From: Albugo candida
Taxonomy: Eukaryota
Reading direction: 5' to 3'
Assembly (NCBI GenBank): GCA_040437565.1
Contig: JBDOQK010000004.1
Span: 1-64,000, forward strand
DNA length: 64,000 bases
This document shows, piece by piece, positions 1-64,000 of the stretch; positions within the stretch are counted from its first letter, which is position 1; every line of letters begins with the position of its first letter. The position numbers and the translations under genes were made by a program. Below the pieces are notes generated by a model. That model was not told where the DNA came from and did not search any database. It worked only from the letters and a program-made list of their open reading frames with translations.

Positions 1-1980
1 ACCTGTGAAATTGGGCAAGATTTGATTGCATTAGTAACCTTACAAGTTTGATGTTGTCTCTACCAAACAAAACCTGAGTTGATATCACCAGCAGTAATGT
101 CAGCAACACGTGCGGAATTGAACGGTACGGAATAAGATGATGTGATCACACGTCGGATGACTCTTTATCTTTTACAGGATTCTGAAGAGGCTCGTGCGCC
201 GTGTAGGGATACGAAAAGTGTTCGTATATACATCCTCTTGCTCATCATGAAGCCGCAATACTCTTGGTTTGTAGAAATTGATACACAGTGCAAATAAATC
301 GCATTCTTCCTGGATTTTTGTGAGGGTCAACTGGCTCAATCGGCTTATATTCACCACTTGGTACTCTATTTGCAGATGCAGGAATTGACATAGTGTTGTA
401 AACCAAACTCGAATCTTTCAATCAAAATCCCGCGACAATGCATAATTGCATCAAATAGGTTCCGTCACCACAGCAATATTAAAAAAAGCTCAATATAAAA
501 TCCATTATCGATGTCCGGTACCGTTTGCACAGTATTAAGGTTATTTCACTGATGTGTGCTCAGAATGACTAAGAGAGCAAAGGATTGATTGGGACCCGTA
601 TATGTCAAGAGCAATTGATGCGACTGTACTATCCGTTCTGCTGTTATCGCAGTGCGATAAAATTTCTTCATGAAAGAGATGAATGCTCACAATATTAGCA
701 TACACGGATTTTATTAGGTTTGAATACGGCAGGCACGTGCTGAAGATCTGAAGCCTTCTTATTCTTGTTCTCACAATGTATGTGGGTCACCATACCGACA
801 AGGCCGTTATTATTAAAAAATCTAGCCACCGAATCAAACTCTCCCGACATGTTTGGAAGGACGCTCTCTGATACGCAGATGTCGGATGCCACCAGCGTAG
901 CTACCGATTATCCCAGCGTCCAAGAAATAGCATCTCAGACAGAGCGTAATCGCCTGATTCAGTTCAGAAGAGTCCAACTTTATGTCGGCCTATTTTCACC
1001 CTGCCAGAAAAGCGAAAATTACATCAGCACTTTTGCATTTATTGACTCATAATTGTAAACGCGCAGTCATCCGTCTTTCTCATGATTTCTCTCGTTGCTT
1101 TTGGAGCATCAGCATCAATATCAGCCTTCCTATTCTAGCTACCACCTCCACTGCCATCAGTCACCAGCTATTTCGTCTCCATTAGTGCATTTTCGTACTT
1201 TATCATATGCCGAGTCAATTTGAGGATTCTAGTTCGATTATTATAATTGCTTGGTAAGCAGGTTTTATGATCCCCATTCAAACATCCCAAGTGCGTGGGA
1301 AAGTAGGTTTTCCTGTCATCATTCGAATATTCTGAGTGCACGGTCAAGTTGAGCGTCGTACCCTAAACTTGGGAAGCGCTCTTGGTGTCGACTGCTGCCT
1401 TCAGTGAGGGTGGATGGACTGAAACCACAAACCCTTGCAAACGAGTACGAAGTTGACTGAAACGTCTAGTGTCGGTGTGGAACATCCCACGTTTCAACCC
1501 TAAGTTAACAAAACGATCATTCCGAATATATCAAGAGAATGCTCTGAGAGAAACTGCTCCAAAACATGTCGTGTGGTTATGTGGTCGACTGGCTTCACCT
1601 ATTCGCTGCAGCTGCAAACGCCCAATAAGGTGACTGCTCAAGTACTGACTATCTCTGACACGGCTCTGACTTGGAATTCTCTGATCGTGGAGTTATATGA
1701 CGATACTGAGTATCTGGGCTACATGGCGATCTGGATTATTAGATCAAAGAAATATGTCATTCTTGCCAACTCCGAGGGTTAAGCAAAAATGTCTCCCGTT
1801 AGAAAGTTCGAAAAGTTAGTGCAAAGCGATCGTTGTAATATAGGCGACTTTCTGAGAGTGGGACCGAAGCTGAACACATTCCTGCAACGGGAAAGTTGCT
1901 TTGTCCAATGATGAAAACGGTGACTTCAATCATTTCCAATTTCACCTACAACACACAACAACTTAAACGTAGTCATCATA

Positions 1981-2547
1981 ATGTCCTGTACACATCGCTT
2001 GTATAGCAGCCGAATTGGTTTTTTATCTATGATCGCGTGTGGAGCAGTAATTCAGATGGCTGCTTCTACGCTTGTGTGTAGAACATTTGAACCCCTCGCC
2101 ACCCACTTTATCATTTCACAAATTGGAAACAAAGAACGCAAAGTCTTCCATATGTGGGGCACATGTCTTGGACAAGAAAATTATAAGAACTTTTACAATT
2201 ATAAAGTTGATGAAACACATAATATTTGGCTTGGAAAAAACTTCACTGCGACGGAAGAAGCAGTCAACAATTGTAAAAAGAACTTGAATGTGGGCTCGAA
2301 TGTGAACTTGGATGTGGAATTGCAAGTCATTTCGTTCATGGAATACGATTTGGTTATGAATGAAGCACTACGGAATCCCCTGTACGTCATGCCAGCTCGG
2401 ATTCGCCATGGACAGTATTCTCAAGTGAAAGATCTCTGTTGGGAAAAGAAGATTGTGGCCGTGCGAAAGATTTTCTTAAAGTTGGGAAACAAAATCAAAG
2501 GAAAAAATAGCCCAAAGTTGATAATCCACTCAAAGGAGCTCGACTGA
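1981..2547 (+). CDS. Intronless 188-aa putative secreted protein (effector candidate)
   Basis: Clean ATG-to-stop ORF; hydrophobic N-terminal stretch GFLSMIACGAVIQMAAS resembles a signal peptide; lies in the gene-sparse first 4.2 kb; no recognisable domain. Confidence 0.55.
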   Translation: MSCTHRLYSSRIGFLSMIACGAVIQMAASTLVCRTFEPLATHFIISQIGNKERKVFHMWGTCLGQENYKNFYNYKVDETHNIWLGKNFTATEEAVNNCKKNLNVGSNVNLDVELQVISFMEYDLVMNEALRNPLYVMPARIRHGQYSQVKDLCWEKKIVAVRKIFLKLGNKIKGKNSPKLIIHSKELD

Positions 2548-3365
2548 ACCGCTTTTGAATACAAAGAAAGAAAAATGCTTTGACTATTCTATTCTTATTC
2601 CCATGGACTCTAGAAGAAATTGCGACACAGACTCAACTGCGGTACATCGCAACGTGCCTTTGAGAAATAATGTCATCATTCGCATACCTTCCGACATTTT
2701 CTGTCCACATCGATAGTGACGTACAAGTCTCGAGGTAGACGATTGCTACGCTAAACGTTTGAAAGGGTCATAAGGTGACGAGAGTAATGAGAAGACTGGG
2801 AAGTATTGTCTAATTATCGAAATAGGTCACTACACAACATAAGCGTGCGGATGTTTCAGACAGAGGGGGAAATCCACAGTTGAAGGATAGAAACAAGGCC
2901 TCTATGTAAATTCAAGCTCACGCCTTACATCTTACAAGATGAATCGCCTCCAGCACGCTGACTATAAAAGGTTGATGATTTACATACATCGAAAATAGGA
3001 TAACAGGGAGTCGCTATAGCTTGTTACACCAGCTCACGATATGTAGGTAGTGTAAGGAGTGACATAGTGAAACTGAAGCAATTCTTGCTGCACTGATAAT
3101 ATTTTCCTTTTTCTAGGAATTACAGGCTGCTTTGTTCTATGGAAATGCGCCAACCAAGTTGTTTGAACGATAATTCGATTGACAGCATGGCCGTATTGAC
3201 CGGACACACGTACTTGATCGAAAAAGTATTAAATGCGTAGTGACCACTGATAAAAAACTCACTGAAGTCTTGTCGCAATGAATCGACGAGCATTACAACA
3301 AGCAGCCACCAATCCTTTTCTAGACGAGAGGCACTGCCTGAACAGAATGTCATTTGCAAGAAAGC

Positions 3366-3409
3366 CATCGTTACCTTGTAGTTAGATGAATGACTACAAG
3401 GTAACGATG
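3366..3409. repeat. Perfect 17-bp inverted repeat with 10-nt spacer
   Basis: catcgttaccttgtagt (3366-3382) is the exact reverse complement of actacaaggtaacgatg (3393-3409). Confidence 0.95.
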
Positions 3410-3720
3410 ATCACGGTGCTCTGCAGATGTATACGACATCGTTCATGCGGACAGTGAAAAGCGAAGAATCGGTGTATCAGCGAACTGAATATATCGAATT
3501 GGCTTCACAGGCTGCTAAGACACTGTTGAAGCATAAGCAAGCAAGTGCGGCAGCCGAAATAGCTAACTCAATGCTCACCGTCTTTCAGATTATCAATGCA
3601 CAAATGATGAGTATAGAAAAAGTTCGCGGCCATTTTTACTGAACTCTGCAGAGGATCAGAAAATCACAGAACGATAAGAACGCTTCAGATCAAGTGAAAT
3701 GGTATTTGCCGCATAGCCAG
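3394..3720 (+). pseudogene. Degenerate fragment resembling the GET4 (Golgi-to-ER traffic 4) N-terminus
   Basis: Translation LQGNDDHGALQMYTTSFMRTVKS...IELASQAAKTLLKHKQASAAAEIANSMLTVF resembles the GET4 pattern G.YY.A.QMY.T...R...A..LL.H.Q..AA.L; an in-frame stop precedes it, the frame stops at 3642, and the remainder is decayed. Confidence 0.5.
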
Positions 3721-4289
3721 CGCTCTATCAAACAACCGAATCAAACTTTCCACCAGCAGCACCTCCGTCTGTTCTTTAACTTGCAGCGTGCGACAGCAAC
3801 TTGACGATTTGCAGGAATCAGCGCCACGCATCTTCCACGGCTTTATATTATTATTTACTTACAATAGCTGTTGGAGTGATAGCTGGAGACTTTGTCGGCA
3901 TATTTAGCACCTCTTATCTGATGCATTGAAAAAGAAAGAGGCTCAATGCTGCAAACTCGCACTCGATACTTGTATTTCTGTGTTGTTATAGTCAAAAATA
4001 ATACAGCGGTGTCAGTGGCACATGGCAACATAAACACCCTCGATCATGACTGTGCCCTCCACCTGCTTGACTTTGCTTAGTCTACAGCGAATAAAGTGAT
4101 AAGCGGATGAATACTTAAAATTTTATCATCACCTCAAAGCATGATACGGAAGCTCGACGGTCACATTGACATCCAATAGCAGCTTCTGATACGGGAATTG
4201 ACGGAATTGGGGTCCAAGGCGTCAGTCAATTCTCAAAGTGCGAGTTGTATGCCGGCCATTTGAATGGTAAAAGCTCGGCAGCTGTGTGG

Positions 4290-5970
4290 TCATTTTCCGA
4301 TACAGAATTCCTGAAAGATGACGTCTAACACTTGCTCTACATCCACGCGGCCGAGGATACGGCCAATACAATCAACCGCGCGACGCAAATGCTCTGCTGC
4401 AAACTCGCTTTCGTACGGATTGGCAAGAAACTCCTGCAGATAAGCAGTACAGTTCTCAAGATGTTGGCGATGACGTTCGCGTGTGATGATGCTTGCATCC
4501 GGCGACGATACTTTGGCTTGGACGCTTTCTCCAATTGTTTCGATTAGAGCGTCGATGCCGCTTCCTTTCAAACAAGAAATAAATTGAATACGCTCTGCTG
4601 AAATTGATGAGCGACTTGCAATCGACCGCCGAAGGTCCTCCAATGTGGATGCATCGTCTATCAAATCGCTTTTGTTGCACACAATGATCGTGTTTGCGTT
4701 CTCCACTTTTCCGAGATCTTCCCATTCGCTTTGGAACAACTAAACAGAGGATTTGGATGCTAAATAATTCGAGCACATAGGCAGAATCGCGGACGTACCT
4801 CTCCATCGACCATCAGTAAGCGAATGTCAGCCTCTTCTGCACACTCGCGTGCCCGTTCGACACCAATTTTTTCAATCACATTATCTGTTTCTCGTATTCC
4901 TGCTGTGTCGCACAAAACAACTGCATATCCTTTCAAATTCAGGGGCACTCGCACAATATCACGTGTGGTGCCCGCAATGGATGAAACGATCGCAGCAGGT
5001 CGTTGAGCAAGGTAATTCAAAAGACTACTTTTCCCGGCATTTGGTGGTCCAATAATGGCGACTTGAATACCATTCCGAAGTAATTCTCCTCTCCTTCCAT
5101 CGTTCAAGTGGTATTTCATACGTGACTGCAGGTCCTTTGCACGTTCGACCATTTTCGCATATGAGGAGTCAGTGACATCATCTTCGTCATCACCAAAATC
5201 TATCATGGCTTCCGTATACGCAAGAAAAGTGATAAGAGATTGCTGCCATTTTTCGAATGTCTCTCCATTGCGACCCGATAGCTGTCGTAGCGCTTGCGAT
5301 CTCTGAGACTCTGTTTCGGCACTCAAAAGGTCTGCTAGCGCTTCCACTTGCATGAGGTTCATTTTCTGATTTTCAAATGCTCGCTCAGTGAACTCGCCAG
5401 GCTCAGCGATTCGGTACCGCTATATAGAATTGATAGAACGATATATCGTTGGATGATGGACGTACTGGAACTGTTGATAACGCTTGTAATACACCAGAAA
5501 TCACAGCCGAACTCCCGTGAACCTGAAATTCAATGGTATCCTCCCCTGTGAAGCTTTATATATTGTTAGAGATGATTGTATTGTAACTAATAATAATATC
5601 GCATACCTTTTTGGTTCGGGAAAATGGAGAACAACGGCGTCGTCTAAATGCTCTTTAGTGACGGGATGATAGAGTTTGCGAAATGTCGCTCTGATAAAAT
5701 TATGGCAATCAAATGGTATGGGGACTGCTTCAACGTACTATACATTCTAGGTGCAAGTGCGGATTGCTTGGTTTGTTTACTGAGAGCATCGACGCACTGT
5801 GTTGCATCAGGACCTGATACACGAATGATTCCAACACCTGCACGTCCTTGAGCTGTAGATAAAGCGAAGATAGTGTCGTTTCGAGCGCGTTCCTTCATCG
5901 AGCACGTCCATCGAGCACAACTGAAGCGACTGGCTTTCGAAGCTGTATGGCGTATATTCATCATAATCAT
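4290..5970 (-). CDS. GTPBP3: tRNA modification GTPase MnmE/TrmE (mitochondrial GTPBP3/MSS1), multi-exon
   Basis: [47 protein letters not shown]1 [13 protein letters not shown]2 GTTRD; G3 DTAGIR; NKSD; C-terminal FCIGK; basic N-terminus consistent with a transit peptide. Confidence 0.95.
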
Positions 5971-6014
5971 ACTTCTACGTGCTCTGTATTTCACAGAATA
6001 CAAGGCCCCTTCAC

Positions 6015-6227
6015 TGATTGGCTGAAGTAGCCGATCAAAAATGGACTTTTGACACAAGTTGCGTTGCGGTAACGATAAGTACGGCGTCATTGATAATGTG
6101 AACGTCTTAAAGGCATCAGAAAAAGAAGGATTTTGATTGGTTCGGCTGGCGCAGCAACCATTCACAATCTTGAATACCGAAGGGGAATTTGTAGCTCTGT
6201 TATGACATGTAACCGATCTTTGATTGG
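6015..6227. promoter_or_regulatory. Three CCAAT boxes (TGATTGG) upstream of MnmE
   Basis: TGATTGG at 6015-6021, 6134-6140 and 6221-6227; the same heptamer recurs upstream of several other genes. Confidence 0.45.
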
Positions 6228-6753
6228 TGGAATTTAATGTGAAGACTACAAAAATGCTAGCATCATTCTGCGGGACATAAAAACCGGTCCATATGGCGTC
6301 AATGCTTTCAAAACACTGAGTCTTGACGTTTTTGATAAACTCGAGCAATTTTAAGGACTGGACGATGCTCGTTGTGGAATGCTGCGAATGCTGAAGAAAA
6401 GCGAGCTATAGGATTCTTTTCCTGTAATAATTACAAATAAGCAGGATCTCACAAATGCAATAGGTTCGACAGAAGAATTGTTTCTCCCCGCCTTTAGTCA
6501 TCGTCGGTGGTTTCTCCAAGCGATCAGCGATGATGGCTATGCGAGAGTGAATCGGTTTCATGCAAATTTTGAGGATAATAATAATCGGAATTTATTCTAC
6601 ATGCAGAGAGCATATGGATTCTGTAATGAATCCACGCGATGAGACTTTTCATGCTGAAACGAAGATTGATTGTATTTGGAGTCGACCAAAGTAAAGTTTT
6701 GTTTCTTAACTGTCTTGCTATCAACACTAGTAATGCTCGCTATGATTCAGCTA

Positions 6754-7222
6754 TCACGGCGTTTCTCCCAGCATGAGATTGACTCGTTTCATTATATAGT
6801 CTTTGGACGGGTCATACGGCGAATCTTTGCTTGGAATCTCTAATATTGTAGGAATAGTTTTGTCATAAGCTGTTAATAAGTGACGAATTTCTTCTGCAAT
6901 CTACATCGCAGAGCAAAGCGACAATGAGCGTACTTCAGCTGAATCGATCGCAAATACATGCCTGTTGAGTGATTAGTAGAATGGCTATATCATCCCGTGT
7001 GGTCAGCGTCCGAAATGTCGATTCAATCACCGAAATTGGTGTATCTGAAAACGGCAAAAAAAGTGAGCTTCTCGCGCAAAATAAATCACACAAAAGAGTA
7101 CTCGAATTTACAACAAGGAAATTGCATCCTTCTGCAGTGCGATGTCCTATTCCCGCCAATATAAAGCCTGTAACAGTGTCCTCATCGCCAATGACGGCGA
7201 CCAGCTTTGTTCCGTCACTCAT
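6754..7222 (-). CDS. ATP6V1F: V-type ATPase subunit F, two introns
   Basis: LVAVIGDEDTVTGFILAGIG; RDDIAILLITQ; last exon IPTILEIPSKDSPYDPSKDYIMKRV; stop at 6754. Confidence 0.95.
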
Positions 7223-7429
7223 ATCTTTAAGTCAACTTTAGCGTACTTTATCGTACTTATCACGACAGCTGATATTNNNNNNNNNNNNNNNNNNNNNNNN
7301 NNNNNNNNNNNNNNNNNNNNNNNNNNNNNNNNNNNNNNNNNNNNNNNNNNNNNNNNNNNNNNNNNNNNNNNNNNNNACGACAGCTGATATTCGTACTTTA
7401 CAAAGTACATGTTGGTACTTTAACGAGAC

Positions 7430-8784
7430 ATGACCGCCCTGACGAATCATTCAAACAACTCTCGCTTGCTTCAAGGGCTTTTACCGCGTGAAACAGCGAC
7501 CGGAGAACCAAAAACGATTGCTCAGTACTACAATGCAGTGTCTAATCTGGTTGAAATCAATAGAAAGATTACAAAGCAACGGTATGCATGCAGAATCTCG
7601 TAAACAAAAATCATCTCAGCAAACCTGTGCGGCAGAAAATATAATCTAATACGTCGCTTCAAAGCATGCTATCACGGCTATGAATCCGTTATTAACCGAA
7701 CAAAAAGGGTGGACTCAAGGTGTAGTCTCTCTCTCTCTATTACTTTCAACAACCACGCACATTATCACAACTATCGGTAGATTTATCGCACAAACAAACG
7801 GAAGCAACAAATACTACCGGACCAGCAATCTGATACCAACAAGCAATCTAATTCCGGGAACTGAATTGAATGCATCGCCTTTAGGAGTCCGCCCAAACAT
7901 AGCCAACGCCGCTTTGCAGGCGCAAATACAGCAACGAACAGCCACATTGAAGCCTGTCCCACGCACGTAGAGCGTTTTTACTTGATCACTCCATCGGCGC
8001 TCACAGTACCGCGCTCTTATCATAGCATCCACAGACCCCGGTACCAAGACCTCCAGTCAAATTAATCCGATTTACCTCAAGCGATCAGACTATCGAATTG
8101 GAGCAACCGTTATGATCAGAGTATGCAGAGCACATTTTATAATTGTTATTTGATAACAGTCACTCACGTTTCGTCATGCAAAGCACACAGCAGATCTAGT
8201 AGCTTGCGGGGCACGCCAGCTTGTTGGAAAATCGGTATTTGTCAATTCATTACTAAAACATCTCGGTCTAAGTTCGGTTGATTCAGGGTCGAATCGTGAC
8301 GACACCACAAGTATACGGACAGGAATTGTACTCGGTTTATATAGACGAACATGAAGCACTTTTCCATGTACCGTTCAATTCGCTGGTTCTTGTCGGTGCA
8401 CCTAGAGAGTCTCCCCCACCAGCAGTGTCGGTAAGATGTGCGAAACGCACCTATGCGTTTCCTCTTAAGCAATATGGTACTTAGGCTGCGACGAGTACAA
8501 CAACCAGTACTGCTTCGTCCTACACACAGCCAACATCCAATTCAACTAGTAAAACCTCATTGGAGGAGACGAAATTGGAGCACTCGTTGCAGCTACATCG
8601 ACTGATGCAACAACAATATCGCGAAATTCAAGTGTTACAGCAACAGTACGCAGAAAGTAGAGTAATCAATCCCAGCGCTCTTCCAGCAATACAAAAAGAG
8701 CTGTCAAAGCTGCGATTAGTCCATTTGGCGCAAGTACAAACTTTAAAGAGCAAACAAGCTTTGGATTTATTAGGAAAGCAATAA
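7430..8784 (+). CDS. Hypothetical multi-exon protein with C-terminal coiled coil
   Basis: ATG at 7430, chain of plus-strand ORF pieces bounded by GT/AG sites, last exon Q/L/E-rich; exon boundaries not resolved. Confidence 0.5.
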
Positions 8785-8901
8785 TACTTAGTATTATGTG
8801 GTAGCCACTATTTGTAGCACCGTTTTGATTGATCAAAAGCTTATCTTTCTACCAATCAGCATCTTAGAGTCAGTCTTCATGTGTATAGCGCGCACACGAA
8901 G

Positions 8902-9825
8902 ATGAACTCAAACCCACTCTCAAGCAAGCTGGAAAAATGGAAAATTTGGCAGTATCAGGATCATCAGCATGAACCATGGGATGCGCAGCCCGCCTGTTAT
9001 TTGACTGATTTCATTCTCGCGCTACAAATGGCTTTGAACGTGTACAAGCTGTATCAACCTCATCCGATGCAGCATTTACATCGTGTCTGGTATACATTAT
9101 TTTTCGCAACGATGGGTATAGCGGCTTTTATTGGAGGTATACTTCATTTATATGCGAATGATCTATACACAGCCTTGCGCCATGAAGACTCGGAACAATT
9201 GACCTTACTGACAAAATTGCATATCTTTGGGTATTTCTCTGTGAAGGCTTCTCGAGTAGCATTAGACTCTTATATCTGGCTTCTTTGGCGAATCGTATTG
9301 ATCACTTTTGGAATGAATGCATACAGTCTTATATGCTGGACAGCAAGACGCCATCTACCGGCAGAAAAAGCTACGTATGTGCTTGGAGGATTTGGGCTAC
9401 TATACTTTATGATCGTTGTGCTGGCGCTTTACACAATGAATGCTGTCATGCTTTTATTCGGTTCTATACCTGCATTATGCTTTGGTGTACACAGTGTTAT
9501 ACAAGCTTGGAAACGATATAAAGTGGAAAGTGTACTGACAAGCGACGAATTCGAGCGAATCACTACTGCTGAATCTGACGAGTTTCGATACGACCGCAAG
9601 ATATTGCTGCTCGAAGGACTGATTTATGGTATATTTCTGGTCAGTTCCGCATGTCAAGCTGGCCGAGTAAGTCCGAGTAATCACTACTTCAATCACAACG
9701 CATTGAGTCATGTACTCACTGGCGTTGCCGCGCACTTGATGCTGCTCCATTATTACCGCAGCTGTATTTTAATGTCCACTACGATGAGTATAAGTAATAC
9801 TTCGAAAGATTCAAAGGCGTGCTAG
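8902..9825 (+). CDS. Intronless multi-pass membrane protein, DUF6962/CREST-like
   Basis: About 7 hydrophobic segments; motifs QPACYLTDFILA, GGILH and FNHNALSH. Confidence 0.7.
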   Translation: MNSNPLSSKLEKWKIWQYQDHQHEPWDAQPACYLTDFILALQMALNVYKLYQPHPMQHLHRVWYTLFFATMGIAAFIGGILHLYANDLYTALRHEDSEQLTLLTKLHIFGYFSVKASRVALDSYIWLLWRIVLITFGMNAYSLICWTARRHLPAEKATYVLGGFGLLYFMIVVLALYTMNAVMLLFGSIPALCFGVHSVIQAWKRYKVESVLTSDEFERITTAESDEFRYDRKILLLEGLIYGIFLVSSACQAGRVSPSNHYFNHNALSHVLTGVAAHLMLLHYYRSCILMSTTMSISNTSKDSKAC

Positions 9826-11061
9826 GGAAAAGATATTTCATGTCATGTTATAGTCATGACTCGATAGACTTTTTGTTTGAATGAATTATCTGGACAATAG
9901 ACGCTGGTTGGAATCGCGAAGAAAATATATGTCACCCTTCAAACGGATGAATCATTCTCCAGGGACGCAATTACAAAGAGTGCTGGTGGATTAATAAGCA
10001 TAAAAATTGCTTGCACTCAGAAAAGGAAAAAAACCAGAAACAGTGCGGCTTCATCGTGTCAACAACATTCTCGGCCACTGTAAAATGTGATTAGCAAGAA
10101 AGCAATTATTTCCCTCGTCGCTTTTCGCTTTGTAATTGTGATATTCCTTTTGAAGAGAAGTTGTTGTACGTAATTCTGTCGTCTTTGTGTCGCTTTGATG
10201 CAATTGATAGAAACGCGTATTTTTACTCGACGTTTCAGAATATCGAGTGCTTTTGACAAAATTGTGACGGAAGGAAGTCATTGGGTAGTATAGCCACAGT
10301 GAAAACTTCAGTAAGGTGTGAATCGAATGAATGCTTCTAAGGTATCAATTTTAACATAAACATAACTGTGGGCACCGAATCCAAATGACAAAACACTCGC
10401 ACTTCAATCACTCGAGAGTTATAGTTGCCAGCAAGCAAAAAAAGAAAAGTAAGGAGTTATATCTCCCACAGGATCCTTGTCAATAACTTCAAATCTATCG
10501 TTGCTGAAAAGATTACAAATGCAATGTGGAAACAACATAAAAATTGATTGAAAGAAAGCGATATCCTACCTCCAAATCGATTACGCACATTCATCATTTC
10601 CTAAAACGGCTCATTACGCCAAAAACGTCAGATTTCTTTGTTACCGTCCGATACACTCGAAATTTATTATATGTGTCGTAGTGTTTGCATATCAATTATT
10701 CTCACTAATTAGTTCAAAAATTGCTTCAAAACTTGACGTTTGTAATCCCACGCTTCAGAGTTGGCTGCTTGTAGTTGTTCATACAATTTACGTATTTCTT
10801 CCTTCAGAGGCTGCATGTCTTCCTGTCGCGCTTTTGTATCGATATGAGCGTGCCATTGATGAAATTTAANNNNNNNNNNNNNNNNNNNNNNNNNNNNNNN
10901 NNNNNNNNNNNNNNNNNNNNNNNNNNNNNNNNNNNNNNNNNNNNNNNNNNNNNNNNNNNNNNNNNNNNNCGCCAAAAACGTCAGATTTCTTTGTTACCGT
11001 CCGATACACTCGAAATTTATTATATGTGTCGTAGTGTTTGCATATCAATTATTCTCACTAA

Positions 11062-12461
11062 TTAGTTCAAAAATTGCTTCAAAACTTGACGTTTGTAATC
11101 CCACGCTTCAGAGTTGGCTGCTTGTAGTTGTTCATACAATTTACGTATTTCTTCCTTCAGAGGCTGCATGTCTTCCTGTCGCGCTTTTGTATCGATATGA
11201 GCGTGCCATTGATGAAATTTAACGCCCTTGCGCGTTGTCTGCGTACAAGAAAGTTTTTTTTTGTTAGTCACGACATGAGCCTATGATCCTATGATCCTAC
11301 CATCATCGCTCGCAGTACGTTTGCCAGTCGCTCGGCACCAAGCATACGGTTCCAGAAGCTGGATGTATGTTGATGTTTCCTATATATTTCCAAAAGCTGT
11401 ACATTGCTTCTCCAAAGGTGGAATCGGCGCTGAAGTCGTCTTTGATTTCCATACTTGAGCAAACGAGTGATCTGATGTATTTTGTCGCAGCTTGCTAGCG
11501 ATTGCTTTGTTGGTCGAACTTGCCATCGTATAAAAGCGGAATAAACACTTCGTTGGTCAATACTATGTCGAAGTAGAATCAATTTACGGAGACTTTCTGT
11601 GCGACGGGATCGCATCATCTCAACTTGCAGCCGTACCACGACGTCCTCGAGCTGCTGGATGCTCAGATTGCTTTGATCGAGTCCATTTGCTATAATAGAG
11701 TTTTCGCCAGTCAAATGGCTGTCATCATTCTCAGAGCTTTTGCTGACCGCCTCCTGTTCTTTGCTTGCTCGTACAATTTCGGGGTGCCTTAAATTACTCA
11801 AAGTAGCGGTGTCAAGTGGATCTGAAGTAAGAGGTTACATTGATGGGATAAAAGTCATAAAAAAAATTGCAGTACCTTTTTTAGTGTAAAAGCTTCCATC
11901 GCGATAACAAGTTGCATCTTTCTTTTTGGCGTTAATTAGCGTCACTTGATGCTCCAATTTCATCGCTTTACACATTGCATTCTTCCGTGCAAGCTCTATT
12001 TCTTGGTAACCCAGCTCTAATTCATGGACTTTCTTCTCTAACTCTACTATTGTGGTATTTTTTTCACTACATTCCAAAATCTTCCGCTCATTTTGAGCTT
12101 GTAGTTCTTCCAATGACTGACTCAGCTTGCTTAATGCGAGTTCCAAGAGCTCAATTCGACGTTTTTTTGACGCAAGTTTTGATTTTTGCAGATACGTTTT
12201 TTCCCTAAGTAGCTCATTTTCATCTTCCAACTCTTTTCTATCTATCTCAAGTGTCATGACATATTGAGCAGGCTCGTCAGCACCAATTGCTTCGACTTTT
12301 TCCTTTTGTGTCTCCTCACCATCCAATGTGTTTTTATCAGTGTTGTAATAGAAAAAATATTCAGCATTAGTGTTTTTATTGTCCTTATCATCGATATTGC
12401 TGATCATCCCCTTCTCTGCTCGAATACTGGGTAATGGCATGCGTCCACCAGGATGGCTCAT
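11062..12461 (-). CDS. Hypothetical coiled-coil protein, multi-exon
   Basis: Consecutive minus-strand ORFs 11835-12461, 11289-11801 and 11062-11271, E/K/L-rich heptads; two CCAAT boxes just upstream. Confidence 0.65.
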
Positions 12462-12500
12462 TTTAGTGTCTTTTGAAGATCGCTAATGCAGCTATGTGTA

Positions 12501-12537
12501 TGATTGGTTTATAAGGAGGTTGTTCCGAGTTGATTGG
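12501..12537. promoter_or_regulatory. Tandem CCAAT boxes 30 nt apart
   Basis: TGATTGG at 12501-12507 and 12531-12537, 40-76 nt upstream of the ATG at 12461. Confidence 0.5.
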
Positions 12538-13186
12538 TGAATAGCACTGTAGTAAATGATAAGTCCTATGTGGCGATTTTGTGAATTGTTACAGCAAATA
12601 TGNNNNNNNNNNNNNNNNNNNNNNNNNNNNNNNNNNNNNNNNNNNNNNNNNNNNNNNNNNNNNNNNNNNNNNNNNNNNNNNNNNNNNNNNNNNNNNNNNN
12701 NNTGTTACAGCAAATATGATACATCGAATAGCTGACTTATAGAATCGTTCTGCGAGTTTATGTATTTAGATGACTTTGATGCGTTCTTTGTCTAGGATGG
12801 AAGCTGCTTTGAAGGTTTCTGACGTCGTCTGCAGGCTTTATAATCACTAACAAAGGTGCTGCAACGCGCGTTATAGTATTTGACTGCACGCGAAGATGAA
12901 GTGGAAGACGAATATGAGGTGAGTTTAGTGAGATGGTTTTGTAGGCATTCTCATTTCTGAACCGATTTCAAATTGTATTGATGCAGAGAAAGCGCTTGTA
13001 TTGAGTTGAATTGACTTTAACCTGTATGGCTCTCTGTGCTTCGTTCATCAGCGATGTCGTTACATAAACTCACAACTCCTGCTTCAGTGTACTTTCGAAT
13101 GATAAATAAACAAAAATCACGCTTCGTAATTACAAGTGCTAGCATTGACTCACTTAGGAATGTCAAACTATAATCGAAATATCACT

Positions 13187-14206
13187 CAAATGTGTACACC
13201 TGTAATACTCGTACACATAGCCAAGACAATCAAAGAAGTAAAAGGTATCTTTATCAAATCATGGTGATAACACAAGATTGATAGATTCAAGCTGCTTCCC
13301 TGCAAAATCAATCGGAATTTTTAAAATGAATTCGCGTCCAACATCGTTACAATAATTTCTCTTGCTGCTTTTCCATACTTAAATTGCGATGGCTAGGTTC
13401 AATCACATCACCTCGTGTTGCGCATTTGGTTATCCGTGTACTCTTGTAACTCGACAGGGTTGCCTTTTTCGGCTCTTTAGTTGTCACGACCGTGAGTAGG
13501 TCATTTCCACGCACTGTGTGTAGTAATGTGTAGAAGCTACGATCCAAAACTGACCATTGTGCGAGATCTGTTGCGCACCCGTATGACTAGAAAGTTTGGT
13601 TGAAAAATTCATATAGTTTAGTTCCCTGTATCTTTCCGATCAATTGNNNNNNNNNNNNNNNNNNNNNNNNNNNNNNNNNNNNNNNNNNNNNNNNNNNNNN
13701 NNNNNNNNNNNNNNNNNNNNNNNNNNNNNNNNNNNNNNNNNNNNNNCAAATGTGTACACCTGTAATACTCGTACACATAGCCAAGACAATCAAAGAAGTA
13801 AAAGGTATCTTTATCAAATCATGGTGATAACACAAGATTGATAGATTCAAGCTGCTTCCCTGCAAAATCAATCGGAATTTTTAAAATGAATTCGCGTCCA
13901 ACATCGTTACAATAATTTCTCTTGCTGCTTTTCCATACTTAAATTGCGATGGCTAGGTTCAATCACATCACCTCGTGTTGCGCATTTGGTTATCCGTGTA
14001 CTCTTGTAACTCGACAGGGTTGCCTTTTTCGGCTCTTTAGTTGTCACGACCGTGAGTAGGTCATTTCCACGCACTGTGTGTAGTAATGTGTAGAAGCTAC
14101 GATCCAAAACTGACCATTGTGCGAGATCTGTTGCGCACCCGTATGACTAGAAAGTTTGGTTGAAAAATTCATATAGTTTAGTTCCCTGTATCTTTCCGAT
14201 CAATTG
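13187..14206. repeat. 460-bp direct duplication flanking a 100-N gap (assembly overlap)
   Basis: 13187-13646 matches 13747-14206; both copies abut the gap. Confidence 0.9.
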
Positions 14207-17171
14207 CGTACACTGTTCCAAAGAGAAATTACTCAACTCCGCCAGAGTTTTCACCCGACTGAGCACGCGGCGATAGTTGTGTTGTGTGATTCCGGGCAGC
14301 TTCTGCAAAATCTCAACCGACGAAACATTATAAAAGGTCTCAGCTTGAGCGAATCCTGTTTGTTCCATTTTCTTGATGGATTCAAGAGTGTTGATATCCG
14401 TATCTATGGCACCGCTTTCAAGGTCTACCCCAGAGCCGACCGCTGCTGCCACCTTCACATCCGGCTCTTCTAAATTTCTTTTGATTGCTTTGAATAGGTC
14501 AACGGTTGCATGTGGTGATCGAGACCAAAGCAATCGCAATGTTGGAAAATGGACGAGCAGCAAGACCAATTTTGAAATAATGTTGGACGCGGATATCGTA
14601 TTCGTAATTTCCGATTGATCCTGGAGCGCAAAAGCTTTTTTTTCTGAAAATTCAATCAAGACTACTGGAATCTTATAATGTTTGATGATTTGTTCGACTT
14701 GATTGTACAAACGTCCTGAATTCAACGAACCAAACAAGTCGCTCACACTTTTACGTTCGATACAAATTGTAGGTGAAAGTATATAGTCGCCAACTTCGAG
14801 TGTAACCGGTATAACCTTCAATGCCTCTTTGTGCAGCATCGAGGGTAACGCACTTCGGAATTCACGAATGTCAACTATAACCTGATATGAATATTTCTTG
14901 AGTCTTTGATTGGCTCGGCCACCAGTACGCGTATCCATGCTGTATGCATGTGAGTGATGTTGTGATCGTAACTTCACATCCAAAGGTACGTCTATGGTTG
15001 CACTCGGTATCACTAGGTGCGCTTTCTGATGTATCAATCTCTCAAAAGCCGATTTCTCCTGAGCAATTTCTTGAAGGTACATTTTCTCTTCCACACTTTC
15101 ATGATACAGCATAAAGTACACTTCCATGCTTACGTCCTGTGATGCGTGAAACATCTCCAGCTCACGAATGAAGGTCATGTTTGGATCGTATAGTATCACA
15201 GCTCTCGGTAGCAGCCGATACAAAAAAGATAGTGTGTCTTGTCCATTCTGTAAAACTTGATCGTACGAATAAATCAATACTTCTTTGTCAGGTTGATTTA
15301 ACTGAAACACAGACTCACGTATATCATCACTTGAGACAGTTGAAAACGACGATGATTTTAAACGTTTTACTCGCTCCTGACGCTGTTGATCCCGTTTTGT
15401 GGTCCACTTTGAGACCGTGTGAGTTGGTACCACATTCGAAGCATTACTTGGATGTGACTCTGAGTACAAAGACTTGCGATCTTGTTGCACCGAATTTAGG
15501 AAATTGTTGTGTGCCAATTGTACCTCACCAAACTTGCGTGCGTACTGTATCAGTAATTGCTGTTCCAGGCCTAAAGACGACTCTTTTGATCGCTTTCCCA
15601 GTTTGCGCCTGATAAATGCTTCTTTCCGCTTCGCATACTGTCCAAATTGTTGCCTCATCATTTCTTTCCCTCCTAGGCTCAAAAATTTGAGCAATTGTGT
15701 GCGTGTGCGATCATCTTTAACCATGACCAAAACATTTCCTTCACCGAAAAAAGTGTGTGACTTTTTTTCTTTTTCTCGCTCCATTTCGATTTCGCCGAGA
15801 GTTTGCGCAAGGGTTTCCCATTTTGGATTGCATTCCAGTGTCAGGTTCAAGTCCACATGTTCGATACTTTTAGGTTGAGTAACCTTTGCCGCACCACGTC
15901 CTCGTGAATTGATCAATTTTCCTGTACTCTTGTCGACAACTTGGAATACACGTTCTTTTGCTGCAGTATATAGCATATCAGCTGCTTCAGTAAATAGCCA
16001 TGGTGATGGAACTCGTTGCTGACCAATCACTGTTTCGTGATTAAGTAGAAAATCGTAAAAGGAAATAGCATCATAGGACGGTAAGTATCCCAATAGTTGT
16101 CGTAGTGTTCCCAGATCACTAACAAGCTGTTTGGTTTTCACTGAGAGCTNNNNNNNNNNNNNNNNNNNNNNNNNNNNNNNNNNNNNNNNNNNNNNNNNNN
16201 NNNNNNNNNNNNNNNNNNNNNNNNNNNNNNNNNNNNNNNNNNNNNNNNNAGTATCCCAATAGTTGTCGTAGTGTTCCCAGATCACTAACAAGCTGTTTGG
16301 TTTTCACTGAGAGCTTGTGCCAACTCGGGTCCAGCTGTCGTCGGATAACAGAAAGGAAACTCCTTTCCATCACTGAGTCCATAGAAAGTTCAATATCACC
16401 TAAATATCTGGTACTCCGTTGTATTTCTTTCAATGTCGCCTCAATTGCCACCAATATCGCTTCCTCTATAGTTTTCATTGGTTCTGTTTTTTCCACTGCA
16501 ATCTCATAGACAGTTGGCTGTCTCACTTCAAAGCAGCGGTGAATCATGACATGAAAACGAGGATATAGTATAACTCTACGAAGATATAGATTCCTCAGTG
16601 CCTGTTCCATGCGACTGAAGCCAGAAGACAGAGCCACCGAGTCATCCGAAAAAGCTTTTACGAATCCAACGCGATTTTGCTCGCGGTAAAGACGTAGCGC
16701 GAAAGCCTCAATAGAAGTCTCTGTGACGCGATGTGCGTCATAGACCAGAAGTCCGGTCATGCGCTTTGATTCTAATCGACTCAGAAGAAAATCGACGACT
16801 AAAATTCTTGACGTGATGAAAAAGCATCCACCTATTTTGTACAATTGCGTGCGGTCTTGCACGGATGTTTTAGCATCGATGACTTTTGGTAGTGACTGAA
16901 TTGCCACTCCACGCGATAAAAGTATCTGATTTATATTAACCGCATGATCATTCATGTTTAGACATAGCACAAAATGCTGAGGCGAGCAATGCATTCGTAT
17001 AAAATAAGTCACAATGCGAGACAAGCCCAATCCTTTGCCCATAACAAGCAACGCATCCTGATCGTACAATTCCTCGAATATGTCTTTTTCAAAAGGCAGC
17101 CATTTTCGAAACGAGTTACTGTCTTCCTTTGTTATGGATTCGAAATCAGATCCGTTGGTCTCTTCGGTCAT
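14147..17171 (-). CDS. ERCC4: DNA repair endonuclease XPF (ERCC4/RAD1/MEI-9)
   Basis: Helicase-like N-terminus (ITSRILVVDFL, GFVKAFSD); nuclease motifs VIVDIREFRSALP, VGDYILSP and CIERKSVSDLFGSLNSGRLY; C-terminal HhH LQKLPGI; 66-bp duplication around gap 16150-16249. Confidence 0.96.
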
Positions 17172-17285
17172 CGACGCCTTTTAAAGTACGAATCCTTTTT
17201 ATCCTAATCAAGTGTGTGCTTCCTACTCATCCACACCATATGCACCTCAAGTGTAACCGAGAACACTACTTTTGAATTCCAGGAA

Positions 17286-18916
17286 ATGCATAGTGCTGGT
17301 CCAATTGTGGTCTATGTCGGTATGGGAATGGCGGTCGTTGCCTCATTGAGCATCACTGCTCGTAAACGTAACTTATGGCATGCAATTCAGTCGAAATTTG
17401 CACGACAGCGGCGGCAATCACACGCAAATTGCATGCGCTCATTGTCTGGTACGACGAATGATTGCTCATCTATGACATCTCCAAATCAAGCAAGAAAAGA
17501 TGGCCAGGAATCTGAAACGAACAAAGATCGACCTATCTTAATTCCTTGTGTTTGCGAGCGAGCTCAGATCGACTCTGCGCAGCTTTCTACCAAAAAAATC
17601 ACCATCGTTCAGGTGCCTGTGACTTAGTGGGAAGAATAATGCACAAAAAGTCATTCAATTCCGTTTAGTTTAACATTTTGGCCAGGAATTTGGCGTCCCG
17701 AACACATTTTCCGTACGTCATCGAGTCAAGCCTTGCGTGGGACAGTCGGAAAAAGATCCTATTGCGACAGCTGGAAGTATTAGATGCTGATATTTTGTGC
17801 CTGGAAGAGCTCAGTGATTACTGGACGTATGTTCAATTTTGTGTCATCGAACAGTAGACATAATGAATCTTGTTGTGGAGTAGCTTTTTCAAAGTAGAAT
17901 TGGGTGAACGCGGGTATGATAGTGTCTACGTGAAGCGTCCATCTATCCACGTGTCGAATTGGTCTGGGGAAAAGAAGCAAGACGGCTGTGGAATATTCTT
18001 TAAGTAAGTACACAACTACTCGCACAAGTTTTGAAACGTAAAAGCTGCTTCACAGAAAAGATAAATTCGAGCTAAAAGAGTGCGAGTCAATCAACTTCCA
18101 TGATACGCATGATCGTGTGGCTATATTGGCTCTCTTAAGGTCGAAGCATTTTGCACAGCTCTTTCTGGTCGGCTGCACGCATCTTTGGTGGAATGCAAAG
18201 TACGTAGCGATCTCTATCAACCGAATTGAGTTTATCGTCTGCAAAATAACAGGAAGGTGGATCATCAGATGGCTGAGCTGTACGAATTTGAAGAGGAAGT
18301 CATTCGCTTGTGTAGCGATATGGAAGACAAGTACCAGCAAGAAATACGTGCTTCCGTCACAGGCGGTCCCAACTTTCCCGTATGCTACTCATCTTTCGAA
18401 TATTGCCACCACGTATCAATTGCTTTCTCACAGGTTATATTATGCGGAGACTTCAACAACACACCGCAATCTGCTGTTTATGATTACATGCACAACTATT
18501 TCTTACAACGACCAAATATCGAAGGTTTACGCGACGAATTTCGTAGTGCATACCGATGGTACTGTGTGAATGAATTGGCAAAACACTCTAAAATTAGCAT
18601 AACAAAAGAAGAGACGGTAGGAGAATTTGAACCTCCTCATACAACAGTCAATTATCGAAGATGTTGGGCTATTGACTATATTTGGTACTCGAGCAGTAAC
18701 CTGGTTCCTTCACGAATTCTTGAAATTCCATCAGAAGCGGTTTTACGCGCAGAGGGAGGCCCACCGGGCTGGTTTGAGCGACTGGCGCATTTGGACACTT
18801 TTCAGAAAAGCGGTCGAGAACAAGAGAGTCAGAATGGAATTCCCAACTCGAAATGCGGTAGTGACCACGTACCGCTTTTAGCAGAACTCGAATTTACAAA
18901 AAATAGTAAAAAGTAA
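17286..18916 (+). CDS. EEP-family phosphatase/deadenylase (CCR4/nocturnin/angel-like), multi-exon
   Basis: Spliced FNILA, DADILCLEE, KQDGCGIFF, GCTHL, VILCGDFN, IDYIWY and SDHVPL; hydrophobic N-terminal segment. Confidence 0.88.
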
Positions 18917-19017
18917 TTATTCTAAGTTGCGTTTTGACGCACGATGAGTTACACTGCACATTCTATAACGCATTTTATGGAATAATAACATCTCGACATC
19001 TATTTCGCGCTCTAACA

Positions 19018-20733
19018 ATGAACAGCTCTCGCCAATCATCGGCAGACAATGACCAGCTCCTTCCAATCGCAAGTGGGCCACAGCGCCAGTTGAGTCCCGT
19101 TTCACATTTCAAACGTATCCTTTCAAGAGGATACTCGGCAGATTACATGTTTTCTTCACCGGTAGAAAGCAGAAGTGATGCTCCATACACGAATGACGTA
19201 AATAGACAAGAGTCACCCTCATTTTCACGTCTCGTAAGCGCTTCGCAACAGGGGGAGGCTACTGCTGACTGCGCAGGTATGGTGAAAAGTAACGAAGAAC
19301 GCTTGCATGGGTGGCGATTATGGATGCATAATTCACGTCTCCTCGAGTTCATTGGAAGTCTGGTTAGTCTCGCGCTCGCTGGTGTTATCACTCTGACCAC
19401 CATTCATGACCGTACGTAATATTTTATGTAAATATGGTTACACGAGCTGAACATTGTAATGCGGTAGGACCGATTCCACGCGTGGAAATCCAGATCACGC
19501 CCACGCGCACCATATTCGCTCGTGACCCTTCCATTGATGAGAAAAAACTTGGTGAAACATGTACGCATCAATTTTAAATGCACATCACATGTAATCAACC
19601 AATGCTGCACTTCAGTTACTGTCACAGGTCTTATTGTTACCGGAGTAGGAGTATCGCTCGGTACACACGTTTTTGTTGCGTATATATTACCTTACTGCAA
19701 AGCCGCTCGAGTAATACGATACGAATCCCGTGATTTTCTATTGACTCTGGTACAATCGATCAGCCTGAGTGCGCTTTTTACTCAAGTGTTGAAAAATGTN
19801 NNNNNNNNNNNNNNNNNNNNNNNNNNNNNNNNNNNNNNNNNNNNNNNNNNNNNNNNNNNNNNNNNNNNNNNNNNNNNNNNNNNNNNNNNNNNNNNNNNNA
19901 GTTACTGTCACAGGTCTTATTGTTACCGGAGTAGGAGTATCGCTCGGTACACACGTTTTTGTTGCGTATATATTACCTTACTGCAAAGCCGCTCGAGTAA
20001 TACGATACGAATCCCGTGATTTTCTATTGACTCTGGTACAATCGATCAGCCTGAGTGCGCTTTTTACTCAAGTGTTGAAAAATGTCACCGGAAGATTTCG
20101 TCCGTGCTTTTATGACATGTGCGGATGGAATTACAATGTCACTTGGGATGGAATAGAAAATTTGTGCTCATTGCAGAATTGGGAAGACGAGGGACGAAAA
20201 AGTTTTCCGTCTGGACACTCGTCGTTTGCGTGGTCAACCTTATTCCTTCTCACTGTAATGTACACACGATATCCTGACACGATTGTGACCTGATCTTGTC
20301 TTGTGTAGTTGTATCTATTAGGGAGATCACGTTTGGTCAGTGCAGATCGCCAGGATCATGTTTACTTGGGATTGGTTAAAATCGTCATGCTAACATTTTG
20401 CTTCGTCCCGACATTTGTGGCTGCATGGATCTCAGTCACTCGTTCGATTGATAATTGGCATCATTACAGCGATATTTTGGCAGGTAGTCTACTGGGGGCA
20501 GGTGCAGCTGCAGTTACGTATGCTTACAACTACGGTTCCATTTTCAACTGGGACTCAGCTGGACTTCCACTTCAAGAATATCACTTTCGACGTTTGGTAC
20601 GCTAATAGGGTGCCTTAAAGTGTATCAATACTCACTTGCCGTTTCACAGAAACAAGAAAGCGAACTCGTACGGCTAGTTGAAAAATTCAGGAGTGTTTCT
20701 GATCAGACAGCTGATGAGGACCATCCCGTCTGA
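19018..20733 (+). CDS. PAP2-family lipid phosphate phosphatase, multi-exon
   Basis: C1 KNVTGRFRP, C2 SFPSGHSS, C3 TRSIDNWHHYSDILAG; transmembrane segments; 186-bp duplication around gap 19800-19899. Confidence 0.92.
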
Positions 20734-20952
20734 ATACAACGCCGTCGGTACAAAGTGAATTAAATAGCAAACTGTGATTGGTTGATAATAGATATCGTTG
20801 AATTGGTTGGACGACAGATTGTCTTTCATTTTTGGATTCAGGTAATCGCCAGAGTTCGATCAACTAAATCCTCTGGTACATCCTTTGCTGCTATTTTAAT
20901 GCTCATCAAAGTTTGATCGTGACTTCTGCAGCCCTCGATCCAATCACTCACA

Positions 20953-21369
20953 ATGTCTCTCTTGAACAAGCCGAAAAACCTGGAGCCGGAAAATGTCCCA
21001 ATTCACCGCATTCGAATCACTCTGACCAGTCGAAATGTCAAAAACCTCGAAAAAGGTCAGTTTTCTTCGCATATGTGTGTGTCACTGTACTTTATTCTTG
21101 ATGTTGCAGTGTGTGCGGATCTCAAACGCGGTGCATTGGACAAAAACCTCAAGGTTTCAGGCCCTGTGCGTCTACCAACTAAATTCCTTCGCATCACGAC
21201 GCGTAAGTCACCTTGTGGAGAAGGTACCAACACATGGGATCGCTTTGAAATGAGAATTCACAAACGCATCCTGGATTTACACGCTCCATCCGACGTCGTG
21301 AAGCAGATTACTTCTATCAGTATCGAACCAGGTGTAGAGGTTGAAGTGACCATCGCTGACTCGGCGTAA
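20953..21369 (+). CDS. RPS20: 40S ribosomal protein S20 (uS10), one in-frame intron
   Basis: [57 protein letters not shown]. Confidence 0.97.
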
Positions 21370-21432
21370 TATAAAGCTGGTAGAACGTAAATTTCCGAAT
21401 AAAAAGCTTGGTACAGGGTTTACAGTCACGTG

Positions 21433-23338
21433 TTATGAAATCAATTTCTCTACCAAACTGACTTCTTCTAACAGCTCGTGTTGCCGCAACTCCTTTTGAT
21501 CGCTCAACTTTACAAAATCTAACGCAGCGAGCTCTTCCATAGACTTATCCGCAATATATTTCAGATCATCAGCAGTAATGAGCTTTTTGTTGAACGCACC
21601 CAGAGCAGCTGCCACATAATTCTTATAGAATACAATCCCAGATCTAAGACAGGTATAGTCATTGGGATGAGCCAGGCATTTACAATCACGTACTCTTCAT
21701 GAATCCTCTTGCTTTGCCCATCACCTGTTTTGCTCTCTTGCGGATTGATATCATGAACGAATGCAGCAATAACTTGATCAGAATATTGCTCCAGCATGAG
21801 TGATGCAGCTAACGCATCACCTTGTCCAGAGTCTCCGAAAAATACAAACTTGAATTCTGGAAATATAGTCGCGAATCGTTTGAAGTTTTCAAACTTGTGC
21901 CTAAAAAGCGCAAGTTATAAATATGCACGATACATCACTAAACTTTCTTACAGTGCAATTTTTTTGTTGCTGATCAAACCTTGCACCGTACCGTTCATAA
22001 CGGTAGGACTTGGTAGCCCAAGGTTATTTAAATGCTGAACCGTTAGATAGCGCCCCACATTAAGCCACCCGCGAGGTCGGGCTGTCAAAAATGTGACACA
22101 CGGACCGTGTTCGTCAAAAGACGATAGTCCACGTGAAATTTTCGTAAATAGCTGCGAAACGCCAGGGTACATCGTATTCAATGGATATCTTTGCTCCAAC
22201 CAGCTATCGGCAAAAGAATTTAATCGAGCACAGTATCTAAAAATATATTTGGATCGTACCCGGCAATAAGTGTATCATCAATATCACTAATGACTTTGAT
22301 TAGATTTGGACGGCTTTGAGCGACTTTGGCGGCTTCCGTGGCAATATGTTGCATAATACGCACGATTTCAGTGACATTGGAGGTATTGTAGATCAAGTCT
22401 GTTAAGTCGCCATAGTAATGAGAAACTGTTGGAACTTTAAGGTTGTATCTTCGGCGTTTTCTTCGTTCTCTACTTGCTTTGGTTACGTTTTGTAATGTTT
22501 GCAGCCAATTTTTCATACGTTCAAGGGCAAATTTCGAATACGGTGATTTCCATAGTGGGGTGTTCTGTATACGCACACTACCACAGGCAGTACTAGGTTG
22601 CATCAGTGCCACTGCGTCGGGATTGGTGTGAATTAGCTCTTTCAAAACCGATAAATCTTTCTCATATGTGCCCAATAATATTTGTATCACCGCTTTACGT
22701 AGCTGTATTTTACTTTTCTCTGTAAGAAACGATGAGATTAAGCAGCTTTGGATAGCATGTACAATGATAGCACGGTTGGAAACGCTATCAAAAGTATACC
22801 AAGTTCAGTATGTATCGATGTCATTGTCACTCTGTATTTACGTGATCTCATCAAGCCTTTCTCGAGTCAAGACATTCAAAATCCGAAGACGGACATCAGC
22901 TGTTGATCCATACAACATGAACCCTGTCATGGTATAGCAGAATTGATTTGAATGCTCCGGAGAAGTCGCACTCAGTATCCCATTCAATGTCGACGCACTG
23001 ACTCTTTGTAGGACTCTATCAAAAGCCATTGTGTCGTTCTCGGTCTTGGTACTCAGCTAAATAGAACCCAAGTAGATGTCAAGTTTATATGCTATAGACA
23101 TGACAATGTCTGCGATTTACATTGAAAAGAACTTCTTTTTCTTGTTGCTGATCGGTACTGAAAACAATGACAGCATTTTTATCTTTCAGTTTGCGGTAGC
23201 GCCAAACCGTTCGCTGAGGACCAAATCGATTCAGCCACTCGTTCCACAGCCATGCACGTACTCACTTGCTTCATTGCAATCCATTTTTGCTGTAGTCCGT
23301 TGGCTGCGATACGCCAAGTAGAGAACGGGGCGCACCAT
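21433..23338 (-). CDS. APP1-like (DUF2183) HAD-type phosphatidate phosphatase domain protein, multi-exon
   Basis: KVISDIDDTL (DxDxT), YPGV, FLTARP and FPEFKFVFFGDSGQGD; start position approximate. Confidence 0.75.
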
Positions 23339-23586
23339 ACATTCTGATTGTGTACCTTTTCACACAGCGGTCATAAACGTTCGGTGCACACTATAGCATG
23401 AGAATCAGACCTTCACAGTAGTGCGAATAAACGGTCGAAATTTTGAAGCATAAATCGAGACCACCTGCATGGTTAAATTTAGTTTGATTGGTTAAAATGA
23501 AAATCATATCGATTAGGCATTTTTCAATTTAATAGCAAACAGCGTGAACTACGATTTCAAGCAAAACTGTTCGTCCCATTTTGAAG

Positions 23587-24695
23587 ATGTCGGCAAGGTT
23601 TGTCCAATCGTGTGCATTGTATCGAGCTCGTGCTCAAGAAACTATTTCTGTTATAGAGAAATCAAGCCAAAGCAGGAGAAAATTCAATTGAGTCGCTCTG
23701 TAAAGAAAGAAGATGAGGTGCCATTAGCATCGTTACCGTCTCCATCCAGTTTAATACCGGTACAGACAGAAGCAACCCAAGCTTCTTGTGCAACCAATCG
23801 TACACGTCGTCCGGAATACTCGTTGGAAACGCGACTGGCTTGTGTGGAAAAGCATGAAGCCGGAATGGGATACCGACGAATATCAAAAGATCTCAATATG
23901 CCTCTGTCGACAGTCAAGGCCATTATACGGAGTGTTCGGCGTACGGGTACTATAGAAAAAGCGCATCGTTCGGGTCGACCGCGTGTGACAGACTCCAAAT
24001 TGGATGGTGTTATGATCGCAGCTGTCATTGCTGAACGTCAAACTAGTGCAGCGGCTATCGTTCGAACTCTGAGGGATACCTACAATATCAGCATATCGGA
24101 AGAAACAGTACGTCGACGAATTCGAGAGTTTTCGCGGCAAAATACATCTCTCGCCAAACGAGCGAAATCACATGGACCGATTCCTGCAGGATTAGAATCA
24201 TCCTTTCTTTCTTTTTCGGGGACTGAAGATCAAGTCGATACAAACGCGCTCATGAATACAGCACTACCGTTCCCACTCAGCGATACGATACCGGGTCACT
24301 TTTTATCCAGTGAAGGAATTTCTTCGCAATCCGTGGAAAATACTGACATTATGGCGCAACCGGTTGATGAACCCACAGGCTCAGTAATCGGTGGTGAGAG
24401 GGAAAATGGAACGAATGCGAATGCGTTGCCAGATTATGTAGAACGTTTTGAAGGAGACAAACCTTACAGTGGCGATACAGAGTTACAGACAAGCCCGACG
24501 GTGCTGAAAGCCATTTCCTTATTGGCAGAATTTGATTTAACCGTTAGGGAGCGCGTGGATGCGAAACAGTTCCTTGTACATGAGAAGAACGCGGAAGCTT
24601 TTCTATTTATGGATAAGGAAGAACGAGTAGAGTATCTACAGAGATTTTGTTATGAGAAAAGCGACGTGAGGTTTGAAAATTCAGAGTTTGTTTAA
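23587..24695 (+). CDS. Tc1/mariner-type bipartite HTH DNA-binding protein lacking a DDE domain
   Basis: ATG 23587, intron 23598-23656; EYSLETRLACVEKHEAGMGYRRISKDLNMPLSTVKAII...HRSGRPR...ISISEETVRRRIRE mirrors the PAI-GRPR-RED domain of Tc1-like transposases; followed by a low-complexity linker and a short helical C-terminal domain. Confidence 0.8.
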
Positions 24696-25086
24696 GTATA
24701 CAAAATCTGAAGTCATTGTTACTAATTCATTGTCACTTGTTACAATCAGGATGCAAAGAGAAAAAATACCGATTTCTTGGGTCCGAATTGAAGCCCGAGG
24801 GCAAAACTTAATGCTAGAGACACCCTATCCCTGTAAATAAAACCCATAAAAACGTGTGCGTAATAAATGCTTACTGATGCAAGATTTCGCATTTCGCATA
24901 TTTGGCACCGTTGTGGGAAATTTGGTAACTTTAGTTTTCGATTTACAATTCCAAAAGCACGAGAATTGAATCTTTACAACGTGGTGACCATCGATACTGA
25001 TCCACTGAAAAAACAAAACTCTACTGTCCAGTCCTTTCCTTGTGAGAAACATATACCCATCAGGGATCCTCTCCACAGAAAACGTG

Positions 25087-25665
25087 ATGCAGCACAGAAA
25101 AAAGTCTTACTCCGCGTACGAGTATCGTGACAATAATGATGAATTGAGTCAGAGGCACAGCAAAAACCCGCGGTCTAGTACGACCGTGTCCACGGATATC
25201 TCCACTGGCGATCGACTTGCTGATTGGATGTATTGGCAACGTGACATTGCAAACAGAAGGTGTTGGACAAAAGTATATGCTGTAATTGAAGCTGAATTTC
25301 TCCAATTGCATCCATCAGACCGGTGTATCAGAAACCCATTGATCCAGATCGCTGTTGCTAGTGCTTCATTTACCGGAACGCAGCAAATTCAGATTGTTGA
25401 TCCAAATGGTGAAAAACTTGATTTATATCTGTTTTATCCTGAAAGGGCAGCTTTGTGGAGTTCAAGATTACAAATCGCCGCCTCACTAACTCAAGATTAT
25501 TTCGAAGCTTTTAGTATTCGCGCAAGCGAACTGTCTCGAGCTAGTGCGTACCGTGGCAGCTTGATAACATATCGCGAAGAAGAGAAAAAGATCAGAAAAA
25601 GGGAATATTTGACCATCAAACTACTGGGATTGCTCGGTTGTAAACGGCGCGTGAATATAACGTGA
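25087..25665 (+). CDS. Small PH-domain-like protein (paralogue 1)
   Basis: LADWMYWQRD...WTKVYAVIE...LQL and ALWSSRLQIAA fit the PH strand 1-2 and terminal helix pattern. Confidence 0.7.
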   Translation: MQHRKKSYSAYEYRDNNDELSQRHSKNPRSSTTVSTDISTGDRLADWMYWQRDIANRRCWTKVYAVIEAEFLQLHPSDRCIRNPLIQIAVASASFTGTQQIQIVDPNGEKLDLYLFYPERAALWSSRLQIAASLTQDYFEAFSIRASELSRASAYRGSLITYREEEKKIRKREYLTIKLLGLLGCKRRVNIT

Positions 25666-26014
25666 AGAAAAGTACGCAATGAATGTATGGTCGACCACCA
25701 CCGTGTGACTCTGAAAATTTCGCACTGTTCTTCGTGTGTGTGGCTATGCTTATACCGTAATGTATAGTAATATATAATAGTGTACAGTGATACGTAACGT
25801 CAGTTTAAAAGTATTACGTTAACCTACAAATTTCAAACGACGCTCTAGACTCTTTGACTTTTTTGAGGCTTCTATATTGTATACAACTCTGTAAAAATTG
25901 ATGTGCAGAGAAAGACTTGATTACGGTTTATCGCTTATAATGACTTAAAAATCAATGATCAATTGGCCAGTTGAGTGAATTGTTTGATCATTGGCGAATC
26001 AGCAACAAAGCAAG

Positions 26015-26662
26015 ATGACCCTCAAGATGTTATTTCGGAAATCAAAGAGCGGGTATACGTTTTCAACCCAATCAGTAGCATCTACCCCAGTGGCCGTGGA
26101 ACCTATCAAGACAAACCTAGGAAATCGCGTTTCAGTCGCATCAACAATTCGTACTAGTTTTACATTTCGCGATAACCAGGAAGTGACATCTCCTCGATCT
26201 ATTCAGTCGATTAGCTCCAAAGTGTCTGAGTTGCAGACTTGGATGTACTGGAAGCAAGACCCTTTCCGATCCGAGTCTTGGGTCAAAGTGTTCGCAACGC
26301 TGGAGGGCCAAGTAGTCACAATCATGCAGCAGCAGCATAACGTCCAAATCCCATTGGTAGAAATGACAGTTGCTCGAGTCGAAGTCACTTCTATCGGTGG
26401 ACTTTTGATCTATGATGTTATTGGACGAATCTTCGAGTTTTATTTGTATCAGAATACCGACGATCGCTTTTTCGGATGGTATGAAGCCTTGTTAAATGCG
26501 GCAGAGCAAACAGTAGATGAACTTCCCAGCTATTATTCCGCGGCATCAACCAGTGGTACAGAGATCGAAGATATTGAAATGGAGCAATGCATGCCTTGTT
26601 CCCTATTCCAAAGATTGAGCAGGAAACGCCGTCTACCAAAGCAACAATTTCGATGGAGTTAA
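26015..26662 (+). CDS. Small PH-domain-like protein (paralogue 2)
   Basis: LQTWMYWKQD...WVKVFATLE and GWYEALLNAA align by eye with the neighbouring gene. Confidence 0.7.
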   Translation: MTLKMLFRKSKSGYTFSTQSVASTPVAVEPIKTNLGNRVSVASTIRTSFTFRDNQEVTSPRSIQSISSKVSELQTWMYWKQDPFRSESWVKVFATLEGQVVTIMQQQHNVQIPLVEMTVARVEVTSIGGLLIYDVIGRIFEFYLYQNTDDRFFGWYEALLNAAEQTVDELPSYYSAASTSGTEIEDIEMEQCMPCSLFQRLSRKRRLPKQQFRWS

Positions 26663-27784
26663 AGGTCGGATTATCGGTCAGCGCCACTTGGATATGATTG
26701 TGTGTGTTGGATGAACCAGTGAAACGGGTAAAGAAGTCAGCAGCTTATAAAGTGATTTCATCTTACGTAGTAAGTTGTGTCTTATTCGATATATTACTTG
26801 CATACAGCGATACTACTGTGTGGGGAAAAAGTAACTTATCAATCACACAGTGTACCTGTGTATCTATCTGAAGGCACCCCTTAAGAAACAAAGTATGATG
26901 TTGAAGTTGAATTTGAATTTTTGATTTTCCCTGCGTGTTTTGTTGAAAAACAATCGTGCAGACCTTTGCAACCAGATCCGTAGTACTCTCGCTAGTAGAG
27001 CATGGATATTATTCTGTGAGTTATTGTAGCTCTCTTATGAGGACGTCACTAGACTGCATAGTGAAACTGAGGCAGACGTTTTGCTGATTGAGAAGTGATC
27101 GATACACAGTGATAAGCGTACACGATGGGGTCGAATACAACTTGGTGTCTACAGCAGGGCGGCAGTCCTCAGTCCGTCTAAAGTAATAATCAACAGCTTT
27201 AAAGTATCATCCGACCGGTCAAGCGACCCAGGTAGCCTCTCGAATACATTCTGATATTCAGGCACCTTCACGTCACGTCTAGGTGACTCCGACTCGTGCG
27301 CGTCATTCGAGACTCCACACCGGCTATTGGGACATGTTTCAAATTTTTTAAATTTTCAGAAATTACCGATCTCAATCTCAAAAACAGAATTGTCTCTCCA
27401 TTCTCGATAATATTACCATGGGATCTGTTAGGGGTTCATAGGGCAATCAGAAAAATTCCAAATGTCAGATTTCCAAATGAAAAGCGGCAGATGGATGGAA
27501 ACTGAACTGTATGATTTGCTTCCTTATCAAGCGATCACCACATCTCTCGCACACGATACGCTTCAATCATTGATTGCCGTACGGTATAAGTTACCCGAGT
27601 AATGAATCGCTTCAACCTCGTTTTTACATTTATGTACCACAAATGAATTGGTCTAGGGAAGGTGCATGATAGTCATTTAGAGTCTATCATTTATGATCAC
27701 ATCAAATTAGGTCATTTCAATCCTGATTTCATTTAGTTCGTCAGTTAGAGAGTATCACATTTCAAAAAGAAGTATTCAGTAACC

Positions 27785-29003
27785 ATGCATATGCCAGATC
27801 ACGCAGAATTCGTGAACGCGATCGACAGTCTTCTCGACGAATGTTCAGAATATGGAAAGGGTAATATCAGTAATAAGCTTAGAGAAAGGTATCCAAACTG
27901 GCATTTCGGCGATAAGCGAGGTACAGTTTGCACATTTATATGGTTTCGAGTATCACTTAATCTTGTTACTTGTTTTAGTGGTGAAACATCTCAAAAGTTT
28001 GAAAAATGCACGAAAATCGAGTGGGACAATCAACGAGGGTGACATTACCGTACCAAAGGAACGTGACAGTGCCGATAACCAAGAAGAAGAAGATTATCTC
28101 AACAAGTCTAATACATGTGAAGATGACGGTATTTTCCGGGTCAACAACGCATCTGAAGCGCAATCTGATAATGTCGCTAGTATCAGAAAAGAAGAATCAT
28201 TTTCTTCTGATTCAAAGGTGGAAAGATTTGATGCGAAAGACACAGAAACACAATCGCAATCGTCTCGAACAAATGACGATGCTTTAGAGAGTGCGCTGTT
28301 TGGGGAGATAAGTGTGACACAAACAAATGAGCCAGAAGAGGTGCCGCAGTTAGTAACACTAGAAGACATGAATTTTGATTCGCCGGAACAAGTTGAGACC
28401 GAAAATGACGCTCCAGTGCAAGTGGTGCAGCAGAAGGAAAATGGGCATGCGAATCAAACATGCTCGCAGCTGATCAAGGTCACTTCGAATAACGCGATCT
28501 TGGTTATTGAAGATTTGATGACACAGCCATCCCAAGAAATCTCTGCAGAATCAGGTGATACTGATTCCATCGCCTCGGAAGAATCAGAACCTGATACCAA
28601 AACCGGTATTCTCACTGAGGATGTTAATAATGGGAAGAGCTCTAAGGAGGCAAGCTTTGAGAAAGGCCAAAGCGAATCCCCAGTTGTCGAATCACCCGAT
28701 CAAAACTCCATCGTGAACGTTGAAAAAGAACATGTGGTTGAGGCCAAACAGACATCCCCAAAATTCGAGGAATCACACGCTGTGAAAATCGTAACAGACG
28801 AAGTCTTTGAAGGCGCTTTGACAAAGGACGAGATGGCGGAAAAGGTGTCACAATCGGAAACTGCGATGCCAAAGACACCCAGCAAGGGCGTGGAGATGTA
28901 TGAGGATTCTCGTGTCACCGCCAAACCGAAAAAGAACGCCAGTAAATCGGTACGTGATCGTGAGGCCGAAGTAGACACGATATGCCGCTGTCAGATCATG
29001 TAA
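27785..29003 (+). CDS. Acidic low-complexity protein with small N-terminal helical domain and C-terminal CaaX
   Basis: Exon 1 from 27785 spliced (intron about 27921-27978) into a long E/S/D-rich ORF ending ICRCQIM*. Confidence 0.7.
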
Positions 29004-29086
29004 GACTTCGTGACGTCGTTCGGTGAGATGCGATTGTCGTTTGAAAGACTTGGAAACACTTTTTTTATCGGTAGTTTGCATACGCT

Positions 29087-31162
29087 TCAGTTTTTGTTTA
29101 TCGGAAGAATATATGCATTGGAATGTCCACTTGCAATGGCGCGTACGCCTTTCACGTCGGAAGAAGGCTGGAGACCCCAATGGAACACTTGACCGTCTTT
29201 ACATAACGCAGTTGTGTGTCGTCCACCACAAACAACGTCTTTGACGCTCTCTAGAGACTCTTGTGTCGCTGGATTTTGACTGCTTACAACACAAGGTGAT
29301 ACTTTGGAAGCTTTTGCTTCATGACCCTGCGAGAAAACGTCAGATACGACGCGGGAATGTCAATGATAGCTGTACCAGCTGCCCGTCTTGATTCCATCCC
29401 CAAGTGTAGAGATCGCCAGAGGAAGTGCATGCTAAAGAAAACAGATGAAGCAGATGCATTGAATGTCACGAGAAAGGTTACCGGCTGTATGCCACATGCC
29501 ACAAGCGACTGTTTTGATGCGGAGAGGGGATCCTTGATGGTCAAATATTCCATCAAAAGCCTCGATTCGAGTGAGTTCATGTCGATTTTCAGTGGTTCCG
29601 TGTCCGAGCTGATGGTACAGCCCCCAACCGAAGGTGTAAAGTTGACCAAACTCCAGCGATATCGCAGCTGAATGCGCGTATCCTGCAGCAATGAGCTGGA
29701 TTGGTTGTGACTCGGTTCTTTCGACTAATTGTGGAGTCTGTACGCTTTTGATATCGCGGAACGCTTCGCCGAGTCCTAATTCACCATACCAGTTTCGTCC
29801 CCAAGTCCAAAGTCGATGACTTTGATCGAGTAACATTGAGTGTCCAAAGCCGGCAGATACTTGAATGACAGCGACTGGCAGGGCGACGAGATTGGGAGTA
29901 AAGACGCAATTTGGTAGTTTGTTGTTGGATTTTGGATCTGGCGGAAATGGACCGACTTGGCCGTACGTATTCGATCCCCATGCATACAAGAATCCTGACT
30001 ACGTGAAAAATGAGAAAGAGCAGTGAAAATACCTTTGTCGATGACCGCCAGTACGTGATGCCAGCCACAAGCGACACGTTGCCATCGGAGTAAAGATGAC
30101 GGGAAAAGCACGTGTGGTTTCGCACATATTACTTGATACTCTTCATTCATTGTAGATCCTTGAATTCCATCCTCTGCACCAAGTNNNNNNNNNNNNNNNN
30201 NNNNNNNNNNNNNNNNNNNNNNNNNNNNNNNNNNNNNNNNNNNNNNNNNNNNNNNNNNNNNNNNNNNNNNNNNNNNNNNNNNNNGCGGAGAGGGGATCCT
30301 TGATGGTCAAATATTCCATCAAAAGCCTCGATTCGAGTGAGTTCATGTCGATTTTCAGTGGTTCCGTGTCCGAGCTGATGGTACAGCCCCCAACCGAAGG
30401 TGTAAAGTTGACCAAACTCCAGCGATATCGCAGCTGAATGCGCGTATCCTGCAGCAATGAGCTGGATTGGTTGTGACTCGGTTCTTTCGACTAATTGTGG
30501 AGTCTGTACGCTTTTGATATCGCGGAACGCTTCGCCGAGTCCTAATTCACCATACCAGTTTCGTCCCCAAGTCCAAAGTCGATGACTTTGATCGAGTAAC
30601 ATTGAGTGTCCAAAGCCGGCAGATACTTGAATGACAGCGACTGGCAGGGCGACGAGATTGGGAGTAAAGACGCAATTTGGTAGTTTGTTGTTGGATTTTG
30701 GATCTGGCGGAAATGGACCGACTTGGCCGTACGTATTCGATCCCCATGCATACAAGAATCCTGACTACGTGAAAAATGAGAAAGAGCAGTGAAAATACCT
30801 TTGTCGATGACCGCCAGTACGTGATGCCAGCCACAAGCGACACGTTGCCATCGGAGTAAAGATGACGGGAAAAGCACGTGTGGTTTCGCACATATTACTT
30901 GATACTCTTCATTCATTGTAGATCCTTGAATTCCATCCTCTGCACCAAGTTCGCCGTAAAACGCACTACCCCATCCAATTAATTGATTCGTGTCATTCAT
31001 TGCGATACAAAATGTCTCTCCACCGCATATTTGAGTGATAAACGAGATTTGGATGCCTGAATGTCGCTTACGCTTTGAGCCCGTTCCTTCCAAACTTTTC
31101 GACTTATCTTCGTTCAGATCCGTACCAAACGAAGTCTGACCAATAGATCGCCATCGCATCAT
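29087..31162 (-). CDS. RCC1-repeat protein, multi-exon
   Basis: Repeats ACGWHHVLAV, AWGSNTYGQVG, SAGFGHSM, TWGRNWYGELG, AAGYAHSA, ACGMWHTA and CGGRHTTA; 666-bp artefactual duplication around gap 30185-30284. Confidence 0.9.
29519..30950. repeat. 666-bp direct duplication flanking a 100-N gap (assembly overlap)
   Basis: 29519-30184 matches 30285-30950; both copies abut the gap. Confidence 0.9.
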
Positions 31163-31218
31163 GATACTACCGATCCGATACCACGGTTACCGATCATTTA
31201 AAGGGAGAACACCTGAGT

Positions 31219-32073
31219 ATGAGCCATTGCCACGACGAACATAAAGACGTTGGTCATGACCACGATCACGACCACGATCACGACCACGATCAGAATGATG
31301 GAAGTGGAGACTCGTTGTACCCATACATTGATACCACCAAATTAGAAGTGGAGAACGCGACAGATCCATCGGCATGGACAAATCCTTTCAAGCCTTTTCA
31401 TGAACGTCATGATCGCACTCGACCAATACAGAGCCATTTTGCAGATCCAGAATTGATTATTCACATTCCGTAAGTGAAAGAATACATCCGTATTCCATCT
31501 GATTTCCGTGCTTGTAGATTCACTGAAGTTGTTGATATAAAGTCTATATGTATTCTCGGCGGGGAAGAAGGCACTCACCCAAAAGATATAAAGCTGTACG
31601 ACTCCAAGTATACACTTTAATTGGTTCTCATTCGTGGTCCCATTGCAGCTTTATCAATCGTGATGATATTGACTTTTTGAGTGCCCATGAGCTTCCTCCA
31701 CAACAAACGCTGCGGCTAAGCGAAGATTACCAAATGGAGATTGATTATCCATTGCAGTAAGCTGTCGTTTGATGCGTTTCAATTGGACTATTGCATACTG
31801 TGCTCTATAGAGCTCGAAAGTTCCAAGGAGTGAGTAATATCACTTTGTTCGTCGAACAAACGTGGGCAGAGGGCCATTGCACCATTCATTACATTGGATT
31901 GAAGGGCGTGAGCAAAAAGGTGGGACTTTGGTAGATATTCCGTTCTCATGTGATTGCTTAATAATGTGCTGGTGTAGTGGCGACGTGGAGTGGTTGAAGC
32001 GGTGTACGAGAGCAGACCGATGCATTCGGAGCACAAAGTGGATAATACGACCACACCCACCGCACTTGCTTGA
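31219..32073 (+). CDS. PITHD1: PITH domain-containing protein, multi-exon
   Basis: His-rich N-terminus; SLYPYID, PFKPFHER, DPELIIHIPF, FINRDDIDF, ARKFQGVSNITLF and RRGVVEAVYESRP. Confidence 0.9.
31255..31290 (+). repeat. (CAYGAY)6 coding microsatellite giving (HD)6
   Basis: catgaccacgatcacgaccacgatcacgaccacgat. Confidence 0.9.
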
Positions 32074-32107
32074 TCGTGTTTATTTGAGAGCAGTTTAACA
32101 TATTTGA

Positions 32108-33898
32108 TCAATGGATTGCTTTATTGAAGGAATCCGTTTGCTGCAGCTCTAACAATTCTTGTTCTAAGACTTGGGCTTTTTTCTGTTCCACATCACAACG
32201 CTGTTTAAACTTGACCACGATAGCCTGCAAGTCGTCCAAAACAAATGCGTCTTCGCTGTCACTCTCACGAGCCGTAATGTCATCGTTATTTCTTCCTTCT
32301 TTATCTTCTTTCTCTTCCATTGAGCTTGACATCGATCCAGATGACACAAACAAACTCCGTCGAGTATTTGATTCCCGAATTTGTTCTCCGTTCGACGACT
32401 CTTTCATCGGTGAGGCAGACGAAGCGACTGATTCCACTTCATCCTGCTTTGTGATTTCTTGGGAGGCCTCTGATGCCAATCTACAACTCCCATCTCCATC
32501 ACATGATATCTGCTCACTGATGAAAGACTCCCAATTGACAAAATTGATCTGACTCTCAACGCTGTGATTGGAGCTTGGAGCTACAACGTCATATGCACGG
32601 AACAATCCCAACATTTCCGAATTAGAGGCCCCACTGCGCCATAAAGCATCTTCCTCTTCTGTCACATTCTCCATGATAGATGACTCGTCTGCAGCGCTCT
32701 TCTGTACGACACTTGACGTCTTTACGGGTATTGGGTGATCTTGATTCGATAACTGAATGGCAGCATTCTCTAAAGTTTCCTCTTGTCCCTTATCTTTTTT
32801 CGAATTTTGGAGCACAATTAATTCCTTTTGTAATTTATCAATTGCTTGTAATAATTCCGTCTCCCGCGACGTTTTCTCTTCACGCAATTTTACAATAACA
32901 CTTTTGTATTCGGCTCGAACTTGCTCCAAATCTTTCGACTGAATAAGATCCAATTCCGAGTGAAGTGCTTCGACCTCTCCCAGTGCGGCCGTATGCTTTA
33001 GCGATTGCGCATCCAATTCATCTGTCAGTTGCTTTACCGTTTTTTGGCTTTTACGCAATTTTTCGAGCGCTTCGTCTCGTTCTTTAATCGTAACACAGAG
33101 CCCGTGATCCAATGCGTTTACTCTCTGCTGTGTGACATCTTTTTCCAGGGTCAGTGTTTCCAATTTTTTCTCAAAACGCTCTTTTTCCGATCGTTTGTCA
33201 GACTCAAAATTGCTTAATGTTTTCTCTGTTTGATACAATTTCCGCTCTAAATTCGACTGCAAAATGGACCGCTGGAGAATCTGCTTTTCAAGGTTTTGCG
33301 TGTGTTTGCGTTGCGCCTCTAATTTGCTGTCTGCTTCGCGCTGTGTATGGCGCAAAGAAACGCGCAATTCATTTTGAAGCTTTTCGAAATGAGCAAGTTG
33401 AAGTTGAAGTTGCTGGACATCGGCGCGACATTCGTGCAACTTCTCCCCGCGCAATGTAGCCATCGACGGGTTTACGTCCATCACATGATGGTTATTCTTT
33501 TTGCAGCATGTGTGCCACACGAAATGGACATTAGTACCCCCAGGGGTACGATGCTTGGATCCTTGCTTTCCATGCAGTAAATCATTTCGTTCCTTTACCA
33601 CTTGAGCCGCATACCGTTCAAGAAATAGCTTTCTTTCTTCTTCTTGTGCGACATTTCGCGTCAGCGTTGTGACATGCTTTTTCAATATGTCCAAATCTTG
33701 CTCCAAACCAGTTGTATACAGTCGCAAATGAGAAGTCATTGTTTCCATTTCTGTATACTTTGGAACGATGTTGAGCACATACATGAGTAACCGTTGTGGA
33801 TCGGAGGACGGAGGAATTGGAGGAAGCTCGTTGAACTCAAACGCCAGCTCCAATTCTTCATTTTCATCATTCAATTCAGTTTTGGTGTCCATTTCCAT
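32108..33898 (-). CDS. Intronless 596-aa coiled-coil protein
   Basis: Long ORF, E/K/L/Q-rich heptads, Ser-rich tail. Confidence 0.85.
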   Translation of the reverse strand: MEMDTKTELNDENEELELAFEFNELPPIPPSSDPQRLLMYVLNIVPKYTEMETMTSHLRLYTTGLEQDLDILKKHVTTLTRNVAQEEERKLFLERYAAQVVKERNDLLHGKQGSKHRTPGGTNVHFVWHTCCKKNNHHVMDVNPSMATLRGEKLHECRADVQQLQLQLAHFEKLQNELRVSLRHTQREADSKLEAQRKHTQNLEKQILQRSILQSNLERKLYQTEKTLSNFESDKRSEKERFEKKLETLTLEKDVTQQRVNALDHGLCVTIKERDEALEKLRKSQKTVKQLTDELDAQSLKHTAALGEVEALHSELDLIQSKDLEQVRAEYKSVIVKLREEKTSRETELLQAIDKLQKELIVLQNSKKDKGQEETLENAAIQLSNQDHPIPVKTSSVVQKSAADESSIMENVTEEEDALWRSGASNSEMLGLFRAYDVVAPSSNHSVESQINFVNWESFISEQISCDGDGSCRLASEASQEITKQDEVESVASSASPMKESSNGEQIRESNTRRSLFVSSGSMSSSMEEKEDKEGRNNDDITARESDSEDAFVLDDLQAIVVKFKQRCDVEQKKAQVLEQELLELQQTDSFNKAIH

Positions 33899-33978
33899 TG
33901 CAGCATTACAATATCACGATTCAAAATTAAAAAATTGAATTGTACAATTCATCATCAAGACCATCACTCGACACAAAA

Positions 33979-35887
33979 ATGGAAGACCCCGCGCGCGTCA
34001 ACGACATTTCCTGCAACGTACGCAAAATGCAAGCGCGCAAAGCGCTATTGACCGACGATATGGACGATAACGACACATCCTTCCCTATTTCGGCGGAGCG
34101 TATCCGCCCACAGCTCCGCTGCAACGCGTGTTGGGAACGAATTCTCTCCAGCACACACTCTGCGCAAACATGTTATCGGACATACTGCAGTCACCTCTTT
34201 TGCGTACGCTATCAATTTAGACGCTAAGGAACCCACATCACCATAGCGACCTACAGGAAAAGTGCGCGTACAAACATTTCGGCGGGGGTCAATTGGTGTG
34301 TCCTGCGTGTCACTCAGGTGCGTCCTACATGTCAGGAGGATTCACTCAGCTCATTATCCCTCAAAAGATATGAGGTATAGTACCATTATTTGAGTGTGAG
34401 GGAAAATCATGACGTGTTTGGGAATGGAATTCATAAGTCGGAACGGAATCAGTGAAACGTACGTGAGGAGCGAGTCAAGAATACTGAAAATACGAAGAAA
34501 TGAATGATGTAGGACGATTCGAAGTGCAGCAGATCCAAAGGTTCGAAATCGACGTATTATCTGGCGATATGAATCGTGACGCAGTGTCCGTAGCGAAGGG
34601 AGGCAAGTAGTAGTGCAACTGGTTACGATGATGTGACAGGAGATGCAGGTGATATGGGAAGAGATGATGGCCGATCCGACAGCGTGTTTTCGTAAGTGGA
34701 TAACCTCATGTGCAGTAAAGTGGTCCTCAAAAGTGTTCATCAGAATCTTTTCAGCAATCGCTTGGTAAAGTGAAGTACTTTTGGCTGGCTTATTATTGAG
34801 AAAGGGTCACATTTGGATGTAGACTTCATTATGGTATCAATGTGAGGGACTGACGTTGGGATGCAATTTCAATGGAATTCGCTTGTAGTTTCAGCTCGCA
34901 CAAGATGCATATCGGTGTGGATGTAGTATCAATTTGTAATCGATTTGTGTACCCAATGATGATCCGTGTAGACAAGAACAGAATCGACGGCATATGAGTA
35001 CTATTTTTGCTGTATTAGGTGATTGTCATAGCTCTGATGGAGGAAGTAGTCGAGGATCAAAAGAATTTCGAGGCTCAGCATGGGGAAAAGTACATACAAC
35101 TGAAGAATTATACTGACCAGATAGAAGCTGAGCTCGGAGAAATCCGATCGAAAATGGAGTCATTGACATCATCAAATGAGGAATTACGCGAGGTCTCAAG
35201 CTATCCGTCTGATTTATGATATTGATTACATTGCTGGCAGGCGTATCGAGAAAAAGCTCGAAAGTGTAGAAATTGGGAAAAGATGGTATTTATAGTCGAA
35301 TTTTTGGCGTAAATAGTGCTCATTCAGAACGTGTCTAGTGCAAAGCACTTAAAGCTCAACATACGACACGCGGGGCACCATCTCCATCAAGCTCCTCGGC
35401 ATCTATGGGTCATACAATCAGACCAGAATCCAATGCTTACGGAACACTACCGGCTCAATTTGCTCGTTCCATATCTCGACCACTTTCATACACATCTGAG
35501 AAATCTCCTGGTATGCTACTTAGGCCTCAGGTGGCGCCTCTGAGGCGACCGGAAACACCCAATATTGTTCGACAAAGACCAAATCGGCCGATTTTAGAGC
35601 GTGTTCCAAGAACAAATTCGGGTTGGTAGTACACATTTCGTGATACTATATTGGTTCACTTGTAACGTGCGCTCAGCTTATCAACAACCTCACTCAGTCC
35701 CGATTTCAAGACCACACGTAGTTCGTCCAAAGACACCGATACAATTGACCCAACGAAGTGCTTTTGTCCAAAAGCGGTACGTGATCATCGACACGTCACT
35801 CCGTCATACAAAACACGAAACTAAAGGCTCGTTTTCAAGTCCAATCTTCTGAATGCAAAACTCCAAAAGTACACGAAAATCAAGTAG
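33979..35887 (+). CDS. HEI10: HEI10/Zip3-family meiotic RING E3 ligase, about 15 exons
   Basis: Spliced RING LRCNACWERI...CSHLFCEKC...CPAC resembles plant HEI10 MRCNACW; coiled coil then AYREKARKCRNWEKM; Pro/Arg-rich tail; start (33979 or 34060) and stop (35852 or 35887) uncertain. Confidence 0.72.
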
Positions 35888-36098
35888 GAAGAAAAGATGA
35901 GAAAGAATTCGATTGATTTGACTTTATTTACCATTTTCGCAATTATCGCGTTACAATACTCTCATCGTTCTACTTATCAGTCGGTCAATTTTGACGGATA
36001 CGATCTGAGCGTGAATTATAGCTTTACGGAATGGTTGAAGATTCTACAAGCAACGATAAATACACAGTTCTTTGGAAGAATACAATGAATTCGGGTTT

Positions 36099-36861
36099 CT
36101 ATACCGCAAAAACTGGGTTGCCAATATGACAAAGAAGTGATGTCACTCCTTGTGATCGAATCTCTGCGACTGTTGCCTTCAATGCGGACAATTCTTCGAG
36201 GATAGCGTCTTTCAACGATGCGATTCTACACTGTTCTACTTGCAAACACGCTCCAATCTCATTCACGATGGACTCCAAACTCTCCAATTGCTGCATCATC
36301 AATTCACCATCACCGCGAGCTTGGAAACTCACTTTCACATCTACAAAATCACATCACAATCGATCCGGTCGCAGCCTTAAGACAGGACTCACCATCATCT
36401 CGCTCTTCCTTCCATTCCAAGTCCGCAGTATCCCGTCTCACTGAAGAATCACTATAGACCACAATCAGATACATTGGCTCAATATCGCGATGGAATCACT
36501 TCTACCTGGAAGCGATGGTATCTCGACCCGACCACCAAGTCTCGGTGCACTCTTTACAATCGGCGTTGCTCCGCCATGAGATCCGCGCTTGCAATCTATC
36601 CGCACACGAAGTGGTCAAGCTTGATGGACGATAGTGTGGAGATTGCCGATGAGCTTGTGGTCGCTTCATTGCTACGCCGTAATGACCCAATTCATGCAGA
36701 GTCATTCTTCTCTCTTTATGTTTTGTGGCACGATCCTTCTTTACACCAAGTGATCTTGCTAAATTAGGATCTTGAATTCGGACCAATTTGTGTGCGATGG
36801 AATCATTGCGTCGACATTTTGTCTCTTCATAGAGATTCACTGTTTTCAGCGTCAGTGTCAT
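36099..36861 (-). CDS. Hypothetical multi-exon protein
   Basis: ORFs 36502-36861 and 36099-36338 with GT/AG-bounded segments between; short coiled coil at the C-terminus. Confidence 0.45.
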
Positions 36862-37141
36862 GGAATGCTCCGAAACAAAAGTGATAGAAGCGACAGGATG
36901 AAGAAGTGTGCATGATTACGGGGGGACACGTGGGTGGGTGATGCACTTGCCACGTTTATAGTGCCAGCGCGGAGGGTACAGAGAGCGGTTCAAAGACCAC
37001 TGAGAAAAAAGAACCGAATGGATGTCACGGTCGTTCATGTATAAAGTAGCACTGCGATGTATAGGACTCTGTATGTAACGCGATTAAACGATCGAACGGT
37101 TGAAGAGATTCGTTGTGTGGCACGTTAAATTAGTTTTTACA

Positions 37142-38462
37142 ATGGTGCTAAGCAACAAAGCACTCACTGGCATCGCCACTTACCGATACAAACCGTGAGC
37201 GTATTTTCTATCCCATCTTTACGTGTATCGCTGACTATGACTTATAGCGGGACCTACACACTTTTGGATAATTTATTGAGTCCATTCTGGACTCGATGTG
37301 TGTCATTCTTTCCACTTTGGATGGCGCCCAATTTGATCACCTTATTGGGAACTTGCACTCTGTTCCTAACAACTGCCATCCAGCTAATTTATTCTCCCCA
37401 CTTTTCAGAGACACCTCCTCGATGGATTCCTATGGCTGCAGCCTCGGGCTTGTTCATCTACCAGACACTGGACGCACTGGACGGAAAACAAGCGCGTCGA
37501 ACCGGATCGTCATCGCCTTTGGGTCAGCTGTTTGATCACGGTACCGTACCTCTCTAAAACCTACCTATCCTAATAGTATGTGGCAGGATGCGACGCTGTT
37601 TGTACACTATTTACAGCACTCAGTGCCGCGGCAACGGTGCAATACGGCGGAGGCTTTGGCACATTTTTCCTTCTTTCTTCACTCTGCATCACATTTTACC
37701 TCGCACAATGGGAAGAGTATCACACAGGCATTATGACTTGTGGAAATGGCGTTATCGGAGTCACGGAGGGACAATTTCTGCTCATTGGAGTACATTTGAT
37801 CGCAGTGGTCTTTGGGAACAATTTGTATACCCATCCGTTATTCCATTCCGAGCGAATCGGAATTGTGACGCCGGCAACAGCTCTCCTCACAGGTCTTATT
37901 GCCAGTAACATTCTCCTTGTGCTCGGTAATATCACTCGTGTGCTGAAAAACGATCAACGCATCCCGGCCGATGAAATGGGGCACAAACACGTGTCCAAAT
38001 TTTTGGCTTGTGTCCAGCTCATTCCCGTCGTACTCGTATCCATTTCCAGTTGGCTGTGGATTTCAGGGCCGAGCGAAGCAGAGTATCGTGCTTTTCCATT
38101 ACTTTTTCTTGGTCCAATTGGCATTTTGTATGTTCTTTTATCGGTATGTTCCTTCCACGTTGCCGATTCGGATGATTTGAGATCGTAGATGTCTTTAGAC
38201 TCGAATGATTGTCAGTCATATGTGCAAAGTCCCCTTTCCATCTCAATTGCGTGTGCTTCTTCCTGTGGTTTTGGTGACAATGAATGCACACTTTCCGCGA
38301 TGGATTGGCCGCTCAGAGTCGTGGATCCATCCGATGGTGGCAACGATCAGTTTTGGAGCGTTCATGTTGGCGGTCTACACGCACTACGTCTACCATGTCG
38401 TGACGGAAATTTGTGGCCATCTTGGGATTCACGCTTTCAAGATAAAAGCCCGAAAAGAGTGA
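37142..38462 (+). CDS. CEPT1: Choline/ethanolamine phosphotransferase (CDP-alcohol phosphotransferase, CEPT/AAPT), three introns
   Basis: PLWMAPNLITL; signature [41 protein letters not shown]; multiple TM segments. Confidence 0.93.
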
Positions 38463-38475
38463 TGCAAATACACTT

Positions 38476-39983
38476 TCAATTTTCTTCAAAACGGTCTTTT
38501 GACTCACTTGTCACAAATATCTCAATACGATCCACCAATTCTGCTTTTCGTCCTGATGTCGGTTGGCTGTGGAAGCGGAGAAATGCCTGCAACTCTTTGA
38601 CAGTTTGTCTTCCAGTCGTATTCTTCTCCACCATTTCTCGCCATTTCCCCAAATCGAACATCTGAGAGGGTGACAAATCGCTTTGTGTATCAATTGAATC
38701 GATTCGTTTGGCGCGTTTTATGGGCTTCTCCTTCATCCTCGACGCCGACTTGGACTATAAAGCTTGTGATGACAAGTCTCGGGAACGTGTATGTCGTACC
38801 TTTCGTTTGGTCTCCGCAGTGTCTGACATTGCTCCAAAGGCTTCTTTGAATCTCTCAATTGCGTCCTTCACAGAACAGCAGCCTCAGCAACACGTGAGCC
38901 TTACATTAAAGTCAACCTGGACGTCCTCTTGAGCAAATCCTGCTGCATCGGGTAAGGTGGAGTCGTGAGCTTCATCGTATTCCAGCTCTTCTTCATTCAA
39001 TGCAAGTGCCTGAATGCTTGCATAATGCTTCTGAAGCTCTATGTACACATTCAGCAGGACGCAACATACTCCCAAAGAGCGATACTCGACCTGGATTCTC
39101 GAATCTCGGCACATCTGCAAGCTCAAGCTTTTCGATCATCGTCATGGCCAAATTCACAGCTTCTTTATCAACTACGAAGAACTGAACAGAGCTCCAAGAA
39201 GATAAAAGTATGACCAACCGGTTGGAATCTCGTGATTGTCCACGCGTATGTCTCGAATATCGTCGAGATACGGAAGGAAGATCACGTGGAAGCCTGTAGG
39301 TCTGATCTGCCCCAACTCATCGTTCTCCTCGCGCTGGGGCAGGAGTGCGACATAGCGAGGCTCACTATACTTTCTTGCAATCATTCGCGCCAAACCATAC
39401 ATTTTCTTCTTTTCCATAGCCAAAAGCAAAGCAATCAATGCCTTGGTACTTCCCTCAATGAAAGCATCGCATGGAAATATGAAATACGGAGATCGAATAT
39501 TATCACAATCACGAAGAGAGTCAATCGACTGGAAGCAGATGAGCTCGAAACTGGGCGTTCCGGCGAATTTCATCTCCATCACATCGTCTTTGGAAAAGTA
39601 GACCCGAGTGCCTCCGTATGCGTAATATCGTTTGATCTGCTCTGGAGTGAGATACGCGCCAGTATCCTCACAGAGCCATTTCGTCTCTGCGACGAGAGGT
39701 CGATTGGTTGTGGCATTGAGAAATATTGGCGTGCTTTTGTGCTGAACGATTGCTAAAGCGTATACTTCGACGCCGATGGAAATTGAGTGTGTGAGGCGTA
39801 ACGGGAGGATTGCGAGTCGACGTTTCCGAAANNNNNNNNNNNNNNNNNNNNNNNNNNNNNNNNNNNNNNNNNNNNNNNNNNNNNNNNNNNNNNNNNNNNN
39901 NNNNNNNNNNNNNNNNNNNNNNNNNNNNNNNATTCTTGAGTTGTCTCATTTTCTTCCGATTCAGTTTCATTCCAAACATCCAT
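38476..39983 (-). CDS. XRCC6: Ku70, vWA domain missing in gap 39832-39931
   Basis: Core FRKRRLAILPL...YGGTRVYFS, PYFIFP..GS..ALIALL, PRYVALLPQ, GFHVIFLPYLDDIR, FENPELQKHY; C-terminal SAP TVKELQAFL...SGRKAELVDRI. Confidence 0.93.
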
Positions 39984-40356
39984 CGAGAGCGTGCGTTTTT
40001 ATTACCCAATATGATTGGAGAGTATAGTATCAGCCAATCAAAAGCGCTAAGATATCTCCTTAGCAAAAAGGCGTCATGTAGTCGCACACATTCAAGTCGA
40101 CGTATCTATGGTATGCGTTTTCGTAGACGAACCAACAGCCGCCAAAATAGTATGACATCTTGCGTGCGATGTGATATGTGCGTCCCGCACTTATAACGTC
40201 TCGACGCAGAATCCGGAGCGAAATCGGTCGTAACGGCTCAATTAAAACGTCATCAGTCGGACCGATCAGACGTTTAACATCATCTTAACTACATCCCGTT
40301 CCAGTGAATAAACATTGCACATCTCAACACTTTCGACATACAAACTTGCAATATAA

Positions 40357-41195
40357 ATGTCAGACCAAAACGTTCTCGTTTTGCGTTCCATGTTCCCGAC
40401 GTGGGACTTGAATGCGCTGAATGATGTGCTTCACGCTAATCGAGACCACCTCGACAGAACAATCGATGCGATTTTATCCTTAACACATTCTTCCGACACC
40501 AAAGCGGCGCAACTCGTCTTACCGGAGGATTTTCTACGACTCCCAGAGCTCGAGAACCCTGCGCACAAGTATGCACCCACAGCTGCGCAGATGGAGCAGG
40601 ACGCGATGCTCGCTCGAATGCTGCAAACAGAGTATTTTGCGCGACAGTTGCTGTCAGACGACAGATTGATGTTTGAACGAAGCACTTTGGGTTTGCAGAA
40701 AGAGGAGAATGACATTTCTACCACAGAAGCGGCTTCCAAGGCGTATATAACCGCAAGGAAACGGATTTCTTCCGTGAGCGAAGGTATGAATGATTGCGGA
40801 CAATTGGAGCGAATTGCTGACTGCACAGTGCTATGTAGCTGCCAAAAGCAAAATGCATGAGTTATATCTTCGATTTCAGACGCGGAATGACGCACGAAGC
40901 CGCAGTGACCCGTACAGGTTGGTCGATCATTTTGATGTACCGTTTGATATGCTCAATTTTGTGCAGCCATCGCCCTTTAGTGGCCGCGGACTCGGATTCA
41001 GACGATGAATATGGTGGAGTTGGCTGTGCAAGTCGACGTGAGAGCGAAGTGCATCTCCGACCGGCGCAATACACGTTTGACAGAGCGAGTTCAGAGACGC
41101 GTGGAAAACCTATTGAGAGCCGATTTGGACAACCTCCACTTCCGAAATATGACGCAGGAAGTGTCAACCGTAGTGGAAGACAAAGGAGTGTTTAG
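40357..41195 (+). CDS. CUE-domain ubiquitin-binding protein, multi-exon
   Basis: LRSMFPTWDLNALNDVLHANRDHLDRTIDAILSL (CUE MFP motif); QMEQDAMLARMLQ UIM-like segment. Confidence 0.8.
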
Positions 41196-41215
41196 CAAAT
41201 TATCGCATTTGACAC

Positions 41216-42360
41216 CTACAAATATTGATGGAAATCAATGCTGTCCGAACGTTGCCAGTCGCTGACTGAGTGGAGATTCTGATTCTCGGTCGTATTTCCG
41301 CAGATTTCATCTTCAAAATCCTCGAGCATCTCATCAGCAGCAGAAGTTTGCGTCCCCGTCATGTGTTGTCCCGTCATTTGTTGCTCTTCTTCCGTATGTT
41401 GTGGCCTCATTATGCGCATTTCTACAGACTTTTCGCCAATAAAGTAACCCTATGGAGAGACACATCGCATCCATTAATGGCATCATCATCAAACATGAAG
41501 ATATGTTCACGTCAAAGCAACGAAACAAACTTGCTGCTTCCATTGCAAAATTGTCGAAGTTGCAAATGGCCCATGAATTTCTCCATTTTCGAGACCTTTG
41601 TACTCCCACATGACTTCAGATGGAGCTTTATTGGCTGACGCTGTCGACACTGCATCTCCTCCTTTGGCTTCCAACGTGTCGTTCCGAGCAACAGAGTTTT
41701 CGGCTTCGATGAATTCTTCTTGGAGCTGACTGTACGTGTCGACATAACCGTGTGTCATCAACAAAGCAGCGGCCTCAGTGATTAGATCGAATTGCCGTTT
41801 CTCCTCTTCCGTCTGTGGTACCGGCTCGTGTATCTTCGTATCCTTTCCAGCATCAGAACGCTGACGCTTTCTTAAAGGACGTTTTGGTCGTTTTGTACCT
41901 TCAAGAAACATTAGATGGCAACAAACATACAACAATGCCACCTACCTAGACGTCGTAATGCATTTAAGACGTTTTCACCGGGCTCAAGCAATTGACCTAG
42001 AAGCTCCTTTGCTTTGACTATAGTAAGTGTCTCCTCTGTTTCTTCCCGTGCATTTATACGAAGATGAGCTTTACGCGCACGCTCCACCTGTTCCTCTGTG
42101 TACCCTTCCATCCAAGCGTCTTCTTGCACATTTTTCTCTTCCTTATTCCACACAAAATGACCATTTTCATCAAATCTTCCATCATCCTTTTCGTCCTTCA
42201 TATCGAATGATGTGAATCCAATAGCAGTACCTTTCTGCGCTTCGATCACTGTATTTCCATGAGGCCTATCAGATCCGTCTTCACCTTGCTTCTGCTCCTC
42301 TTGGTCGCTCATTTCTTGTAGAGAAGTATTCGATTTAGTATCAAATCTCACCATTTTCAT
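41216..42360 (-). CDS. CD2BP2: CD2BP2/LIN1 (U5-52K) GYF-domain protein
   Basis: FDMKDEKDDGRFDENGHFV, EDAWME, PGENVLNALRRLG, FDLITEAA and WEYK...IHGPF...WKQQ|GYF. Confidence 0.88.
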
Positions 42361-42419
42361 GGGACCGGCCAATAATTCTACATCCGAGCAACATTACACA
42401 CACAAAATCATAATTCGAT

Positions 42420-43110
42420 TGGTTGATCAGAAGTCGAGTCAACATTCAGAACACATAACGCAGAAAGAGAGCGAAGTCAAAGATTGTTGTGATAAGAAGA
42501 CTGGACTATATGGTCTACCAAATCACTAAGAGCAGCTGGTCAGAGTAAGCGAGGCTAAGGAGTTGTCACATCAGCCTGGATCTTGGGTCAGCTTCCTCGT
42601 CATGTCAGAGCTCGTTGTGTTGATAGTCGAAGGACCATTCACAAAATCTCACATAATCCCACCTTCCTTTACAACTTGATGGATGGGTGCAGCTCAAGTC
42701 TATAAGCCTTCTGAATGAGAAAAGCATCAATACATGCATGAGATATGATTTTCCATGCGATATTATCGATCGCGTGTGGGTACAGTGACATGTTGGATTG
42801 GGATGCTATCTCAGCCTTTGTCGTCAAAGAAATCTTCCTCTTCTGCAACTCATCTATATAGCTATTCCACAAAATTGCAGTGTTCTCTGTTTGCTTTCTT
42901 TCTTCTCTTCAATTGCTGGTAGCTCTGGCGAAGCAATATATGTCGATAATCAAACCACTGCGTTGATTGCGTTCCAAAGCCATTGATTCTCGCATTGCCC
43001 ATAACAGCTGTTCTATATGAGAAACTATCCTCAAACATCATCCATCGCTAATAGAATAACTTGCATGGCCGTTATGCATTTCTGCATGCTGCAGGAGTGA
43101 CAATTCCATG
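42420..43110 (-). CDS. Possible small spliced hypothetical gene
   Basis: Short minus-strand ORF pieces (e.g. LWNSYIDELQKRKISL) with plausible splice sites; model not resolved. Confidence 0.25.
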
Positions 43111-43383
43111 TAGGAGCAGCAGTTGAATTTTTGTGCATTTTCATTCGGTACAGGCGTATACGTATAGTTGAGTGTTATTAAGCAATTGGATTGATTAAAC
43201 AGGTCAAAGAAGTCGTAATAATAAAGTGTTAAAGTTTTCGCGTGNNNNNNNNNNNNNNNNNNNNNNNNNNNNNNNNNNNNNNNNNNNNNNNNNNNNNNNN
43301 NNNNNNNNNNNNNNNNNNNNNNNNNNNNNNNNNNNNNNNNNNNNATATTTACGTTACATATCGTAATTACACTCACTGGTCAA

Positions 43384-44263
43384 ATGGTACGAGGCTCAGT
43401 TACGTTTTCATCAAGATGATGCTGACAAGTGTGGTGTGCACGATAGGGCAAGCAGAAGACCACAAGACAGTTTGCGATTGTAAAACGCACAATAAACCCA
43501 AAAAACCCAAAAATGTGCGTGCGATTTCACTCTTTCGTACGCAATTTTTGACAAATCGTTTTGCCTCCAGCATTTCTGTACAGCGGAAAGAAGCCGAAGA
43601 GCAAGTAAAACGAAAAAAACGAGAGGCACCAAAGCAAATGTATAGCCCTATCTCCAATTCCACTATTACCAGTCATCTGAGTACCGCTGTTGTAGCGACC
43701 AAACTCCTTCGACTTTGTTTTTTGAATACAATGCCGACTTGGGTCCACCGTATCATGTCTTGATCGATACAAACTTTATCAATTTCAGCATCAAAAATAA
43801 GCTCGAACTCGTATCGGCAATGATGGATTGTCTTCTTGCAAAATGTAACCTTATTGTACTCGTGTGTATGTTAATATTAACATGTGATTTCAATCAACAA
43901 GGCATTCCGTGCATAACCGATTGTGTGATGGGCGAATTGGAAAAGCTTGGTCACAAATACCGAGTCGCATTGCGGTATGTACTGCTTCATTCGGATTATG
44001 ATAAAAACGTGATGGCGTATATGGACAATAGATTGGCCAAGGATCCTCGATTCGATCGACTCCCATGCACGCACAAAGGGACGTATGCAGATGATTGCCT
44101 GTTACAACGCGTTCAACAGCATCGATGCTATATAATCGCTACATGTGATCGCGAGCTGAAGAGAAGAGTTCGTAAAGTACCCGGTGTTCCAATCATGTAT
44201 ATTTCCAGCCGTAAGTATGCTATCGAGCGGATGCCTGAAGCCAATGCAGCCAAAGTAAAATAG
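43384..44263 (+). CDS. FCF1: rRNA-processing PIN nuclease FCF1/UTP24, multi-exon
   Basis: M|GKQKTTRQFAIVKR; LGPPYHVLIDTNFINFSIKNK; ITDCVMGELEKLG; CTHKGTYADDCL; IATCDRELKRRVRKVPGVP. Confidence 0.96.
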
Positions 44264-44342
44264 AAGTATCAACCCGCATCTCACTTGTTCCACATCTCTA
44301 AACCAGAACAATCAACCCATCGGGCAAAAGTTGTCAGATGCC

Positions 44343-45251
44343 TCAATCGTCTTCATCCTTTGCGTCCATATTCGCATCGACTTTGGCGTCTAAATTCTCT
44401 CGCTGGTCTACTTGTTTCTTGTCTTCAAACTGTACCAAAAGCTATGCGTCTGCGTCAGTTGAGATCCGCCAGGTGATCAGTTGTAGAGCGTACCGGGTAA
44501 ATCTGCTCACAGGCCGCGTGCAAATCACGTGGATCCTGGATTAAGGATGAAACCTTAACATCGGTGTCGACAATTCAATCAGGACAAACCTTTGAGCCAG
44601 TAAAGACCAGTTTTCCGCTGACAAAGACCAAAATCTTGACAGATGGATGTGCGAGACGATAGATTAGTGCGGGATACAATTCCGGCTCATACTTTGCATG
44701 AGAGAGGGAAAACCAAGCATTAGCAGTGTTGGTGTCCACAGAGTGTTTGAACATACGATGCAACGAGACGCGTGCGCGGACGCAAATTTCTCCATCAAAA
44801 TCCTAAATCCCACGTCGCAATTGCCAATAACGTTTCGTATCTTGAAATCGATCAAGTTCACGCCAGGATAATCCATTTTCTGATAGCGCAAGCGTCAGTT
44901 CGCGTATACTCACGTATAACTTGCATCCTCACCTGTATAATCTGTGTGAATTTACGTGCGGCTGTTTTGACTTCCTCTTCAGAATTCGCTCCCGTAACGA
45001 CTAGCTTCCCGTTTGAAAAAAGCATAGCTGTAGTATCAGGTGAAGGAATCTTCATGAGAATACAGTTTTTCTTCGGTACGAGTTCGGCTCTTTTCTGTGA
45101 TTTCATGAGCAAGTCGGTGAGGTCAAAGCGCATGCCGAGATTAGCCGAACAAACAAAGTTCCTTCACAGCATTTGTCATATCGATAGGTGGATCATAAGA
45201 AGAATTCTTGACTTACTTGATCTCTACGGGAGGAACGACCGACGAGGTCAT
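44343..45251 (-). CDS. Divergent TATA-binding-protein-like factor, multi-exon
   Basis: Two TBP repeats: NFVCSANLG...MLFSNGKLVVTGANSEE..AARKF and DFKIRNVIGNCDVGF...YEPELYPALIYR...LVFVSGKLVFTG; acidic tail. Confidence 0.88.
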
Positions 45252-45909
45252 TCTTGCGATTTATAGCGTCGTTCCTAATTATATGTAAATACGAACTCAA
45301 CAGTGTTATGTTTTGTTGCGATTTTGATAACGGGAAAAATAATGTTAGTAACCTTCGATAAAATCAAGTTTCCCGAAAGTATACAAAGTCCTAAACGATC
45401 TTACGGTCCGCTGTATCCATTGATGACGTTGTATAGTCACATGTCTCGTACCTGATCTGCCTAGTCTCATCTCTAGTGCTGGTTTTCAGGCGGGTTCGGG
45501 TCACGTCACGTCACACCACAGAACGTCGAAGTCGGAGAGGTTAAAGAAAAAAGACACAAAAATTACAGAAGAGTCACAAATCATTTCCTCGGATACAACT
45601 CAAGGCTTGCATCAGACCCATAATCGCCCATAATGGATTGGATGCGTAACCGAGAACAGATTTTAACAGTACACTCATCAAAACCTGTATCATCAGCAGC
45701 TGGTCAGGAAAGACCAACGTTTACTATTTCTTCCGCCGAAGAAAGTCAGAACAAATCGCAACTCTATGAGCCGAATCCTCCAAAGTTTGTCTTAATCGAC
45801 TCTAAAAATNNNNNNNNNNNNNNNNNNNNNNNNNNNNNNNNNNNNNNNNNNNNNNNNNNNNNNNNNNNNNNNNNNNNNNNNNNNNNNNNNNNNNNNNNNN
45901 NNNNNNNNN

Positions 45910-47418
45910 ATGGATTGGATGCGTAACCGAGAACAGATTTTAACAGTACACTCATCAAAACCTGTATCATCAGCAGCTGGTCAGGAAAGACCAACGTTTA
46001 CTATTTCTTCCGCCGAAGAAAGTCAGAACAAATCGCAACTCTATGAGCCGAATCCTCCAAAGTTTGTCTTAATCGACTCTAAAAATCGTATTCGTGAACT
46101 GACTGAAACCAGTTCTTCTATTTCCATTCCTTCTATTGGCTCTTTTTCGGCTCCGAAAACACAGCCCATTCCGGTACCCTCTATACGGAACCTTAGCTTA
46201 GAAACGTCACAAAATCGAGGGAGCATACAAATTTCTAATTTAGAAGAAGACGATGACTCGATACATCCAACACAACGTATGTTGGAGCAGCAACTGCAGT
46301 ATCAACGTCAAGAAATGAAATACCATATCAAACCACCCAAATGCACTTTTCAAAGCTGTAATGCGCACACACCAAATACTTCAGATCAACAATTTATACA
46401 ACAAAACTGTATGCAACCACACGCAGCGACATATTCTGATTCCAAATCAGCACAAGTACGATTCAGATCTGAAACGGAATCTTGTAAGGCAAATGTGCAC
46501 GGACTAGCTGCCTCGTTACCAGCTAGATCGACACTGAGTAGTACTTTTGGCAACGATTACGTTGGAATACCGTGTAAGAATCATTTCGATAAAAACGTAT
46601 CTTTTGCATTGGGATCCAGTCCTCGATTACCGTCTTTGGATGAATTTCGTGCCGATTCAAAGTTCAGAATGGCACTCGCATCTCCTGCTATATCGTTACG
46701 GTCCGGTTTGCAGAGTTCGTACCCGCAGCTCGGATTCATTCCGCCTCAAGGAGCTGAAAGTTCGTCAAGCTCACTGGCTTCTTCCTACTCGTACCCGCAT
46801 TTGCAGTCTCCAAATTTATCTCAGACTTCATCGTCGGGTTACGTAGATACGAAACCCTCGATGGAATGTGTCATGTCGGATGAAGATGAAGTCAAAGGTG
46901 AGAGAAACATCGTGTCAGCGGCAATGTTGTTGAGTTCAAGTATGCCCGCATCAACCACAGCTATGGGTGATCCTATGGCATCGACATTACGCTCGGGTCG
47001 GGTTTGTCGACAAACAAATTGCTCCAATGTCGCACGGTCTCGTGGGTTATGTCGAACTCATGGCGGGGGAAAACGGTGCTCGCATCCACACTGTAATAAA
47101 AGCGCACAAGCAAATCGAAAGTGTATAGCGCATGGTGGGGGTACACCTTGTTCATTTCCCGATTGTGAAAAAACTGCGCAATCGCGTGGGTTGTGTAAGG
47201 CACATGGTGGTGGAGCACGTTGTAAATTTCCAAAATGTCCCAAAAGCAGTCAGTCACGAGGCTTGTGCCGTGGCCACGGCGGTGGGATTAAATGCAAAGC
47301 GGATGGGTGTGAGAAATGGGTTCAAAGAAACGGGTATTGTATAAAACATGGGCGAGAGTTTGGAATCCCCAATCCACGTGAGGCCATTAATTTGCGTGAA
47401 CGTGCCATGACCACGTAA
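45910..47418 (+). CDS. WRKY19-like zinc-finger repeat protein
   Basis: Five C-x4-C...C-x2-HG(GG) repeats at the C-terminus after a Ser-rich region; first 177 bp duplicated at 45633-45809 across a gap (promoter lies before 45633). Confidence 0.88.
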   Translation: MDWMRNREQILTVHSSKPVSSAAGQERPTFTISSAEESQNKSQLYEPNPPKFVLIDSKNRIRELTETSSSISIPSIGSFSAPKTQPIPVPSIRNLSLETSQNRGSIQISNLEEDDDSIHPTQRMLEQQLQYQRQEMKYHIKPPKCTFQSCNAHTPNTSDQQFIQQNCMQPHAATYSDSKSAQVRFRSETESCKANVHGLAASLPARSTLSSTFGNDYVGIPCKNHFDKNVSFALGSSPRLPSLDEFRADSKFRMALASPAISLRSGLQSSYPQLGFIPPQGAESSSSSLASSYSYPHLQSPNLSQTSSSGYVDTKPSMECVMSDEDEVKGERNIVSAAMLLSSSMPASTTAMGDPMASTLRSGRVCRQTNCSNVARSRGLCRTHGGGKRCSHPHCNKSAQANRKCIAHGGGTPCSFPDCEKTAQSRGLCKAHGGGARCKFPKCPKSSQSRGLCRGHGGGIKCKADGCEKWVQRNGYCIKHGREFGIPNPREAINLRERAMTT

Positions 47419-47716
47419 TCACGCTAGGTTTATTTATAGAGTTGTGGGGTTTTTATTCATGTCACGCGCTGTATTAAAGATACTAAGTAAAGAGCTGAAG
47501 TTTGAAAGCCGGTTGTTCCAAAATTGAGCATCCGTCAAGGGTAAAAACTGAGCTATTTCGATACTACATGGAAGCTCCCTAGCCATTGATTACGCTTATG
47601 ACTTTCGGAAAAATAAACCAACTCAATAGCCGGTGGCGGTCCTGATTATTTATACATGAGGCTACAAGTAAATCAAACTTTACGTTGTACATAGAAACAT
47701 CCGATAATAGACACTC

Positions 47717-49638
47717 TCAACCATGATGCGCAACGTTCAACCCATCACGCGTGCGTAACGCAACCAACTCTGCTTCCAGTTTCTCTCTTTGCTTCTTCCT
47801 TTCCGCTAGACAAAGATTTGCAGTCTCTAGCTCATTCGCCATCACTCGCATCTGTTTAGTCGCGTGTACTACCTTATCGCGTTCAATTGACAGCGTCACT
47901 TGCTGTTGATCTTTCAGAATTGCTGCATTCTGTTTCTCGAGCGCCAGCAGATGTTCTATCGCGGACAGGCGCTGATTCCATTTTTTCTCATTTTCAATTT
48001 GCAGCTGTTCATGCGCCTGGTCATTCGGAATCGATTGATGAAGTTTACACTCCAATTCCTGTAGCAAGTTTGTCTGATAAATTCGTTGTTGCGCTGCGTT
48101 TGTTAGTTGTTGCTCAGTGGACGCGAGTTTAGCAGCCTGTGCTACTAATTGTATCTCTTTACCCGTTAACGAAGCGCGTAAGATTGCGATTTCACGCTCA
48201 GACTCGGTTACAAGCGTTTTGTATCGGTTAATTTCAGCCGAATATTCGTCGCTTTGTGATTGAAGACAATCTCCTCGTAACTCTTCAACGTATTGTGCAG
48301 CCATTTTTTTAGCCAATCGATCGTTTTCTTGCGTTAATGCTGCAACCTGTCGTTCCAGTTTTTCTTGGTGTATCGCACTCTTATCGAGTGTCTTCTTTTC
48401 AAGTTCAAGTTTCGCAATCCACCCGTCCTCACTCTTTTTGTGCGATAACAAAATCTCTTTTTCCCTCTTTTTCCAAGCCGTTTCGTATTTCGTTTCCTCA
48501 AGAGTTTGTTTTTTGAGTGTTTCAACTCGATACTCATCTTTAGCGAGGTCGAGTTGCACTCTCAATGTCTGAGTCTGTTGCATGAAATTCTCTTTTTCAC
48601 TTTGAAGGACATTTATCCGCTCTTGCAAGTTCTGGCAACGTTCTGACCAGTACGTATCAGCCTCTTGCTTCTGTTTCTGCAAATGGACATTCTCCTGTCT
48701 TAAGGATGCAACAAGAAATGCACGTTCCTCCACAATGAGTTCCATAGAACTCATTTGCTCTTTGAGTTTCAGAGATTCCTGAGGACGTAAAGTCGAGTCT
48801 TGAGGCACCAAGGACCTCAACTCCCTCTCAGGTCTTTTGCATCGCTCCACAAGATCCCTTAAGAGCACCACTTGCTCCTTCAGCGTGTCCATCTCATTAA
48901 GTTTCTGTATCATGTCGCTTTCCATTCGCTCTCTGTCAAAGACGGCAGCACTCATTTTCCTCCGACAAGTCTGAGGAACAAAGTTATATGGCGACCAAAG
49001 AAGAGCATCCACCGACCTCTGCAGTCTCCAATAGCAACAGAATCGATCGGCAGTACACACTCGATGTCCCAGTATCGTCCAAGTTGATTGAATTCGTCTC
49101 ATTCGAACGCTTTTGGAAGCTCCTCAACATTCGAGAGAGTGCTCTTCCGAGTAAATCCTCCAGCTCCATTTCCAGGCTCTTACCGATCAATCAGACACGC
49201 CAACGGCACAAACACAAGGCTACTGACCTTATCGGAGTCTGTCTCTGAAGCGTAGACGCATCGTGTCAGTGCATTTTCAATGTGCAATAGAGACATATCC
49301 TCAGTCTTCTCTTTCGACGCTCGTATCTTCTGCACGCTTTTCACATGACAATGGACTTGATTCCCGCCAGAGAGAGCATTCATTCTACTCCAATATCGAC
49401 CAAGAGCGAGAATATCGTGCTTCATCATTGCAATGTATCGATCGTTCGAGCGACCCGATCCATTCTGTCGTTCCAAACTCTCAGGCTCTCCATAAAGCTT
49501 CTCTCGCGGATATGTCACCGGCTACAGAAAGCTGTCAGCAATACACAATCTGACTTTTATACGCACGCTCGTACATACTTTACGCAAATCCGCGGATCGA
49601 CGCAATTGGTTTGCAGACTGTGGACGCCCATGCTCCAT
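47717..49638 (-). CDS. Coiled-coil protein, multi-exon
   Basis: ATG 49638 (MEHGRPQS...LRK) splices into the 49180-49518 frame, then 48984-49190 and the long E/K/Q/L-rich exon ending at 47717. Confidence 0.7.
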
Positions 49639-49691
49639 CGTATCGTTACGAGCTCTGCTATTTTAAGGCCTTATAAAGGCTCCACAGAATA

Positions 49692-52600
49692 ATGCCAAAG
49701 GATCAGATTGTGGCTGGAAGCTTTGTACAACTACTTACCAGCCGCGAGACTGGAAATGTTGTCCAGGTGCGTGAGACCTCCAAGACGTGCGTTGTAAAAA
49801 TGACGCACGATGGATCCTTACGAAAAAACGTGCTGCTGAATGAGGTCAAAGTCCATCGACCTGTAAGCCCCAGCAAGTCGCAAGTCCACACGAATGTCGC
49901 CCTATTCGACAGAGGACAAGCAGTGATGGCGCGATATAAGAAGGGAACACGTTGGTACAAAGGCCGGATCGATCGTATTCATTCCGATACGCCAACGACT
50001 TACGATATCGTGTACGATGATGGCGATGAGGAAGCCCACGTCGCTGAGAACGATCTACAGGCAGTACACAGTGACGAGAGATCGAATCGTAATGACAGAA
50101 CGTACGATCGAGATCAGGAGCCTGCAGAGGATCGATTCCAAGTCGGTGAGAAGGTGAGAGGTCGATTCCACAAAGGAGCAAAATGGTACGACGGAGAGGT
50201 CTCTCGCGTGCGTGTTGATGGAACGTATGACCTCACGTACGAGGACGGCGATCAGGAAGAGCGTGTAGGACACGAATACATTCAGCGACGTCACGAGAAA
50301 AGACCTGAAGTCGCATTAAAGCAAAAGCCTCTGATGTCTCATCTTCGCACGGGATTGAAAGTCGATGTCCGAGACCACGTCAATCATACGCTTCTCCCTG
50401 GGGAGATCCAGTACGTCCATACACTCGAGGAAGCCTGTGACGTGCTTTACGACACTGGGGTTTCCGAGAAATACGTTTCTTTCGATCGCATTCATCTCCA
50501 AGCAAAAGAGATTCAATCATTTCGCTTGGGAGATCGCGTAAAAGCGTATTACGCCAAAGGTGACACTCTGTACCCCGCAGTGATTCTCAAAGTGCATGAG
50601 GACGAGAAGATCGATCTCCAGTACGATGCTGGCGATGTGGAAACACGAGTATCAAGTCGATATGTCGTCAAGTCGATAGAGCAGCCCCCAACGCGCCTGG
50701 AAGCCGTCAAGAGCGAGCACGATCAACCCATCGAGACGGAGACCAAGACACTGATCCCACAAAGACCTGTATCGCCAAAGGATCAAGCACAAGCGACTGG
50801 GACACCGGAAGCTCCAATTCGGGAGTATGTGTTGCTACTGGAACATCTCGCGATGACGGTAATGGATCATCTCCCCAACATCTCTTCCTGACGATCGATT
50901 CCATAGCTTTACGAGCGGAAAGAGATGAAAACCCGACCGCGATTGATATATTTCGACAACAAAGAGCGTGGAAATAGCGATACAAACGCAAGTACGTCGA
51001 ATCATTCGACCGACGACCTCGAGACCTCTATCACTCGGCTCTTTGACGCTCCAATGCTCTCGTCATTTCGTAATCATTTCGCGTCGTACACACCGATCGG
51101 AGACCCGCCTCACGTACCGAAAGAGAAGCTTTTTCACGCGATACAAGACCGCGTAAACAGTGACACAACGACACGACCTGAGATTGATGTGATTCCCATA
51201 CTGACTGAATGGTTCACGCAGCAAGAATCGCTCCGATCGAAGGAGGAATTCCCATTCTCAACGATGATACTGTCTCTCGCGTACGTCAACAATCGAATCG
51301 CCAAACTATCGATCGAAAAGCTTGTCATCTCAACGCTCGGAGGCGTACGATTCGCTTCCAACAAGGAACAGAGTCTCCAGCAGATCCATTTGTGGCAACA
51401 AATGCTCGGAGATCGATTGTATCAGTTGCTACTGCAGAGATTCCTCGCACATTCCGTCCCGAATTGTGATCCGCCTCGCGTGTACGTCAAAGCCGCGACA
51501 TCAATTCTCTCGAGTCTCCAGCCCGAGAATGACGTCGTTCTGCAGGTACGCGACTTGGGGCTGTGCGACTTTGATCTGCTCCATCTATCGGAGTGTTTCT
51601 GCCTCTACGTTCAGCAGTTTGGAGCTCGAAAGCCGTGGAACGAGCGATGCGATACGTTTGCCATTGCGTTGAAATCAATTGCTTTTTTAGCGGCGTTTTT
51701 GTATTTGGAACGCGACGAATGCATTTATTCCCACGGAGAATTAGTACGTCGTTTGTGCGTCGGTCGTACGCCATCTCAAGTGATTCTAATTCTCCAATTT
51801 CGCGATGTTTTCGAATCGTTCCTGCAGGCTTCATCGCCGGCCGTCGCACGCAAAGAAGCGATCGTATCGACGTCCAATCTTCAGTCTCTGAAAACAAGCG
51901 TCTCACACACAACTTCCGGTCTTTTGGAGAGAGATCTCATCGCATTACAACGTCGTGCGCATTCGGTATCGCTGGTGGAGCTTTACGCTTCGTGTGGCTT
52001 CTCTATCGATGCAATCGCAGCCACTCCGACAGTCGCTAACGTCGTCGAACGCCTAAAGCTCCAAATGGGCGATCCAAATGTCGTCGGTGGAATTATAAAC
52101 GTCGTACGAAGTCTGTGTCTCAAGATACTTGGATTTCCAGATCATTCCGCGTATTGGCGCGTTCGTGTCGATACAAAGGCGTTCCATGCGAAAATCGGAC
52201 GATTCCAAGGCGCTGAATGCTTGCTGGAAGCGGTAGGCTTTGTCATATCGACTGATAAGCGCTTTTACGAGCTCAAAGATGCTCGCACGTACTCGTTGGA
52301 TGGCGTCTGCGGACGCGTCAAAGCGCTTCCAGCGATCGTTTTGGAAGACTTACGCATTCGATGCAGTGAGCTCGATACCCAATTGGCGATGCTCGACGGT
52401 GTGGACAGCATTCTATCGATCTTTCGTCGTCTCCAACGCGCTCGATCGACTTGCCAGAAACTCACCGATAACGAGTGTGCACAGACACTGAAATTCCTTC
52501 TTTTGTACGTGGAGAACGCATTGGAATGTCTCGAGGATCCATCGCGTTGGCGCATACGAAAGAATAATTCTCTATTCCGCAGACAAATTGGCCGATTCGA

Positions 52601-54902
52601 GGAGCCATTTGCCGACGATCTGATGGCTGTGATCGGATTCCATTTGAATGATTCCGAACGAGATCCAACGTACGTTCTTTGTGGGTCCAATGGGAAGCAT
52701 CGACTCGATGTCCACGTCGAATGGTTTCTATGGCGAAGACGTCANNNNNNNNNNNNNNNNNNNNNNNNNNNNNNNNNNNNNNNNNNNNNNNNNNNNNNNN
52801 NNNNNNNNNNNNNNNNNNNNNNNNNNNNNNNNNNNNNNNNNNNNCGCGTATTGGCGCGTTCGTGTCGATACAAAGGCGTTCCATGCGAAAATCGGACGAT
52901 TCCAAGGCGCCGAATGCTTGCTGGAAGCGGTAGGCTTTGTCGTATCGACCGATGCGCGCTTTTACGAGCTCAAACATGCTCGCACGTACTCGTCGGATGG
53001 CGTCTGCGGACGCGTGAAAGCGCTTCCAGCGATCGTTTTGGAAGACTTACGCGTTCGATGCAGTGAGCTCGATACCCAATTGGCGATGCTCGACGGTGTG
53101 GACAGCATTCTATCGATCTTTCGTCGTCTCCAACGCGCTCGATCGACTTGCGGGAAACTCACCGATAACGAGTGTGCACAGACGCTGAAATTCCTTCTTT
53201 CGTACGTGGAGAACGCATTGGAATGTCTCGAGGATCCATCGCGATGGCGCATACGAAAGAATAATTCGCTATTCCGTCGACAAATTGGCCGATTCGAGGA
53301 GCCATTTGCCGACGATCTGATGGCTGTGATCGGATTCCATTTGAATGATTCCGAACGAGATCCAGCGTACGTTCTTTGTGGGTCAAATGGGAAGCATCGA
53401 CTCGATGTCCAAGTCGAATGGTTTCTATGGCGCAGACGTCAGGAGCTTCAGGCCGTACAGAGCGACAACATCGTTTGGCTACGGGAGACACTCCAACTCG
53501 CAACGACGCAAATGAGCGCGGAAAAGCCTACCGATACGATCGCTTCGTCGTCGTTCCTCCAACAACAACAATTGTCAATGCTTTCAGAGCTTTTCCACCG
53601 AATAAGTGNNNNNNNNNNNNNNNNNNNNNNNNNNNNNNNNNNNNNNNNNNNNNNNNNNNNNNNNNNNNNNNNNNNNNNNNNNNNNNNNNNNNNNNNNNNN
53701 NNNNNNNNGAGCTTCAGGCCGTACAGAGCGACGACATCGTTTGGCTACGGGAGACACTCCAACTCGCAACGACGCATACGAACGCGGAAAAGCCTACCGA
53801 TACGATCGCTTCGTCGTCGTTCCTCCAACAACAACAATTGTCAATGCTTTCGGAGCTTTTCCACCGAATAAGTGATACGAAAACGATTTCGTATGAGACT
53901 TTGGAACGAGCGATTAGAACTGAATCAAAAGTATCGATTCCTTTGAATGTATCGCGTGTATGGCTTTCTCCGTTGGCATTTGATTCCAATTGTGACGGAA
54001 CCATTGACGAAATTGATTTTCAAAAGGCATTTGGCGTCTTACTTTGTGAGCCATTCGAATGCATCACTTGCGATACTTTGGAGCGGAATATCGTCACAGG
54101 AAAACGCTTTGTCTACACGCAGAAACTCAGTCTTCCGAATGCGATCGCGGAGCTTGTCGGAAAGCTTCGAATCCGTTTCAAGTTCGAGGACGCGTACCTG
54201 TCACTGCTCCTTCTGAATGACATTGCTGTGCGCATTCTCGAAAACCCCAAAAAGCCTCATCTTTGGTGGCAACTCGAAGAACGCAAACAGATCGCTCGAT
54301 GCGATACCGCTGGAAAGTATCATTTTCTCTTGCGATTTCCAGCGGGAAGGAGTCTGATAGCGCTGCTGGGGTACGAGGCTTTCCACCAAGACTCGACGAT
54401 CACTTACTGGCGATTTGCGCGCATCCATCGAGCGATACGCAGTAGAGTTGGGTCTTTATTGGGTAAGGAAGTCGCTCGTGTCGATATCTTTGCATCGATT
54501 CTCCAGCAACATCTCCGCGTGATGTACTTTGCCGATCATTTGAGTGATGTGAATGCAGTCGCTCGAGGAATTGTCAGCGGTGTGCGTGGCAAACGGTATC
54601 GACGAATGCTGGAAATCCTTCTTCGCTGTGTCGATAACATCCTCGACGACTCGGAAGCAACGACACGTGCATACCGACAGATACACACCGCTTCACGTGC
54701 GTTTGAAAAGTACATTGGCAGTGTGAGAGGCGGAATGGCATTGTTCCAATACGTCGGCTTCCGTACGACTCGAGAGAAGACCTCGATCCTCGAGGTTCCA
54801 GACGATGTGACGCATTCGATGCTGCGTCGACGAAGACTGGAAGTATTGGTCGCGTACAAGCTATTGGAGCTCACAGAAGAAGAAGCAACAGAGTCAATGT
54901 AA
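49692..54902 (+). CDS. Tandem Tudor-like + multiple PUB + EF-hand protein (about 1400 aa after removing redundant contig)
   Basis: Four F..G..V.A.Y....WY.G.I......TYDI.YDDGD.E repeats; intron 50859-50906 joins the two ORFs in frame; four PUB-like segments ending LEAVGF, MAVIGF, IALLGY and FQYVGF; DSNCDGTIDEIDF EF-hand. Confidence 0.82.
52845..53608 (+). repeat. Redundant divergent contig (alternative haplotype or paralogue) between two gaps
   Basis: Overlaps 52148-52744 and 53709-53874 with about 26 substitutions in total. Confidence 0.85.
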
Positions 54903-54964
54903 AGGCCAATGTATGACGATATCATTCTGCCATCTACACGATTCGAATCGCTTCAGAAATGAGC

Positions 54965-57900
54965 TTATCGCCGGAGATCATTGACATATCGAACGCTGAG
55001 GTATATCTTTGCATGAGAGTCGCTATCGATGAGATCGAATGCGATCGGTTTCGGGTCTAATGACAGCTGCACAGAGGCTGTATCTCCCGTCTCTCTCAAT
55101 GTCTGCATTCCACGCACGTAATCATCATCGCCTTGTTCGTCCTCTTGCTCACTTTCATCCTGGAAGACACTGGCAGCGGTGGTCTTTTTCAATCGTTGTC
55201 GCCAATGATCGTCACGCATCTCCAAGGACGCTCCCGAATGAAGTGCTAAATCCTTCAGAATACTTCCCGGATATCGCTTCCGTTTCTTCATATTGAGACG
55301 AGCTTTGGCGTCTTGTAACACTTTGGCTGGAACCTCATCGAAATCGCGATAGATATCGTCCATTCGAAGATGAAGTACACCCAATCGTTTCTTTGGCAGC
55401 GGCTTTCGTTTGTGGTACACAATGATCTCAAAGTGCGTGCTGGCAGACCCGATACTGATGAGCCACGATTGATCGAATTTGGGATCGCCTGTGTGATGGA
55501 GCGTCGATGTTTTGTACTCGCCGACCTGGCGGACTTGTCGCTCGGTGGAGACGCACGACAGCTCGATATTGGAGCTCGATGTCCGTAAGAAGCTGTCGGA
55601 TTCGTTGGTATCGTTCATTTCTTCAAAGACTTTGATAACGACTTTAGGATTTGAATGTGGTCCGAGTCCTTCGACCGATAACACGTGCATTTCGACTTGT
55701 GTGATGACAACGGAATCCGAAAGAGGTTTCAATGGATTCTCACTGAGATTTCGCGCTGGACGTCGTGTGCCGTCGTACTCTTTTTCATCCAACAAATGCG
55801 TTGTGTTGTTTACCGATTGAGAGAATTTTTCCACAGCGCCTAATGTGCCGACAATCGGGCAAGCGACCAGTTGAAGTGTACCGAATCCCATCCCTTTTGC
55901 AAAGCCTTTGAATCCGTTCTCACGTGCTCCACGTACGGGCTGTCCGACAAAACCCGAGACTCCATGCGCCAGAGACTTTGTAAAGACAATTCCGCCCTGT
56001 AAGATCCCTTCAGGAACATGTCGAGGCTCCTCGGGCTCTTCCTGGCTTTGAAATCGTGTCGCCTTCTTCAGGAGATCGCCCAAGCCGTTGGATACTTTAC
56101 CGATCGATTTGGAAGGAGCTCCGACAACCGTTTGCGCTAAAATCAATGCACTTTCACCTTTCCGTCGACTTTTTCCACGAACATCGCGTTTCAATTGCCG
56201 GGCTGCCAGTGCGAATCCGTCGACGATATCGGTCGCCAAGCCCACAGGATCGCCGAGAAACTCGACACTGCCAACGATTTTGTACCATTGCCCCAAGACC
56301 GAGTACACAATGCTCCAAATGACTGCGTACATGAGATCGTATTCGTAAAAGAATCGATTCTCATACACTAATTCCGAGAACGAGATATCGGGCGTCACGT
56401 GCGCGATACCGCCGATAATGCTTCCCAATGTGCTTCCCAGAAAGTAGGAGATCCCTTCTCCACGCTCTTCCTGGACGGAATCAAAGACGAGATGAAAGTT
56501 GAACGCACTCAATCGCCAGTGGCGAAAGTACATGAGCAATCCTTGCGTATTGATCGGTTCCGGGTAGCCGAGTGTTAGATCCAATTTCGCGTTCTTCTCA
56601 TCGATTCCGTATTGGAGTTTCGTCGCTTCATCGTTCCCGGGGATAAACGATGCCAGAAGATTCCCAACTGTGATCACATACTCGAGATTTATATTCGCTT
56701 TGATCGAATGAAGTTCCATGTCAAAGTCGTCGATGATCGGAAGCCCCGTCTGTGGCGCAGTGACGACTTTCAACGTGAAAAAAGGCCGTTCTCCGTCCTC
56801 CGGCATCCATCCTTCCATCTTATCGCTATTAAACCCGGAATCCAATGGCGCAAGGACCACAGGATACTGAGCAGTCGATGTCATATCGTCGATTTGAATG
56901 TGATGTAATGAGACACAAAGTGCCCGTGTCCCTGCCTTTGACTCAATTCGGATCGTTTCCATTGTGAAATTCAAAACTTCGCGAGGTACCGAGTCGACAA
57001 TGGACATACCGACGCCATGGAGCGCGAAATCAATCAGAAGATCGGTCAACCAGTCATCAAAAATCGCTTTTTGACGGACAAGATTGTAGCTCATCGTGTC
57101 TCCGACCGCAAAAACTCGCGTTGTGCCGTCGATATACACTTCTCCGTAGAGATTTTCCATTGTCATTCCTTTGACGACACCAATTTGCATGAAATCGACA
57201 TCCGTTGGAATTTTCCATTTCGATGGATACATTCGAAGTTTTAATTCCGATACAAACGGATCCGACCACACGTACGAATGCGCCATTAACGGGCTCAGTA
57301 TCATCTCATCGACGTCTCGAACGCCGGCTTGGAAGTATCGTATCGCATGTCGAGTCGATCGGTTCTCGATGCGGTAACGAGGTGTCTTGGAGATGTCTTC
57401 TACCACCGCATACAGCGTCTCCTGCGTGTTCCGAAAGCTCACACTGCATGCAGGAGCGTCTTCCAAAGGTCCACGCGTCCAGAAATTCACTTCACTCACA
57501 TCCACCGCCCACGGAATTGGCGGACTCCATGGCCCCAAATCTTTCCAAAGCGTATCGATCATCGCGTCTCGCAGTTGTATGCCCGCATGAACCTTTTCGG
57601 GTCCTACAAAACGATACACCTGAAGAGCTTCATCCTTGTCCAACGATACGATACTCTGCTGCTCTTTCCTGCTGAAATGTGTGTGACTTCGTTTCCGTCG
57701 CTTGTCCAACATCAGTGGCATCGCATCAAGTCGTCGTGGAACGCGAGAAATCAGCACATAACGAGGCGATAGGATACATATTTTCGATCGAAAGAATTGG
57801 CGTGGGGCTGCTTGCACTTGAAACGCGAGGACGAATGAAGAAGATCCGCTGGAAGCATTGGAATGTACTTCCCCCACCGTGCCGACATTCGATATGTCAC

Positions 57901-60900
57901 AGGCTTCCGACCACCCGACTTTATCGAATCGTGGGCTTACTTTCTTGACCGCTTTGATGCGTGCCGACTCGGGAAGGTCTTGTTCAAATGCTGGTGGAGT
58001 TTCCTGATACGGTTTGACGGTGAGCATGGAACGTGCAAGCGGTCCTGTGGCCATTATGGGGATACCCATCGCTTTATCTCCGCTTCCAAAGTACGTTCGA
58101 TGGTCTTCGGTGGAGCACGAATATCCTTTGTGGATGTGATATTCCAAGTCCAAACCACATCGATTTTGGATCCAAAATGGCGCGTACATTACGACTCGAC
58201 GCGGATGCTCTCTCTCTTCATGTTGGAATCGAACAACGATCCCGGGACCCTGAGCCATTCGTAGTTCGATCTCTTTCGTATTCGCCGCAGAAGCACACGT
58301 ATTGTGCCGCATCGCATCCAAATGAATAAGTAATGGAGCACTCCATGAGCTCTTCTTTGCAGGCTCAATGGTGTTGGCACAAAGACGGATTTTCATCAAC
58401 GCTGTTTGCTCGAGATCTAATCCAAAGACCTCCATATTCTGCCCGCTTTCCAGGTACATTCGACGAGCATTCACTTGCGTCACGTACGAGAAATAATCGA
58501 TCGGATTGCTACTGGCGTCCGATTTCGCAAAGTGTATAGCGCCAGAACGGAATTGCTTATGACGATCGAGCACGTCTTCGGGGCAATCTCTCGGCTGTAC
58601 AATCGCGTATTCGATCGCACAGGGTAGAACATTCTCCATCAAAAGCTGTGGCTGAATTTGAATCAGCCAAGTGCCAAGCCGCGAGTCGTTGAATGCAGCT
58701 TTTTCCACGACCACAGTTGGCTGATCGTCGATGATGGCGCTCGATGGGTACGTTCGTTCCGTTCCAATCTGTCCAGAAGCCTGTACGACTTCCGCTGTCG
58801 ATGGTGCGATCATGGTGTCCCCCATAGCTCGAGCAATTCGATCCGCACTTTTCACTGCCGGTCGTCCTTGACCGCGTTGCGCCTTTTGCACTTCCTTTTG
58901 TTCAAAGCTCGTAAACTGCTTATAAAGTCTTTGCTCTTTGACCGATAGCGGCAGACGATTACTCCATTCTGTCTCTCCGACCTGCCGAATCGCAAAGGAA
59001 CCAACTTCAGCGAGGTTGAGAGGAATACAGAGTTCTCCATGAGGTGGTAGGACGCAATATCGTTCGTCGATTCCGCCATTTTCATTGGAAATATCGGCAT
59101 CGAATAGCGATAAAGGATTCTCATCGCGTTGGTGCGTGTTTCGACTTGCAATTTGACCATTTTCATCGTACAAAATGCATTGTGTCTCCTTCGCCGTTCC
59201 ATTTCGAATGGATCCGGCACCAGACACACAAACTTGCAAGCCGGAAAAGTGGTCAATGACGATGTTCACTGCGACGAGAAGCGGAAGGTACAGTCGACGA
59301 CATTCTTGGTAGTACGAGTCGATCCATTCATACGAAGCATCGAGCTCTTTGACGCGATGGAGACACGCGAATGCGCGCTCTAAATCGCTTTTCGATGGAT
59401 CTTCGAGACTCACAAGGAGCATGACGCCTTCACGATATAATTTCTCGATAGCGAGCTCATTCTCAATGTCTTCAAAGCGTTTTGTCAGCTCGTACACTTG
59501 CGTCTGCCCCACAGCGACAAGCGGAATCTTGTGAATTGGTTGGAAGCCTTCGATTTCCAAAGAGATATATCGATCGGCGATCGCTCGACTCTTTGCAATT
59601 GCGACTTTGAATTCCTCCCATGACACTTGACCCGACATATCAGTGTCCGCGAGGGCCATAAAGTCGTCCACTGCGCGTGTCAGATCGCCTTCAAAATCGT
59701 CTTTGCTCACTGTTCGTCCACGTGCAAACATTGACGCGCCACCGGTCTCATCGTTCTCAAAGACTTGACGGAGTACATTTCGTACTTCACTGGCTTCCAG
59801 CTCTCCACTTCCATCGATATCGGCGTTCCGAAATGCTTGTCGAAGGTACTTTTCCTTCATATTTTGCTGTTCGTACGCTTTGTGGTCTTCTTCCACTTTA
59901 AGCAGCTTGCAGGCGTGTGCTCCGTCAGGCGGTACAACCGCTAGTTGAGACACAATTTCGGTTTGTTTGGAGGTAGTGGCGGGTACCTTTACGTCCTGAT
60001 TTCGCTTCTCGACAACGACGTAGTACTTGAGAAGCATTCCCGACTCATTCAGCATCCAGAACAGACCTCCTTCTTCCTTGATGTGCGATCGTTGACGTTC
60101 TTTCACCTTCTCTATCGAGTAGAAAGAAGCCAATGTCGTATTGACCACATGCACAAACGCTGACGTCAAATTGAGCTGAAAGTATCGATCTGAAGTATAC
60201 AAAAGCTCCGTGGAAGCTTCGACCTGCTTACAAACGTCCAAAGTTCCGTGGTAATACTCCAAGAACGGCTCTACTTGACGCGCATTGATGTTGTAATACT
60301 TTGCATACACATCGAAACTGAGTCTTCCGACGCCATAATTATGAGCGTGCGCACGGGAACTCGAGCCCAACGTCGGAGCGTCCTGCCCCGCGGATAGATC
60401 GCCTTCCCACATGCACAGATTCCCGTACATAGCGAGTTCTTCCAACGATACCTCCATAGCCGGTGTCCCCAGCGGTAACATGTCGTCAATGAGGCGGAAG
60501 TAGAACCCACCAAATGAAGTCGACATCATTGTCTTTATAAACATTCGTTTCGCATCCTCAGGAACCAAATTGTCGATTTGTATATCAGCGGCTTTCAGGT
60601 CGTCTTTATCGTCAAAACTCGACAACAGCTCGTCAATGACATTGGTTCTGCCTCCCATTTCCATCTCTTTGATCAGAAGCCAATCGGACCGTTCTCCGGG
60701 TCGAACTAACGCGGGATTCACGAGTCGACGCCACGCTTCCTGTGCGTACTCGTAGTTTTTGAATATGCGCACCATTTTCTTCTGAACTGTGATGGCCGAT
60801 TGTCCATTCAAACTCGACTCGGAGCAGTTTGTCTGCGTTGTGTATGTGTCCCAGAAGGCTTTCAGCGCTGTTATGTTGGCAAAGGTCTTTGCATGCTGCG

Positions 60901-63900
60901 AAACTTGAGCTTGTTCTTCGTCGATTGGGTAGGGAACATGTCGACGCTGAAAGTCCGGGTGGACGTACTCGCCGCCGGTAAGCGTGACGACGCCATAATG
61001 CAAGGAAGCGTATGCGATTTTCTCGCGACTTAATGCAGCTCCAAACTCTTCCGAAGAGATATCGCCACTTTGATCGCGATCCACAATGGAGATAAAGTCT
61101 CTTACTGTGGCTTCAAATTCGTCTTTTGTCAGTTGATTGCAATTCGTAACACTTTGAAGCAACGATCGGACTTCGTCAGCGTCCAAAGAGCCTCCTTTAT
61201 CGACATCACGAGCATCAAAGGCTTTCTTGAGACGTTCCATGTACCGGTCTTCTTCGAGTCGTTTGCGTGCTTGATCCACGCGATGTTGGCGTTCATGTCG
61301 TTCCGATACGACCGCTTGATCTTCTTTCATGGAATCATGCAACGACGATAGAATGCTGATAAAGACCCCCAGGTCATTTGGTGCGAGATTTAGTGCGAAA
61401 TCCGACATATTGAGTACGAGTTTACGTCGAGCTTGAGGCTTCTTATGTTCTTCTCGANNNNNNNNNNNNNNNNNNNNNNNNNNNNNNNNNNNNNNNNNNN
61501 NNNNNNNNNNNNNNNNNNNNNNNNNNNNNNNNNNNNNNNNNNNNNNNNNNNNNNNNNATACGACCGCTTGATCTTCTTTCATGGAATCATGCAACGACGA
61601 TAGAATGCTGATAAAGACCCCCAGGTCATTTGGTGCGAGATTTAGTGCGAAATCCGACATATTGAGTACGAGTTTACGTCGAGCTTGAGGCTTCTTATGT
61701 TCTTCTCGAGACGCAAGAGCGATCGCTGACTCGAGTTTACGTGCTTCGGGATGATCTACTTCGACGATTTGCTTCTTGATCGCGGCTGATTGTGCTACTT
61801 TCCACAGCTTCTCCGATGTCTTGGACGTCGAGGATGCCATCGAGTTGTCTCGAGCCACTTGTGATCGAGACAACGCCAAAGTACCCAATGCCAAGGAATA
61901 GCCAATTTCAAGATCGACTCCTTCTCCTTCCAGCTCCATGATTGTTCCACCTGTCTTCATATCGAGACTCAATCCGTCGTCAAAGATCATCACGGAACAC
62001 GGCTGTAACGCGACGTCGGCAAACTCCAAATTGGCAGCTTCGTGGCGCTTGGAGCCTGCAATTTTGATATGCATATCGGAAGTCAGTGCCAAGACGTGAG
62101 ACTTGAGTGTGGTGGAGTCTCCGACCAAACAGAGTTCGCATCCTTTGATCGATATAATTCCTTGGAGAAGAAGACCGCCGAGTAACATTGGAGAGTACTC
62201 TTGTGGGATCTCTTCGACGTACACTGGCGTTTTTTGTAGATATTCTTCTGGAGCCATTGGTGGCTTGGATGCCTCGGTTTCCAGGTAGCGGAGTTGAGTG
62301 CTTTCATCTTCTTCTGTAGCCGGTAAAAACAAGTGGACGACTGATAGCAATGGACCGAATACGATCAGTACCGAGAAATCACGCAATTGGACATCCAAAT
62401 GCATCATTCCGCTGGCACGTTGCGTGTAGGAGAGTGTCATCATTTGGTCACATTCCAAATTACGATCCAGTAAGCGAGTGAATACATTTGTGCGGCTATT
62501 TCGACAATCCAAAAGCCCAAATCGTTTGACTGTGATGTGACTTTCCATAGAGATTCTCTCATCCTGTAGCTGTCTCATTGACATGGCGAACGCGATGCTT
62601 ACATTCTCTGAGAAGACTTGCAACACTGGTGACGGCTTTCCATCGTACAGCGCGTCCATTGACACGTGATTCAGGCACAAGACGAGTTCGATTTGATCCA
62701 TTAGAGGTGTTGCTAGCGGCATATCGGGCTCATACTCGCGCAAATCGGTGCTCGTGGATGAGAATTTGAGTAGGTCTTTCTTCTTTTTGAGTTCGGGTTC
62801 GATGAATTGCAGTGGCTTTCCGCCAGTGGGAACACGCCATTGTAAAGCTTCTGATCGCAAATATAACAAAGAGGACGCTAGGATACGTGATTCCAGCTCG
62901 TTTATGCGATTTTTACGCTGTGTCACGTCTTCTTTGTTGGTTTGTGTTATGTACAGACGACGTAGAAAATTGGTATTTTGGTCGAAATCCCATTGTGCAA
63001 CAAACAGCGTTTTGTATTCTTCGTGTTCTTCTGGCGACACATCCACGCAAGACAGCTGATCGTCGACTTGGGCGTGTTGATTCCAGTCGTAATAGAGGCC
63101 GATAGGCCGTAATAAGGTCCACAACAGAGCCAATTGCGCCGGTCGAAGCTGTAAAGTGACATTGTCAAAAGTGATTGCGATTGAAAGTGTGCTCTTTTCG
63201 TTCAAATTGCTGCTGGAACAAGTCTTCGCGTAATGGACTGTTTTCTCGCCTTCGAATGTCGGCAGTAAAGACTCTGTCGCCACAGGAGCGACAATGCCAT
63301 TATCAGGTCGAAAAAGCATCCCTTGTAGCACAGCTGGCATCGATACAACGACTTGCAAAGAAACAGGTTTGATCAAATGAGCTTCAGCCAATTTTTCGGG
63401 TTGTGCGTTGACTTCCATTGCGAAATTGACCACACGAATTGTCCGTTGTCGCATGAAATCGATTTGGTCGGTGTCCATTTTCAACTTTTCCGTCTCCGTG
63501 CTTGTGACTTTGTCAGAATGTCTTGCAGCCGCTCCAATTTCAAACATTTGTACCCGAAAACCGAGACTTTGTGATTTTTGAAAGACGTTTGAAGAAAGCA
63601 GAATGTGATTCACACGCATTTCAAAGGCGTCAATGACGGTATCAATAAGTCGTTGCCACATTGGACGGCTGGAATTGTCGCTGGGAGCTTTGGAGGCCTG
63701 GGCTGTGAGGCCTTTCTTCTTGAGCTCTTTTCGGATCGAATTTAGCTCTTTCAACCGATTTGAAGCGATTACTGTCATGTTATAAGCACTTGCGATTCGA
63801 TTGGCTGCTGCTTGCTTCACTGAATCCTTTCTACGAGCGTCATTTTCCTCTCGAGACCAAACCCATTTTTCCGGGTCGTTCCAAAGTAATCCGACTTGAA

Positions 63901-64000: not shown

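Follow-up and report, generated by a model that had tools for sequence, protein, structure and literature searches.

We identified, in a stretch of Albugo candida DNA 64,000 nt in length (hereafter the window), a gene at positions 23587 to 24695 that we think is probably a single, expressed Albugo gene that encodes a PAI-RED module with no DDE catalytic domain, belongs to an old oomycete family, and serves as a DNA-binding regulator. The plus-strand frame contains no stop codon from 23517 until the TAA at 24693-24695, and its first in-frame ATG does not occur before 23865. An ATG at 23587 joins this open frame after removal of 23598-23656, and the predicted product of the two exons (23587-23597 and 23657-24695) is 349 aa long. 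Residues are numbered here by the exon-2 ORF (residues 1-345, with residue 1 at 23658), and numbering in the full protein is four higher. The gene model has the following parts.

23587..23597, plus strand: exon 1, ATG TCG GCA AG, encoding M S A, with the start of the R codon in its last two bases (sequence, RNA-like contigs, A. laibachii start)
23598..23656, plus strand: 59-nt GT..AG intron, absent from one contig each of X1 and X2 and present in X7
23657..24695, plus strand: exon 2, including the TAA stop at 24693-24695 (sequence, A. laibachii orthologue)

The first-pass annotation of this DNA had proposed an intact ORF with a 59-nt 5' intron and had suggested RNA data as a check on the intron. 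To this end, four public runs were compared with positions 23300-24900. No run is recorded as RNA, and the RNA status of X1-X4 is a guess. X1 and X2, which come from a single study and whose contigs carry no expression level, are probably cDNA because two canonical introns on opposite strands are both removed in one X1 contig. One contig each of X1 and X2, with the RNA kind guessed as above, lacked exactly 59 nt with GT..AG ends (cut +2); these RNA-like contigs cross exon 1 and splice at its end. The X7 contig is unspliced DNA over 23598-23656, while X5 covers 10 of 30 bins and is uninformative on the 59-nt intron. The orthologue from Albugo laibachii Nc14 (P0002, AlNc14C94G5802), the only close database relative, is also 349 aa long with 85% identity, and its N-terminus, MSAR-EIKPKQEKIQ, is the exact product predicted by the 23598-23656 splice. 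The proposed ORF and intron were therefore borne out by both the X1/X2 contigs and the A. laibachii start, and the locus is confirmed as a real, expressed, spliced two-exon gene.

The gene was described in the first-pass annotation as head-to-head with a housekeeping gene and preceded by a CCAAT box at 23485. The region upstream contains the features listed below.

23487..23491, minus strand: CCAAT pentamer in the 116-bp stretch between the divergent ATGs (sequence; not above chance alone)
23411..23470, minus strand: probable first coding exon of the divergent APP1-like gene, with a putative ATG at 23470 (sequence; X1 contig continuous over 23409-23595)
23356..23410, minus strand: 55-nt intron of the divergent gene (X1 contig skips 55 nt, CT..AC, cut +2)

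The head-to-head arrangement held up, as the downstream exons of the divergent minus-strand gene encode an APP1_cat phosphatidate-phosphatase domain (27.7 bits, cut-off 27.1), but "housekeeping" is a loose label for it. Its probable ATG at 23470 and the plus-strand ATG at 23587 are 116 bp apart. An X1 contig of 6833 nt crosses both divergent 5' ends and lacks both the 55-nt and 59-nt introns, which points to a shared compact promoter region with overlapping or abutting transcripts. The CCAAT pentamer actually lies on the minus strand at 23487-23491 and was rejected as a promoter signal. Counting both strands, it occurs 206 times in the 64 kb, compared to 130.6 +/- 10.2 in dinucleotide-preserving shuffles (0 of 100 reached 206), so a single copy has no weight.

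Other genes near the locus encode ribosomal protein S20, a PAP2 phosphatase, an Exo_endo_phos protein, and RCC1 repeats. Two tandem paralogous ORFs on the plus strand (25087-25665 and 26015-26662) share 28% identity over 147 aa (E 1e-16); both carry a WMYW..D....W.KV.A motif and neither has a Pfam match at E<=0.001. The window is draft scaffold: it contains 13 stretches of N, each exactly 100 nt long (19800-19899 and 30185-30284 are two of them), and several of these interrupt genes.

The N-terminal half of the protein was previously read as a complete bipartite helix-turn-helix (HTH) with a GRPR linker, in the layout of the PAI/RED domain of Tc1-like transposases. The module is composed of three elements.

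23814..23954, plus strand: PAI subdomain, residues 53-99, first three-helix bundle (HTH_SB, 2m8e, AlphaFold2 helices)
23973..23984, plus strand: GRPR linker motif, residues 106-109 (sequence, alignment)
23994..24170, plus strand: RED subdomain, residues 113-171, second three-helix bundle, ending ...ISEETVRRRIREFSRQ (HTH_Tnp_Tc3_2, helices)

A transposase HTH match, on which that reading had been staked, was found: Pfam HTH_SB matched residues 53-99 at 49.8 bits (cut-off 43). HTH_Tnp_Tc3_2 on residues 121-158 (21.8 bits, cut-off 31.5) and HTH_32 (26.8 bits, cut-off 33.7) fell below their cut-offs. The Sleeping Beauty PAI structure 2m8e matched residues 51-100 (E 0.0076). In an AlphaFold2 model built from a 40-sequence alignment, helices were predicted at residues 56-67, 72-79, and 83-96 in PAI and at 113-125, 131-142, and 148-171 in RED, all with pLDDT >90; G106 and R107 were nearly invariant in the 40 aligned sequences. 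The best Foldseek matches in the PDB were the paired domains of Pax5, Pax6, and Prd (E 2e-4 to 7e-4), followed by the SETMAR DNA-binding domain, the Tc3 bipartite domain, and Mos1. The HTH_SB and 2m8e matches, the two-bundle model, and the Foldseek matches show that the HTH-GRPR-HTH reading is correct and support the conclusion that the protein carries one Tc1/Sleeping-Beauty-type PAI-GRPR-RED module.

When 1.84 billion representative proteins were searched exhaustively with phmmer, 588 matched at E<=0.001 and 23 at E<=1e-30, the latter including the window's own protein and P0012 and P0022, which are of another repeat type. Twenty-three proteins (P0003-P0025, the last at E 2e-19 and thus above 1e-30) were scanned, and none carried a DDE family at E<=0.001. 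Their lengths are mostly 400-860 aa, and most contain several HTH_SB and HTH_Tnp_Tc3_2 stretches. Members were found in Pythium oligandrum, P. insidiosum, Globisporangium ultimum, nine named Phytophthora species, Nothophytophthora, and Peronospora belbahrii; their annotations go no further than "hypothetical" or "HTH domain-containing". This spread over Pythium, Globisporangium, Phytophthora, Nothophytophthora, and Peronospora suggests that the domestication is old. Past the family, DDE_3 appeared in 5 of the 15 next-best matches scanned.

By profile, there is one complete module in both Albugo proteins and both P. belbahrii proteins, two in Phytophthora, and two to four in Pythium- and Globisporangium-type proteins. 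Towards the N-terminus, additional partial or degenerate module matches occur in many of the larger family members. The Albugo protein, with its one module, does not share the arrangement of two or more in tandem. Judged by its sequence, the Albugo gene is a short, one-module form of an oomycete DDE-less family, a point that the first-pass annotation had not made.

Several further observations were made among these matches. P0025 and P0164 (both P. belbahrii) and the window protein come from obligate biotroph lineages and have one detectable PAI-RED module each; the single module may reflect reduction in biotrophs, here seen in two lineages only. Many family C-termini are acidic-aromatic-hydrophobic (...GEFVL, ...REFVAL, ...SEYML, ...SDFTTVL, ...AFDENGVHL), and the Albugo C-terminus (24681-24692) reads ...NSEFV. 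This likeness was noticed post hoc and may represent a shared short C-terminal motif. P0162 (Phytophthora kernoviae, 1180 aa) is a two-module HTH protein fused to RB_A, RB_B, and DUF3452, and is probably two adjacent genes merged by annotation. P0012 (404 aa) and P0022 (688 aa) each have five tandem HTH_SB stretches of a different type outside the oomycete family, and may be assembled transposon fragments or another kind of tandem-PAI protein.

A word-index search for longer relatives returned none while the exhaustive search gave many, and we attribute the empty result to the limits of the word index. Among metagenome loci, 277 pattern matches yielded 0 confirmed relatives. Literature searches found no paper on this oomycete family or with the five gene or protein identifiers searched, and among the papers listed on Tc1 domestication in oomycetes or on PF01498 in Phytophthora, none dealt with this family. 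By its own account, a screen for co-option in fungi dropped all oomycete genes (PMC10799480).

Trees and alignments were used to place the Albugo module. In a quick tree of 101 modules, modules grouped with those at the same position (last, penultimate, third) in other proteins rather than by species, which suggests that the array predates the Pythium-Phytophthora split. A careful tree of 29 rows, from which P0012 and P0022 were left out as they were from the quick tree, placed all oomycete modules including that of Albugo apart from eight Tc1 HTHs, three of them from proteins shown to carry DDE_3, with support of 99/96. Over 116 columns, the Albugo module was 41-48% identical to last modules, 40-46% to penultimate, and 33-44% to third modules, compared to 31-35% for the Tc1 rows. 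The motifs EYS.E, GYRRI, RTGT, and ETxRRR..SRQ are common to Albugo and the last modules, as is the RED end motif ...ISEETVRRRIREFSRQ to the last modules of the family, and EYS.E, GYRRI, and ETxRRR..SRQ are missing from the eight Tc1 rows. The simplest reading of these sequence comparisons is one old domestication with a last-module-like ancestor, whose modules would have been duplicated after the Albugo split or lost in Albugo.

The alternative is an independent, Albugo-specific capture of a Tc1 head, with the likeness to the family coming from related source transposons. Some features of the data fit such a capture. The Albugo module is nested in no module class; it falls as sister to all family modules with support of only 91/80 and on a long branch (1.24). 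A forced clade of Albugo with the last modules, a grouping named after the tree was seen, cost 7.1 log-likelihood units and was marginally rejected (AU p 0.033). The Albugo tail and overall architecture are also unlike those of the family, and the best true transposase, P0039, reached 38.7% identity by tblastn, near the 41-43% of the family. Synteny was not seen in the sole comparison possible, as nothing in the window corresponded to the Rb-like segment of P0162 (P. kernoviae). However, the 99/96 support that joins Albugo to the family and separates it from the eight sampled Tc1 HTHs, the higher 116-column identity to the family, and the three motifs missing from those Tc1 rows make independent capture unlikely, and we favor the single old domestication.

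Downstream of the module, two further regions were distinguished.

24171..24482, plus strand: predicted disordered linker rich in Ser, Glu, and Thr, residues 172-275 (pLDDT 39-48)
24483..24680, plus strand: Albugo-specific C-terminal four-helix bundle, residues 276-341 (predicted structure, conservation)

This layout agrees with the earlier description of a Ser/Glu linker followed by a short domain. Within the full model the tail reached a pLDDT of about 90; folded by itself, from only two sequences, it reached 84-88. The proteins of the two Albugo species are 97% identical over the HTH and 90% over the tail, with 75% for the linker and 67% for the N-terminus; at 90%, the tail looks like a constrained domain. 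A phmmer search with residues 171-345 against 150 proteins (P0002-P0151, with the later matches P0152-P0164 left out) matched only the A. laibachii orthologue. The Foldseek check suggested in the first-pass annotation for both parts of the protein had a split outcome: the HTH matched Pax, SETMAR, and Tc3, but the tail matched nothing in the PDB at E<=0.001. Using VIA-align, the only tail matches with Z>=5 were three MLLE domains (Z 5.7, 5.6, and 5.0; 59-66 residues), which is below the meaningful level for helical bundles, and MLLE (PABC) was matched in the tail by neither Foldseek nor Pfam. A homodimer prediction for the tail returned "no answer" (score 0.00) and counts neither way.

The first-pass annotation had likened this tail to the C-terminal domains of PIF/Harbinger-associated Myb/SANT proteins, so that the gene would be a chimera of two transposon families in which such a tail had been joined to a Tc1 head. 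Harbinger elements are the source of At2g29880-type proteins. The best Pfam match of the tail is At2g29880_C (PF24769), over profile positions 10-45 of 47 with E 0.051 and 0.025. Its scores of 14.4-15.4 bits are far under the cut-off of 26, however, and the A. laibachii tail had no Pfam match at E<=10. Myb_DNA-bind_3, other Myb families, and SANT were not matched in any part of the Albugo protein (Pfam, E<=1). The nearest Atlas feature clusters of the tail (0.92-0.93, 180-191 shared features) consist of short proteins without names, largely from plants, and clusters in which 10-13% of members bear At2g29880_C scored 0.76-0.81, but scores >=0.9 arise in 4-10 per 100 shuffled proteins. The structure search ranked MLLE domains top instead, if weakly. 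Among the papers listed on At2g29880 and PF12776, we found no description of the C-terminal domain. The Harbinger/Myb-SANT tail is therefore a weak lead with a sub-threshold echo and not a finding, and we consider a chimera of two transposon families quite unlikely; the preferred reading remains an oomycete PAI-RED protein with an Albugo-specific tail.

Compared to an autonomous Tc1/mariner element, the gene has the HTH but neither the DDE domain nor terminal inverted repeats (TIRs) with a TA target duplication. A DDE family was absent among the 15 Pfam matches of the Albugo protein at E<=1. Four DDE_3-bearing transposases (P0039, P0044, P0079, and P0104) matched the window solely at 23793-24128, and a fifth, P0035, had no match in the window. 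In 22500-26000, only four weak inverted pairs were detected and none framed the gene; because the best of these were 14-21 nt long with 76-93% complementarity, there are no credible TIRs, and no TIRs with a TA target duplication were found at the gene. These comparisons uphold the first-pass observation that a DD34E region, TIRs, and a TA duplication are missing. No second copy of the protein was found within the 64-kb window. The GC content of the gene (0.457) is close to that of the window (0.447), and its GC3 of 0.38 is within the 0.36-0.49 of its neighbors. Database matches to this HTH are in many cases fragmentary or chimeric models, with 10 of the 15 next-best ones scanned lacking DDE_3 and some fused to unrelated domains. 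Even so, it is scarcely credible that the Albugo gene is a piece of a decaying transposon or an annotation artefact without a role in the host, given exact splicing in RNA-like contigs, a frame intact in two species at 85% identity (HTH 97%, tail 90%), host-like composition, and no TIRs or DDE remnant found.

Collectively, these findings suggest that the Albugo protein is most likely a domesticated, sequence-specific DNA-binding factor. The data above establish the splicing and structure of the gene, the identity of its domain, the missing DDE and TIRs, its place in the family, and the conservation of each part; its DNA binding, nuclear role, targets, and tail function are inferred. The protein would enter the nucleus and there recognize a specific two-part site in DNA, some 15-25 bp in length, with PAI and RED each placing a recognition helix in a major groove and GRPR tracking the minor groove between them. 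This binding mode is established for the Tc3, Sleeping Beauty, SETMAR, and Pax complexes and is applied here by analogy. Since the protein has no nuclease domain, it would be restricted to DNA binding. The conserved four-helix tail, carried on a flexible linker, may recruit partners or join molecules. The protein could then serve in transcription or chromatin control, perhaps at sites that Tc1-like elements left behind; it may be a transcription factor or a transposon repressor, and its targets may be promoters or relics of Tc1 ends.

A broader proposal, which we put forward tentatively and regard as rather doubtful, is that oomycetes carry a lineage-wide and so far undescribed "poly-paired" class of DNA-binding proteins with tandem Tc1-derived PAI-RED modules, a non-animal parallel to the birth of Pax that arose independently. 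The Albugo protein would combine one module of ancestral type with a new four-helix adaptor, possibly related to At2g29880, and would read repeated sites, perhaps relics of Tc1 ends, in chromatin or transposon control.

The main interest of the locus lies in the tandem-module family and the Albugo-specific tail. Host genes that have taken over the Tc1/mariner DNA-binding head are well documented in animals but little studied in oomycetes, and the oomycete transcription factor repertoire appears to be less well mapped than those of fungi or plants. A conserved family with one to four complete tandem modules would form a candidate class of DNA-binding regulators in major plant pathogens, and the series of one-, two-, three-, and four-module proteins offers natural material on how modular HTH arrays read DNA. 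The Albugo gene, which is small, single-module, and expressed, is a tractable candidate.

Among known systems, the N-terminal domain of Tc1, Sleeping Beauty, and Tc3 shares its domain family and fold with the Albugo protein, in which GRPR is also present. Unlike these transposases, the Albugo gene has no DDE domain, TIRs, or TA duplication, and it is spliced and conserved with a different C-terminus. SETMAR is an animal example of domestication of a Tc1/mariner DNA-binding head. CENP-B and the fission yeast Abp1-Cbh proteins are pogo-derived host proteins that bind genomic repeats. CENP-B(1-129) was among the weaker fold matches (rank 27) and is a plausible functional analogue as a host protein with an HTH pair of the Tc1/mariner superfamily, but it belongs to another subfamily (pogo/CENP-B_N) and retains a degenerate DDE region.

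Among animals, the parallels are further domestications of Tc1/mariner DNA-binding modules, of which one source gives the paired domain of Pax and, from Drosophila, cag, toy, and CG4570 (PMC13548663). Like the Albugo gene, these are conserved host genes that keep only the paired-like module of the transposase. The paired domains of Pax5, Pax6, and Prd were the top structural matches, but the likeness is structural only: Pfam PAX (PF00292) had no match in the Albugo protein at E<=1, and the Albugo model has no N-terminal beta-hairpin, no strands, and no homeodomain partner. The Albugo protein also differs from the animal domestications in its oomycete host and in having relatives with tandem module arrays; no description of tandem arrays of the PAI-RED module was found in the literature searched.

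A further comparison is with the oomycete proteins annotated as "Sleeping Beauty transposase HTH domain-containing", which lack DDE and fall on the same side of the tree as Albugo. These include Poli38472_007980 of Pythium oligandrum, PPTG_05766 of P. nicotianae, and PHYSODRAFT_312563 of P. sojae, with 41-48% module identity and shared motifs. They have one to four complete modules in 286-882 aa (1180 aa in the fused model) and short, low-complexity tails, whereas the Albugo protein has one module in 349 aa and a folded four-helix tail that is missing from those oomycete proteins.
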